Assembly: GCF_036971445.1 (NCBI RefSeq)
Contig: NW_027211801.1
Coordinates: 558,001 to 622,000 of the forward strand
Direction: 5' to 3'
DNA length: 64,000 nucleotides
Origin: Narcine bancroftii
Lineage: Eukaryota
In this document: piece after piece, positions 1-64,000 of the stretch
Position numbering within the stretch: the stretch's first letter is position 1
Layout: each line of letters begins with the position of its first letter
Position numbers and translations under genes: made by a program
Notes under the pieces: generated by a model
The model's input: only the letters and a program-made list of their open reading frames with translations
Told to the model about the DNA's origin: nothing
Database searches by the model: none

Positions 1-306
1 ACAGAATGCAGATGTGACCTTGTACACTCAAGATAAGCTTTGCACTAACAAGAATGATGTGCAGCAGACTAACAGAGAAGGATAGCAACAGTTTATTCAT
101 TGGACAATGTAATGGAATGATAATTTACTAAGTACGTATCCTGAGGTATAAAAAAAACACCACTTGCTGATAACGGCAGAATGCGCCTTCTCCAACTAAC
201 ACTGTTAGTTGAAAGTGTTACAATCCGGCAATAAAGAACAAAGAACCTTGATTTCGACTCAGTCTGGTGTTTGACTCACTCATTCATGAACAAAGCAGAC
301 CTAACA
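1..306 (+). mobile_element. 3' part of an LTR (solo LTR or element end), runs off the window start
   Basis: TATA-like tataaaa near 147, AATAAA near 230, ends in ...ctaaCA at 306; non-coding. Confidence 0.55.
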
Positions 307-349
307 CTCTTCATAAATATATGAAACTTGAAAAAAAGCTAAAACAAAT

Positions 350-886
350 CTGCTCGGACTCAGCCCTCAACTTCACCCAACTGGCCCAGCTGAATCACCT
401 CGATTAATTCATGCTGAGTCCCTGCACTTGGCTTTGAGCCATTGGCCACAGCAGCCAATGAGGTCCAGCCTGTCCCGAGTGATTGCACCCCCACTCTCAA
501 TACTGCCTGCAGAACTATAAAGGGCCATGTGCCCCTTTGTTCTGCCTCTTTGGACTCCTTGTGACATGTCAGTAGTACCTTTCGCACTGGGTTAGGGTGA
601 ATCCCGAGGTTAGGTAGCCATTTCTGAACCAGTCAATGGGTGGCGTCACGTAGTATCACCTTGACCCTGACTGTTAAATCTATGTACTTAAGTAATTTTC
701 CCAGTTTCTGTCAGTTTCTCCCTCATTATCAGAAGTGAACATTTACCCTTGTGTATTATGTAAGTGTGTATATGTTTGTTTGGTATTTTCATCCTGTTGC
801 ACTGATTGCATCCCCAAAAGAACTGTATGCTTTGTACTCAACTTTGGTCTGGTTCTTTACCTGTGCAACACACACAAACCCTTACA
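350..886 (+). mobile_element. LTR-like repeat; a homologous copy lies at 61176-61443
   Basis: tataaagggccatg at 516, ends ...cccttaCA; the 5' part aligns with 61230-61443. Confidence 0.5.
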
Positions 887-889
887 ACC

Positions 890-1630
890 ATGTCCTGGCT
901 CATCAAGAACCTATTAATCACTGTCTTAGATACACGCAAGGGCCTGTCCTCCACACCCATCTGTGGTAACAAATTCCACAGATACATCAGCCTCTGGCTG
1001 AAGAAATTCCTCCGCATTTCTGTTCAAATAGGTTGTCCTTCAATCCTGAAGTTGTGTCATCTTGTCCAAAATTCTCACCTTGTGGGAAACAACCTTTCCA
1101 CGGCTACTCTGTCCACACTTTCAATGTTTGAAATGTTTCCATAAAATTAACTTCATTTTCCTGAACTCTAACGAATGCAGGCCAAGTTCAACAAAAACTC
1201 CTCATGTGATAACATTTTCATTCCTGGAATCATCCTTGTGAACCTCCTCTGAACCCTCTCTAATGTCAGCACATCCTTTCTTCAATGAGGAGCCCAAAAC
1301 CACCCACAATCCTCCGTGACATCTCACCAATGCCTTATAAAGCCTCAAAGTCACATCCCTGCTCTTGTATTCCATTCCTCTTGAAGTGACTGCCAGCATA
1401 GCATTTGCGTTCGTCACCACCGTCTCAACCTAGAAGTTTACCTTCAGACTATCCTGCACGAGAATTTCCAGGACCATTTGAATCTGAGTATTTTCATTTT
1501 TCTCTCCATTTAAAAAATACGGTCTGCTCATTTGGAATACAGATGCATAATTCCCTGAAAGTGACGTCACAGGTAAATAGGGTTGTAAAGAGGTTTTTTT
1601 TGGCAAATTGGCCTTCATCAATCAAAGTAT
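890..1630. mobile_element. CR1 LINE 3' fragments: minus piece about 890-1550, short plus piece about 1550-1630
   Basis: Minus ORF 1202-1420 ANAMLA..RGMEYKSRDVTLRLYKALVR matches the CR1 ORF2 C-terminus; the plus piece reads SLKVTSQVNRVVKR. Confidence 0.8.
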
Positions 1631-3290
1631 TTACCACTATTCAATAAAATTAAAGAGGATTTGAATAAATGGAATAATTTACCTATAACTTTCATAGGTT
1701 GAGTGAATTGCATCAAGATTAATATTTTACCTAAAATCAATACTTCTTTCAATCCATTCCTTTCAATATACCTCAAAAATTTTAAGGATCTAACTTTAAT
1801 AATTAGGACATTTTTGTGGAAAGGAAAATGGTAAGAGAATCCTTAGAGAAATTAACTTGGGAATTTGAAATAGGAGGTTTACAGCTTCCACATTTTCAAA
1901 ATTATTAAAAAGCTGCTCATTTGAAATTTATTAATGGAATGTTTGATTGAGATAAAACTTTAACATTGGCCAATATAGAATTCACTCAAATGGATGAAAA
2001 ATCTATCAAAAATTTATTTATAAATGGAACACCAGATGATTAATTAGAAATAAGGACGCACCAAGACCGAAACATTTAAGTTAATTATGGAATCCACTAG
2101 ATTATGAGATAGGTGGGAAAGGTAAGATTTCATGTAAAATACCTTGATATCAAAATACACTTTTTCCTTTTACTTGTCATACTCAATTTTTAAAGACATG
2201 GAATCAAATGGGGATTAAAATGATAAAAGATTGTTTTGTAGCTGGTTATTTTATTTGTTTTAAACAAAAGAAAGAAAAATATAATATTCTAAATAATACT
2301 TTTTTATTATCATCAAGTAAAAGCGCTTTTAATTGATAAATTATGTCAAAGTCTAAGATTAACTAGACAGTCTGAGTTAGAAATTTTACTTATTAAAGGG
2401 GATATTTATAAATTTATTTCAATAATGTATAAATAACTGCAAAGGAAAATGTTCAAATCAGATATTCATAAATCAAGATTAAAGTGCGAAACTCATTGAG
2501 GTAAAACAATAGATCAAGATGATTGGAGAATGTTATGTAAAGATTCTTTCTCTTCTTCTTTGGCTTTGCTTTGCGGACGAAGATTTATGGAGGGGGTAAA
2601 TGTCCACGTCAGCTGCAGGCTCGTTTGTGGCTGACAAGTCCGATGTGGGACAGGCAGACACTGTTGCAGCGGTTGCAGGGGAAAATTGGTTGGTTGGGGT
2701 TGGGTGTTGGGTTTTTCCTCCTTTGCCTTTTGTCAGTGAGTTGGACTCTGCAGTCTTCTTCAAAGGAGGTTGCTGCCCGCCAATCTGTGAGGCGCCAAGA
2801 TGCACGGTTTGAGGCGATATCAGCCCACTGGCAGTGGTCAATGTGGCAGGCACCAAGAGATTTCTTTAGGCAGTCCTTGTACCTTTTCTTTGGTGAATGT
2901 TAGATACAGATAAGTACAATATAACTTTTTACATCAATTATATTTAATACCTCAAATATTAAATATATTTAATTGAATTTCTTAAGAATTATGTTTTAGA
3001 CGTCAGAAAGGGATGGGTTCTATTGTTCATTCGACTTGGCCGTGTATTAATGTTACGTCATTTTGGATACAAATTAAAGCATTTCCAGAGAAAGTGTTAA
3101 AGGTTGAACTTCTGTTAGACACAGTTATTTTTATTAGGAAATATTAGAATGGTTAGTTTAAAATTAAGTTTAAACATTTATTAAATTGAATTTTTACGAC
3201 ATGCTTTAGTTGTTTCAAGGAAATGTGTAGCTATTTGCTAGAAGTCTGATATCGATTGATGTCTTTTGACCAATTAATGATTAAATATGG
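1628..3290 (+). mobile_element. Old L1 ORF2 3' fragment, interrupted by the RTE at 2545-2895
   Basis: AT-rich, decayed KIKEDLNKWNNLPIT / FLWKGK / LHQLYL motifs. Confidence 0.8.
2545..2895 (-). mobile_element. RTE-clade LINE, 5'-truncated 3' end
   Basis: Same sequence as the other RTE copies (KKRYKDCL...NQPIFPC); GAA-type tail. Confidence 0.9.
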
Positions 3291-3319
3291 TCTATATTAT
3301 CATTCATTATTTTTTTTAT

Positions 3320-6300
3320 TTTCAGTTGAGTGTTTATATGAGAAAGAAATTAGGATGGGATATGATTTTAAAAGATCTTTCAAATTTGGAACAAATAATG
3401 TTTGATGGAATGATTAAAGAGTTTATTTAAATTACATATATGTTATTACAAGAACAGACACCTAAAGTAGGTTTGTTTCATTCAAAAAAAGAAGGGAACG
3501 GGATTTGGACTTGATCATAGATCAACAAGTTTGGCAGATATTGTGTAAAGCAGTTATGACAAATGTTATTAATGTACACTACAGATTACTTCATTATAAT
3601 TTTTTACATCAGTTGTATATTACTCCAGGGGGCAAGGCAAGATGGCGTAGAGTCTAGACATGTAATCTTGACTTCTCTGGCCAGACTTTTAAGTACCTGT
3701 TTTTTAACTTTTTGATTTCAAGTTTAAACTTTTTAAATTTTAGTTTAAAGTATTAAAGAATTATTATGACCACTAATGGTAAAAAGATTAAACCTCAAGA
3801 GCAGAAGAAGTTACATTTTTGAAGTGCTGAAGGTCTGGGGCCTAGACGATTTGATACAGCCCCAGGCTCAATCTCTTCATTGTCAAAACCTCAAAGACGA
3901 CATGTGGGAGCTGAAAAAAAAATGTCTATTATTCACCAAGTGAAAGATGGCACTGGAATTACCCATTCTCCAGAAGAAGGTGCGTGTTCCCAAGAAGTGG
4001 ACCCCAATTTGGAAATCCTTTCGATTTCAACAGAGGGATCACGCAGGAGGACGACTCCATTGTTGGAAATGCATCAGGGAGCATTTCAATCTGAAGAAAT
4101 CGATTTTCTTCGTGATTTGATGAAAAAACAATGAGATGTGGGGGAGACCAACGGCGACACCCTGAGGAAGTAGGTGTGCCGTCACTGGGAGTCCAGACCT
4201 GCAGTAAAACTTTTAAAATGCCTTCTGTTGAGTTGCAGCAGGAGATGCAGTTACCTTGTTCTGCCACTATGTCAGAGAGAGCAGAGCTAAGCTTTACTGA
4301 ATCACAGTGTATGCAATTGAATGCTATTGTTCAAGCTATTATAAAACCTGGAATGGATTTGTTGACATTTCAAATGAATGAAATGGTTCAAATGAATGCT
4401 GGTATAAGTTCAGAATTAAATATGGTTAAGACACATGTGGATGCATCTTATGAAGAATTTTTAAAAATTCAGACTGCTTTTTTGGACTGTAAACAACAAG
4501 TGACTTCTAACACAGAAAAAGTGTTGAAGGAGGAAAAATTAGTCATAGAACAAGGAGAATGTGAGAAGGAGATATAAATAAAAAAAATAGATTACTTGGA
4601 GAATCAAAGCAGAACGAGTAATGTGAAAACAAGATCCTCTTCGTTTCTTTAAAGACTGATCCCACAAATATTAGGACAAGAATTTTTCTTTGGGGGATTG
4701 GTACTGGAAAGAGCCCATAGAGCTTTGAGAAGAACACCTTCAGCTGGTCAACCACCGAGACCAGTAATAATTCGATGTTTGAGTTATTTGAACAGAGAAG
4801 CAATACTTCGACATGCAGTACAGAATGCGAGACAACGACAAACCCCATTATTGATTCAGAATAGTAGAGTCTTTTTTTTTATCCTGATTTGAGTCAAGAG
4901 GTCATTCAACATTAATATCGATTCAATGCAGGTAAAGAAGTTTTATGGCGTAAAGTTTATGTCTACTTTTCGCTACCCTGCAGTGTTGAAGGTGTTTTAT
5001 GGAGACTATCAATTTTGGTTTTTTGAAAATGATCGTGAAGCAATGGTTTTTGCTGATTCATTGCCAGATATAAGAGGACAAAGACATAGCCCATCTGGTT
5101 GTTCTGGAGACAGAAGCAATGGCAGAAATGGAAAAAAAACGGGAATGGAAAGAGTCTACCTCCTTCTGAAATGGGATCTTCGAGATTGGAATCTTCTGGA
5201 TGAAAAGAAGAATTCTCTTATTCTATTTTTTTTGTTATTATGATATTTTGATGTTATTGACTGTTTGGCTGGGGAGGGAGAGATTTGCACGTTACTTTAG
5301 TATTCATTTTATTTTTTTATTTTCATTTTAGTTAGTTTTTAATTTGTGATTGTTTTTTCTATTGGAGGACCTATATATGTTGTTTTGAGTTTTTATATAA
5401 AGATATTATTGGTATTTAGTAACAATAGTAGATATGTCAAAGTCGATGTTTGCTACTTTTAATGTTTGAGGATTAAAATGTCCGATTAAGCATAGCGAGT
5501 CTTGGCGTATATTAAGAAAATGAAAATTGATATTGCTTTTTAACAAGAAACACATTTGAATGTGAAGGAAACATGAAATTAAAAAGGGACTGGGTTGGAC
5601 ATGTATAGTCTTCTTCATTTATCTGGAGCTAAAGGTGTAGCAATTTTGACACATAAAGATTTATCTTTTGAATTGCAATCAATGGAGGAAAAGGCAGGAT
5701 GTATTCTTAAATTGAATTGTCAGATTTTTAGTGAATTTTGAACGTTACTTAATATTTATTCCCCAAATGCAGATGATGAAATATTTATTTCAGATGCATT
5801 TTTATGTTTGGGTCAGGCTAATGATAATATTTTAGTTGGTTATGATTTTAATTGTGTTTTGGGACCTTTATTAGATAAATCTCTGAAGAAAGTTAAAAAA
5901 TCCAAGATGGCAGTTCAGGTCCAAGCGTTGATGAAAGATCTTAATTTGCTAGATATTTGGAGACGTCTTAATCTAACAGAGAAAGATTTTTCCTTTTATT
6001 CATGAATCGCTTTTAAGGACTGACTTCTTTTCTTAGTATCAGCACATTTACAAGGGAAATGACAACAAGTGGAATATAAAAGTCGGGTGGTTTCAGATCA
6101 CTCCTTGTTATATTTTACAAAGGCAACTTCTGAGAAAATTCAAATGGCTTATTGTTGAAGATGTAATACAATGTTGTTAAAAATATGGAATTTATTGATA
6201 TTTTTGAAAAAAATAAATTAATATTTTTCTGAAAGAAAATTCTAATTCTGTTCAAAGTAAGTTTGTATTATGGGATGCTATGAAAGCCTATTTGAGAGGA

Positions 6301-9300
6301 CAAATAATTAGTTATACTTCTAAAATAAAAAAGAATCGATTAAATCAGAGTCTTTCATTAGAGAAACAGATTGATGAGTTAAAAACGGAATTTCAGAAAG
6401 ATGTTACAGAAGATCATAAAATAGAATTATCTAGAATGAAATTGGAATATAATACTTTGCAATCTTATCAATTTAAATGTGTGATTAAAAGGACTAAACA
6501 ATGGTATTACGAATGGGGAGAGAAAACACATAAGATATTGGCGTGGCAATGAAAGAAAGAACTGATTTCGAGAACTATTAATGCTGTTGGATGGAATTCT
6601 CTTATTACCTCGTGAGATTAATGATGAATTTTATTCATTTTATAAAAAAAAGTTGTATATATATGAAGGAAAATAAGAAACTGGATCAATTGATCTTTTT
6701 TTTAAATCACAGTTGCATTTACCGATATTAGACGATGCAGATATATAGGAATTAGAAGAACCATTTACTGTTTCAGAAATTAAAATGGCTATGCTGGAAA
6801 TGCCAAATGGTAAATCATCTGGTGATGATGGATTTCCATTTGAATTTTATAAAATTTCTTATGTTGATTCATCTGCAGTGTTTGGGGATGTATTTTGTCA
6901 AGTTGGAGAACATTATGAATTACTCGAGTCTTGTTCTAGTGCTTTAATTACAGTAATTCCTAAAAAAAAGATAGAGATCCTTTGAAAGTATCTTCATATA
7001 GACCAATTTCATTGTTAAATGTAGATTATAAAATAATAGCTAAAATATTAGCGAATAGATTGGCTAAATTTTTACCTAAGTTGATTCATATGGATCAAAC
7101 AGGTTTTAAAAAGAATAGATATGCTTCAGATAACATTTTGCACATGATTAGTTTGATTAATAGATTTCAACAATCTTTAGATCACCCGATGGTGATATCC
7201 TTAGATGCAGAAAAAGCATTTGATAGAGTTGAATAGAATTTTTTGTTTAAAGTTTTGGAGAAATTTAAGTTTGGTCCTTCTTTTATTGGTTGAATTAGGG
7301 CTCTATATAGTAAACCGGTAGCTAGAGTATTGATGAATGGTTTGATTTCGGATTCCTTTAAGTTAACTCGATCAACTCGTCAAGGTTGTCCTTTATCACA
7401 AGCTTTGTTTGCGTTAGTGATTGAACCTTTAGCACAGTTGATAAGACAAAATACACAGATACAAGGTATGAAAGTTTTAGACGAGGAGTATAAAATTAAT
7501 TGATTTGCTGATGATGTATTTGTGTGTTTAACAAACCCAGCTCAGTCACTTTTGCACTTGAAGGAATGTTTAATACAATATGGATGTCTTTCTGGATAAA
7601 AAGTTAATTGGGAAAAAAGTGAAATATTACCAGTAAATGAAGGAGATTATTCAGTTTATAAGACTATTATTAATTTGAAGTGGACTGATCAAATTAAATA
7701 TCTGGGTAGAATTTTGAATGTTAATTATCAACCTTTATATAAATTAAATTATGCTCCGTTAATGAAAAAAATTAAAAACAATTTGATTAAATGGAAAGAT
7801 TTACCCACTAATCTAATGGGTAGGATACATACAATTAGGATGAATATCTTTCCGCGTATACAATATTTGTTTCAATCTATTCCGTATTTACATGATAATT
7901 TTTTTTTTGAGATTTAAATAAAATGGTTAGGGAGTTTTTATGGAAGGGTAAATTTTCGAGAGTAGCTTTGAATAAATTAACTTACAAATATGAGTTAAGG
8001 AGACTACATTTACCACATTTTCAAAATTATTATGAAGCAGGCCAACTTAAATGTATTAGTTCATTGATGGATTTGGTACTGCCTCCTAGTTGGGCTAAAA
8101 TTGAGATGGCAATTATTTCTGAATTTGAAATACATCAATTTTTGTTTCGATGGAATATAAATTTGTTTCAACAATATAATGTGCCTATACTAAAATATTT
8201 AATGAAGTTTTGGATAAAGAAAATATAAAATGACAGGCTCTAGGGGTATATTATTGGCTTTGACTCCACTGTATAATAATCAACTTATTTCTTTTTCAAT
8301 ACATAATCAAATACATTGCATTGGAGATATAAAGGTGTGAAAAATTTGGGAGATTCTTCTAAAGAGGGTAAGATTTTATCTTTTAGTCAGATGAGGGAAG
8401 GTTTTGGTATTGATAAGAACTCTTTATTTCTTTATTATCTAATTTGATCTTTGGTAAAATGTATGTTTGGTAGAGATATGATTTTACCTAAAATGACTAA
8501 ATTGGAGACTTTTCTTATGAAGGTACCAGAGAAGGGTTATATTTCATCTATGTATCAAATATTACAGGATGGTATGGATAAAAAGGGTTGGGCTAGTTCT
8601 AAAATTAAATGGGAAGCAGATATTGGTTTTATTGTTTTCTGAAGATGATTGGTTAGATATCTGTTATGAGAGTGTAACTAGATTGATAAATGCATGTTAT
8701 GCAATGATGAATTATAATTTTTTACATCAATTATTTTTGACACCTGAAAATTTAAAAAAAAAATGGTTTTCATGAATCACATTTGTGTTTTAGATATGGT
8801 GATATGGTTGGAACATTTTTTCATTCTGTTTGGTTATGTATACATATACAATCTTTTTGGAAGAAAATTCAGTCGGTTTTAGAATACCTGTATAAGATTT
8901 AAATAGTTTTAGATCCAACAGTATTTTTATTGGGTAGTTTGCAAACTCTGAAAGGTTTGGGATTAGGTAAGTTCCAGCTTGCTTTTGTATATTTAGCTTT
9001 ATCCATAGCAAAAAAATATATTGCAAGTACATGGAAAGATACAAATATGATTGATATTAATAGATGGCATAATGAGATGAAATATTGTTTAATGATGGAA
9101 AATATTATGTATGTTTCACATGATAATTATAATTTTTTTATTAATAAGTGGCTGTTATATTCAGAATATTTACATTTCAATTTATATTGATTAGATTTTA
9201 ATATGTATCTTTAACTTTTTCTTTAATATTCTTTCTTTTTTCTTTTTTTCTAGCTCTCCTTTGGAGAGTTGGCTGAAGGCGGGGTTTCTGCTTTTTTTTC

Positions 9301-10205
9301 TGTTTTTTCTATATATAAAACAACATTTATGTACATGTTTAATTGCTGCATATGTCATATATTATTTGTTTTTTTAACTAATTAATATAGTTTAAAGAAA
9401 TTGTATATTACACCACAGAAATTTTCTAGATGGAGATCGGATTTATCGGATCAATGTTTTAGATGTGGAAATGAAATTGGAACTTTTTTTCACTCTACAT
9501 GTTCTTGATCAAAGGTCAACCCATTTTGGGTTTCTATCAGTCAATTTTTACAAAGGATAATGGGAGTAAATTTTCCTTTAATCATGAATGACTTTGGTTA
9601 GGACATTTTGAAAGTGTTACTCCTAAATTATTGTTGTCAGATTGTCAACTAAAGCTCGTTAAGTTAGTTTTAGTAAAAGCAAGGAAATGTGTCACTGTAA
9701 CATGGAAATCTGATGTTTCATTAACATTAGAGAGATGGCGCGCTGAGATTCAAAGCTGTATTCCATTAGGAAAACTTACGGATAAATTAAGGGATAAATG
9801 TTCTTTATTTTTGCAAATTTGGGGTCCATATGCTAAAATAATGATAATGAAATTATGATTTATTAAATTCTTTCTTGATCAGTGAAGTTTTCCCTAAAAA
9901 TATAACAAATTTATAATGTGTTTGACGTCTTTGAGTGACAACTGACAGAATCCAAATGAATGACTTGTAAGTGTTTTATAATGAAATATTCTTTATTTTA
10001 GTTTTGGAGTTAGATTATTTTGGGGGCAGGTGGGTCAATAGGGTTTTTTTTGTATTTTGTAGTTTTTTTAGTTTTAAGATTTTAGTATTTTAGTTTTTAT
10101 CAATAGTTTCATCATCTGTTTGTTGATGTTTTATTTTATACTAATGCTATAACATTCTTAATTTTTGACATTATATATGCAGAATAAATAAAATATTCCA
10201 AAAAT
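3320..10205 (+). mobile_element. Host L1 3' fragment (about 3320-3627 plus 9401-10205) split by the full-length L1
   Basis: ORF2 C-terminal motif HYNFLHQLYITP continues across the insertion; ends with aataaa and an A-rich tail near 10183-10205. Confidence 0.75.
3628..9400 (+). mobile_element. Full-length, decayed L1 (ORF1 about 3766-5243; ORF2 5434-9190 with APE endonuclease and RT)
   Basis: 5' gggggcaaggcaagatggcg; ORF1 LERAHRALR..PRPVIIR; ORF2 DFNCVL, SYRPISLLNVDYKIIAK, SLDAEKAFDRVE, FADD; 15-nt TSD ttgtatattac(t/a)cca at 3613-3627 and 9401-9415; many stops and frameshifts. Confidence 0.93.
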
Positions 10206-10206
10206 A

Positions 10207-10420
10207 TCAGAGAGGGCCCCGGTGGAATATTAGGTGTTGTTCCTCCCATTTACAGTTGGTCTTGCTTGGGCAGGGCATGATAGCACGGACAAACATATCG
10301 GTGTGGGAGAGGGGTGTGGACTTGAAGTGGGTGGCCACTGGGAGATCCCTGTCACTGGTGCGGATGGAGCGAAGGTGCTCAGCGAACCGATGTCCCATTC
10401 GGTGCCTTGTCCCTTCGAAT
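10207..10420 (-). mobile_element. Penelope-like element GIY-YIG endonuclease fragment
   Basis: RMGHRFAEHLRSIR...LPVATHF...SHTDM...EEQHLIF is the typical vertebrate Penelope/Neptune C-terminus. Confidence 0.8.
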
Positions 10421-10947
10421 TGGAGGAGGGAAAGTAAGGAGGCCGTAGCAGCGCTGGGCCTAGAGGGAGAGAGCAATCACTGAGTCTCTGCGGTGAACCC
10501 TGAGAATTCTCCAGAGCTTGGCTCCCAAGCGCAACCTTACTCGCTGCCCATCCCTTGAATGTACGGCGAGGAGCTGAACAATGACGACCATCACAAATTC
10601 GCCTCTTCTCCACTTCATTGAGAGCTGCTTTGCACAGAATCTGATGGCACCAAGTTCGCTGTCTAGAGGGTCACCTCTCCACATTCTACGCACAACAGGA
10701 GTTGAAACGTGCGGCTGTAAGGACAATTCTACAGAGAATACCATGTCACAAACGCAGGTAAATCTGACTTTGGAGATGATCAAGCATTGTGTTGGACCAT
10801 AAAAATGAACATTTCTGCACGATTACGCCGCATAAGTCAGACACAGATGCCAGAGAGGCTATAAAACATGGGCAGAGAACCAGACACTCTGGTGGGAGTA
10901 AATACACAACACTGGAGAAACTCAGCAAGTAAAACAGTGTCCTTTAT

Positions 10948-11635
10948 CTTCTTTGGCTTGGCTTCGCGGATGAAGATTTATGGAGGGGGTAAAAAGTCCA
11001 CGTCAGCTGCAGGCTCGTTTGTGGCTGACATGTCCGATGCGGGACAGGCAGACACGGTTGCAGCGGCTGCAGGGGAAAATTGGTTGGTTGGGGTTGGGTG
11101 TTGGGTTTTTCCTCCTTTGCCTTTTGTCAGTGAGGTGGGCTCTGCGGTCTTCTTCAAAGGAGGTTGCTGCCCACCAAACTGTGAGGCGCCAAGATGCACG
11201 GTTTGAGGCGATAACAGCCCACTGGCGGTGGTCAATGTGGCAGGCACCAAGAGATTTCTTTAGGCAGTCCTTGTACATCATCTTTGGTGCACCTCTGTCA
11301 TGGTGGCCAGTGGAGAGCTCGCCATATAACACGATCTTGGGAAGGCGATGGTCCTCCATTCTGGAGACGTGACCCACCCAGCGCAGCTGGATCTTCAGCA
11401 GCGTGGACTCGATGCTGTCGACCTCTGCCATCTCAAGTACTTTGACGTTAGGGATGAAAGCACTCCAATGAATGTTGAGGATGGAGCGGAGACAACGCTG
11501 GTGGAAGCGTTCTAGGAGCCGTAGGTGATGCCGGTAGAGGACCCATGATTCGGAGCCGAACAGGAGTGTGTGTATGACAATGGCTCTGTATACGCTTATC
11601 TTTGTGAGGTTTTTCAGTTGGTTGTTTTTCCAGAC
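10948..11635 (-). mobile_element. RTE LINE, 5'-truncated, inserted into a short Penelope-type repeat (about 10900-11700)
   Basis: ORF 11003-11650 KISVYRAIV..LLFGSESW..LERFHQRCLRSIL; TSD tcctttat at 10940-10947 and 11636-11643. Confidence 0.92.
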
Positions 11636-11756
11636 TCCTTTATATAGCAAAGGTAAAGATACATAATCAACATTTTGGGCTTGAGCCCTTCATTGAGCTT
11701 TGAAATTCAAGACACTATCTGAGAATGCGCATGTTCCGCTGACTGACGTGGCCTCA

Positions 11757-12080
11757 TTACGTGCAGAAGAACGGCGAGATGGACGCGCAGAGGTGAGCTC
11801 AGTGAGCTGTGGCTCATGATGCAGGTATAGTTGAATCCTTTGTTCCAGGCAGCGGCAGAGTCAGGCATGTAACTGCTCTGCTTGCGTGACTGGTCGGTGT
11901 CCGGGGATTCAACAGCTGTCATCACCCCAGTCTCTGTCTCGACCTCATCCACACTCCACCACAGCAACGCAAAGCCTGGCTTAAAGCCACTCACCAGGCA
12001 AGACAGGGTGGCCGAGCCTGATTCGGTCCCATCCTGGGAGGGAGAGAGCAGTTGAAACGAGGGTTTTCGAGATTAGCTAC
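11757..12080 (-). pseudogene. Ig light chain type I (sigma-cart/NS5) constant-region exon, pseudogenised
   Basis: Pyrimidine tract and acceptor ccttctgctctcccacacag, then S*SRKPSFQLLSPSQDGTESGSATLSCLVSGFKPGFALLWWSVDEVETETGV...SSYMPDSAAAWNKGFNYTCIMSHSSLSSPLR, a frameshift, then SISPFFCT*. This is a C1-set pattern closely like shark type I CL. In-frame TAA at 12073-12075. Confidence 0.9.
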
Positions 12081-12179
12081 CTGTGTGGGAGAGCAGAAGG
12101 GAGGCATCATTAGGTGATGAGGTCCCAGCACTGACACCAACTCTGAATAAAATATTCCACCGACATTAACGTATGGCAC

Positions 12180-13580
12180 TATGGCCTTCAGAAGTCAAAA
12201 TATTGAGTACAGGAGTTGGGGTGTTATGGTAAATTAGTGCAAAACATTAGTGAGGACAAATCTGGAGTATTTTGTGGAGTTTTCGTCATGAACTACAGGA
12301 TTGAAAGAGTGCAGAGATGATTTAGTAGGATGTTGACTGGACCTCAGGAATGGAGTTACAGGGAAAGGTTAAACAGGTTAGGACTTTATTCACTGGAGCA
12401 TAGGATAATGGGGGAGAGGGGGAGATTTGATTGAGGTATTTAAAATTATGAGAGGTACAGACAGAGAAAATGTAGGTCAGCTTTTCCAACTGAGGATAAG
12501 CAACATACAAACCAGAGGACATGGTTTAAGGGTGCAAAGGGATAGGTTTAGGGGCAACATGAGGGGGAACTCCTTCACAAAGTGAGTGGTGGACATGTGG
12601 AACGAGCTGTCAGCTCAACTGGTGAATATGGGCTCAATTTTAACATTGAAGAAGAATTTGGATAGGAACATGGATGGGACGGGTACAGAGGGCTATGGAC
12701 TGAGTGCAGGTCAATGGGTCTAGGCAGAATAATAGCTCAGCACAGACTAGAAGGGCCAAAAATCCTCTTGATATTCTTTAATGTTCTGTGGTCTAATGTT
12801 CTGAGAGGCATAGTTAAGGTGTATAGCCAGAGCCTTTTTTTTTCCCAGGGCAGAAATAGCAAACACCAGGGGACATCTGTGCTAAGTGAAGGGAGAAAAG
12901 TTTAAGGGAGACAAGGAGTCATTATTTTTACACTGAGAGTTGTGGGTTCCTGGAATGCATTCCTACGGTTGGGGGTGGAGGCTGGAACATAAGGGGCATT
13001 TCTGATACTCCTAGACAGGCACATGGATGAAAGAAAAATTGAGGGATATGAAGTTGTGAGGATTTCGTTTTTTGATGGTTGGTATATATCGGTCAGCCAC
13101 ACAATGAGGGTCGACGGGTCTATTCTGTGCTGTAGTGTTCGATAAGGGAGAGAGCAAATCTCTTTTTTATGGTGGGGGGTGGTGTCTAAAACTAAATAAC
13201 CCAGGTTCAAGATGACAGGCCAATGGTTTATTTGGGTTCAGAGTGGTAAATATTTCCACACACAGTGTGGTTGGTATCTGGAATAACCTGCCAGAGGAGA
13301 TGATAGAGGCAGGATCAGGGACAACACTCAAGGGGCATCTAGACAGGTACTTCAATGCCAGAGTGATGTACAGCAGAGGGGCACGGAGTGCATCTAGTTT
13401 GGACCTTGGAAGTAGCATCACAGGTAAATATGTTGTTAAATAAGGCCATTGACACATTGGCCTTCAGTGGTCAGACTGTTGTCCCAGAGTTGGGAGATTA
13501 TGTCACCATTGTGTAAAACATTGGGGAAGCCCTATTTGAAGTATTGGGTTCAGTACTGGGTACTATGCGAGGGGAAAGTT
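12180..13580 (+). mobile_element. Cluster of CR1 3' fragments
   Basis: Repeated CR1 3' motifs (gatttgattgaggtatttaaaattatgag; VVGIWNNLPEE). Confidence 0.75.
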
Positions 13581-13584
13581 GTTG

Positions 13585-14540
13585 TCAGGCTGTAGAGGGC
13601 AATTCCATCTGCCATCTCTGAACACTCAAATCAGTCTCATTTTTCCAAGTAATTGCTAAACATTTTCTAACTACAGCTAATGCTAATCTCAAAAATGCAA
13701 TTTTGCATGTATTTAATCCTAATTCTAATCCCAACCTGTTAATGTTTCCCAACAAAAATACTAAAGGACCTAATGAAAATTTCACTTTCAAAATTACTTC
13801 TAAAAATTCCTTAAGTCTATTCCAAAGAGGTTTTACCATCACCATGTAGAATATTTAAAAAAGAACCTACTTCCTTCTGACATCTGAAACCCAAAACTGA
13901 AAAAATTAAATTACATCCTCTTAGTTTTTCCAGAGTTAAAAATAATTGATGAATGAAATTATAATGAAGTAGCAGATACCTGACATTTATAATTTTAGTC
14001 ATACTAAATTCATCCAATCATTTTGTTGAATAATTATTCCTAAATCTTTTTTCCCTTTTAACCCAGATTTATGCAAATCCAATTTAGACAATTTATTTTG
14101 TAATAAAGAATACATCGCAGATCTAAATCCTTTCTAACCTCACTCTGTAAGTAAAATTTCAAACTTCAATCAACCAGGTAACCATAAAGTATGTCCAAAA
14201 TTATCCAACAATAACTGTTTAAATTGATAATAAGAAAAAAAGCGTGTTTGAAGGAATACTATATTTCTCTTTCATTCTTTGGAAAGAAGTAAAATAACCT
14301 GCTTCATAATAATCTTGTACAAATTTAATATACTTTTGATCCCAACTTCAAAAATTGATTATTATGTGTAAAGGGAATAATCTTATTTTGATACAAAGGA
14401 CTTTTACCTGAAAATTTCCCTTGAATAACTAGAACTTCATTTATTTTATACCATAGTTGCATTAAATGTTTCAAAATAGGTAATTATTTCATAACGTAGA
14501 ATTTCATCAAAAAGAAACTGATCCATCCTCTTCTCACCAA
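13585..14540 (-). mobile_element. L1 ORF2 3' fragment
   Basis: HYNFIHQLFLT, RKCLAITWK motifs. Confidence 0.8.
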
Positions 14541-14549
14541 TTGTAATTC

Positions 14550-15472
14550 GTGTGTAAATTTAAGAAAAGTTCTTTGGTTCACATTTCGATCTCACCTCTC
14601 ATTCTTCCACATTTAATGGTTGCAGGCAATTTTTATACCGTGCACAGAATTTAACATGTATAAAGTTCACCAGGCTTTGGTGCTTGAAAGGTAAATATTT
14701 ACTGCACAGGAAAGTTCTTGTAGGTTTGCAAAGATAGATGTACTGTTCCAGGATTTCCACAACTGAGGTACCACCATTAATCACCTCAATTTCCTGCTGA
14801 TGAAACTTTCCCCATCAGGGTTCTCCACATGATAATCTCTTTCTTTCAGGCTACTACAGAGTTCCTTTCGGTTGCACTTATTCCAAGAGGACAGATAGCA
14901 CTTCTAGCCATCCACCACTCTGGAGCTTCTGTTTCAGTTTCAACAAGATTNNNNNNNNNNNNNNNNNNNNNNNNNNNNNNNNNNNNNNNNNNNNNNNNNN
15001 NNNNNNNNNNNNNNNNNNNNNNNNNNNNNNNNNNNNNNNNNNNNNNNNNNNNNNNNNNNNNNNNNNNNNNNNNNNNNNNNAGCCACATGTCCTTTTCTCT
15101 CTCTCACTTGCAAGCCACCCCCCGCAACTTCTCCTGCAATCAATAGGAGTTAGTTAGTCTTCTGCTCCCATCTGTTGTTTTAGGTAAACAAACCTCTCAA
15201 TGAACTTTGAGTGAGCACATTGCAGAGAGGTCAAAAGCCTTGCAAAAATATCCAACACAGACGACCTGAATCTAGTCCATTCATTTCATGACATCATTTC
15301 AATTAGCACCAACTTGTGAAATGTGCATAACGTTCTCCATAGTTTCTGAAACGTCACTGAATATGAATTCTGCAGTATTTCAAAAAATATCTGTTTTAAA
15401 GTGTGTGTACGTATGTAACCTACTCTAATTTTACCAATTTAATTCCCAAAAACATTTCCATATATTCCATCA
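14550..15472 (-). mobile_element. Solo/partial LTR related to the LTR at 24733-25490; spans an N gap
   Basis: Shared blocks gaaaagttctttgg, ggttgcaggcaatt, aagttcaccaggctttggtgctt, cagggttctcca. Confidence 0.65.
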
Positions 15473-15474
15473 GT

Positions 15475-17130
15475 GTTTTCAAAGTGATAAGGAGGACAGA
15501 TAGAGTCAAAGTGGAGAGGAGTTACCCACTGAGAGTAGAGGAGATTCAAAAAGAGGACCTGGATTGAGAGGAAAAGGGGAAAAGATTAAAGGGAACATAA
15601 GGGGAAATTTCTTCATGCACAGGGTGGGGTGATGGTATGGAATGAACTTCCAGCTGTGTTGGTAGACGCGAGATCGATGTTAATATTTAAGGAATGTTTG
15701 GATAGGAGAGGTGTTGAGGGTTATGGGGCAAATGCGGGTCAGTGGAACTGAGTGGGCGATGATGTTCGGCATGGACTAGTTGGTCCAAAAAGGCCTGTTT
15801 CTGTGCTGTAAATGGTTATATGGTTATATCTCTGCAATCGAGGCTGAATCCATGGTGCATCTGCCTGATAGATGTGTTTTGCTCCAGATGCCTCACTATT
15901 TCTTATTTAATGGTAGCTTTGTATTTTCACTCTACAGATGTGAAACTAACCAGCCTATAGTTCCCTGGCTTTTGCCTGCATCCTTTCATGAATAGTGGCA
16001 TGACATTTGCCATCTTCCAATCCACTGGGATTTGCCCAGAGCCCAGAGAATTTTCGCAAATTCTCATCTCGGCCTCAGTTATAACTTTTTCCATTTCTTT
16101 CAATACCCTGTGAAGCAATTCATCAGCACCAGGGGATTTATCTACCTTTAGAACCTCATTTTATCTGAGTATGGCTCTATAGTGATCGCTAATACATCCA
16201 GGTCCTCAGCTCCCATCACATCCATAACATCTGTCCTTGGCATGGTCGATGTGTCCTCCATTGGAATACCGACACAACATAGTCATTCAAAGCCTCAGCC
16301 ATTTCCTCAATATCCAATATCAAATCTCATCTTACCAGAGCCCAACCTTCAATTTAGATACCCTCTTGCATTTTACATCATTATAAAACATTCATCCAGT
16401 GATCTATGTTTGAGACCCATCTATTCATAATCTATATTGACTGAGAGGACATACAGCTTGGTAACAGATCACTTTTGTCCACGAAACCGTGCCACTCAAT
16501 TACACACAATTAATCTACAACCCCCAGATCATTTTGATCAGTGGAATAATACCGGAGTCTCTGGGAAAATCCATACAGATATGGGGAGAACGTACAAACA
16601 ACTTACAGACTGTATTAGATTCGAACCCCCGTCCTGATCGTTGTTGCTGTAAATGTGTGGCATTCATGAAAATATAATGAGGATGGGAAGGGGCTTCAGG
16701 AGGATATAGACAAGCTGAGTGATTGAGTTCGTAATAGCCTTGGAGCCATTAGCTGAGGCCATTTGCCAGGATCCAGACATGAAAGGTTTCAGAACAGGCC
16801 AGGAAGAGCACAAAATCAATTTATTTGCCAACGATGTTCTGATCTATCTGAAAGACACGGCACCTGCACTGCCCGAGCTGCGCTCCAGTCTGGAGGTGTG
16901 TGGGGAGATCTCTGGGTATGAGATCAACTGGGTTAAATGCAAATTCATGCACTTAGGAAGGGGGATTATAGTCAATGTCAAGAAAATAGTCAACTAAAGT
17001 GGCTGCAAAATGGGATCAAATATCTAGGAGTTAGAATGGATAATAACTGGAGTAACTTATACAATTTGAATTACTCCCCCCACCTGCCAACCACTTCCTC
17101 CTTGAGAAAATTGAGGAGGATTTAAATGGA
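15475..17130. mobile_element. Mosaic of CR1 (+ and -), SINE-like and L1 RT fragments
   Basis: CR1 DWKMANVMPLF..NYR.VS (15927-16118, -); L1 IALEPLAEAI...KINLFANDVLIYL (16719-17125, +). Confidence 0.7.
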
Positions 17131-18238
17131 TGGATGTGCCTGCCCTTGACACTAGTGGTGTCACAGAGGGGGTGATGATGTCACAGGGGGGTGATGATGT
17201 CAGAGCACAGGGCACTTGCTGCTGTGTTGCCATAGCTGAGCCGTGCCGTGGAACAGCAGCACGAGAAGGGGATGCCTCTCCAGGAAGGGGATTCCAGCAC
17301 GTGTGGAAGTAGGAGGAGGTCTCATCCCAGGGACCCTCTGATTAATGAGGTTGTGTTTGGAAGCCTCCAGCATCAATGGGTGAGATAAAGAGAGTGTCAC
17401 ATGCTCTCCTACTGGGAAATGGACTCCTCTGGTATCATCCTTCACCCAGTGTGGGCGGAGAGAATGGAGTCCACATTTAACCCCCTCTCTCCATCCTGAA
17501 TGCAGAGCACTTACTGAGGAACTGGAGTGGACTGGGGAGGGGAGAGCAGTGTCATGGGAGAGGATACAGGGATGGAGTCTATGGAGTGGAGGTAAAGTGG
17601 AGGGGGGGATTAAGGGAAGGTGGGTCCACTACAGTCTGAGGGAGATTGGTCAGAGCTATGGGATGTAGTGTTCAGCTGGGGGGATGGGTGGGAGGGAATG
17701 GAAGGCACTGGCGTAACCAGAGGTGATGGTGTTGGGTGGGGGATGAGAGAGGGGTGGAGGAATCGGGGCAGAGCAGTGTGTGAAGTGACTGGGTTAGANN
17801 NNNNNNNNNNNNNNNNNNNNNNNNNNNNNNNNNNNNNNNNNNNNNNNNNNNNNNNNNNNNNNNNNNNNNNNNNNNNNNNNNNNNNNNNNNNNNNNNNNNN
17901 NNNNNNNNNNNNNNNNNNNNNNNNNNNNNNNNNNNNNNNNNNNNNNNNNNGGAGATTGTTTGTCTCCAAATTCATTGTTCAGTGGAAGCTGGGTAAACAA
18001 CCATGAAAACTGAAATGGTTATTTGAACCCCCCCATCGGGCCCCCCACCCCTGCCTCCCATTAAATCTCCCCCTTTGGCCTCCTGTTGAGTTCCCCCCAC
18101 CCCCGTCCAGCTTTCTAATGAGTCTCCCACCTCTGACGTCCTGACGAGTCTCCCTCATGTCTACCCCCAACCTGGACAAGTCACCCCTCTGGGACCCGAC
18201 CATCCCCGATATTTACAGATGTTCCTTCCTAACTGCAG

Positions 18239-18322
18239 AACCACAAACTGCAGATCATGTGGAAGTTGGATCACACCAACATCATCACAGTCCTCGAGTT
18301 CTTCTACACCTCCGGTAATGAG
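18239..18322 (+). pseudogene. GSK3: GSK3-like exon, equivalent to exon 3
   Basis: ctgcag| [28 protein letters not shown] versus [28 protein letters not shown]; 84 nt; the donor reads atacat (GT lost). Confidence 0.85.
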
Positions 18323-19107
18323 ATACATCCCACGTGCCCCACCCCCCCATCCCTACTTGCTGTATTTCATTTGTTCCTCCTTTCCCGATACCCTGAATCT
18401 ATCCATCTCGCCGTAGTTTCTCTGTTTACTCCGACCTGCCCCTCCGACCAGTGCCTACCCCTGGATGCTGGCTGCCCTGCTGACTCGAATGTACAGCTCC
18501 ACACCCATTAAATTATGAACTCTCGCCATTTCAGCTCCAAACAACAGCAGCCAAGACCACAAGACAAGGGAGCCAAATTAGGCCACTCATCCCCTCGAGT
18601 CTGTTTTCCCCATTCATATCATGAATGGATTTTTCACCATAACCCCATTCTCCCGAACCTTTTGGTGCCCTCACGAATCAACAGCTGCTCCGAATCATCC
18701 CAACAACTCAGCCTCCACACGTTCGGCCCCACCCACCACCCAGCTGAAAACATTTCTCCTCCACTCAAAATGCTTTTCTCTTTTGGTGAACCCTTGCCTC
18801 ACGAGGGAGGGTGGTTGGAGATGTAGACTTTGTGCAGTCTCACCAGATGCCGGTTGATGAGGGAGCCAACAGGTCCACTATGGCCTGTCAATGCTCCACT
18901 AGCTGAGCCATTGGATTTTGGCATGTTCTGTTCACCATTGGGGGCACCAGACACTCAGAGAGGAGGGTGTGGGGGGAGGCACTCCTGTTGGGAGAGGTGC
19001 TGGGTGTTGGTGGTTAAAAGAGAGGAGGGACGGGGGGCACTCCTGTTGGGAGAGGCGCTGGGTTTTGGTGGTCAATCCTGCCAACATTTTTATTTTGTAT
19101 CCAACAG

Positions 19108-19218
19108 AAAGACGAGGTTTATTTGAATCTGATTCTGGATTATGTTCCCTAGATGGTTTACTGCATGGCCTGGCACACCACCAAAGCCAACCAGCCCATT
19201 CCCATGATCTACATCAAG
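19108..19218 (+). pseudogene. GSK3: GSK3-like exon, equivalent to exon 4
   Basis: caacag| [36 protein letters not shown] |gtgggt; 111 nt; TAG at 19150-19152. Confidence 0.9.
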
Positions 19219-19507
19219 GTGGGTGTAGGTCTGCACGTCAGATTGTCCGCTAGGGCAAGCTTGTGGGGCAGGGTTGGAGGATATGCAGGAGGTCGCTGGG
19301 AACATTTGGATGAGGTGCGCATGAAGTCTCATTGGGTATTGATGAGAAGGGAAGGGAAGGTGTGGGGGAGGGGTCGGGGGAGTGATGAGGATGGATGTGG
19401 AGTGGCAGGGAATGGCCCACACCTCCCTCTCCCCACCCCTGGAACTAGGCCCAGCCAATGTGGAGGCACTGGGCTGGGTGGGAAATGATGCACTGCTGTG
19501 TTGACAG

Positions 19508-19638
19508 GTGTACATGTACCAGCTGTTCCAGTGTCTGCCCTACATCCATGCTCGGGAGGTTTGCCTTCGAGACATCAAGCCCCAGAATATGGTGGTGGAT
19601 CCCGAGGTGACCGTCTTAAAGCTCCATGACTTCGGCAG
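19508..19638 (+). pseudogene. GSK3: GSK3-like exon, equivalent to exon 5 (catalytic loop and DFG)
   Basis: tgacag| [43 protein letters not shown](S) |gtaggt; 131 nt. Confidence 0.9.
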
Positions 19639-22600
19639 GTAGGTCCGTCTGTGTCTGCCCATTCACCAACTCAACGCGGTCCCTGACCCCTCTCCATATA
19701 ACACTCCTTCCCCCACACCCCGGATCTCTCCCCTCAACCCCCACCCTCTCCACTTTTCCCTCCCCCGGCTCTCTCCCCTCCCCCACCAGTTCTCTCCTCT
19801 CCTCCCTCCTCCAACTTGCCCCTTCCCCAGCTTAATAACTTGTTCTAAATAATATTCTGGGGGCTTTGATACGATAGACACCAGCACCTTTTCTGAAAGT
19901 GACAGTAGCAAATCCCAGAGGGGATCTGGTTAAGGTGAGGGGAGATGTTATTGTACACAAAGAGTGAAGGGGGCTTGGAAGGTGTGGCCGGGGGAAGTGG
20001 TGGAGGCTGGTACAATAGGGACATTTAAAAGACTCTTAGACAGGCCTGTGGATGTAAGAGAACAGAAGGGTATGGGGGTGGTGCGGGTAAGGGTTAGTTT
20101 GTTGTGAAGAATGTTCATAAAGGTTGCAACAGGATCGTGGGACAAAGGGCCTGTACTTGTCTGCAATGGATGCAGAAGCTCTGGGAAGGGATAGCGGAGG
20201 GGTTGGCTAGGAAATCTGCAGATGCTGGGGCCAGGGGCAATACACAAACCTGCTGGGTTAACTCTGCCATTAACATCCTGTCACTCCTCTAATCCTTCTC
20301 ACTGCTTTCTTGCCATTGGAAGTCAGAAACTAAGAAATTGCATTCACCTTAGCTTGAATAGGTGCAACATTGCCACGGCCAACGACATAACCCAAGTATG
20401 TTACCGTGGCATTTGCTAATTGACTCTTTGCTAAATTAACAGTTAAGTTTGCTTTGGATAATCTTGCAAACAATTTGTCCAATTCACTTAAATGTTCCTC
20501 TCATGTGTCACTTTTTGTGACCAAGTCATCAATATAAGCATCTGTATATGTTAACCCTTGGATACAGAATTAATCATCCTCTGGAATGTTGCATGGGCCT
20601 TTTTCTTCCCAAAAGGTAACACATTATATTCGTATAAACCATTGGAGTTACAAAAGCTGAAATATTCTTTCCTCTCTCAGTTAAAGGCACACACCAGTAA
20701 CTTTTCAACAAATGCAACTTAGTAAGGAATTTAGCTTTGCCAATTTTATCAATACAGTCATTCATTCTGGGAATAGGATAAGTATCTGTTTTAGTTACTG
20801 AATTAACCTTCCTATAATCTGTACAGGACCTAACAGTTCCATCTGGATTTGGTACCAGAATATAAGGACAACTCCAGTCTGAGTGTGAAGGTCTAATAAA
20901 GTCATCCATCATCATATATTCCCCCTCCTGATCCATGATTTACTCTTCTGACTGTTTATTCTAGATGGGGGCTGTTTGATGGGATTTGCTTCTCCTACAT
21001 CTACATCATGGTGAATCACTGATGTCTTTTTTGAAACATCAGGGAACAAATTTGTGTCATTCAAAAGTCATTCTTTCAACTGCATCTGCTCTTGGAACTT
21101 AAGATGGCCTAACTTGTCTTCCAAATTTTCCAAAATGGCTGAGTCAGACAGCTGCAGAGGAGCCATGGTTTCTTTAAGGTTACCCTCACCAGATCCTGTT
21201 TCCATAATCTTATGATCTACCACTTCCTCCACTCTGTCAACAGCCAAGACCTCTGACACAGATTGTTCTCCACAACCCTTAGTCTCGTAATCAGGTTTCA
21301 ACATATTGATGTGACAAACCTGAGTTTTATTCCTTCTGCCTGGAGTGTTAACAACATTGTTAACATCATTCAGTTTTGATTTAATTTTGCCCTGAGCCAT
21401 TTCTAAATTCTCTTGAGCCAACGTCCACATTTTTGTTACCAATCCTTAAATTTAGAAACATAATCTAGCAAATTCAACTGTACATCCTCATTAACCCACT
21501 GTCCTTCTATCAAGATTAAAGGTCCAAACACAATTTCAAAAGGGCTGAATCCTAATGACTCCTGCACAGCCTCCCTTGCCGCAAACAACAATAAATGAAT
21601 ACCTTCATCCCAGTCTTTGCCATTCTCCGTACAGTAAACTCTCATCATATCTTTAAGAGTAGAATGAAATCTTTCCAAAGCTCCCTGAGTTTCAGGATGA
21701 TACACAGATGAAGTGATCTGTTTTATTACCAACTCATCAACTAACTGTTGAAACAACCCAGACATAAAGTCCTTGATCACTCTGGATCTCTTTCGGTCGT
21801 CCAAACACTGTGAAAAATCTTTCCAGAGCCTTTACCACCATTTTGCCTTTAATAATTCTCAGTGGTATAGCCTCTGGAAATCTCAACGCTACAAACATAA
21901 TTGTTATTGAGTACTGATTTCAACTGAGAACCTACAAAATCCACAATAACCTTGGTAAAAGGTTCTCCAACAACCGGAATAGGTTGTAATGGAGCCACTG
22001 GAGGAACCTGGATAGGTTTCCCCACAACTTGACAAACATGACATGTCCAGCACCAATTTACAACATCCTTCCACAAACCAGGCCAGAAAAATTGTTTCAA
22101 AATTTTATTCATGTATTTTTAAAACCACCCAAAGTTGTACTGTGGGCTAGATCTAATATTTTCTTGCGGTAATTTCTAGGAACAAAAACCTGACGAATCA
22201 CTCTCCACTCCTCATTAGCAGGAATATCAAGAGGTCTTCATTTTCTCATCAACACCACCATTGAAGTAATATCCACAAGCCATTTCTTATTTTCCTGTTC
22301 AGTTACTGCTTTCTCTCTTAAGCTAACAAGATCTGCATCTATTTTCTGTTTGTTGAATTAATTCTTTCCTTGACAAAGAGAAATTTTTACTCTCACAATG
22401 ACCCTGCTCTTTCAAAAATACTTCAGAAGTATTGGGCAAATCTCTATTAACTGGATCTTCTTCAGCTGTCATCATTTTCTTCGTCACAGATCTAGTTACT
22501 GCACATGCAGGATATATCTCACCATCCTCTCTCACCACATCCTTACTAGGCCAATTTGTCAATCTTAAAACTGATCCAACTTTCTCCTCTGACAAATCAC

Positions 22601-22979
22601 AACCCACCAAAACCAGACACCATCCATGGGTAAATTTGGAATTACTCCGACTACCACAGGTCCTTTGACTAATTCTGAATTTAGCACAACCTTGTAAAGT
22701 GGTATTGGCTCTACCTCACCTCCAACATGTTTAATCAAAGTTGTCTCCCCTGTGGCTGTCCTTTGATCCATCGTTAAAAAACACTTTCTAACAACAATGA
22801 CTGAGCTGCCCCAGAATCTCAAATAATTTGAACTGGAACCTGTGGTTCTCCCTCCTTTATTGAGACAAAGCCCTCTGACACAAAAGGCTTGAAAACATCC
22901 ATGACCTCCTTTCCAGATTTGGCACCTCTGCTCTCCTTAAATTCCACTGTTTGAATACATGCTTCTGGTAAAACCTGTT

Positions 22980-23144
22980 TGTGGTGATATGTAATTACAC
23001 CAGTCGGTCACTAGGGGTCAAGCAGTTCAGAGCTACAGTCTAGCCTTCCACGTTTGTCGCAGAGAGTCAAGACCTCTTAGTGCACATATTAGTTTATTAA
23101 AGCTGTCTTATATTCGCACTGCTGTTGTGGTTATTGTCAGTAAA
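22980..23144 (+). mobile_element. 165-bp solo LTR nested in the Gmr1 element
   Basis: Starts TGtggtgatatg, has attaaa near the end; 5-bp TSD ctgtt at 22975-22979 and 23145-23149. Confidence 0.65.
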
Positions 23145-23715
23145 CTGTTTTCCTCTTTACTTTTTCAAGATTAGTCAATTCGCAATCATATGACCACCTT
23201 TCTTACAAAAATAGCATACAAATGCAGAAGTTCTGTCCTTTCCTACCTTCCCTTCATCTTTTTTCTTAACATTTTCTCCAGACTTTATTCCAGGCCGACT
23301 ATCCTGCTCCATACTAACCTTATGAACAGGTTTATTAATCTGTTCCACATTAGCTCTCTGAAAATGCCTGTTATTCTTTAATGTATTTTTGTGAATCAGA
23401 GCAAATTCACCTGTGAATCGAGCCACCTGTTGCCACGTACCCACCTCTCTCTCAACCAGGTGTAATTTAATCACCTCTGGGACACACCTTTTCATTTCCT
23501 CTATTAATATTAATTCTCCCACTCTGACAAAATCATTGTTTATTTCTTCTGAGGTGCACCAACGGTCAAAATATACAGATTTCTTCAGAGCAAAATCCAG
23601 ATAAAGTTGATTCCATGTTTTCACCAAACTCTTAAACTTTTGTCCATAAGCTTCCGTGACCAACTCATAAGCTTTCAGTACTGCTTGTTTAACAGTATCA
23701 TAATCATAATGATAA

Positions 23716-24301
23716 TCATGGGTCCTCTACCAGCATCACCTATGGCTCCTAGAACGCTTCCACCAGCGGTGTCTCCGCTCCATCCTCAACATTCATTGGA
23801 GCGACTTCATCCCTAACATCGAAGTACTCGAGATGGCAGAGGCCGACAGCATCGAATCCACGCTGCTGAAGATCCAACTGCGCTGGGTAGGTCTCGACTC
23901 CAGAATGGAGGTCCATCGCCTTCCCAAGATCGTGTTATATGGCAAGCTCTCCACTGGCCACCATGACAGAGGTGCACCAAAGAAGAGGTACAAGGACTGC
24001 CTAAAGAAATCTCTTGGTGCCTGCCACATTGACCACCGCCAGTGGGCTGATATCACCTCAAACCGTGCATCTTGGCGCCTCACAGTTCAGCGGGCAGCAA
24101 CCGCAGAGCCCACCTCACTGACAAAAGACAAAGGAGTAAAAACCCAACACTCAACGCCAACCAACCAATTTTCCACTGCAACCACTGCAACTATGTCTGC
24201 CTGTCCTGCATCGGACTTGTGAGCCACAAACGAGCCTGCAGCTGACGTGGACATTACCCCTCCAAAAATCTCCGTCCGTGAAGTCAAGCCAAAGAAGAAG
24301 A
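23716..24301 (+). mobile_element. RTE LINE 3' fragment inserted in the Gmr1 gag
   Basis: AEADSIESTLLKIQLRW...KKRYKDCLKKSL; tail aaagaagaagaa. Confidence 0.9.
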
Positions 24302-25784
24302 ATCTGCCACTTGCTCTGCAGTCAAGTTACAGGATGCAATTTGTGCTTTTCCCTTCAATTCATCTTGAAGCATTGGAGGCCACTTTTCTTTCAGCCATCT
24401 TGATCTCAGCGACCTTTGCAAAAAGCTGAAAATATGTATCTATATCTCTCTCATCAAAAGGAGGCACTAGATTTACCTCTCTACTCACCAAAAACCTCTC
24501 CCCAGGAGATACAGCCTCAATCCCCTTACTTTCCTCCATCCCCATTTTGAACTTCTCTAATTGAAACTGTCTGTTCCTTGCAATTTCCTCATATTTCCTC
24601 TGTTTTTTAGCCTCTTCTCTTTGCTTTTCAGCTTGGACTGCCTCATATTGTTGTCCCTGCAACTCAAAATTAGGGTTCTCCTGGTCATAAAACTGTAATG
24701 TTCAAATCCTAAAGGATGAGCCTCCATAAAATTTTACGGATTCCAGAGGACCCCCAAAACTAGCAGCAAGAGAAATGCACCACAACACAGGGTTATTTCC
24801 ACAAAAGTAGTTTATAATTATATTTGAACACGAAAACAGAATTGAAATTTAACTATTTACTTCATCTATCTAACCCACTTAATCCCCCTTCTATTACTAT
24901 GGGCAGGTGTGTATAATGTGTATTTAAGATGAGAAAAGTTCTTTGGATCACAATCCAATCCCACTGGTTGCAGGCAATTCTTGTACTGTGCGCTGAAGTT
25001 AGCAATAACAAAGTTCACCAGGCTTTGGTGCTTAACAGGCAAATGGTTACCACTCAGGAGAGTTCTTGCTGGTTTTCAGAGAGAGATTCCTTTTCCAGGA
25101 CATCTGCAATTGATTCTTTCTCAATTAGTCTTGCTGATAAAACTTGCCCCTTTCAGGGTTCTCCAGGTGATCTTCTTTCTTTCAAGACACCTTTCAGACT
25201 GCTGGTCTTCTCCTTTAACCAGGCAGCCTTCCGAAGTTTGGCAGCTTGTCCCTCTGGAACTGATTTCTATGACTCCTTCTCTCTCACTCCCTCCCTTTCT
25301 GAGAGCAAAGCTGTTCTGACTCTGTCTGCAAAAGTCACATGCTCTCCTTGACAAGCTGTATCTCGATACTTTGTCGCTCCTCTTCAAAAAACACGATGCA
25401 AAATTCCTGCTAAAATTCTGGGTTTTAAAATATGTGTGTGCAAGCTGCTGTAGTAATTCCTCCCAAGCCGCCTCGAAAACTCTGTAAACACTGCACATTC
25501 ATATATCTGAGAACAACCCTTGGCCGAGCCAACTTTCAAAAATCTGCTTGAAAGTAAACAACAATCTCAAGCAATTTGTGGTCATCTCAGCCTTAAGATA
25601 CATTACAGACACCACATTATGAATTAATGCATTGGATCAGGTTGTGCCACAAATACACAGAGAAGCCGCTGCATGGAGATTTCACAGAAATACATTTTAG
25701 AAGCAGGAAAAAATCAGTTGTTATTGAACGACAATGACAAGGACTATTAGCACATGATCTACAAAGTCACCTTTGTTTGTATAT

Positions 25785-27430
25785 TTTATTTAAAATCTAA
25801 ATCCACAAAAAAATACATAATATTAACATACAAATTTTTCCCCCCGTATATACCCCCTCCCTTAGTTCCCTTCCATCTTCTACAAACCCAAACAAAAAAA
25901 AAACAAACCACCATAGCCATGTTCGATGTCACCAATCAACCATTACATATTTAGACCCATACATTTCATAATCCCTGCACATTCACAAAAAAAGGTATAC
26001 AGATGAAATAAATTGTAAATTATATTTTCCAATGGAATACAGGATTCCAATCATATGCCATCTCTGAATACTTAATTCAATTTCATCCTTTCAGGTTATA
26101 GCTTTACATTTTCTCACGACTGACGATGCCAACCGAATAAATGCAATTTGAAATGTATTTTCAAACTCCATTTTTTTAATATGACCGAATAAAATACTAA
26201 CGGGTCTAATGAAAGCTTAAATTTAAACAACTGCTGCAAAAATACACTAGTCCCATTCCAAAAGCGTTTCACCTTCTCACATAACCAGAGTGAATGTAAA
26301 ACAGACCCTATCTCTTCCCCACATTGAAAAGACATATCCAAAGAGATAAATCCATATCTCTTCAACTTCTCAGGAGTTAAGTAAAGTTGATGAATAAAAT
26401 TATAATCAACGTATCTATATCTTACTGTCCTCACATATTGTCATCCAACCATCCTGAGAAATTGAAACAGACAAATCCGCCTCCCTCTTCCTTCTCGCTT
26501 TATAAATACCCGACCTGGGCATCTTATTTTGTAATAAAGCATACATTTCTGTAATTAATTTGTTTCCCTCCCTTCAATAATTAAACATTCAACTCTAGTC
26601 CTTCTAGGTAATCTCAAACGGTGTCCAAAATTATCCAGTAACAAAGCATGGACATGATAGTAAGTAAACAATGTATTTGAAGGCATTCCATATTTGTCCA
26701 ACAATCTTTGAAATGAAACAAAATATAACAACTCATCATAACAATCTTTGACCAATATAATACATTTCTTTCCCCAAATTTTCAGGAATACATTATTTAT
26801 TGAAAAAGAAAGAGGGCTGAAATTCTACCTTCAGTACCAATAGCAACATTTGTCTTTTACCATAATTCCATCAAATGTTTTAAACTAATAAATTATAATT
26901 TGGAAAAGTTGAGGATTCTATTGATAAATAAACTGCTTCATTCTTTGTTCATAAATCTGAGCCCTTTGAATTTTAGCTCAACTTAAAGATTGTTGTGATT
27001 CAAACATTCTATTAATAAACTTTAAATGTTCCGCTTCATAATAATTCTGAATATGTGGGAATTATAAAACTCCAAGTCAATTTTTGTGGAGACACTCTTG
27101 CCAATTTACCTTTCCATAAAAATGATCTTACACGCGCATTTAAATCCTTAAATAACTTTCTAGAAATCCTACATGGAATCAATTGAATAAAATACTGAAT
27201 ATAGAGGAAACATTCATTTTAAAAAGCTGTCGTTCTGGACACAACCAAGAAAGTCAAAGGACACCCCTGTCTAGCTGATCTAGATAATATAAAGAAAGAA
27301 GATACTTGTCCATTCGTCCCCACTCTTGCCAATGGATTTTTATATAAGGCCTTCACCCAACCAATAAAGAGTGGCCCAAATTTAAATTTTCGCAAATCCT
27401 TAAACAAAAATCCCCATTCCACTCTGTCTA
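25785..27430 (-). mobile_element. L1 ORF2 fragments with 3' UTR, internally deleted
   Basis: EWGFLF..L.KFKFG...RQGCPL; YNFIHQLYLTPEKL. Confidence 0.8.
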
Positions 27431-27570
27431 CAAGGTAACCTTGATCAGAGAGAGGGGTTAGATTAGATGTCTTTTTTAGATTTAATTTTTAGAGTTTTGT
27501 GCTTTTTCTCTTTTTCTTTTGTACTATTTATTTCAATAAATGGGTTTACTATATAGATTATTTCTTATTA

Positions 27571-27970
27571 CAATACAACTCTGATTATCTGAAAGGGCTG
27601 TGACTGGCTGCTGCCGAGAGACCGCTCTCCTGGATGACGGCATGACAAGGGATTCTTCCAACCACTTGCAGGGAGTCAGTGGTGCGCAGTTTGATGGGAG
27701 AGTTGAAGAGAAAAGTCAATAGAGGAAGGTAAAGAAGAAATGGAAAAAGAGAGGGGAGGGAGTTACCTGAAACGAGAACAATCGATGTTCTAATTTCATG
27801 TGGAATGAATTTTTTTTCAACCTGTGAGGTCAGTTTGTCTCTGAAAAATATTTCAGATAAATGAGGATTCCTGATTTGTTTTGGATATCCTCATTTACCT
27901 GAATTTTCTTTAAATTTTGGATAAATGAGGATTTCAGAGAATCTGATTTTGGATCATTGGAGTTGGAGTG
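27571..27970. mobile_element. Non-autonomous Tc1/mariner (Tigger/pogo-like) MITE
   Basis: TA at 27569-70 and 27971-72; imperfect TIRs caatacaactctgattatctgaaa and ttttggatcattggagttggagtg (about 17/24 complementary). Confidence 0.5.
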
Positions 27971-28149
27971 TAATTGTTTTGGAGGTTAACAAGTCATCTT
28001 CAATGTAGTTTCATTTACTTTGTTTTCTTTTCATGTGTCCTGACTCGGAAATGAATGAATTGCTACGTGGTTTTCAGATTTCTGTATGCATGCTTATATG
28101 TTTAACTCAATAAAAGTATTTTACAAAGAACGAGCATGTGGTCTTGCAG

Positions 28150-29200
28150 GTAAAAATCACCGTTAACACTTAATGACTATTTTCGAATCCACGGCAAAGC
28201 ATTATCTTCATCATGTGAACCACAGCAGTTAGCAGAACAAAAGTATCTGGAAAAAGCAAAGCAAAACACCTTACAGGATTGGCCCAATGAACATTGGTTC
28301 GAGGGTTGCTGAAGGCATTGCAACTGAACACAAGGCACAGGGTCAATCCCCAGAGACAATCAGATCTCACACCTATAGACAATACACTCAAGGCTGAGGC
28401 TTCTGACTTGTATTTTTTTTCTTTGGCTTGGCTTCGCGGACGAAGATTTATGGAGGGGGTAAAAAGTCCACGTCAGCTGCAGGCTCGTTTGTGGCTGACC
28501 AGTCCGATGCGGGACAGGCAGACACGATTGCAGCGGTTGCAAGGGAAAATTGGTTGGTTGGGGTTGGGTGTTGGGTTTTTCCTCCTTTGCCTTTTGTCAG
28601 TGAGGTGGGCTCTGCGGTCTTCTTCAAAGGAGGCTGCTGCCCGCCAAACTGTGAGGCGCCAAGATGCACGGTTTGAGGCGTTATCAGCCCACTGGCGGTG
28701 GTCAATGTGGCAGGCACCAAGAGATTTCTTTAGGCAGTCCTTGTACCTTTTCTTTGGTGCACCTCTGTCACGGTGGCCAGTGGAGAGCTCGCCATATAAT
28801 CCGATCTTGGGAAGGCGATGGTCCTCCATTCTGGAGACGTGACCCATCCAGCGCAGCTGGATCTTCAGCAGCGTGGACTCGATGCTGTCGACCTCTGCCA
28901 TCTCGAGTACCTCGACGTTAGGGGTGTGAGCGCTCCAATGGATGTTGAGGATGGAGCGGAGACAACGCTGGTGGAAGCGTTCTAGGAGCCGTAGGTGGTG
29001 TCGGTAGAGGACCCATGATTCGGAGCCGAACAGGAGTGTGGGTATGACAACGGCTCTGTATACGCTTATCTTTGTGAGGTTTTTCAGTTGGTTGTTTTTC
29101 CAGACTCTTTTGTGTAGTCTTCCAAAGGCGCTATTTGCGAGTCTGTTGTCTATTTGATGAAAGGTAAACCACGGACTCTTGGTGCATCTTTACGAAGAAC
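28150..29200 (+). pseudogene. Possible degenerate Ig-superfamily V-set exon (CD2/SLAM-like) split by the RTE at 28416-29150
   Basis: Acceptor ttgcag at 28144-28149; frameshifted motifs SIWKKQSKTPYRI, EHK-HRV, NTLKAEASDLY|LMK; several frameshifts are required. Confidence 0.35.
28416..29150 (-). mobile_element. RTE LINE, 5'-truncated
   Basis: ORF 28473-28901 nearly identical to 63539-63967; flanking tattt repeats. Confidence 0.92.
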
Positions 29201-29731
29201 ATGATTGATTTGGATTCAGCCACAAAACCAGGACTCCCATCTTTCATCTCATTTAGATGAGAAAGATCCCAGGCATAAACCAAAGTAAAGGGCACGTTCT
29301 TCTGGGGGTCCTTGGTTAATATTTAGTCTTAAATCACCACAGCAGAAACACTCCAGTACAGTACAGGCCCCTCAGCCCTCATGTGGTGCCAACCCATATA
29401 TTCCTTCCGACAAAAGGCACTAAACTCTCCCAATCCCGAAACAATAAAGAGAATATAATTTCTGCTTTTGACAACCAATTGTTCGCAGAACAAATATTAA
29501 AAATAATAACAACAAGAAATGTTGGAAATAGTCAGCAGGTTGGACAGTTGGACAGGTTGGGAGTTTACAGCCTTTCCTGTTTTTATTGAAATATCCAATA
29601 ATTCCAGTTTTATCATTTACAATTTAAACCTTGGGATTCCTTTGGGCTGTGGAAGGAAATAGAATGTTTTTCATTTTAACACAAAAATAAGACTATCTGG
29701 ATCCATTTATAAAGGAGGAATGTATAATTTC

Positions 29732-32700
29732 TGAAGTGCCAGTTGATGAAGTAGACAAAGACGATGTGGTCAAACAATAATCATGTCTTTCATGAGCAGA
29801 AACTCATGGTACAATAATGAAAGACAATGGGTGCATATACAAATTTATCCAAGGGAAGTGTCCTTAACAGTAGAGATAATGCACAACCAATGTTAGTACA
29901 GCAAGGCTCGCCAGAGGAGAGACAGGCAGCTTGGCAGACATTCACCACAGTCTCCCCCCAGCAGAAGAAGGGTTAAAATCAAAATGACAGCTGCTAGGAA
30001 AGACTGAAGCAAGCGATACATGGATACCATGTTTGGTGTTTAGATACCTTAACAGCCAAAATACGCCAGTACCTAGCAAGCAATCGAAATATAATGAGAT
30101 GTTTTATGAATATGTCAGCCTATCAGGTTATTTATGAATTCTGTTGCTTCGTCTCAAAACAGGTGGCTCCTTTGCAACGTTGGGAACCGATATAGGTCCT
30201 GGGTCTGTTGTATGAGTAGGACTGGCTTCTGGACCCGCTCCAGAATCGCCAACGTGAGGCAGTGGAGCCTCAGCATGGCCATCTGAAAGCTTACTAGGGG
30301 TCAAGGCTGGGGTGGTATGGGGTGAGTCGAAATTCTCAGGCTCCCTCTGATAGGGGTGCGAGGAAGGGGAAAACCAGGTGAGGCCAGATCTCTTAGGGTA
30401 CAGTGCTAGTACTCCCATCTGAGAATTTAACATGAGTGTAGTTGGGGTTAGTATGCAGTAGCTGAACTGGTTGGACTAAGGGGGCTGCTTTACACACCTG
30501 AACATGGCTCTTCAGCAGCACGGTTCCAGGCTCAGATTAACAGGCTGGCCACTCCATCACAGTTCCTGATTTCCTAGGAAAGGCAAACATACGTTCATGA
30601 GGTGTTTGATTTGTTGCAGTACACAATAAAGACTGAATTTAATGTAGTGCCTCTGGCAGCTCCTCCTGCCACCAGGTTACAGGGTAACTACATGTTTTTA
30701 AAGCATTGCAGTCTTCCAGACAGTAGCACTAACCCTTTCAACCTGCCCATTACCCTTTGGGTTGTTGCTCATGGTATGGCTGGTGGCAATCTCCTTTCGT
30801 AGCAGGGCTCGCCGCAGTTCAGCGCTCATGAATGCTGAGCCCCTATTGGTATGAATGTGATTGGGAAAACCAAAAATGCTGAAAATTCTGTCAAGTGACT
30901 TAATGACAGAAGCTGACGAGACGTCAGGGCAGGGTATTGCAAAAGGAAACCTGGAATATTGGTCAATTACATTCAGGAAATATACATTTTTGTTGTTGGA
31001 AGGTAACGGTCCTTTGAAATCCTCTCAAAAGGTTGGGTTGCCTTGATGAGAATGGCCTCCGGAGCTTTGAAGTATTGCGGTTTGCATTCTGCGCAAACAG
31101 GGCAGCTTTTAGACAGTTTCTTGACGTGTTCCAGAGAGTAAGGAAGGTTGTTAGCCTTTATGTAGTGGAAGAATCTCATGGACTCCTGGGTGTCACAGTC
31201 TGCTATGGATCTCTTTTACCCCCTCCAGATGAGCACCAGCAGCAGATCATGACAATGTGTCAGAGGGATCACTTAACCTGCCCTGTCTGTACTGAATCTC
31301 ATAATTATAAGTCGAGAGTTCTATTCGCCAGTCTGCCATCTTATCGTTCTTGACCATACTTTTGTGTTTAGTACTGAACATGTAGGCGACAGATTTCTGA
31401 TCAGTAACAAGTGTAAATTTTCTGCCGACTAAAAAGTGTCTGCAGTAGCGAACAGCTTCAATAATAGTCTGGGCTTTTTTTTCAATGGCAGGATGTTTAA
31501 GTTCAGGTCCGCGTAAAGTGCGGGAGAAGAACGCCACAGGTCTGCCCTTTTAAGGGTTCCTGCCAAGGCACAATCTGAGGCATGAGTTTCCACCTGGAAG
31601 GGACATCCTCGTCAATGGAGGAGAGTGAAGCTTTGGCAATGTCAGATTTAATTCTCTCGAAAGCCTTCAAGGCTATTGGAGAGAGAGGAAATGATTTTGT
31701 GTCAAACAGAGGGCGTGCCTCCATGGCTTAGTCCCAACCCATTTGCAGTAGTAGGAAAAGAATCCCATACACCTTTTAAGGGCTTTTGCTGAGTTTGGGG
31801 GTTCTTACCGGGTCGAGGTAGAATGGGTAGCCCAGAATGGGTAGCCCAGAATCGGTAGCATTGAACACACATTTGCCCTCGATAAATGTAAGGTTGAATT
31901 CTTTAGCTGTTGCTCAAAATTTCTTTACATTGTTGTCGTTCTCAACTTGTGTTTTCCCACAGATGGTGACATTATCCAGATAGGGAAATGTACCCTGTAA
32001 CTAAAACATCCTAACAATCTTTTCTATTTCCCTCTGAAACATGGACACACCATTAGTGACCCTAAAATGTACCCTTTTAAACCGGTATAACCATCCCACC
32101 ACCCCACCATCAGCCTCAAAAGCCGTATGGGGCTGTTCCCTTTTCTTAATGGGGATTTGATGATAAGCTGCTTTGAGGTCGATAGTGGAGTACACTTTGT
32201 ATTGTGCTATCTCTCTAATCATTTCATTGATGCGTGGCAGGGGGTAGGCATCTAAGTTAGTGTAATGGTGGATTGTCTGGCTGTAGTCAATTTCCAATTG
32301 TCTCTTAGTGTGATTTTTCACGACTACCACTTGGGCCTGCCACTGACTCTAACTAGGTTCAATTACTCCCTCTTTAAGCAGTCTCTGGGTCTCAGCTTTG
32401 ATAAACTCACAATCCTCTTTGCTGTAAAAACGGCTCTTAGTGGCAATTGGCTGGCACTCAGGGGATAAATCACTGAAAAGGGAAGAAGCTTTGATCTTTA
32501 ATGCAGACAGACCGCAGTTACTAGCATGGGAGATGGTAAGTGTGGGTAGTGGCCCAACAAAATTTAACACTACTGAGATTGAATATCTAGCCCCAGCAAC
32601 ACAGGGGCGCAGAGCTCTGGCATAATAAAGAGCCACCCATCAGCCAGGCAATGTCCCTGCAAATTTAAAGTAACTTTACACTTGTCCCGTACAGTTTTTG

Positions 32701-33894
32701 TAAATTCACTGCAAACCATCGATATCTTTTGGTTTGCTGGATATCTCCACAAATTGAAGGCTCTGGCAACTCTCTCGTGGATGTAGCTGTCAGTACTCCC
32801 TGAGTCTATGAGACAATCAAGTGTCTCACCATTCACCTCCCCCTTCATAGTTGACATCCCCCAAGCTTTGCAGTCAATTGAGCTACCACAGGGAGTCTCT
32901 CCTTGCCATCACTTGAAGTCGATTTAGCCTGCTGCTCTGAAGATTCCCCCTTTTCACAGTTGTCTTCTATTCCTGCAGCTCCAGGACACATTTTCTTGGT
33001 GCTTCTCTTCTTCTTATCAGTGAGAGTACTTTTCGACTTACATGCTTTAGCAAAATGGCTTTGTTTTCAACAACAGCTGCAGGTAGCAAATCAAGCTGGG
33101 CACTTCTGACTGCAGTGCCAGCTCCTATCACAGAAACAGCATTTTTCAGGAGTTTGTCCTTTTCATTCCTTTGGGGTTCCAGCACTTCTGGATGTTTCTT
33201 TTTCGGTTTCTCGCATTTCACTGGACCGCATGGCACTTCTCAATGCTTTAGTTAAATTGACTGCCCGGTCGTAGGTTAAGGGCTCCATATCCAGAAGCCT
33301 CTGTCGGATGTAATTGGAGTCAATCCCATTGACAAAAGCATCCAGCTTCAAGGCTTTGTGGTATTGTTACACATTGACTGCCCTGACATCACATTCGTTT
33401 GCCAGTGAGCCGAGGGCCAGTGCATAGGCAGCATCACTTTCCCCGGGTTTCTGGCGTCTAGTCAGCAACTGGTGTCAAGAAAGCACTATATTCTGTGGTG
33501 CTGCATACTAAGCAGCAGTAGCTCCTTGCATTAGGGCAAAAGGGACTTCACCCAGCAAAGAGTATCGGTGGCCCCACTCTATCGCCTCATTGATCATGTT
33601 GTTTTGAGTCATGTATTAATTGATACAAGCAATCCAGTGGTTGAAAATTTATCTGGTCCTTGGGGCAGACTGGTCGATTATCAGCCGCTCTGGCTTGAGT
33701 GCTGCATCCATTTCTGCTAATAAAATTGAAGTGAAAGTTAATGAAGTAGACAAAGACGATGTGGTCAAACAATAATCATAGCTTTTATTAGCAGAAACTC
33801 TTGGTACAATACAATACAGTTATATCCAAGGGAAGTGTCCTTAACAGTAGAGATAATGCACAGCCAATGTTAGGACAGCAAGACATTCACGACA
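29732..33894 (-). mobile_element. Gypsy LTR retrotransposon with both LTRs (5' LTR 33727-33894, 3' LTR 29732-29949); gag-PR-RT-RH-IN decayed; self-complementary PBS
   Basis: LTRs start and end TG...CA and align with each other; PPT ctggggggagac about 29950-29961; gag MDAALKPERL from 33711; PR LIDSGSTDSYI; RT LDAYPLPRI..STIDLKAAYHQI; RH AFFSRTL..FTLVTDQKSV; IN CPVCAECK; no TSD seen. Confidence 0.9.
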
Positions 33895-33899
33895 CTGGT

Positions 33900-36800
33900 C
33901 TTCTTTGAAACAGTCCTGAACTCTCTTAATACCCTTTTGATTATTAAACATTTAAAAATAAATAAGCTGATAATGAAATAACAGTGTTTGGATTGGTAAT
34001 TTACCCTTTGACCTAAAACCCTCTTTCTTTTAAACCAAATCCTAAACAAATGTTTTAATTACATTGCATAATTGCACATTACATTCCCGCAATAAATCCA
34101 CATTCCTTTTAAATATAAACTGATGTATCTCAACTTCACATATGTAAGCTATTTCAACCTTTGCCAACTCAGAGGTTGATCCACATCCATAAATCTACTA
34201 AAAAAAAATTCAACTGAGCTGCATCATAATAATTTTGAAAGTGAGATAACTGCAATCAATTTCAAGAATATTTCCACGTAAGTTTATGTAAAACTACTCG
34301 GGCTAATTTTCCTTCCATAAAAACTCCCACAATACCTTATTCAAGTCCTGAAAAAACCCTTTGAAAGTAAACATGGTATAGACTGAAACAAATCCATTTT
34401 AATCCTTTTTAATAAAGGGACATAATTCAATTTATATAAAGACTGGTAGAATGTGTTGACTACCATTCCCATATATTTGATTCTATCTGACCACTTAAAT
34501 TTCATAATACATTTATATTCTGAATCATCTCCATTCCCAACTGACAATATTTCACTTTTAACCAATTAATTTATAACTCCCCAAATTTTAACAAACAATC
34601 TTTTAAATATTTCAAAGACTGTTCCGGTCCTGTCAACTGTAAATAAATGAATCTTATATTCATCCTCCACAACTTTCATTCCTTTAATCTTATCATTTTG
34701 TCATATTGTCTGAGCCAATGGTTCAATAGCCAATGCAAATAAGGCTGGTAACATTGGACAACCTTTTCAAAACAAACACGTTATGTTAAATGGTAAGGAA
34801 ATTTGACCATTTGTCACCACCCTATCAGATGGGTTTCTATATAAAGCTTTAACCCTGCCTATAAAATAAGGACCAAAATTAAACTTCTCTAACACCTTAA
34901 ACAAAAAATTCCACTCGACCCTATAAAAAGCTTTTCCACATCCAGTGCAATCCTGGTTTGGTTGCTGTCTAAACACTTTGACTAATGTTATCAATCTAAG
35001 AACATTATCACATGCATTTCTATTTTTAATAAAACCTGTTTGATCTATATGTATCAACTGAGGTAAATATTTGGCAAGTCTATTCGCTAACTCCTTCGCT
35101 ATCGTTTTATAATCTATATTTTATAAAGATATAGGTCTATACAAAGACACCTTCAATGGATCCCTATCTTTCTTAGGAATCACAGTAATTATAGCACTTG
35201 AACAAGATTCTGGTAACAACTGCTCCTCTGTTACTTGTTGCAGCACATCTCCAAATATACAATATAAATCTTCATCAAATACTTTATAAAATTTAACAGA
35301 AAATCCATCATCTCATGACGACTTTACATTTGGCATTTCTTGTAGAGCCTCTTTAATCTCAAAGTCCATAAATGGTTCATCCATTTCTTTAAACTCGTCC
35401 TCCCCTAAAACAGTAAGTTTAATTTAAATAAATAGAATTTGATAGAACCAGCATCCTGCTTTCCCTCAGAATATATAATTTTTGATAAAATGAATAAAAC
35501 TGATCATTAATTTTCTGAGGTTTATAGGTAAGTGTTGAGTTATTTTCACAGCATTAATGGTTTGTGATGTCTGCTCTGTATTGAATTGCAATGCTAATTC
35601 CTTATGAGCTCACTCACCCAATTCATAATAACGTTGCTTAGACTGATAAGTCTGTAAAGTATGAAATGTAATTTCAACTTCATTAAAGCAGCTGTTTTTT
35701 AATCTTCTATAGTATCTTTCTGGAATTCCTTTTCCAATTCAGCAATTTGTTTCTCAATTGATGAGCTTTCCACCATATATTGCTTTTCAATTTTCGTAGT
35801 GTAACTAATAATTTGCCCTCATAAATATGCTTTCAAAGGATCCCACAATACAAAATTACTACATACTGAATTGATATTCTCAGCCAAAAACAAAGTAATC
35901 TGCTCCTTAACAAAAGTAATAAAGTCCAGTTTCATCAATAACATTGTATTGAATTTCCATCTATAAGATGATTCTGAAACTACACAGAGAAAATATAACA
36001 TAGAATGATCTGATATAATCTGACTTTTATACTCAACCTTTAATATTCTGCCTTGCAGATGTGCCGAAACCAGAAGAAAATCTATTCTCGAAAAGAAATC
36101 ATGTCCAGAAGAATAAAAAGAAAAGTCCTTCTCTGTAGGATTTACTCTCCTCCACACATCAACCAATTCCAAATCCTTCATCAGAGCTCCTATTTGAATG
36201 GCCACTTTTGATTTCATTATACTTTTCAGAGATCTGTCCAATAAAGGATCCAAAACACAATTAAAATCTCCCCCGACCAAAGATTATTACGAGCCGGATT
36301 AAGCAATAAAAAAGCCTCCGACATAAACCATTCATCATCTACATTAGGTGCATAAATATTTAACAAAGTCCATGATTCTGCCAAAAATTTGCAATTAACC
36401 ATTAAAATCCTCCCAGCATTTCATTCAAAGGATTTCAATTCAAACGGTAATTTCTTATAAATTAAAATCGCAGCACCCTTCACTTTAGAATTAAAGGAAG
36501 AAGAAAATACATGGCCAACCCACTCTCTCTTTAATTTCAAATGTTGTTTTTTACTCAAGTGTGTTTCTTGCAAAAAAGCAATATCAACTCGTTTTCGCTT
36601 AATTGGATTATTCAAAGACTGAACATTAAAAGTTGCAAAATTCAAATTAGACATTTCTTAATCTAATAATATATTCCAGTACTATAAGATTATGCTCCCC
36701 TTCTAATTCCCTTAATATTCTAACTCCCCTATATAAAAATTCCAAAAAAAGAAAAAAAAACAATCCTCAAACAAACTACTAAAAAAGAAGTAGCCCCCTA

Positions 36801-38110
36801 AAAATCTGGGTGTGGTGAAACCTACTAGTGGCAGATGACTAAAGGTCTCAGTGTCATCCACAACTGCCCCCCCCCCAGTCAGACTTTCAGAAAGTACTGA
36901 AACAAAAATAATCAACCCAATGATTCCAGTCCCAATGGTTTTTCTGGAGCTTCGATATCAAGACGACTTTGTGTCAATTCAGTTTTCTTCCCATTTTTTC
37001 CATGTTTCCCATTCTTCCCATTTCCATGACTCTTTACCCTCCTCTTAGGTGAAAATGATGACGATCGTCCATTTCCTCATAAATCTGGCAATGAATTGGC
37101 AAAAATTAATGCATCATGATCATTTTCAAAGAATTGAGATCGAACGTTCCCATAAAAAACTTTCAGCACGGATGGATAACGAAAGGCAAATTTATATCCC
37201 TCTCACCACAATACTTCTTTAGCTGAGTTATATTCTCGATGCCTTCTAATAATTTCTGAACTCAAATCTGCATTAAAAAAACACCCTATTGTTCTGGACC
37301 ATTATTCCAACCTGATTCTGCCGTTCTTTCTACACCGCCATTCCCAACATCATTTCTCTGTCCTGATATTTCAAACAACGAATCAAAATTGCTTGTGGTG
37401 GTTGGCCTGGAAATGGTTTCTTCCTTAGTGCTCTATGTGCTCGATCTAATTCCAGACCATCCAGAAAAAATTCCTTGCCCATCACCTCAGGAATCATTGT
37501 CTTAAAAACTTTGTCGGATCAGAACCTTCTATATCTTCTGGAAGACCTACTATTTTACATTATTTCTTCGACTCTGATTTTCTAATACACTGCCTGGCAG
37601 TTCGGGAGTGCGCAGTGTAGCGTCGGAAGACGCATGTGTGCAGTCGGTGACTTTGCTGGGCATGCGCGGAGCGTCACAGGTCCAGGAATTACTGAACAAG
37701 GTGTGGGCTGTGGGGGAGCCCAAACAGCAGCGGGCTGATGCATTCAGCATGCTGTAAACGGGCTTCCTAACCCGCAGCTGCACTGAAGATGACCTATGAT
37801 GTTAGAGGAGGAAGAAAGATAAACGTTACAGGAAGAAGTGGGGACTGACACCAAAGAAAGTAGGTCTCGAAGGGAGGTGATGGAACCTGGACTGGATTCT
37901 GTGTTCACAATTTTGGAAGGGATTGCTCATCAAATGGAATATTTGTCAATACAGATGTCTACACAAATGACTGAAGGATTTATGGAAGTGGAAAGTAAAA
38001 TGACTACTATATGTGAAGAAATGACTTGTATGAAGTAAGATATTAATGCAGTTAAAGGCGATGCTAGTAGATGAATAAAATCAGTGGACACTGTACAAGA
38101 TAACTTTAAA
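33900..38110 (-). mobile_element. L1 with 5' inversion: ORF2 (EN-RT) and ORF1 3' part on minus (33900-37590), upstream ORF1 piece on plus (37590-38110)
   Basis: ORF2 start MSNLNFATFNVQSLNNPIKRKR (36654), GGDFNCVLDP, SRIDF, SDHS; the plus piece EPGLDSVFTILEGIAHQM is homologous to ORF1 at 39991-40518. Confidence 0.82.
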
Positions 38111-40900
38111 AAGATTTTATCAGACCATCTTAATTTTATAATGTGTTTACATGCTTTATAATTCCACTCCAATACTGGTAGTATTTCATTCTTATCCCAG
38201 TTTGCCTTGTACCCAGATAACACACCAAATTGAACTAAACATTCTTGTAAATACTTCAAAGATTGTTCTGGACGTGTCAAATAAATCAATACAACATCAG
38301 CAAATAAATTAATCTTATATTTATCATCTGCAATTTTTATCCCATTGACATTATCATTCTGTTGAATTGCCTGAGCTAATGGTTCAATGACCAACTCAAT
38401 CAAGGCTGGTGACAATGGATAACCTTGACATGTTGATCGTGTTAATTTAAATGGCAAAGTTTGGCCATTCGTCACCACCCAAGCAATCAGATTTTTATAG
38501 AATGCTTTAACCCAAGCAGTAAAATGAGGATCGAAATTTAACTTCTCCAACACCTGAAATAAAAAATTCCACTCAACCCAGTCAAATGCGTTTTCCACAT
38601 CAAGCGTAACCACCATTGGTTGGTTGGGATGCTGTCTCGATCAACGTTATCAATCTAAGAATATTATCGCATGCGCATCTGTTCTTAATAAACATGGCTT
38701 GATCAACATGCACTAACTGAGGTAAATATTTAGCAAGTCTATTTACCAATACCTGAGCTATTATTTTACAATCCACATTTAATAAAGAAATTGGTCGATA
38801 CGAAGCTACATTCAATGCATCTCTATCTTTCTTTGGAATCATTCTAATTATCGCACTCGAACAAGATTCTGGTAATGACTGTTCATCTCTTATTTGCTGA
38901 AGCATATCCATAAATGTAGGAGTCAAATCTACAGAAAACACCTTGTAAAACTCTACTGAAAATCCATCATCACCTGGTGACTTTCCATTTGGCATCTCCT
39001 GTATTGATTCCTTAATCTCAAAACGTGTAATTGGAGATTCCAATTCTTTCACTTCTTCCTCTACTAAATCCGATAAATGCAATTGAGATAAAAAGGATTC
39101 AATAGAACCATCATCCTGAATTCCCTCAGAAGGATGTTACTTCTGATAAAATGAATAAAATTGGTCATTCATTTCCTGACGTTTGAAGTAACTATTGAAT
39201 TATTTTTAACAGCGTTAATAACGCATAATAACGTTGGGTAGATCTTTGAATTAGGTGCTCATACGTTTGTAAAGAATTATAATGCAATTTCAACTTAGCA
39301 AATGCTGCTTCCCTATCTTCTGTGACCTTCTTCTGAAATTATATTTCCAACTCAGTTATTTGTTTCTCCAAAGCTAAACTTCCCACTGAATACCATTTTT
39401 TAACTTTTGTAAAATAACTAATAATTTCACCACGTAAATATGTTTTCAAAGCATCCCATAAAATAAAATTACTACGTACTGAATTAGTTCTAACCCTTTT
39501 TCCACAGCCCTTATTTAGCTGAATTAAATTCTCTACGTCTCTTAATAATTTCCTGACTCAAATCAGCATTAAAAAAAACACTCTATTGCCCTGAACTATT
39601 ATTGGAGTTTGATTCTATTGAGCCTTTTGAACACCAATCCGTAATATCATCTCCCTCTTCTGATATCTCAAACACCTTATCAAAACTGCTCGTGGTGGTT
39701 GGCCCGGAAAAGGCTTCTTCCTCAACACCCTATGCTCTCGATCCATTTCTAAACCATCCAGAAAAAAATCACTTCTCAGCACATCAGGAATCCATTCTCT
39801 CAAAAAATTTCACTGGGTCTGAACCCTCAATGTCTTCCGGAAAACCTACTATTTTGATATTATTTCTTAGGCCTTGATTTTCCAAAGAATCAATCTTCTT
39901 CAACAATTCTCTCTTCTAGATCTCCCATCCCACAAAATAATCTTCCACTTTTTCCATTTTTTCACTTTTCCGTACAACTTGATCATGAAATCATGAAAAG
40001 CCTCTTAAATTTGCAAAAAAATTATCCACCACTTTCAGATATCTATTGACATCAACTTTGACCATATCCTTATCATTCTTTACAAATGACATTTCTTCAC
40101 AAATATTATTCATTTTAACCTTCATTTCCATAAATCCTTGATTTAACTGTGTAGGCATCTGCAGCGACAAATTATCCATCTGACGAGCAACCCCTTCTAA
40201 AATAGTGAACACAGATTCAAATCCAGGCTCCCCTACTTCCCCTTGGGACCAACCTTCTTCAACCATCGCTCTCAGGTGAGATTCTTCCTGTCTTAATTCC
40301 AACAAGGCAGAACTTCCTTCTACCTCTTCATCTGCACTTGTAAAAAGACGACCAGTGCGATTGCAGAACTGCATCCCCGTCAAAAGTGAGTCGACTTCGT
40401 CAGCCTGCTGCAGTCTGGGTCTCCCCGCAGCCCACACCTTTTCTAATAAGTCCTGGATTAGCGTCGCACCTGCGCAACAAACATCATTCATCCAACTCAC
40501 CTGCATGCCTGGCTTCACGGGCGTACGTACCAGAGTCAGCTGAGCTCAAAACAATGACGGCACCATCTTGCAACTGCAAGCTAGGCGCCGGCATTATATT
40601 TAACCGACCAGGAGTACGCTGAGCCTTGGGTATTAATACTGTCGACTCCTTGGTTTCAACCTGCTGAGTAGGCCTCAATTCTTCAACACTTTTATGAGGT
40701 AATTCCTTCTGTAGTTGAGCCTTAGCTTTCTTCACATTTGCAGTCATTTTCATTCTTCACCTTTCAGACACCCTTAAAAACTATTTTATGTAACTTTCAA
40801 AACTTTTAAACTCGGGTATTAATTAGTTCAACTGGGGAGAGGTGGAACTGAACGTCCTCTTCCTATGCCATCCCGCCATGCACCCGCCCACCCCCCCCAC
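38111..40900 (-). mobile_element. L1 with 5' end and ORF1, internal deletion of the endonuclease region, RT fragment
   Basis: G-rich 5' end ...ggcgggatggcatagg about 40862-40900; ORF1 MDREHRVLRKKP..PPRAVLIR; RT KSPGDDGF, YRPISLLNVD, LFADVVL. Confidence 0.85.
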
Positions 40901-40929
40901 CCTGCCGACCTATTTTAAAAGAATGCATA

Positions 40930-43620
40930 AAGAACAGCACTGGCTCTTCAAGCGGCAAATGGAACTACCATTCCCAGCTTTGGCACACGACAGATCACAA
41001 CTCGAATATGAGGGAGCACATTCCATTGGAATTACGTCTTAGCTTCTGTTGCTCAGCCCATTTTGGGTGTGGACTTTTTACGATCCCATGACTTATTGTA
41101 GAACGTAAAATAGAAGAAATTGCTTCATGCCACCACTTTTCAGACATACCCGCTGGCATGCAGCAAAGGGAGAGTTTTCCAGCTCGGGTGCATATGCTGT
41201 ACAAAGATTCCTGTGCTGCCCTGCTCAACGAATTTCCCCCTTAAACTCACTCCTAATTTTAATGACTCTAAAACAGCCCATGGTGTGTCTGAATACATAG
41301 ACACTTCAGGCCAACGATTTATGCCAGGGCTCTTCATCCTCCAGATGATAAACAGCTGCAAGCAAAGGCAGAGTTTATGTCAATGGAGGAGTTAGGTATC
41401 ATTTGACACTCCAGCAGTCCTTGGGCATCACCATTACACCATTACATCATTACACCCAGCTGGATGGAGACCCTGCGGCAATTAATAGTGATGTTAAAAC
41501 AACAATCATTACCCCTTTCGGGCTTTTTGAATTTCTTAGATTACTGTTTGGATTGAAAAACGCCCCTCAAACCTTCCAGCGGCTGTTGGACACTTTAGGC
41601 AGGAATTTGAAGTTTATAAACATTAACTTGGATGACATCCTCATAGGCAGTCAAACTGAGCAGGGTGTCTTTCTTCATTTGCACTGACTATTCTAACAGC
41701 TGGAGGAATTCGGTCTTATCATCAGCCCTGGCAAATGTCAATTTTGCAGATCCCCCATTGACTTCCTAGGACACAAGATCACAACCGACAGTATATTCCC
41801 CTTATCCAGCAAGATAGACGCAGTCCGTGCTTTTTCCAAATCTACCACGGTTCAGGGATTGCAGAAATTTTTGGGCCTGAAAATCTTTTATTACGGGTTT
41901 ATTCCCGCAGCTACTGACATTCTTTGACTATTGTTTCAGATCCTCTCCACCAAGCACAAGGACATTACCTGGACATCAGAGGTGGAGGGTGCACTTACGA
42001 CTGCCAAAGCACCAATGCTCGCCCATCCTAAACCTGACACTACCTTGGGGTTAGCACAGATGTCTCGAGTACGGCCGTGGGTGGGGTTCTTGATCAATAC
42101 GTCAATGGCCATTATCAACCCCTCTCTTTCTTCAGCCGACATTTAAGGCCAGCGGAAGTGAAATATACTTTGTTTCTTTGGGAGCCGTTGTCATTGTATC
42201 TAGACACACGACACTTCCAATATGTTTAGGAAGTTCGACATTTCACCGTGTTTACAGATCATAAACCACTAATTTTTGCCTTCAGCAAAATAACGGATCC
42301 ATGGTCGGCAAGACAGCAGCGTCACTTATCGTAAGTTTCAGAATTCATGACGGACGTGCATCATGTTTCAGGAAAAGACAATCTCGTCATAGATATGCTG
42401 TTCAGACTGACTGTATATCATATTCAAGGTGGAATCGATATTGCTGAATTAACCAATGCACCGGGCATAGACCCCAATGTTTAGGCATACAGTACGGCCA
42501 TTACTAACCTGGACATAGAACGGGTGGCACCAAAACTGGGGTGGGCCAACCCCACTTTGTGACATGTCCTTGGGCTTCATTAAACCATTGGTTCTGGCAT
42601 CATTAAGTGGACACCTTTTTGACCAGATACATGGCTTGTCTCATCCATCCATCAGTATATCAGTCAAGCTGGACTAAAAAAAAGACATTGCTCAATGGGC
42701 ACGTACCTGCACCTCCTGCCAGACGGCAAAAATTCAGTGGCACACCAATATATCTCTTTAGTCTTTTCCAGCAGTACGCAGGAGGTTTGAACACGTGCAC
42801 GTGGAACTTGTCGGGTCATTCCCAGTATCTCAAAACATGAGATACATTCTAAGAGTGGTGGACCTTTTCACACGCTAGTCAGATGCCATCCTGTTGCCAT
42901 CCAGTGACACTGAAACATGTGCTAAGGCATTCATCGTCAATTGGATGGCTAGATTTGGTGTCCCAACACACAAGACTTCAGACCGCGGAGTACAATTCAC
43001 CTCTGCATTATGCATTGCGTTTGTGTGCTTTTGTGGCACACACCTGCACAGCACCACGGCATACCATCCACGATTCAACCCCCTTGTGGAATGATCCCAT
43101 CAGCAACTAAAGTCTGCACTTAAGTCTCAGCGGTCCCAATTGGACCATTTTCTTCGTGATTAAGGGGGACTAGGTTGTGTTTACTTTGGACATGGGGGGC
43201 AGTCGCAGCTGTTTTGTGTAGATAGACTCAAGCCTGCATATGTGGATCCAACTTCACCTATTCAATGTCCCCAGCCCAGACGGTGTGGGTGTCCACCTAA
43301 GGCACACACAACTGGTGTTTTAGATTCCCATGACCATTCTGGTTGTGTGGGGGGGGGGGGGGGGGCTGACGTAGCAGCCATGTCGTGGACCGAGCTACCG
43401 TGAATCATTGTATCGCGAACCATCGCCGGCATGGTGATCCATAATATGGAGAGCTGAATATTCACCTAATGGACCGCACGCGAGAGATACTGAGGGTCAA
43501 ACCACGGCATACTATCCACAGTCCAATGGCCTTGTGGAATGATCCCACCAGCAACCAAAGTCCGCACTTAAGGCCCGTCAATTGGGTCAATGAGTTGGAA
43601 TGGGTCTACTGGGAATGGAC
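40930..43620 (+). mobile_element. CsRn1-like Gypsy pol (RT-RH-IN) fragment, PPT and start of the 3' LTR
   Basis: TPFGLFEFLRLLFGLKNAPQTFQR..LDDILI; WMARFGVP...SDRGVQFTS; poly-G PPT about 43349-43365. Confidence 0.85.
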
Positions 43621-43624
43621 ATGT

Positions 43625-46570
43625 CCCCAAAGGAGGATTTAGGAACAAAGGAAGTCGAAACAGGAGTAGGCCAAAAATGGCCCATCGAGCCTGCTCCGCC
43701 ATTCAATACGATCATGGCTGATCTAATTTATGACCTAACTCCACCTACCTGCCTTCTCCCCATATCCCCTACTTCCTCTATCATGTAAAAATTTATCTAA
43801 CCAAATTTCAAATAGGTTTAATGAAGCAGCCTCAACCACTTCCCTGGTTAGAGAATTCCAAACATTCACTACTCTCTGGGAAAAACTATTTTTCCTCATC
43901 TCTGTCCTAAATCTACTCCCTCGAATCTTGAGACTGTGTCCTCTCATTTTAGTTTCTCCACCCAGCTCAAAATACCTTCGTATATCTATCCTATCCATAC
44001 CCTTCATAATCCTATATGTTTCTATAAGATCTCCTCTCATTCTTCTGAACTCGAGCGAATACAATCCTAGACGATTTAATCTTTCATCATAAGTCAACCC
44101 CTTCATCACAGGGATCAACCTAGTAAACCTCCTCTGAACCATCTCCAAAGCCATTATATCCTTCCTCAAATATGGAGACCAGAACTGGACACAGTACTCC
44201 AGGTGCGGTCTCACCAGTACCTTATACAGTTGCAACATTACCTCCGTACTTCTGAATTTAATTCCTCTAGCGATGAAGGCCAACATTCCATTTGCCTTCT
44301 TAATAACCTGCTGCACCTGCAACCTAACTTTTTGCGATTCATCCACAAGCACTCCCAAGTCCCTCTGCACAACAGCATGCTGTAATTTTTCACCCTTTAA
44401 ATAATGTTCAGCTCTTTTATTTTTCTTACTAAAGTGGATAACCTCACACTTACTAACATTGTACTCTATCTGCCAGACCTTTGCCCACTCATCCAGCTTA
44501 ACTATATCCCTCTGCAGACTCTCCACATCCTCATTACAATTTGCTCTTCCACTCCATTTGGTGTCATCCGCAAACTTGGCTACACCACATTTTGTCCCCT
44601 CCTCCAAGTCATCAATGTCAATGATGAACAGTTGTGGGCCAAAGACTGACCCCCACCAACCTGAAAAACTCCCATACTTCCCGACACTCTGACTCCTGTC
44701 AGACAACCAATTTTCAATCCAGGCCAATATATTTCCCCGGACTCCACTTTCCTGTAACTTACTGATAAGTCTCTTGTGCGGCACCTTATCAAACACTTTC
44801 TGGAAATCCAAATGTACAACATCAACCTGTTCCCCTCTATCCTCAAAGAATCCTAACAAGTTTGTCAAACAAGATCTTCCCTTTCTAAAACCATGCTGCA
44901 TCTGCCTGATTGAACCCTTACATTCCAAAAGTTTGACAATTTCATCTTTAATGATGGCTTCAAGAATTTTTCCAACTACAGACGTCAAGCTAATTGGCCG
45001 ATATTTTCCAGTCTTCTGCCTATATCCCTTCTTAAAAAGTGGCATGACATTTGCTGTCTTCCAGTCTGCTGGGACCTGCCCAGAATCCAAGGAATTTTGG
45101 TATATGACCACCAATGCATCAACTATAAATTTTGCCATTTCCTTCAGAACCCTTGTATGCATATCATCAGGGCCAGGTGATTTGTCTGGCTTTAGTCCCA
45201 TTAGTTTCTCCATCAGTACTTCCTTTGTAACAACTATTTTATCAAGGCCCTCCCCAACATTCATATCCTTAGCACTTGGGAATGCTGGATGTGTTTTCCA
45301 CCGTGAAGACTGACACAAAATATTTGTTTAATGCCTCAGCCATTTCCTCATTTTTTGCTACCAGTTTTCCTTTCTCATCCTCCCAGGGTCCTATGTTAAC
45401 TCTGCCCATGCTCTTCTGTTTTATATATTTATAAAATTTTTTGCTTTCTGTTTTTATATTTTGTGCCAATTTAATTTCATAATCCTTTTTCCCATTTCTT
45501 ATTACCCGCTTTGTAACCCCTTGTTGTCTCTTAAAGTTTTTCCAATCTTCCAGTTTCCCACTACACTTTGCAGCTTTGTACACCTGCGCCTTCAATTTTA
45601 TACTCTCCTTTATTTCCTTTGTTAACCACGGTTGATTTTTCCCTCCCTTGCTGCCCTTTTTCGTGACCAGAATATGTTTTTGTTGAGCATTACAAAATAT
45701 TTATTTGAAACTCTTCCACTGTTCCTCAACTGTTTCATCAATTAGCCTGTGCTCCCAGTCCACTCTGCCCAATTCCTCCCTCATCCTATGGTAGTCACTC
45801 CTGTTTAAGCATAATATATTAGTTTTAGATCTAACTATTTCTCCATCCATCTGAATGAGAAATTCAATCATACTATGATCGCTATTTCCCAGATGGTCTC
45901 TGACTATTACATCATTTACTCTACCTATCTCATTGCACAACACTAGATCCAGGAGAGCATTTTCTCTTGTTGGTTCCTTAACATGCTGCTCAAGAAAGCT
46001 ATCGCGGATGCATTCTATGAAGTCCTGTTCCAGACTCCACGACCAACTTGATTTTCCCAATCTATGTGGAAGTTAAAGTCCCCCATGATTACTACCTTAT
46101 CATTATTACATGCCTCACTTATCTCTCTATTTGTTTCCTGTGCCACTAAACTATTATTATTTGGTGGGCGATAGATAACACCCACCTATAATTTTTTCGC
46201 TTTGTTATTCTTTATCTCTACCCAAATGGACTCAACATTATTCTCTTTAGATCTTATATCATCCCTCACTACTGCCTGGAGCTCATCTTTGATTAAGAGT
46301 GCAACTCCACCTCCCTTACCATCCTATCTATGTCTTTGCAACTCCTGATACCCTTGAAAGTTTAATTCCCATTTAGGGTCACCTTGTAACCATGTTTCTG
46401 TGATGGCTACCAAATCATAGGCATGGGTACCGATTTGCGCCTCAAGTTCACTAACCTTGTTTCTAATACTGCAGGCATTCAGTGCCCTTATGTTTTTTGT
46501 CCTTTTAATATCTAGTGACTTCTATAACCTTTTCTTTTGATTTTTCTGCCCACTAATTTTCTTTGTAATT
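43625..46570 (-). mobile_element. Relatively young CR1 LINE ORF2 (EN-RT) with 3' UTR
   Basis: 527-aa ORF 43735-45318: KSPGPD, YRPISLTSVVGK, QHGFRKGRSCLTNLL, LDFQKVFDKVPH, KFADDTK; EN LGNSDHSMIEF. Confidence 0.93.
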
Positions 46571-46579
46571 TTCTTAACA

Positions 46580-48130
46580 CTGCTGGCAAGCAGATTTGCT
46601 AGAGCTGTGGGGGAAGGTTTAAACTAGTTTGGCAGGGGGGTGGGGAACAGAGTGTGAGAGCAGTGTCAAGGGAGCATGGCCACCTAAATAGGAATAGTAA
46701 CGATAACAAAGGTAGGATGGAGATTAGGGTAAAAGGTAGAAAAGAGAATATATGTGAGGGTCATTCACTGAAATGCATATATTTTAATGCAAGAAGCATA
46801 GTGAACAAGGTAGATGAGCTTAGAGCATGGACAGATACTTGGGGTCATGATATTGTGGCAATTAGTGAGACCTACCTACAGGAGGGGCCGGACTGGCAAC
46901 TTAATATTCCAGGATACATTTGTTTTAGATGTGATAGATCAGGGGATAAAAATGTGAGAGGAATTGCTCTGATTGATAAGGAGGACATTACTGCCGTGAG
47001 GTGGCAGGATGGTATGGAGGGATAGTCCAGTGAGGCAGTTTGGGTGGAATTGAGGGGTGAAGGATGCATGAGAGTGCTAGAAGGGGTGTATCACAAACCA
47101 CCAAAGGGGTCAAGAAAATTTGAGGAACAAATTTGTAGGGAGATAAGGTATATGTGTGAGAATCATAAGGTAGTAATCATGGGAACAAAGATTAGCGTAT
47201 ACAGAACCATTGTCATACCCACACTCCTGTTCAGCTCCGAATCATGGGTCCTCTACCGGCATCACCTACAGCTCCTAGAACGCTTCCACCAGCGTTGTCT
47301 CCGCTCCATCCTCAACATTCATTGGAGCGACTTCATCCCTAACATCGAAGTACTCGAGATGGCAAAGGCCGACAGCATCGAATCCACGCTGCTGAAGATC
47401 CAACTGCTCTGGGCAGGTCACATCTCCAGAATGGAGGTCCATCGCCTTCCCAAGATCGTGTTATATGGCAAGCTCTCCACTGGCCACCATGACAGAGGTG
47501 CACCAAAGAAGAGGTACAAGCACTGCCTAAAGAAATCTCTTGGTTCCTGCCACATTGACCACCGCCAGTGGGCTGATATCACCTCAAACCGTGCATCTTG
47601 GCGCCTCACAGTTTGGCGGGCAGAAACCTCCTTTGAAGAAGACCGCAGAACTCATCTCACTGACAAAAGACAAAGGAGGAAAAACCCAACACCCAACCCC
47701 AACCAAACAATTTTCCCCTGCAACCGCTGCATCTGTGTCTGCCTGTCCCGCATTGGACTTGTCAGCCACAAACAAGCCTGCAGCTGACGTAGACATTACC
47801 CCTCCATAAATCTTCATCCGCGAAGCCAAGCCAAAGAAAGATAAGGTAGTGATCATGGGAAATTTTAACTTCCCTCACATTGATTGGGATACCCATACAG
47901 TAAGTGGGTTGGATTGGCTAGAGTTCGTTAAATGTGTTCAAGATTGTTTTCTAAATCAATTAGTAGAAGAACCAACTCGGGACGGTGTAATACTGGATCT
48001 CCTGTAAGGGAACGAGCTAGGTCAGGTATCGGACATTAATGTTGGAGAACAAATTTGGTCTAGTGATCATAACTCTGTTACTTTTGGGTAGTTTTAGGGA
48101 AGAACAAGGAGGGGCCTAAAGTTGAGTTTC
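46580..48130 (+). mobile_element. CR1 ORF2 endonuclease fragment, split by an RTE
   Basis: CIYFNARSIVNKVDEL..DIVAISET; continues at 47841 with MGNFNFPHIDW. Confidence 0.85.
47186..47840 (+). mobile_element. RTE LINE, 5'-truncated, with a 20-nt TSD
   Basis: TSD ataaggtagt(a/g)atcatggga at 47165-47184 and 47841-47860. Confidence 0.93.
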
Positions 48131-49984
48131 TGCCTTCCTTCCCCTTCAGGCATGTTTCGGGGATATTTGTTGCTTCTTAAAGATGTCCCATTTTCTGGTT
48201 TCCGACTCTTAGCAACTTTGTGTGATTTGGTTTGATGCCATCCTTTATTTCACTGGTTATCTATGGCGACCTGTTCTCACACTTACTGTCCTTGCATTTT
48301 GCCTGAAAACACACTTAATGAGAAGCACGTTGCAAATCCTCCACTGTTCCACCATGTTCGTTCCATGTCGCCTCCCTTATCAGTGCAGCCTGGCCAAAAC
48401 ATCCCTCATCCCCGGTAGAAGGTCTTTCTTTCGGTGTCCACAGTGGTTTCAGTCCTAACTTTGTCCCATGCATTTGTATGGAAAACACTTTCACAATTTC
48501 ATCAATCTTCCCAAAAGACAATTCCAAACTTTACAATCGCGAAATAGACCTGTCTCATTGACTGGCTCAACTTCACGATGGTTCCTCACTGTTTTTGGCC
48601 CATACAGAATGTTTCCAAGATTTTGGCTCTTTCTGAAGCAGAGACCTGACCGGCCAGAATCTGCCATCTCCCCCCTCCGCCTGCCTGAAGTGATCTTCTC
48701 TCTAAAATACTATCATCTTTCTGTTCCTTCTTTTCAGTTTGTATCCCATCTTCTCACATTCCCTGGTTGTGCCTCCGTCGTTGATGACCCCATGGTTCAC
48801 AGTCATTGGATCTTTGCACTTCAACTGAAAATTCCTCAGTGCGTTAGATCAGATGTCCCGAACCAGGGCACCATTGAGGCAATGCTGCCTTCCGAACGCT
48901 CTCTCCCTGCCACAGAGTGCTGCTTGAGATTGCCCTATTGCATTATACACAATTACAACTACATCTCTCTTTCTATTCCCCCCTCCCCCCTTGAATGGCT
49001 CCCCGAATCACAGTGTCCACATTGGCCGCTTATCCTTCCTGCCCCGACCACTCCTATCCACACAAAAGGAATGAATCACAGTGATGTGAGTCATGTTTAA
49101 GGCCCAACCCTCCTCCAGCTCCGTCCCTTGCATCACACTACCTGCCTCACTAGCCGACTCCAAGTCTTCTCCACGATCCCTGGCCGAATTTGAGACAGCT
49201 ATTCAAATATCTGGAACAGCCTCTTGAGTCAAATTGCCCAGTTTGTGAAGCGTGGATAAAAGTTCATTAATGTTATTCTTGAATTCTTCCAGAAGCAACC
49301 ACTTCCTTCTGATGTGGTCATTCGTATCCACAAAGCAATCCAACTGCTCACACACCATGCAGGTTTAACAAATCACTTGGTATGGCAGGCCTACTTTATT
49401 CATGACCTCTGAATAGATGAGCTTTATATAACCAGTCCAAAAGCATTCCTTGCACCGCCCCAGCGCCGCCTCGCCGGAGGTTTGTGGGCGAAAGCATCAA
49501 ATTCCTTCTCCTCCCCTGATCCACTCACACCCTGGCCGCTCTACAATCAACGCTCACCTTGAGTATCCCCACAATTCGTCCACCACAGACCATGAGTCAA
49601 TGGAGGAATTGAACCCAGCATTGATATTTCCACTGCAAAATAACAATGGATCCCGAATGTATTTCACCCCTGGAATTCATTCCAAATATGACCTGCCCAT
49701 AACCTAAATTGTCCAAATTTAGGACATTGCCAAGTTAAATGTAAAAAAGATGCAATCTCAGAAATACACCAAACACATATATCTGATATGGCAGGAATTA
49801 GTCTATTTAATTTTTGTGGAGTCAAATATAATTGATGTAAAAATGATATTGAATCAACCGATATATTTTAATTTAAACAGGCAGGTTGAAATTAAGCCTT
49901 ATGAATGCTCCGTGAATTCCGGCAAGAGACTCGATTCATTAGGTGAGTATTCAGCTGTCGTTATTATATTTCCACACACCCGCA

Positions 49985-52900
49985 GAATCATGCCGGTCAT
50001 GGTTCGCCACACCGTGCTGCACGCTTCTTCGGCCCACTACACGCCCACAACTTCTGCCACCCTCCTCCCCCCTCAGAATCATCACCGTAAACTAAAACAC
50101 TAGTTGCGTGTGCCTAAGATGAACGTCCATGCTGTCTGGGTTGGGGGCATTGAATGGGTGAAGTAGGATCCATTAGGGCAGGCTTGAGTCTTTCTCCACT
50201 AAACAGCTGCAAATGCCCCCCAATGTCCAAAGTAAACACAACCCAGTCCCCTGTAATCACGCGGTAAGGGCTTTCATATGGTCATTGTAATGGAGCTCCT
50301 GGGGCCTGTCTGCGTGCAAAAACAAAATCAGTGTCCAGGAGCGGTGGGGGCACATGTTGTTTAGGGGATCCATACCAGTTGGTAGGAACAGGTTTGCTGC
50401 TGGTGATACCACATCAAAGCGACTGAAGGTCATCCAGGTCAGAGTTGGTTGCGAAATAGAACTGTAAGGACTGTACCATCAACCATCTCCGCAGATGATG
50501 CAGACAAATCCTCCTTTGGGGTCGTGCGCACTCCCAGGAGAACCCATGGCAACTCATCAACTCAATTGGAACCAGTGAGTTGGGTCTTGAGTGCAGAATT
50601 AAGTTGCCAGTGGAAACATTCCACAAGGCCGTTGGACTGAGGATGGTAGGCCATCGTGTGCTTCAGATGTGTGACATAAAAGCACGCAAAGAATTCTGCT
50701 CCACGGTCTGAAGTTATGTGCGTTGGGACACTAAATCTAGCGATCTAATTGACGATGAATCCCCTAGCTCATGTTTCAGTGTCACTGGATGGCAACTGAA
50801 TGGCCTCTGGCCCGCACATGAAACGGTCCACCTCTGTTATAACGCATCTCATGTTTTGAGATACTGGGAATGACCGGACAAGGTTCACGTGCACGTGTTC
50901 AAATCTCCTGCGTACCACTGGAAAGGACTGAAGAGGAGTCTTGGTGGGCCGCTGCATTTTAGCCACCTGGCAGGAGGTGCATGTATGTGCCCATTGAGCA
51001 ATGTCTTTTTTTAGTCCAGGCCATATGTATTTATGTGACATAAGCTTGACTAATGTTCAATTGGACAGATGAGAGAAGCCGTGTATCTGGTTGAAAAGGC
51101 GTCGCCTCAATGATGCCAGAATCAATGTCTAGGGTAGCCTAAAGACATGTCACAATGTAGGGTTGGTCCACCCCAGTTGTGGTGCCACCCATTGTATGTC
51201 CAGGTTAGTAATGGCCGTACTGCATGCCTGAACATCAGGGACTATGGCCTGTACAATAGTCAATTCAGAAATATTGATTCCACTCTGAATATGATATACT
51301 GTCAGCCTGGACAGCATATCTGTGATGAGATTGTCTTTTTCAGAAACATGGCACACGGCCATTGTGAATTCTGAAACTTACGATAAGTGACGCTACTTTA
51401 TTGACGACCATGGATCTGTTATTTTCCTGAAGGCAAAAATTAATGGCTTTCAATCTGTAATCACAGTGAAATGTCGACCTTCCTAAACATATCGGAAGTG
51501 CTGTGTGGCTTGATAAAATTCCAAGAGATTCCAATCAAGCGTACTGTATTTCACTTCCGCTGGCCTTAAATGTTGGCTGAAGAAAGCGAGGGGTTGATAA
51601 TGTCCATTGACGTACTGGTCAAGAACCGCACCCATGGCCGTACTTGAGACGTCTGTGCTAACCCCAAGGTAGCCTCAGGGTTAGGATGAGTGAGCATTAT
51701 TGCTTTGGTCAATGCCTCTTTGGAAGTCTTAAATCCAGCCTCCACCTCTGATGTCCAGGTAATCTCCCTGAGCTTGGTGGAGAGGATCTGAAACTGTGGT
51801 CGAAGAATGTCAACAGCTGCAGGAATAAACCAGTGATAAAAGTTTATCAGGCCCAAAATTTTTTGCAGTCCCTTCACCGTGGGAGGTTTGGAAAAAAACA
51901 CAGAGAGCGTCTACCTTGCTGGATAAGGGGAATATATCTTCGGCTGTGATCTTGTGTCCTAGGAAGTCGATGGGGAATCTGCCAAATTGACATTTGCCAG
52001 GGTTGATGATAAGACCGAATTCCTCCAGCTGTTGGAAAAGGCGGCACAAATACAGGTGGTGATGCTACTCAGTTTAACTGGCAATGAGGATGTCATCCAA
52101 GTAAATGTTTATTAACTCCAAATCCCTCCCTAATGCCTCCATAAGCTGATGGAAGATTTGAGCGGTGTTTTTCCATCCAAATGTTATTCTAAGAAATTCA
52201 AAAAGCCCAAGGCAGTAATGATTGCTATTTTAGGAATGTCATCCTGATGGACTGGCATTTGATGACATCGCTTAACCACATCAACTTTGGAAAAAATGCG
52301 ACAATTGTGTGGAAAGGCAGCGAAATTCTGTATATGAGGAATTGGGTACCTGTCGGGGGTAGTAACATCATTGAGCCTACGGTAATCACCTCAGGGTCAC
52401 CATCCACCTGTTTTGTTGAGTTCCAAATGATACCCAACCCCTCCATTGTCTTAAATTCTGCCATTGCCTGCAGCAGTTTATCAGGTGGAAGACGATGAGC
52501 CCCGACTTGAATCGGTGGGCCTCAGTGTCTATGTAATGAGACACACCATGGCCTGTTATTGAGGCATTTGAATTAGGAGTGAGAATGCGGGGCAATTCTT
52601 TGAGCAGGGCAGCAAAGACATCTTTGTACAGCATGTGTACCCCGAGCTGGGAAACTCTCCCTTTGCTGCATGCCAGCGGGTATGTCTGAAAAGTGGCGGA
52701 ATCAACCAATTTCCTTCGTTTCACATCCACCAGTAAGTCATGGGATCGTAAAAAGTCTGCATCCAAAATGTGCTGAGCAACAGAAGTTAAGACGCATTTC
52801 CAATGGTATGTGGTCCCTCCTATTCCAATTGTGATCTGTCGCGTGCCAAAGCAGGGCATAATACTCCCATTTGACGCTTGAAGAACCACGTGTTATTTAT

Positions 52901-53930
52901 GGGTAACTGACCTCAGCACCCATGTCTGCAAGGAACCTGCACTTACCAGCGTCGTCTTGAAGATTCAATTAGCACCAGCTTCCAAGACCATTACTGGCAG
53001 CCGGCTCTTTTGTTTCCCTACCTTTTTCCTGTAATAGGTTCATGGCTGAATACATTCATGGGTATTTTATCCCCAACGGCAATGGTAAAAACTCCATTCA
53101 TAACGCCCGTCAGTACGTTCCTCCTTTTTTGATTGAATTGCAGGTACAGAAGGCTTGAAGGACACTAGAGATGTATCTGCTGCCAAAACGGGCCATATTT
53201 GAGTCGACAGTTGTGTTGGGGTATGATAGAGCCTGTCAACCTCCCGCGCTATGTCATGGGGTCGGTGGAAATCAATGTTACCGATGGGTATGGTGACACG
53301 AGCTGGGAACTTGGATAGGAATAGTGTTTCAAAAAGCAGGCAATGACAATGACCATCCACAAATATGAGCATTTCATCCTTAGGTACGATGGATTCCTCT
53401 CACCCAGGCCTTCCATATTCAAAGGCTGCATGCCACGCTCCTGTCTTGTCATTTCCAGTGTATCCAGTAGAAACTGGGGGATCCTGGTGTACTGGTTTTC
53501 TGCCGGGGGATTGGCAATAAATTTGCTTACTCGAGATGCGGTAGCAGTGTCCAACGCACATACGACTTGCCAGAATTTCATGTCCTCTGCTGTTATGCCT
53601 CGAAGACGAAACTGGGTTGCAACCTGAATAAGCCGTACCCGAGGTAGATAGATCCAGAAAGGAGGCAAGTGTAATCCCATTGCGTTAATTCCCGCCGTGG
53701 TGGCGGGTTCCGCTTCTGCTGTAGCTGCGTCCATTATAACTGTAGTCTGAAGCTTCAGCTGAATCTTGCAGTCAGGTCACCAATTGTAGCGGCTACTGCG
53801 GTAGAGCTACTGAAGTAATAGAAAGACAAACACCAGATTAGTCAACTCAAGACTGATTTATTCAGGGTTTACAGGCTTTTCTTAAATACTGCATTTCCAG
53901 GGCTCCATGGGACAAGGTGGGACATCGCTG
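49985..53930 (-). mobile_element. CsRn1-like Gypsy element, decayed: 5' LTR remnant from 53785, tRNA-Trp-type PBS, gag, PR, RT, RH, IN, PPT, 3' LTR remnant
   Basis: PBS tggtgacctgac at 53771-53782; gag LPPFW...QFRLRGIT; LQASNGS..ILDADFL; GLIINPGKCQFG..FLGH; KYIWPGLKKDIAQWAHTCTSCQ. Confidence 0.88.
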
Positions 53931-54365
53931 CTGGAATAAGATAGAAAGAGTACAGAGAAGATTTACTCGAACATTGCCCAGACTTCAGTAACTGAGTTAC
54001 AGGTAAAGGTTAAACAAGTTTGGCCTTTATTCCCTGGACTGCAGAAAATGAGGGGAGATTTGATCGAGGTATTTAAAATGATGAGGGGAATAGACAGATT
54101 AAATGTAGGTAGGATATTTCCACTGAAGGTAGGTGAAATAGAGTCCAGAGGACATGGGTTAAGAGTGAATGGGAAAAGGTTCTGGGCAAAATTATTCACA
54201 CGGAGAGTGGTTGGCATGTGGAACGAGGTGAAATGGTGAATGGGGCTCCATGTTCAGATTTAAGGAGAATTTGGACAGGTACGTGAAAGGGAGGGGTATG
54301 GAGGGTTATGGGTGGAGTGCACTTCGGTGGGACCAGGCAGAAATAATGGTTCAACACAGACTAAA
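53930..54365 (+). mobile_element. CR1 3' fragment
   Basis: MRGDLIEVFKMMRGIDR...SRGH..RVVGMWN. Confidence 0.85.
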
Positions 54366-54605
54366 AGTAACACAGGAAAATGTCTGTGTTTTGTCATGTA
54401 TGTGACCTGGGAACAAATCTGCTTATTTCAGGGAACACAACCAGATGGGGTGATTGTCCGCCACTTGGCGTTCTCCTGACACCTCTCCCTCATGGGCACC
54501 CCTTCTTAAACAGAGCCTCCAGACCTGCTTTGCAGACGGGAGAACCATAGCGACTCCGTGTTTTCGAGGAACCCAATCGCGCTGCTTTGTATTAGCCTGT
54601 CCGGA

Positions 54606-55178
54606 ATGATTGTCTCTGTGCCAAGTCTCCTTTGGTCTCTGATGGTCTGGGTTCCAGTTGAGAAGTCAAGAGGCCATTCCCCATGTATTATAACCACCCA
54701 ACTCCCCTCCAACTAAGCTTTTCATTGCACTTTGTTTCCCTGCAAACACACGGTGTCATGTTTATTTGTGTCATTGAAAGTGTCCTGGCATTGGTTAAAC
54801 TCCATCAGACCCCAATGTTTGACCCACTCTCCGCGGGACATAGAACTCACTTGGACTGTCGGCTGGCGGGTGGGAGCGTTGGAAGTTCCCACATGAACTG
54901 GTTCCGACAGCGACCCGGAGAAGCTCGAGAGTGGGTATTGATACACTATATGTCTAACAGTAGCTACTTTCAGGTGGCCACAATACAGAATAATAAAATC
55001 TCCCAAGGCCGCCGGTTCACCAGGTGATTCGACCCATCCAGAGACACCTTGGCCAACACTCACTCCTTGACCATCCTCAGCCTGGAAGCTGGAGATTCAA
55101 CCATGTCCTACTGTGCTACATGGGACAGTTCAGCAAAAGTTTGGGTGTTCGGTCCTGGAACCACATTGATCAGAACAA
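54606..55178 (+). pseudogene. Germline-joined Ig light chain leader-VJ, type I (sigma-cart/NS5), pseudogene; leader exon 54606-54657, L2-VJ exon 54780-55178
   Basis: Leader MIVSVPSLLWSLMVWVP; V: VKLHQTPMFDPLSAGHRTHLDC...MNWFRQRPGEAREWVL...FTR*FDPSRDTLANTHSLTILSLEAGDSTMSYC, then ATWDSSAKVWV and FGPGTTLIRT, with no RSS between V and J; TGA at 55025-55027. Confidence 0.92.
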
Positions 55179-55429
55179 ATTAGTGAACTCAAGGAAATTT
55201 AAAGAATTTTATTTCCAAACTTCAGAATCTATTTTTCATTCATTTTGTCCGTGAGCACAGAAGATGTCAGTAAACTGTCGAGACCCTGTGCTGGAGACAG
55301 ATTCTGCAGATGCCCCTCAGCCAGATTAGGTTTGACCCTAGGAAAGTCACCTCATCCTGACCCCCAGATTGGTGTGTGTGGGACCCCAACGCAATTTGAT
55401 ACCCAGTTTATCTCAATTTCAAGGTAAAC

Positions 55430-55710
55430 ATTTTAACATTATTTAATAAAAATAATGTCGGTTCCATCAGCAATTTATTCTTAAGAACTTTCTCTAAAAA
55501 ATGTTTAAGTCATGTCCAAAATTGTTTCACCATAATCACATAACAAAGTGGAATGGAGGAATGAACCTACTTCCTTCTGGCACCTGAAACCTAAATCGGA
55601 AGAAATTGAATTATATCTCTTGAATTTTCCAGGGGTTAAATATTGATGATGTATGAAGTAATAATGGAACAACCTATATCTCACAATAACAATCTTTGTC
55701 ATACCATATT
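55430..55710 (-). mobile_element. L1 ORF2 3' fragment
   Basis: RYRLFHYYFIHHQYLTP..FRCQKEVGSFLH. Confidence 0.75.
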
Positions 55711-55719
55711 ACTATGTAA

Positions 55720-58700
55720 CAATTTACAGTTCAGAAACAGGCCATATTGGTCCTTCTCGTCCGCATCAATTTTTGTGTGACTCCATTGCTTCCACCTACC
55801 CATTCCCTTGCCCATAATTCTCCAACCCCCTCACATACCTGTACGCATCTAACCTCTTAAATTAAAGAAATGACCGTGCCACAACTACCACTTCCGGACA
55901 ATCATTCCACTCAGCCACCACTCTCTGAATGAAGAAGCATCCTCTTATATTACTTCTAAAGTGTTGCCCCCTAGCCCTTAACTTATGACCCCTTGATCCA
56001 ATCTCCCCTACCCTCAGGGGAAAGAGCCAATTCACATCTACTCTATCTATTCCCTTCATAATGTTAAATTCCTCTATTAAATCCCCTCTCAACCTTCTAT
56101 GCTCCAGTGAATAAAGTTCCAGTCTACTCCATATTTAAGATACTGCAATCCAGGCAAGATTTTCATAAATCTTCTCTGTATCCTCTCTACCTTATTTATA
56201 TCCTTCCTACAAGTTGGAGACCTGAATTGCACACAGTATTCCAAACTTGGCCTCACTAATGCCTTAAACAGTCTCAACATAACCCCCCAGATCCTATATT
56301 CTATGCAATGGTTTATAAAGGCCAGAAAACAAAAAGCCTTCTTCACCACCCTATCGACATGGGAATCCACCTTCAAGGATTGCTGAACTGTTATTCAAAG
56401 ATCACTCTGTTCCTCTGCATTCCTCAATGCCTTCCCCTTCATGGCATATGTACAATTTTGGTTATTCCTCCCACAATGAAGCAGCTCACACTTATCTACA
56501 TTAAACTCCATCTGCCACCTTTCAGCCCACCTTTCCAAACAGTCTTTTTGTAGTCCATGAAAACCCTCCTCACTATGCACAACTCCAACTATTTTTGTAT
56601 TGGCTGCACATTTACTCACCCAGTTCACCACCCCATCATTCAAATCATTCATATAAATGATAAACTTTAAAGGACCCAACACCGATCACTGAGGCACACT
56701 TCTTGTCACTGCCCTCCACCCTGACAGAGAGATGTCCACCATGACTCTCTGGTGCCTACCTTCCAGCCACCACTGACCCCATCTGACTGTCTCTATATTA
56801 ATCCCGAGAGACTTCCTCACTAACCTTTCATTGGAAACCTTATCGAAAGCCTTACTAAAATCCAATTAGACCACATCATCTGCTCTAACTTCAGTTCACC
56901 TCTTCAAAAATTTAAACAAGATTCATCAAACACAACTTTCCCCTCACAACCCCATGTTGGGTGTCCCTGATCAATCTCTGCCTTTCCAGATATTTTATAT
57001 TTTCCCTAAGAATTCCTTCTATTAGTTTCCCCACCACCAATGTCAAACTTACTGCCCGATAATTGCTTACCCTACAACTTGCACCCTTTTTAAACAACTC
57101 AACCACATTTGCAACCCACATTACCACACCCTCCTCCAGTGACCATTGAAAAATCACCTTCAGAGCCTCTGCTATTTCATTCCTGACCACCCTTAAGGTC
57201 CTGGTGAAAATCCCATGAGGACCAGCAGACTTATCTACCTTTATATACCCCAGAATTTCTAATATCCTTCTTTAATAATCTTTATTTTTTTCATAACTCA
57301 CCCTTTGGCCTCACAACTACACAATTCAAGATTTATTTCCTCTTAAACATTGATGAGAAGAATTAATACAATATCTCCCCTATCTCATATGGTTCTTCAG
57401 ACATTCCTCTGCCCTGATTTTCTAGAGGACTATTCTATCCTTAATTTTCCTTTTGCTGTTCACATATTTGGATAACCCTTTTGGATTTACTTTCACCTTA
57501 TTTTCTATAGCCCTCTCATACCTTCTTTTTGCCTTTCTAATTTCCTTCTTAAGGTTCTTTCTACAATCTATGTATCGTTCAAACATCTCATCCATCCTTT
57601 GTTTCTTGTATTCAACGTAGTCCTCCCTCTTATTCCGAACCATCTTCCTAATCTCTCTAGAAAACCATGGCTCCCTTGAACATTTGGCCTTGCCTTTTGT
57701 CCTGACAGGAACATAAATAGTCTGTGCTCTCAAAATCTCAATTTTAAATGCTCTCCAATTCTCCTTAACATCCTCTCCAGAAAAAAGATCAGTCCAAACT
57801 ACTCCCTACAAGTCCCTTCTCATTTCTTTGAATCTGGCTTACCCCCACACAAAGACCTTCAACGTCGGACCAGATCAATCCCTTTTGCTGAAATTAATGG
57901 TACCATCATCACTGGATCCGAAGTGCTCCCAAGTGCACACCCACTTCACCTGCCCTATTCCATTCCCAACAGTCAATCTAACACTGCCCCTTCTCTAGTG
58001 GGCACTCAACATATTGATGCAAAAAGCACTCCTGCACACATTTTACAAACTCTAATCCATCCAGCCCACTCACTGTCTACGTTACCCAATCTATGTTAGG
58101 AAAATTAAAATCCCCAACTAACAGAACCCTGTGCTTACTGCACATCTCAGCTATTTCACTGCGCATTTCCTCTTCTCGTTCCCTCTCCCCATTCAGTCGT
58201 CTATAATACACCCCTATAAGCATAACCTCACCTCTATTCCACCCACAGCGCCTCCCTTCACAAGCCCTCTTATGTATCATGCCTCAGTAGCGCTGTAATA
58301 TCCTCCTTGACAAGTAATGCAACCATCCCCATCCCTCCAATTCTATCACACCTAATGCAGAGAGATCCCAGAATATTTAACTGCCAGTTGCAACCCTCCT
58401 TCAACCACGTCCCACTAATTGCTGCCACATCATACTGCCAATTGTCTAGCCACACCTTCGGCTTGTCCACCTTCCTTATATTGAAGTAAATTCATTTCAG
58501 AGACTTCCCACATCTTACCTTCTGCCTATCCCCCACTCGGTCATCCACGCTATTATTTGTCACCTTCCTCCATTTTCCATCATAGAATCTATCCCTCTCC
58601 TCCTCAATCAACTGTGGTCCCACCCCAAAATTTTGTGAATAAGCCTTTTCCCTTCACCTACAATAACTCTCTCTGCTCTCCTCCCTTATATGGGCAATTT

Positions 58701-59275
58701 CCCCCAAAATAGGTCCCAGTGATCCAAGAACTCGAATCCCTGCCCATTACTCCAGCACTTTCGCCACGCATTCAGCATCCACCTGATTCTATTTCTACCC
58801 TCACTATCACGTGGTACAGGAAGTAATCCAAATATTACTCACTTTGCGATTCTTCTTCGGAGCTCCAAACCTAACTCCCTATATTCATTCCTTAGGAACA
58901 CTTCCTCCTTCCTCCCAATATCATTGGGACCAACATGTAACACGACCTCTGGTTCATTACCCTCCCCTTTTAGGATGCCTTGGATATGCGTAGTTACATC
59001 CCAGATACTAGCACCAGGGCAGCAAAAAACCATCCGGTTTCCTCTATCGTATCCACTAAAACCCCCATCAGTCCTCCTGACCATTGAATCCCCAATAACT
59101 ATAGCCCTCCTCCTCCTTTCCCTTCCCTTCTGGGCTGCATAAGCTGACTCTGAGCCAGAGTTACACTCACCGCTGCCTTCCTTAGCCGGACTGTCCCCCC
59201 AAATAGTACTCAAGGAGGACATGGTACCTTTATAATGCTGGAGAGACAAACCCACATCATTTACTGACGCCAATA
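55720..59275 (-). mobile_element. Near full-length decayed CR1 (ORF1 SGNH esterase; ORF2 EN-RT)
   Basis: ORF1 AIVIGDSMVR...PGA...VVLHVGPNDIG; EN VGDFNFPNIDW; RT fragments; 3' MRGDLIEEF. Confidence 0.9.
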
Positions 59276-59599
59276 GCTCAGTGGCAGGAGGATTAATCTA
59301 ATTAAAATAGCCAATGGTCCAAGGCCAAGTACAGACAGGCTGCAGTGTCCAGTCCAAGTCATTTCCATGTGGCCAACAGCAAGGTGCGCACTCTTGGGTG
59401 GGGCAGAACCAGAGCTTGATTGGCAGCTGGTGTGTCCTCCGACAATGTAGGGGGACAGTGCTGTCACATGACAGCCACAACCCTTCCCACCACAAGCCTG
59501 AAGGCCTAAGAATTTAGAAAATATCCATCAATCATCTCGGACCAGTGTGGTGCAGATGGAACTAACCGTAGATGGGGTTTTTGGCCATTCTAGTACCAG

Positions 59600-60545
59600 A
59601 GAAAATTACAGCACAGAAACAAACACTTCAGCCCATCTCATCTGTGCCAAATGAGATTCTGCCTTGTCCCACTGACCTGCACCCATTCCGTTACCCTCTA
59701 TAGCTTCAAATCCATGTACTTCTCCAAATACTTCAATGTTAAAACTGGTCCAGCATTCACCACTTCAGCTGGCAGCTCATTCCACACTCCCACTACGCTG
59801 TGTATGAAGAGGTTCCCCCTCATGTTCCCCCAAATTTTTCTCCTTTCATTCTTAGCCCATCTCCTCCATTTTGAGGGAAAAGCTGATCTACATTTACTCT
59901 GTCTATACCCCTCGTAATTAAACAAAACCTTGATCAAATCTCCCTCATTAATACGCTCCAGGGAATGAAGTCCTCACCTGTACAACCCTTCCCTGTGATT
60001 CAGGTCCAGAATTCCAGCCACTTCCTACTAATTCTTATCTGCTCTCCTCAATCTTTCCTGTATTTCAATGACCAAAACTCCACACATTTCTCCATTTTTG
60101 ACCCCACCAATGTCTTATAAAACTTGACCACAATATCCCCACTCCTGCGCTCAATACTTAGATTTATGAAGGCCAAGATGCTAAAAGCACTCTTTACAAC
60201 CCTATCCACTTTGACCCCACTTCAGGGAATGACGTATCTGTATTCCGAGGCCCCTCTGTTCGACCGCACTCCTCAGGGCCCGACCATTCACCGTGTATGT
60301 CTTTTCTTGATTTGTCCTTCCAAAGTATAGCACCTCACACTTGTCTGCATTAAATTCCATCTGCTATTTTACAGCCCACTTTTCCAGCTGGTCCAGATAC
60401 CTCTGCAAGCTTTGAAAACCTTCCTCGCTGTCCACAACGCCTCCAATCTTAGTGTCATCTCCAAACTTACTGATCCAATTCACCACATTATCACCCAGAG
60501 CATTGTTATGACAAACAGCAATGCCCGCAGCACTGACCCCTGATG
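59600..60545 (-). mobile_element. CR1 3' fragment
   Basis: WISKFGDDTKIGGVVDSEEG; VVGVWNELPAEVV. Confidence 0.85.
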
Positions 60546-60589
60546 GCTTGGGTTGAGTCTTGATCAGGATTGTCATGTAATGTATCCTC

Positions 60590-61175
60590 CGAATTGGAGC
60601 GCCTTGCGATTGGGTGAAATATTTTTGGTGTAGAATTTTAGAATTTGTGGAAGGTCTGTTGCAGTTTAAGTTGGAACTTGATCCAATGTTATTTTAACTT
60701 GGATAAAGCACAACATTGATTTTGGGTATAAAATTGGAGAAATTCCAGCTTGCATTTATTCGACTGCCCTTAGCGGTGCCGAGAAAATGTATAGTAATTG
60801 CTTGAAAAAATGAGATTAAGCTGAATATCCTGAGATGGCATCTGAGTTATGATCGTGTATTCCATTGGAAAAGATAAGTTATAATTTACCTGATAATTGT
60901 TCTTTATTTATTAAAGTTTGCAATCCATATATGAAATATATGCGTTTAGTAGTGTTACAAGGTTTTTATTGGAAAGAGCAGGCACCCACCACAGCAGTGA
61001 AAAAATAAACAAACATATGCATGTTAACTCCATTATATTTTATTTGGGGTAGTTTGTAGAGGGGGTGGGTATGAGTGAGGGGTTGAGGGGGGAAAAGGGT
61101 GAAAATGTTTCGTATATCTGTTATTCGAACATGTCTGTATACTCTATTTTTAATAAATAATATATACAATAATTG
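60590..61175 (+). mobile_element. L1 3' end fragment
   Basis: RKCIVIA*K motif, 3' UTR G-tract, aataaa. Confidence 0.7.
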
Positions 61176-61229
61176 TGTGACCCTTGCGATTGGCCCACCT
61201 CAATCAGCAGGGGCTACAGTCCAGAGAAC

Positions 61230-62187
61230 CTGCCCAGACTCAGCCCTTACCTTCACCCAATTGGCCCAGGAAAATGACCCCTGCTGAGCCACTGCTGAGC
61301 CCCTGCACTGTACTTGGAGCCATTGACGCAGCAGCCAACGGGACCCAGCCAGCCCTGAGTAATTGCCCCACCCCCCCCCCCCCAATACTGCCTGCAAAAC
61401 TATAAAGGGCCATGTTCCCCTTTGTTCTGCTGCTTTGGACTCCATTTGTATTCTATCCCTCTTGAAGTGACTGCCAGCATTCAATTTGTGTTCTTCAACA
61501 CCGTCTCAACCTGCAAGTTTACCTTCAGACGATCCTGCACGAGGATTCCCAGGACCATTTGTATCTGAGTCTTTTCAATTATCTCCCAATTTAAAAAAAA
61601 ACATTGTCTGCTCATTTGGAATACTGATGGATAATTCCCTGAAAATGATGTCACAGGTAGATAGGGTTGTAAAGAGAGGTTTTGGCATATTGGCCTTCAT
61701 CAATCAGTATTTACCAATATTTAATAAAATTAAAGAGGATTTGAATAGATGGAATGATTTTCCTAAAACTTTAATAGGTTGAGTGAATTGTATCAAGATG
61801 GATAATTTCCCAAGGATTCAATATCTTTTTCAATCCATTCCTTTCAATATACCTCAAAAAAAAAAATTAAGGATCTAAATTTAATAATGAGGACATTTTT
61901 GTGGAAAGGTAAAATGGTAAATTAATCCTTAGAGAAATTAACTTCAAAATTTGAACTAAGAGGTTTACAGATTCCACATTTTCAATATGATTATAAAGTT
62001 GCTCAGTTGAAATTTATTAATGGAAAATTTGATTGAGGTAAATATTTAACATGGGACATTATACAATTCACTAAAATAGATTTTAAAAATCTATCCTAGA
62101 ATTTATTTAAAAATGGAACACCAGATGATTAATTGGTAATACAGACCCTATTTTATTATGGAATAAAATAGATTGTGAGATTGGTGG
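61230..62187 (+). repeat. Segmental-duplication copy of 350-558 plus 1365-2117 (LTR, CR1-, CR1+, L1 composite)
   Basis: The CR1/CR1 and CR1/L1 junctions fall at the same points in both copies; about 800 nt (559-1364) is missing in this copy. Confidence 0.85.
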
Positions 62188-62905
62188 TGTGAGAGATGAG
62201 TAAAACTGATATTCAAATATGAACATGAAGAAACTAAAATTGATACATGGATAAATGTATGAAGCCAGTACAAACAGGATGAGACATGGATATTAGAATG
62301 CAGGAAGCAGAATCAGTCTGAGTAAGATAAGGATCTCTTAGCCTTTAGACAGAATCAGCAAGTTCACTGTATGAATGAGATGAGGAGAGATAATTGTTAA
62401 TAGAATGTAGGAAGTAGAGTTAGTATGAAAGAGATAAGGGTCTCCTAGCGCTAGACAGAAGTACCAAGTTCTACATATATAATTAGTAAGCCTTACACAG
62501 ATTTATCAAGTTATGTATATTAAATCAGTAAACCCTAGACAGGATTAGCGAACTCTGCATATGAAGAGACTGTAGCTGAGAGTCGGAAAGGTGTGAATGG
62601 GGACAAGGGCAAGGTTGTGAATAAGGACAATGAGGATAATGACATGAGATGACACCAACAGGATACCCCCTGGTCCCCCAAGTTCACAGAAATAGCACGT
62701 AGGCAGGCAGGATTACTTAATGCCAAACCTCTCCAGGAGGCAGAAGAATGTAAGGGGGAGGGTATTCCTATACTGAAATGAACTGTATAAAAGTTGGGTG
62801 AGCCCCAGTGTATGTGTGTATTCCCATGGTAAGGGGAAGCACCCAACTTTGCATTGTTGTTTAATAAATGTTCTTTGTTCTCAATTTTTGTCTCGAGCAA
62901 TTTCT
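62188..62905 (+). mobile_element. ERV-like LTR cut by the RTE
   Basis: Starts TGtgagagatg; internal direct repeats; tataaaa about 62787; aataaa about 62863. Confidence 0.7.
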
Positions 62906-64000
62906 ATGAAAGACCCCAACAATGAAGACGCTGTTTACATCCGGTACCGCACGGATGGCAGTCTCTTCAATCTGAGGCGCCTGCAAGCTCACACCAAGAC
63001 ACAAGAGAAACTTGTCCGTGAACTACTCTTTGCAGACGATGCCGCTTTAGTTGCCCATTCAGAGCCAGCTCTTCAGCGCTTGACGTCCTGCTTTGCGGAA
63101 ACTGCCAAAATGTTTGGCCTGGAAGTCAGCCTGAAGAAAACTGAGGTCCTCCATCAGCCAGCTCCCCACCATGATTACCAGCCCCCCCACATCTCCATCG
63201 GGCACACAAAACTCAAAACGGTCAACCAGTTTACCTATCTTGGCTGCACCATTTCATCAGATGCAAGGATCGACAATGAGATAGACAACAGACTCGCCAA
63301 GGCAAATAGCGCCTTTGGAAGACTACACAAAAGAGTCTGGAAAAACAACCAACTGAAAAACCTCACAAAGATAAGCGTATACAGAGCCGTTGTCATACCC
63401 ACACTCCTGTTCGGCTCCGAATCATGGGTCCTCTACCGGCACCACCTACGGCTCCTAGAACGCTTCCACCAGCGTTGTCTCCGCTCCATCCTCAACATCC
63501 ATTGGAGCGCTTACATCCCTAACGTCGAAGTACTCGAGATGGCAGAGGTCGACAGTATCGAGTCCACGCTGCTGAAGATCCAGCTGCGCTGGATGGGTCA
63601 CGTCTCCAGAATGGAGGACCATCGCCTTCCCAAGATCGTGTTATATGGCGAGCTCTCCACTGGCCACCGTGACAGAGGTGCACCAAAGAAAAGGTACAAG
63701 GACTGCCTAAAGAAATCTCTTGGTGCCTGCCACATTGACCACCGCCAGTGGGCTGATATCGCCTCAAACCGTGCATCTTGGCGCCTCACAGTTTGGCGGG
63801 CAGCATCCTCCTTTGAAGAAGACCGCAGAGCCTACCTCACTGACAAAAGGCAAAAGAGGAAAAACCCAACACCCATCCCCAACCAACCAATTTTCCCCTG
63901 CAACCGCTGCAATCGTGTCTGCCTGTCCCGCATCGGACTTGTCAGCCACAAACGAGTCTGCAGCTGACGTGGACTTTTTACCCCCTCCATAAATCTTCGT
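62906..64000 (+). mobile_element. Young RTE LINE with an open RT C-terminal frame to 63967; the tail runs off the window
   Basis: ELLFADDAALVAHS, FGLEVSLKKTEV, FTYLGCTIS, EIDNRLAKANSAFGRL; no stop in more than 350 codons. Confidence 0.95.

What the first reader, a model, noticed from the sequence alone, without database searches (positions are those of the whole stretch)
33709..33830. Self-priming Gypsy element: the PBS is a perfect 15-nt complement of its own LTR, not of a tRNA
Seen: one nt after the 5' LTR end (33727), the minus strand reads ttttattagcagaaa (33725-33711), with no TGG tRNA-type PBS. The LTR contains its exact complement, tttctgctaataaaa (33797-33783), about 27 nt downstream of a TATA-like gatataa, where transcription should start. 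The same 15 nt contain the AATAAA signal, and the last PBS base is the A of the gag ATG (33711). Known: Tf1/sushi-type elements prime by annealing the transcript 5' end to the PBS, followed by RNase H cleavage. Inference: this element (gag MDAALKPERL; no chromodomain seen) self-primes, and the same pairing could mask the 5' LTR poly(A) signal and gate gag translation. Self-priming Gypsy lineages may already be catalogued, so novelty needs checking.
Basis: partly seen in the sequence, partly recalled or inferred. Interest (0 to 1): 0.8.

Follow-up and report, generated by a model that had tools for sequence, protein, structure and literature searches.

The report
Self-priming site in ray Gypsy retrotransposon
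A dead jumping gene in this ray genome has, where a tRNA primer site should be, a 15-base stretch that pairs perfectly with its own terminal repeat; about 30 distant relatives keep this pairing with different letters, so the lineage most likely primes its own copying, as yeast Tf1 does.

Summary
On the minus strand, LTR bases 33797-33783 are a perfect 15-nt complement of 33725-33711. This second stretch starts one base after the 5' LTR end (33727) and ends on the A of the gag ATG.

The element is a decayed, compact (about 4.2 kb) Ty3/Gypsy copy with 168-218 nt LTRs and no chromodomain.

I fetched 80 related loci from metagenome contigs. In 29 of them the same two-arm stem sits at the LTR/gag junction, with very different letters. 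93.7% of cells pair, against 29-49% in slid controls, and 13 of 16 pairs show changes on both sides. In six relatives with both LTRs, the LTR ends 0-2 nt before the second arm. A variable primer site that covaries with the LTR excludes a tRNA or other host RNA.

Tf1-like self-priming is the best reading (about 0.75). The transcript start, the RNase H cut and the suggested poly(A)-masking and translation-gating roles remain untested.

Self-priming is known for Tf1/sushi chromoviruses, but I found no report for this chromodomain-less metazoan lineage.

This scan had already reached the same reading on other DNA of this genome (s1-878363, s1-878113).

The parts
33727..33894 (-). 5' LTR (168 nt), TGTCGTGAAT...CACTTCA
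   Evidence: Alignment with the 3' LTR and sequence reading. The family LTR ends are shown by copies with unrelated flanks (table 7). The start motif TGTNGTGAA is shared with relatives L009 and L047.
33820..33826 (-). TATA-like GATATAA, 27 nt before the first arm
   Evidence: It is mutated in the 3' LTR copy and is not conserved at this distance in relatives.
33783..33797 (-). First arm: putative self-primer TTTCTGCTAATAAAA, containing AATAAA (33789-33784). G33798 can add a G-U pair.
   Evidence: The homologous arm in 29 relatives always ends ...TAAA and is followed by GCC or ACC.
33748..33763 (-). Inferred poly(A) cleavage region: CA dinucleotides 23-24 nt after AATAAA, followed by the GU-rich stretch TCGTCTTTGTCT
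   Evidence: Inference and the general rules for poly(A) sites. No RNA data were available.
33726..33726 (-). Single spacer A between the LTR end (CA) and the primer site
   Evidence: The motif CA-A-TTT is conserved in nearly all relatives.
33711..33725 (-). Second arm: primer-binding site TTTTATTAGCAGAAA, a perfect complement of 33797-33783
   Evidence: with covariation shown.
33709..33711 (-). gag start codon; its A is the last base of the primer site
   Evidence: The N-terminus (M..LKPERL) matches the N-termini of full-length relatives.
30128..33711 (-). Decayed gag-pol with many stops and frameshifts. It holds two CCHC knuckles (about 33141-33040), protease (32857-32570), RT (32345-32001), RNase H (31537-31247), integrase zinc finger (31179-30973), integrase core (about 30960-30600) and a C-terminal tail ending ...LRRSNRIHK (about 30130). 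There is no chromodomain.
   Evidence: Three-frame translations, Pfam scans and comparison with alignment A2.
29951..29959 (-). Polypurine tract GGGGGGAGA directly before the 3' LTR
   Evidence: Similar purine tracts stand before the 3' LTRs of L009 and L047.
29732..29949 (-). 3' LTR (218 nt). It carries 32-nt and 18-nt segments that the 5' LTR lacks and is about 91% identical elsewhere.
   Evidence: Copies with unrelated flanks break at 29732 and 29949.
29788..29802 (-). 3' LTR copy of the first arm, TTTCTGCTCATGAAA (2 mismatches). No second arm follows this LTR.
   Evidence: At 29791 nearly all family copies carry the 5' LTR letter, i.e. AATAAA (table 3).

Best explanation
This is a dead copy of a compact (about 4.2 kb) chromodomain-less Ty3/Gypsy retrotransposon. 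Its lineage starts reverse transcription with its own RNA instead of a tRNA.

In the genomic RNA, a 12-19 nt stretch of the 5' LTR folds back onto the complementary site that begins one base after the LTR. In this copy the stretch is 33797-33783; it ends ...UAAA and contains the AAUAAA signal. By analogy with Tf1, the element's RNase H would cut the RNA at the 3' end of that stretch (between ...AAA and GCC). The freed 3'-OH would then prime minus-strand DNA through U5 and R, followed by transfer to the 3' R.

Shown here:
- the pairing itself;
- its exact position at the U5 boundary;
- its conservation through compensatory changes across a metazoan-wide lineage;
- the absence of any tRNA-type site.

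Inferred:
- the RNase H cut;
- that the first arm is the 5' end of the transcript;
- cis rather than trans pairing.

Because the first arm holds the poly(A) signal and the second arm abuts the gag AUG, the same stem may also silence the 5' poly(A) signal and affect translation. That is speculation.
For: 1. Perfect 15-nt complement, 16 bp with a G-U pair, at the stated coordinates.

2. The repeat finder reported a stem of this kind, usually the only inverted repeat it reported, just before gag in 20 of 22 related loci examined, each with its own letters. Examples are TTTCTAGTCGAATAAA (L047), TTCCAAGTT[G/T]ATTAAA (L022/L009) and TTTAG[T/C]TAGTTAAA (L004/L012); in the last two pairs of relatives the change is matched on the other arm.

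3. In six relatives with both LTRs (96-100% identical), the LTR ends 0-2 nt before the second arm and the first arm lies inside the LTR.

4. Pair counts on 19 sequences: 93.8% of cells pair against 29-50% in slid controls, 13/16 pairs change on both sides, and 0/500 shuffles reach any of the five measures. RNAalifold predicts the same stem on its own.

5. A covariance model finds the structure in 30 sources, 11 of them not used to build it. Pair counts are unchanged: 93.7% paired, and 105 cells changed on both sides against 14-28 in slid controls.

6. The stem is the minimum-energy fold in all 14 sequences folded, with z from -2.5 to -6.3.

7. The primer site starts TTT, not TGG, so a tRNA CCA end cannot pair there. 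gag starts 0-4 nt after it in most relatives, leaving no room for another primer site.

8. Published precedent: Tf1 self-priming has been demonstrated and is inferred for Tj1 and for Tf1/sushi elements from fungi to vertebrates (PMC4600332, PMC6317226).
Against: There is no RNA evidence. The transcript start, the poly(A) site and the RNase H cut are all untested, and contigs cannot show RNA ends.

The TATA at -27 in this copy is not conserved in relatives.

I first chose the arms with an inverted-repeat finder, and the second alignment was fitted to the structure. Both inflate the percentage of paired cells. The fixed anchors (AAA-GCC and CA-A-TTT), the slid controls and the non-seed hits reduce this bias but do not remove it.

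Within this ray family I could check only one arm position across copies (29791). The second hairpin seen next to the primer arm in many relatives is not evident in this copy.

This copy itself is inactive, with many stops, and integrase reads HTNRG where relatives have HSDRG.
Confidence: 0.75

Rival explanations
1. The stem is a regulatory or structural RNA element only, and reverse transcription is primed by something else. For example, it could hide the AAUAAA of the 5' LTR while leaving the 3' LTR signal free, because the second arm exists only after the 5' LTR. It could also act in packaging, dimerisation or control of gag translation.
For: In most relatives the first arm contains AATAAA, ATTAAA or a similar A-rich hexamer. 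The second arm abuts the gag ATG. The second arm is absent after 3' LTRs. Occlusion of poly(A) signals by hairpins is known in retroviruses (my own knowledge).
Against: A purely regulatory stem need not begin exactly at the U5 boundary, yet in every relative the second arm starts 0-2 nt after the LTR end. That boundary is set by where the primer sits. No alternative primer site exists between the LTR and gag. The hexamer itself is poorly conserved (GTTAAA, TTTAAA, TTCAAA and GATGAAA occur), whereas the pairing is conserved. This role can coexist with self-priming and need not replace it.
Confidence: 0.13
2. A host small RNA (a tRNA 3' end, an internal tRNA segment as in copia, or an snRNA) is the primer, and the match to the LTR is secondary.
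For: Most LTR retrotransposons use tRNA primers. TGG occurs at 33710-33708, right after the 15-mer.
Against: The site next to the LTR starts TTT in all 30 sequences and varies widely after the first 4-5 bases, always matching that element's own LTR. A host RNA end would be invariant across nematodes, arthropods, cnidarians and vertebrates. The TGG at 33710 is 17 nt from the LTR and is part of the start of gag (ATG GAT). No tRNA gene is in the window, so no direct comparison with host tRNAs was possible.
Confidence: 0.03
3. Chance, or a local rearrangement of this one copy such as an inverted duplication.
For: The sequence is AT-rich. The two LTRs differ by indels and no target-site duplication is visible, so this copy has been rearranged.
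Against: The chance expectation is about 10^-6. The same architecture recurs in 29 independent related loci.
Confidence: 0.01

Closest known systems
Tf1/Tf2 of Schizosaccharomyces pombe and Tj1 of S. japonicus (self-primed reverse transcription; Levin 1995-1998, as summarised in PMC4600332)
   Same: There is no tRNA primer site. The site next to the 5' LTR is complementary to an upstream stretch of the same LTR RNA. Many relatives have a further stem next to the primer duplex, reminiscent of the U5-IR-like stem that Tf1 requires (the title of Lin and Levin 1998 is cited in PMC4600332).
   Different: In Tf1 the pairing is 11 nt and has been proven to be the mRNA 5' end, cut by RNase H. Here the arms are 12-19 nt and neither the 5' end nor the cut is shown. 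The hosts here are animals. The integrase has no chromodomain. The primer arm carries the poly(A) signal, and the primer site runs into the gag AUG.
Vertebrate Tf1/sushi group (sushi-ichi and relatives; Butler et al. 2001, cited in PMC6317226 and PMC4600332)
   Same: These are vertebrate Gypsy elements for which self-priming is predicted from LTR/primer-site complementarity.
   Different: Those are chromoviruses with longer LTRs (mean 572 nt in the Sushi set of PMC3601003). This lineage has 155-223 nt LTRs, a single gag-pol ORF of about 1200 aa and no chromodomain. I could not read Butler et al. and could not build a tree, so separate ancestry is likely but not shown.
Plant Tcn1 (Gypsy) and TAR (Copia) lineages with predicted self-priming (PMC6317226)
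   Same: Self-priming is inferred from sequence alone, as a property of a whole lineage.
   Different: They have different hosts and belong to different superfamilies or clades. Tcn1 is a chromovirus.
Mag lineage of metazoan Gypsy elements (Mag, SURL, Jule; A/B/C clades)
   Same: The lineage is spread across metazoans, including cnidarians and vertebrates (PMC2774666). Mag C LTRs are very short, averaging 174 nt (PMC3601003). The elements are compact and lack a chromodomain.
   Different: Membership was not tested because no reference sequences or tree were available. I found no statement in the papers held here that Mag-lineage elements self-prime.

Membership tests
Ty3/Gypsy (Metaviridae) LTR retrotransposon | Two LTRs (TG...CA), gag with CCHC knuckles, and pol in the order protease-RT-RNase H-integrase | tested here: met
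   LTRs. Pfam finds RVT_1, RT_RNaseH and aspartyl protease on window pieces. The order and knuckles are read. Full-length relatives carry all domains.
Self-primed LTR retrotransposons (functional class defined by Tf1) | No tRNA-type (TGG...) primer site next to the 5' LTR | tested here: met
   The site starts TTT in the window and in all 29 relatives.
Self-primed LTR retrotransposons (functional class defined by Tf1) | The sequence directly after the 5' LTR is complementary to a stretch inside that LTR | tested here: met
   15/15 in the window. Arms of 12-19 nt occur in relatives, and the second arm starts 0-2 nt after the LTR end.
Self-primed LTR retrotransposons (functional class defined by Tf1) | The complementarity is kept by compensatory change among relatives | tested here: met
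   13/16 pairs change on both sides and 93.7% of cells pair, against 29-49% in slid controls.
Self-primed LTR retrotransposons (functional class defined by Tf1) | The complementary stretch is the 5' end of the element's mRNA | not testable with these tools
   Only contigs were available, and they cannot show RNA starts. A TATA lies at -27 in this copy only.
Self-primed LTR retrotransposons (functional class defined by Tf1) | RNase H cuts the RNA duplex to make the primer, and the primer RNA is joined to minus-strand DNA | not testable with these tools
   This needs biochemistry. The invariant AAA|GCC junction after the first arm is only suggestive.
Self-primed LTR retrotransposons (functional class defined by Tf1) | An extra stem next to the primer duplex (U5-IR-like) | tested here: inconclusive
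   A hairpin (A/G)CC...GG(U/C) stacks on the long stem in L047, L005, L004, L012, L008, L068 and L072, but not in the window copy. No formal covariation test was done.
Tf1/sushi group (chromoviruses) | Chromodomain at the C-terminus of integrase | tested here: not met
   PF00385 is absent from four full-length relatives, from the precomputed domains of the 120 best relatives and from the window's C-terminal ORF. The protein ends with the shared ...LRRS.R... tail.
Tf1/sushi group (chromoviruses) | RT/RNase H/integrase phylogeny places the element inside the group | not tested
   The script machine was lost and no reference sequences were at hand. The nearest named clusters in the ESM Atlas are 'K02A2.6-like' and 'Gypsy retrotransposon integrase-like 1', which is a lead only.
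Mag lineage (Mag/SURL/Jule) | Phylogenetic placement with the Mag A/B/C clades | not tested
   There is only a resemblance: short LTRs (PMC3601003), a metazoan-wide spread (PMC2774666; hosts) and no chromodomain.

The most novel reading that the evidence does not exclude
A large chromodomain-less Gypsy lineage, found from cnidarians and nematodes to arthropods and cartilaginous fish, has replaced the tRNA primer with a self-primer that is also its poly(A) signal. One 12-19 bp stem, ending at the gag AUG, would then do three jobs. It would prime reverse transcription. It would tell the 5' LTR (signal hidden) from the 3' LTR (signal free). And it would set a switch between translation and reverse transcription of the genomic RNA. 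Self-priming would then not be a peculiarity of Tf1/sushi chromoviruses but would have arisen, or been kept, in a second major branch of Metaviridae.
Probability: 0.3. Interest if true: 0.65.

Novelty: new variant of a known kind. Interest (0 to 1): 0.5.

Why it matters
In the papers I could read, self-priming of reverse transcription is treated as a trait of Tf1/sushi chromoviruses and a few plant lineages. tRNA priming is taken as the rule for animal Gypsy elements.

A metazoan-wide lineage without a chromodomain that keeps a covarying LTR/primer-site stem would widen the known range of the mechanism. It bears on whether hairpin priming is ancestral to LTR elements, as proposed in PMC3601003. 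It also offers a very small natural system, with an LTR of about 170 nt and a 5' leader that is essentially only R-U5 plus the primer site, for studying how one RNA stem couples priming, poly(A) choice and translation.

There is a practical point too. LTR-annotation pipelines that require a tRNA primer site will miss or misjudge these abundant elements; thousands of contigs from the ray runs matched this one.

For this window itself the feature is a dead relic with no expected effect on the host.

Tried and rejected
1. Scripts: run_python failed and was then lost. I therefore built no tree, made no per-copy statistics and ran no tRNA comparison by script.

Genomic context of the Logan, ENA and NCBI relatives could not be fetched, so I used JGI metagenome contigs instead.

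3. Transcript start: I looked for contigs that might be transcripts (L001, L002, L011, L021). L001 turned out to be a circularly permuted assembly, as do L011, L013, L020, L062 and L077 (model hits inside or after the pol match). None of the contigs gives an RNA 5' end. Upstream regions of 20 elements show no conserved TATA or initiator at a fixed distance.

4. Read laying used contigs only, and its table showed 40 of 662 variant places. It confirmed the LTR ends and one arm position (29791), but not the state of every arm base across the family.

5. No target-site duplication was found...GACCAG before the 5' LTR against GAAATT... after the 3' LTR.

6. tRNA: no tRNA gene lies in the window. 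The tRNA reading was rejected on the TTT start and on the variability of the site.

7. L026 and L013 gave no stem at the expected 5' place. L026 keeps the U5 end and primer site but its upstream LTR is replaced. L013 has the stem elsewhere in a permuted contig.

8. Papers: the primary papers of Levin and of Lin and Levin are not held, and I did not attempt Butler et al. 2001 (no PMC id; subscription journal). Seven full-text searches found no report of self-priming in a non-chromoviral animal Gypsy lineage. This is absence from this library, not proof of novelty.

9. Pfam found nothing on the ORF at 28473-28901.

Full report
**The thing itself**

The element lies on the minus strand. The 5' LTR runs from 33894 to 33727 (TGTCGTGAAT...CACTTCA). 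The 3' LTR runs from 29949 to 29732. The shared parts are about 91% identical. The 3' LTR also carries two extra segments of 32 and 18 nt.

Laying contigs of public runs on the element shows that the family is very abundant. About 13,900 contigs of one DNA run matched at 80% or more. Many copies break into unrelated flanks exactly at 29732 and 29949, which fixes the LTR ends.

After the 5' LTR comes one A (33726), then TTTTATTAGCAGAAA (33725-33711), then TGG. The LTR holds the exact complement TTTCTGCTAATAAAA at 33797-33783, which includes AATAAA. No other exact copy exists in the 64 kb window. The 3' LTR copy (29802-29788) has two mismatches. At one of them (29791) nearly all family copies carry the 5' LTR letter.

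The stem, 16 bp with a G-U pair, is the minimum-energy fold.

**The element**

Three-frame translation shows a decayed gag-pol. It starts MDAALKPERL and has two CCHC knuckles. Protease, RT and RNase H are confirmed by Pfam. An integrase zinc finger and core follow, then a C-terminal tail ending ...LRRSNRIHK about 180 nt before a purine tract (GGGGGGAGA) and the 3' LTR.

There are many stops and frameshifts, and the integrase reads HTNRG where relatives have HSDRG. The copy is dead. No target-site duplication is visible and the two LTRs differ by indels, so the copy may be a recombinant of two family members.

**Relatives**

A profile-free HMMER search with the 114-aa RT piece gave thousands of relatives. 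Among them are intact single-ORF gag-pol proteins of 1150-1284 aa (alignment A2). Their N-terminus (M..K.L.P..L...W.HW), knuckles, domain order and C-terminal tail match the window copy.

None has a chromodomain, either in Pfam scans of four of them or in the precomputed domains of the 120 best relatives. Named hosts include the stingray Hypanus sabinus, Trichuris suis, Armadillidium, two hemipteran insects, a moth, a pseudoscorpion and a sea anemone.

**The test of the reading**

In the 660 nt before gag, the repeat finder reported a stem of this kind, usually the only inverted repeat it reported, in 7 of 8 loci and then in 13 of 14 loci. The arms are 12-19 nt, lie 21-66 nt apart, and have different letters in each family.

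In six relatives with both LTRs (96-100% identical, total length 4.0-4.2 kb, LTRs 155-223 nt), the first arm lies inside the LTR and the LTR ends 0-2 nt before the second arm.

Aligned arm to arm (A4), all sequences share three features: the first arm ends ...TAAA followed by GCC or ACC; the LTR ends CA; and one A then TTT follow. The rest varies.

Pair counts on A4 give 93.8% of cells paired, against 29-50% when the partner is slid by 1-3 columns. 13 of 16 pairs change on both sides, 75 cells are changed on both sides against 12-23 in slid controls, and 0 of 500 shuffles reach any of the five measures. Close pairs of relatives show single compensated changes: L009/L022 have G to T with C to A, and L004/L012 have T to C with A to G. 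RNAalifold predicts the same 13-bp stem unaided.

A covariance model built from A4 found the structure in 30 sources at E below 0.001, 11 of them not in the seed. Counts on this larger set are the same: 93.7% paired, and 105 cells changed on both sides against 14-28 in slid controls.

The stem is the minimum-energy fold in all 14 sequences folded, with z from -2.5 to -6.3.

Two caveats apply. I first picked the arms with an inverted-repeat finder, and A6 is fitted to the model. Both favour pairing. The fixed flanking anchors, the slid controls and the non-seed hits argue that the signal is real.

**What it means**

The boundary between U5 and the internal region is where the primer sits. The second arm occupies exactly that place in every relative, and gag starts 0-4 nt after it in most. 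There is no room for another primer site.

The site starts TTT, not TGG. It differs among relatives while always matching its own LTR. A tRNA or any other host RNA is therefore excluded.

The known mechanism that fits is Tf1-type self-priming. There the RNA folds back, RNase H cuts the RNA duplex, and the upstream piece primes minus-strand synthesis (summarised in PMC4600332). The invariant AAA|GCC junction is a natural candidate for the cut.

In this copy the canonical layout of a poly(A) site (AATAAA, CA 23-24 nt later, then a GU-rich stretch) would give an R of about 38 nt. About 23 nt of that would remain after the cut for strand transfer. This is inference only.

Many relatives have a second hairpin stacked on the long stem right after the primer arm, which recalls the U5-IR-like stem that Tf1 needs. 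The window copy does not show it.

**What is not shown**

- The transcript start. Contigs cannot show it, candidate transcript-like contigs led nowhere, and no promoter motif is conserved at a fixed distance.
- The RNase H cut, and cis versus trans pairing.
The first arm does contain an A-rich hexamer in most relatives, but the hexamer is loosely conserved (AATAAA, ATTAAA, GATAAA, GTTAAA, TTTAAA, TTCAAA), whereas the pairing is strict.

**Comparison with what is known**

In the papers I could read, self-priming is reported for Tf1, Tf2, Tj1 and several fungal elements, for the vertebrate Tf1/sushi group, and by prediction for plant Tcn1 and TAR (PMC4600332, PMC6317226, PMC6934838, PMC3601003). 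PMC3601003 speaks of 'some chromoviruses'.

This lineage works like Tf1 but fails the chromovirus test because it has no chromodomain. Its short LTRs, compact single ORF and metazoan-wide spread resemble the Mag lineage (PMC3601003, PMC2774666). I could not build a tree: the script machine was lost and I had no reference sequences. Placement therefore remains open.

Seven full-text searches found no report of self-priming in such elements. The key older papers are not held, so prior description cannot be excluded.

Two earlier follow-ups of this scan reached the same reading on other copies in this genome (s1-878363, s1-878113). My evidence was gathered independently of theirs.

**Verdict**

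The mechanism is known and the lineage and layout look new, so I class it as a new variant of a known kind. Interest is moderate. This copy is a fossil, and the same discovery has already been made elsewhere in this scan.

Noticed in passing
window 29732-29949 versus 33727-33894: The two LTRs differ by 32-nt and 18-nt indels, and no target-site duplication flanks the element. Contigs of other copies carry either LTR form (tables 5 and 8). This copy may therefore be a recombinant of two family members, and its 9% LTR divergence would then not date the insertion.
   Followed up: partly
L047:2930-2945, L005:2917-2934, L004:1994-2013, L012:2101-2115, L008:920-934 and L068:2937-2951 (approximate): In many relatives a second small hairpin, (A/G)CC...GG(U/C), starts directly after the primer arm and stacks on the long stem. 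It may correspond to the U5-IR-like stem of Tf1 or belong to the poly(A) site. It is not evident in the window copy.
   Followed up: partly
L001, L011, L013, L020, L062, L077: In these contigs of about 3.9-5.7 kb the LTR/primer-site junction lies inside or after the pol match. They are circular permutations of one LTR plus the internal region. The cause could be assembly cycles through identical LTRs or possibly one-LTR circles.
   Followed up: no
window 28473-28901 (minus strand): A 142-aa ORF lies just beyond the 3' LTR. It contains ...LRWMGHVSRM... and a C-terminal Cys/His motif (CNRCNRVCLSRIGLVSHKRAC). From memory it looks like the tail of a CR1/L2-type LINE ORF2. Pfam gave no hit.
   Followed up: partly
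proteins P0194 and P0196, P0157 and P0189: Relatives of this eukaryotic retrotransposon are filed in public databases as 'MAG: DDE-type integrase [bacterium]', 'transposase InsO family protein' and 'UNVERIFIED_CONTAM'. This suggests host or eukaryotic DNA inside metagenome bins.
   Followed up: no
L022:1821-2155: A tandem array of a 47-nt unit (six or more copies) lies about 650 nt upstream of the element.
   Followed up: no
window 34799-39792 and 27302-27438: Diverged direct repeats (66-77% identical) are spaced about 3.66 kb apart next to the element. They probably belong to the duplicated immunoglobulin light-chain units that other notes describe in this window.
   Followed up: no
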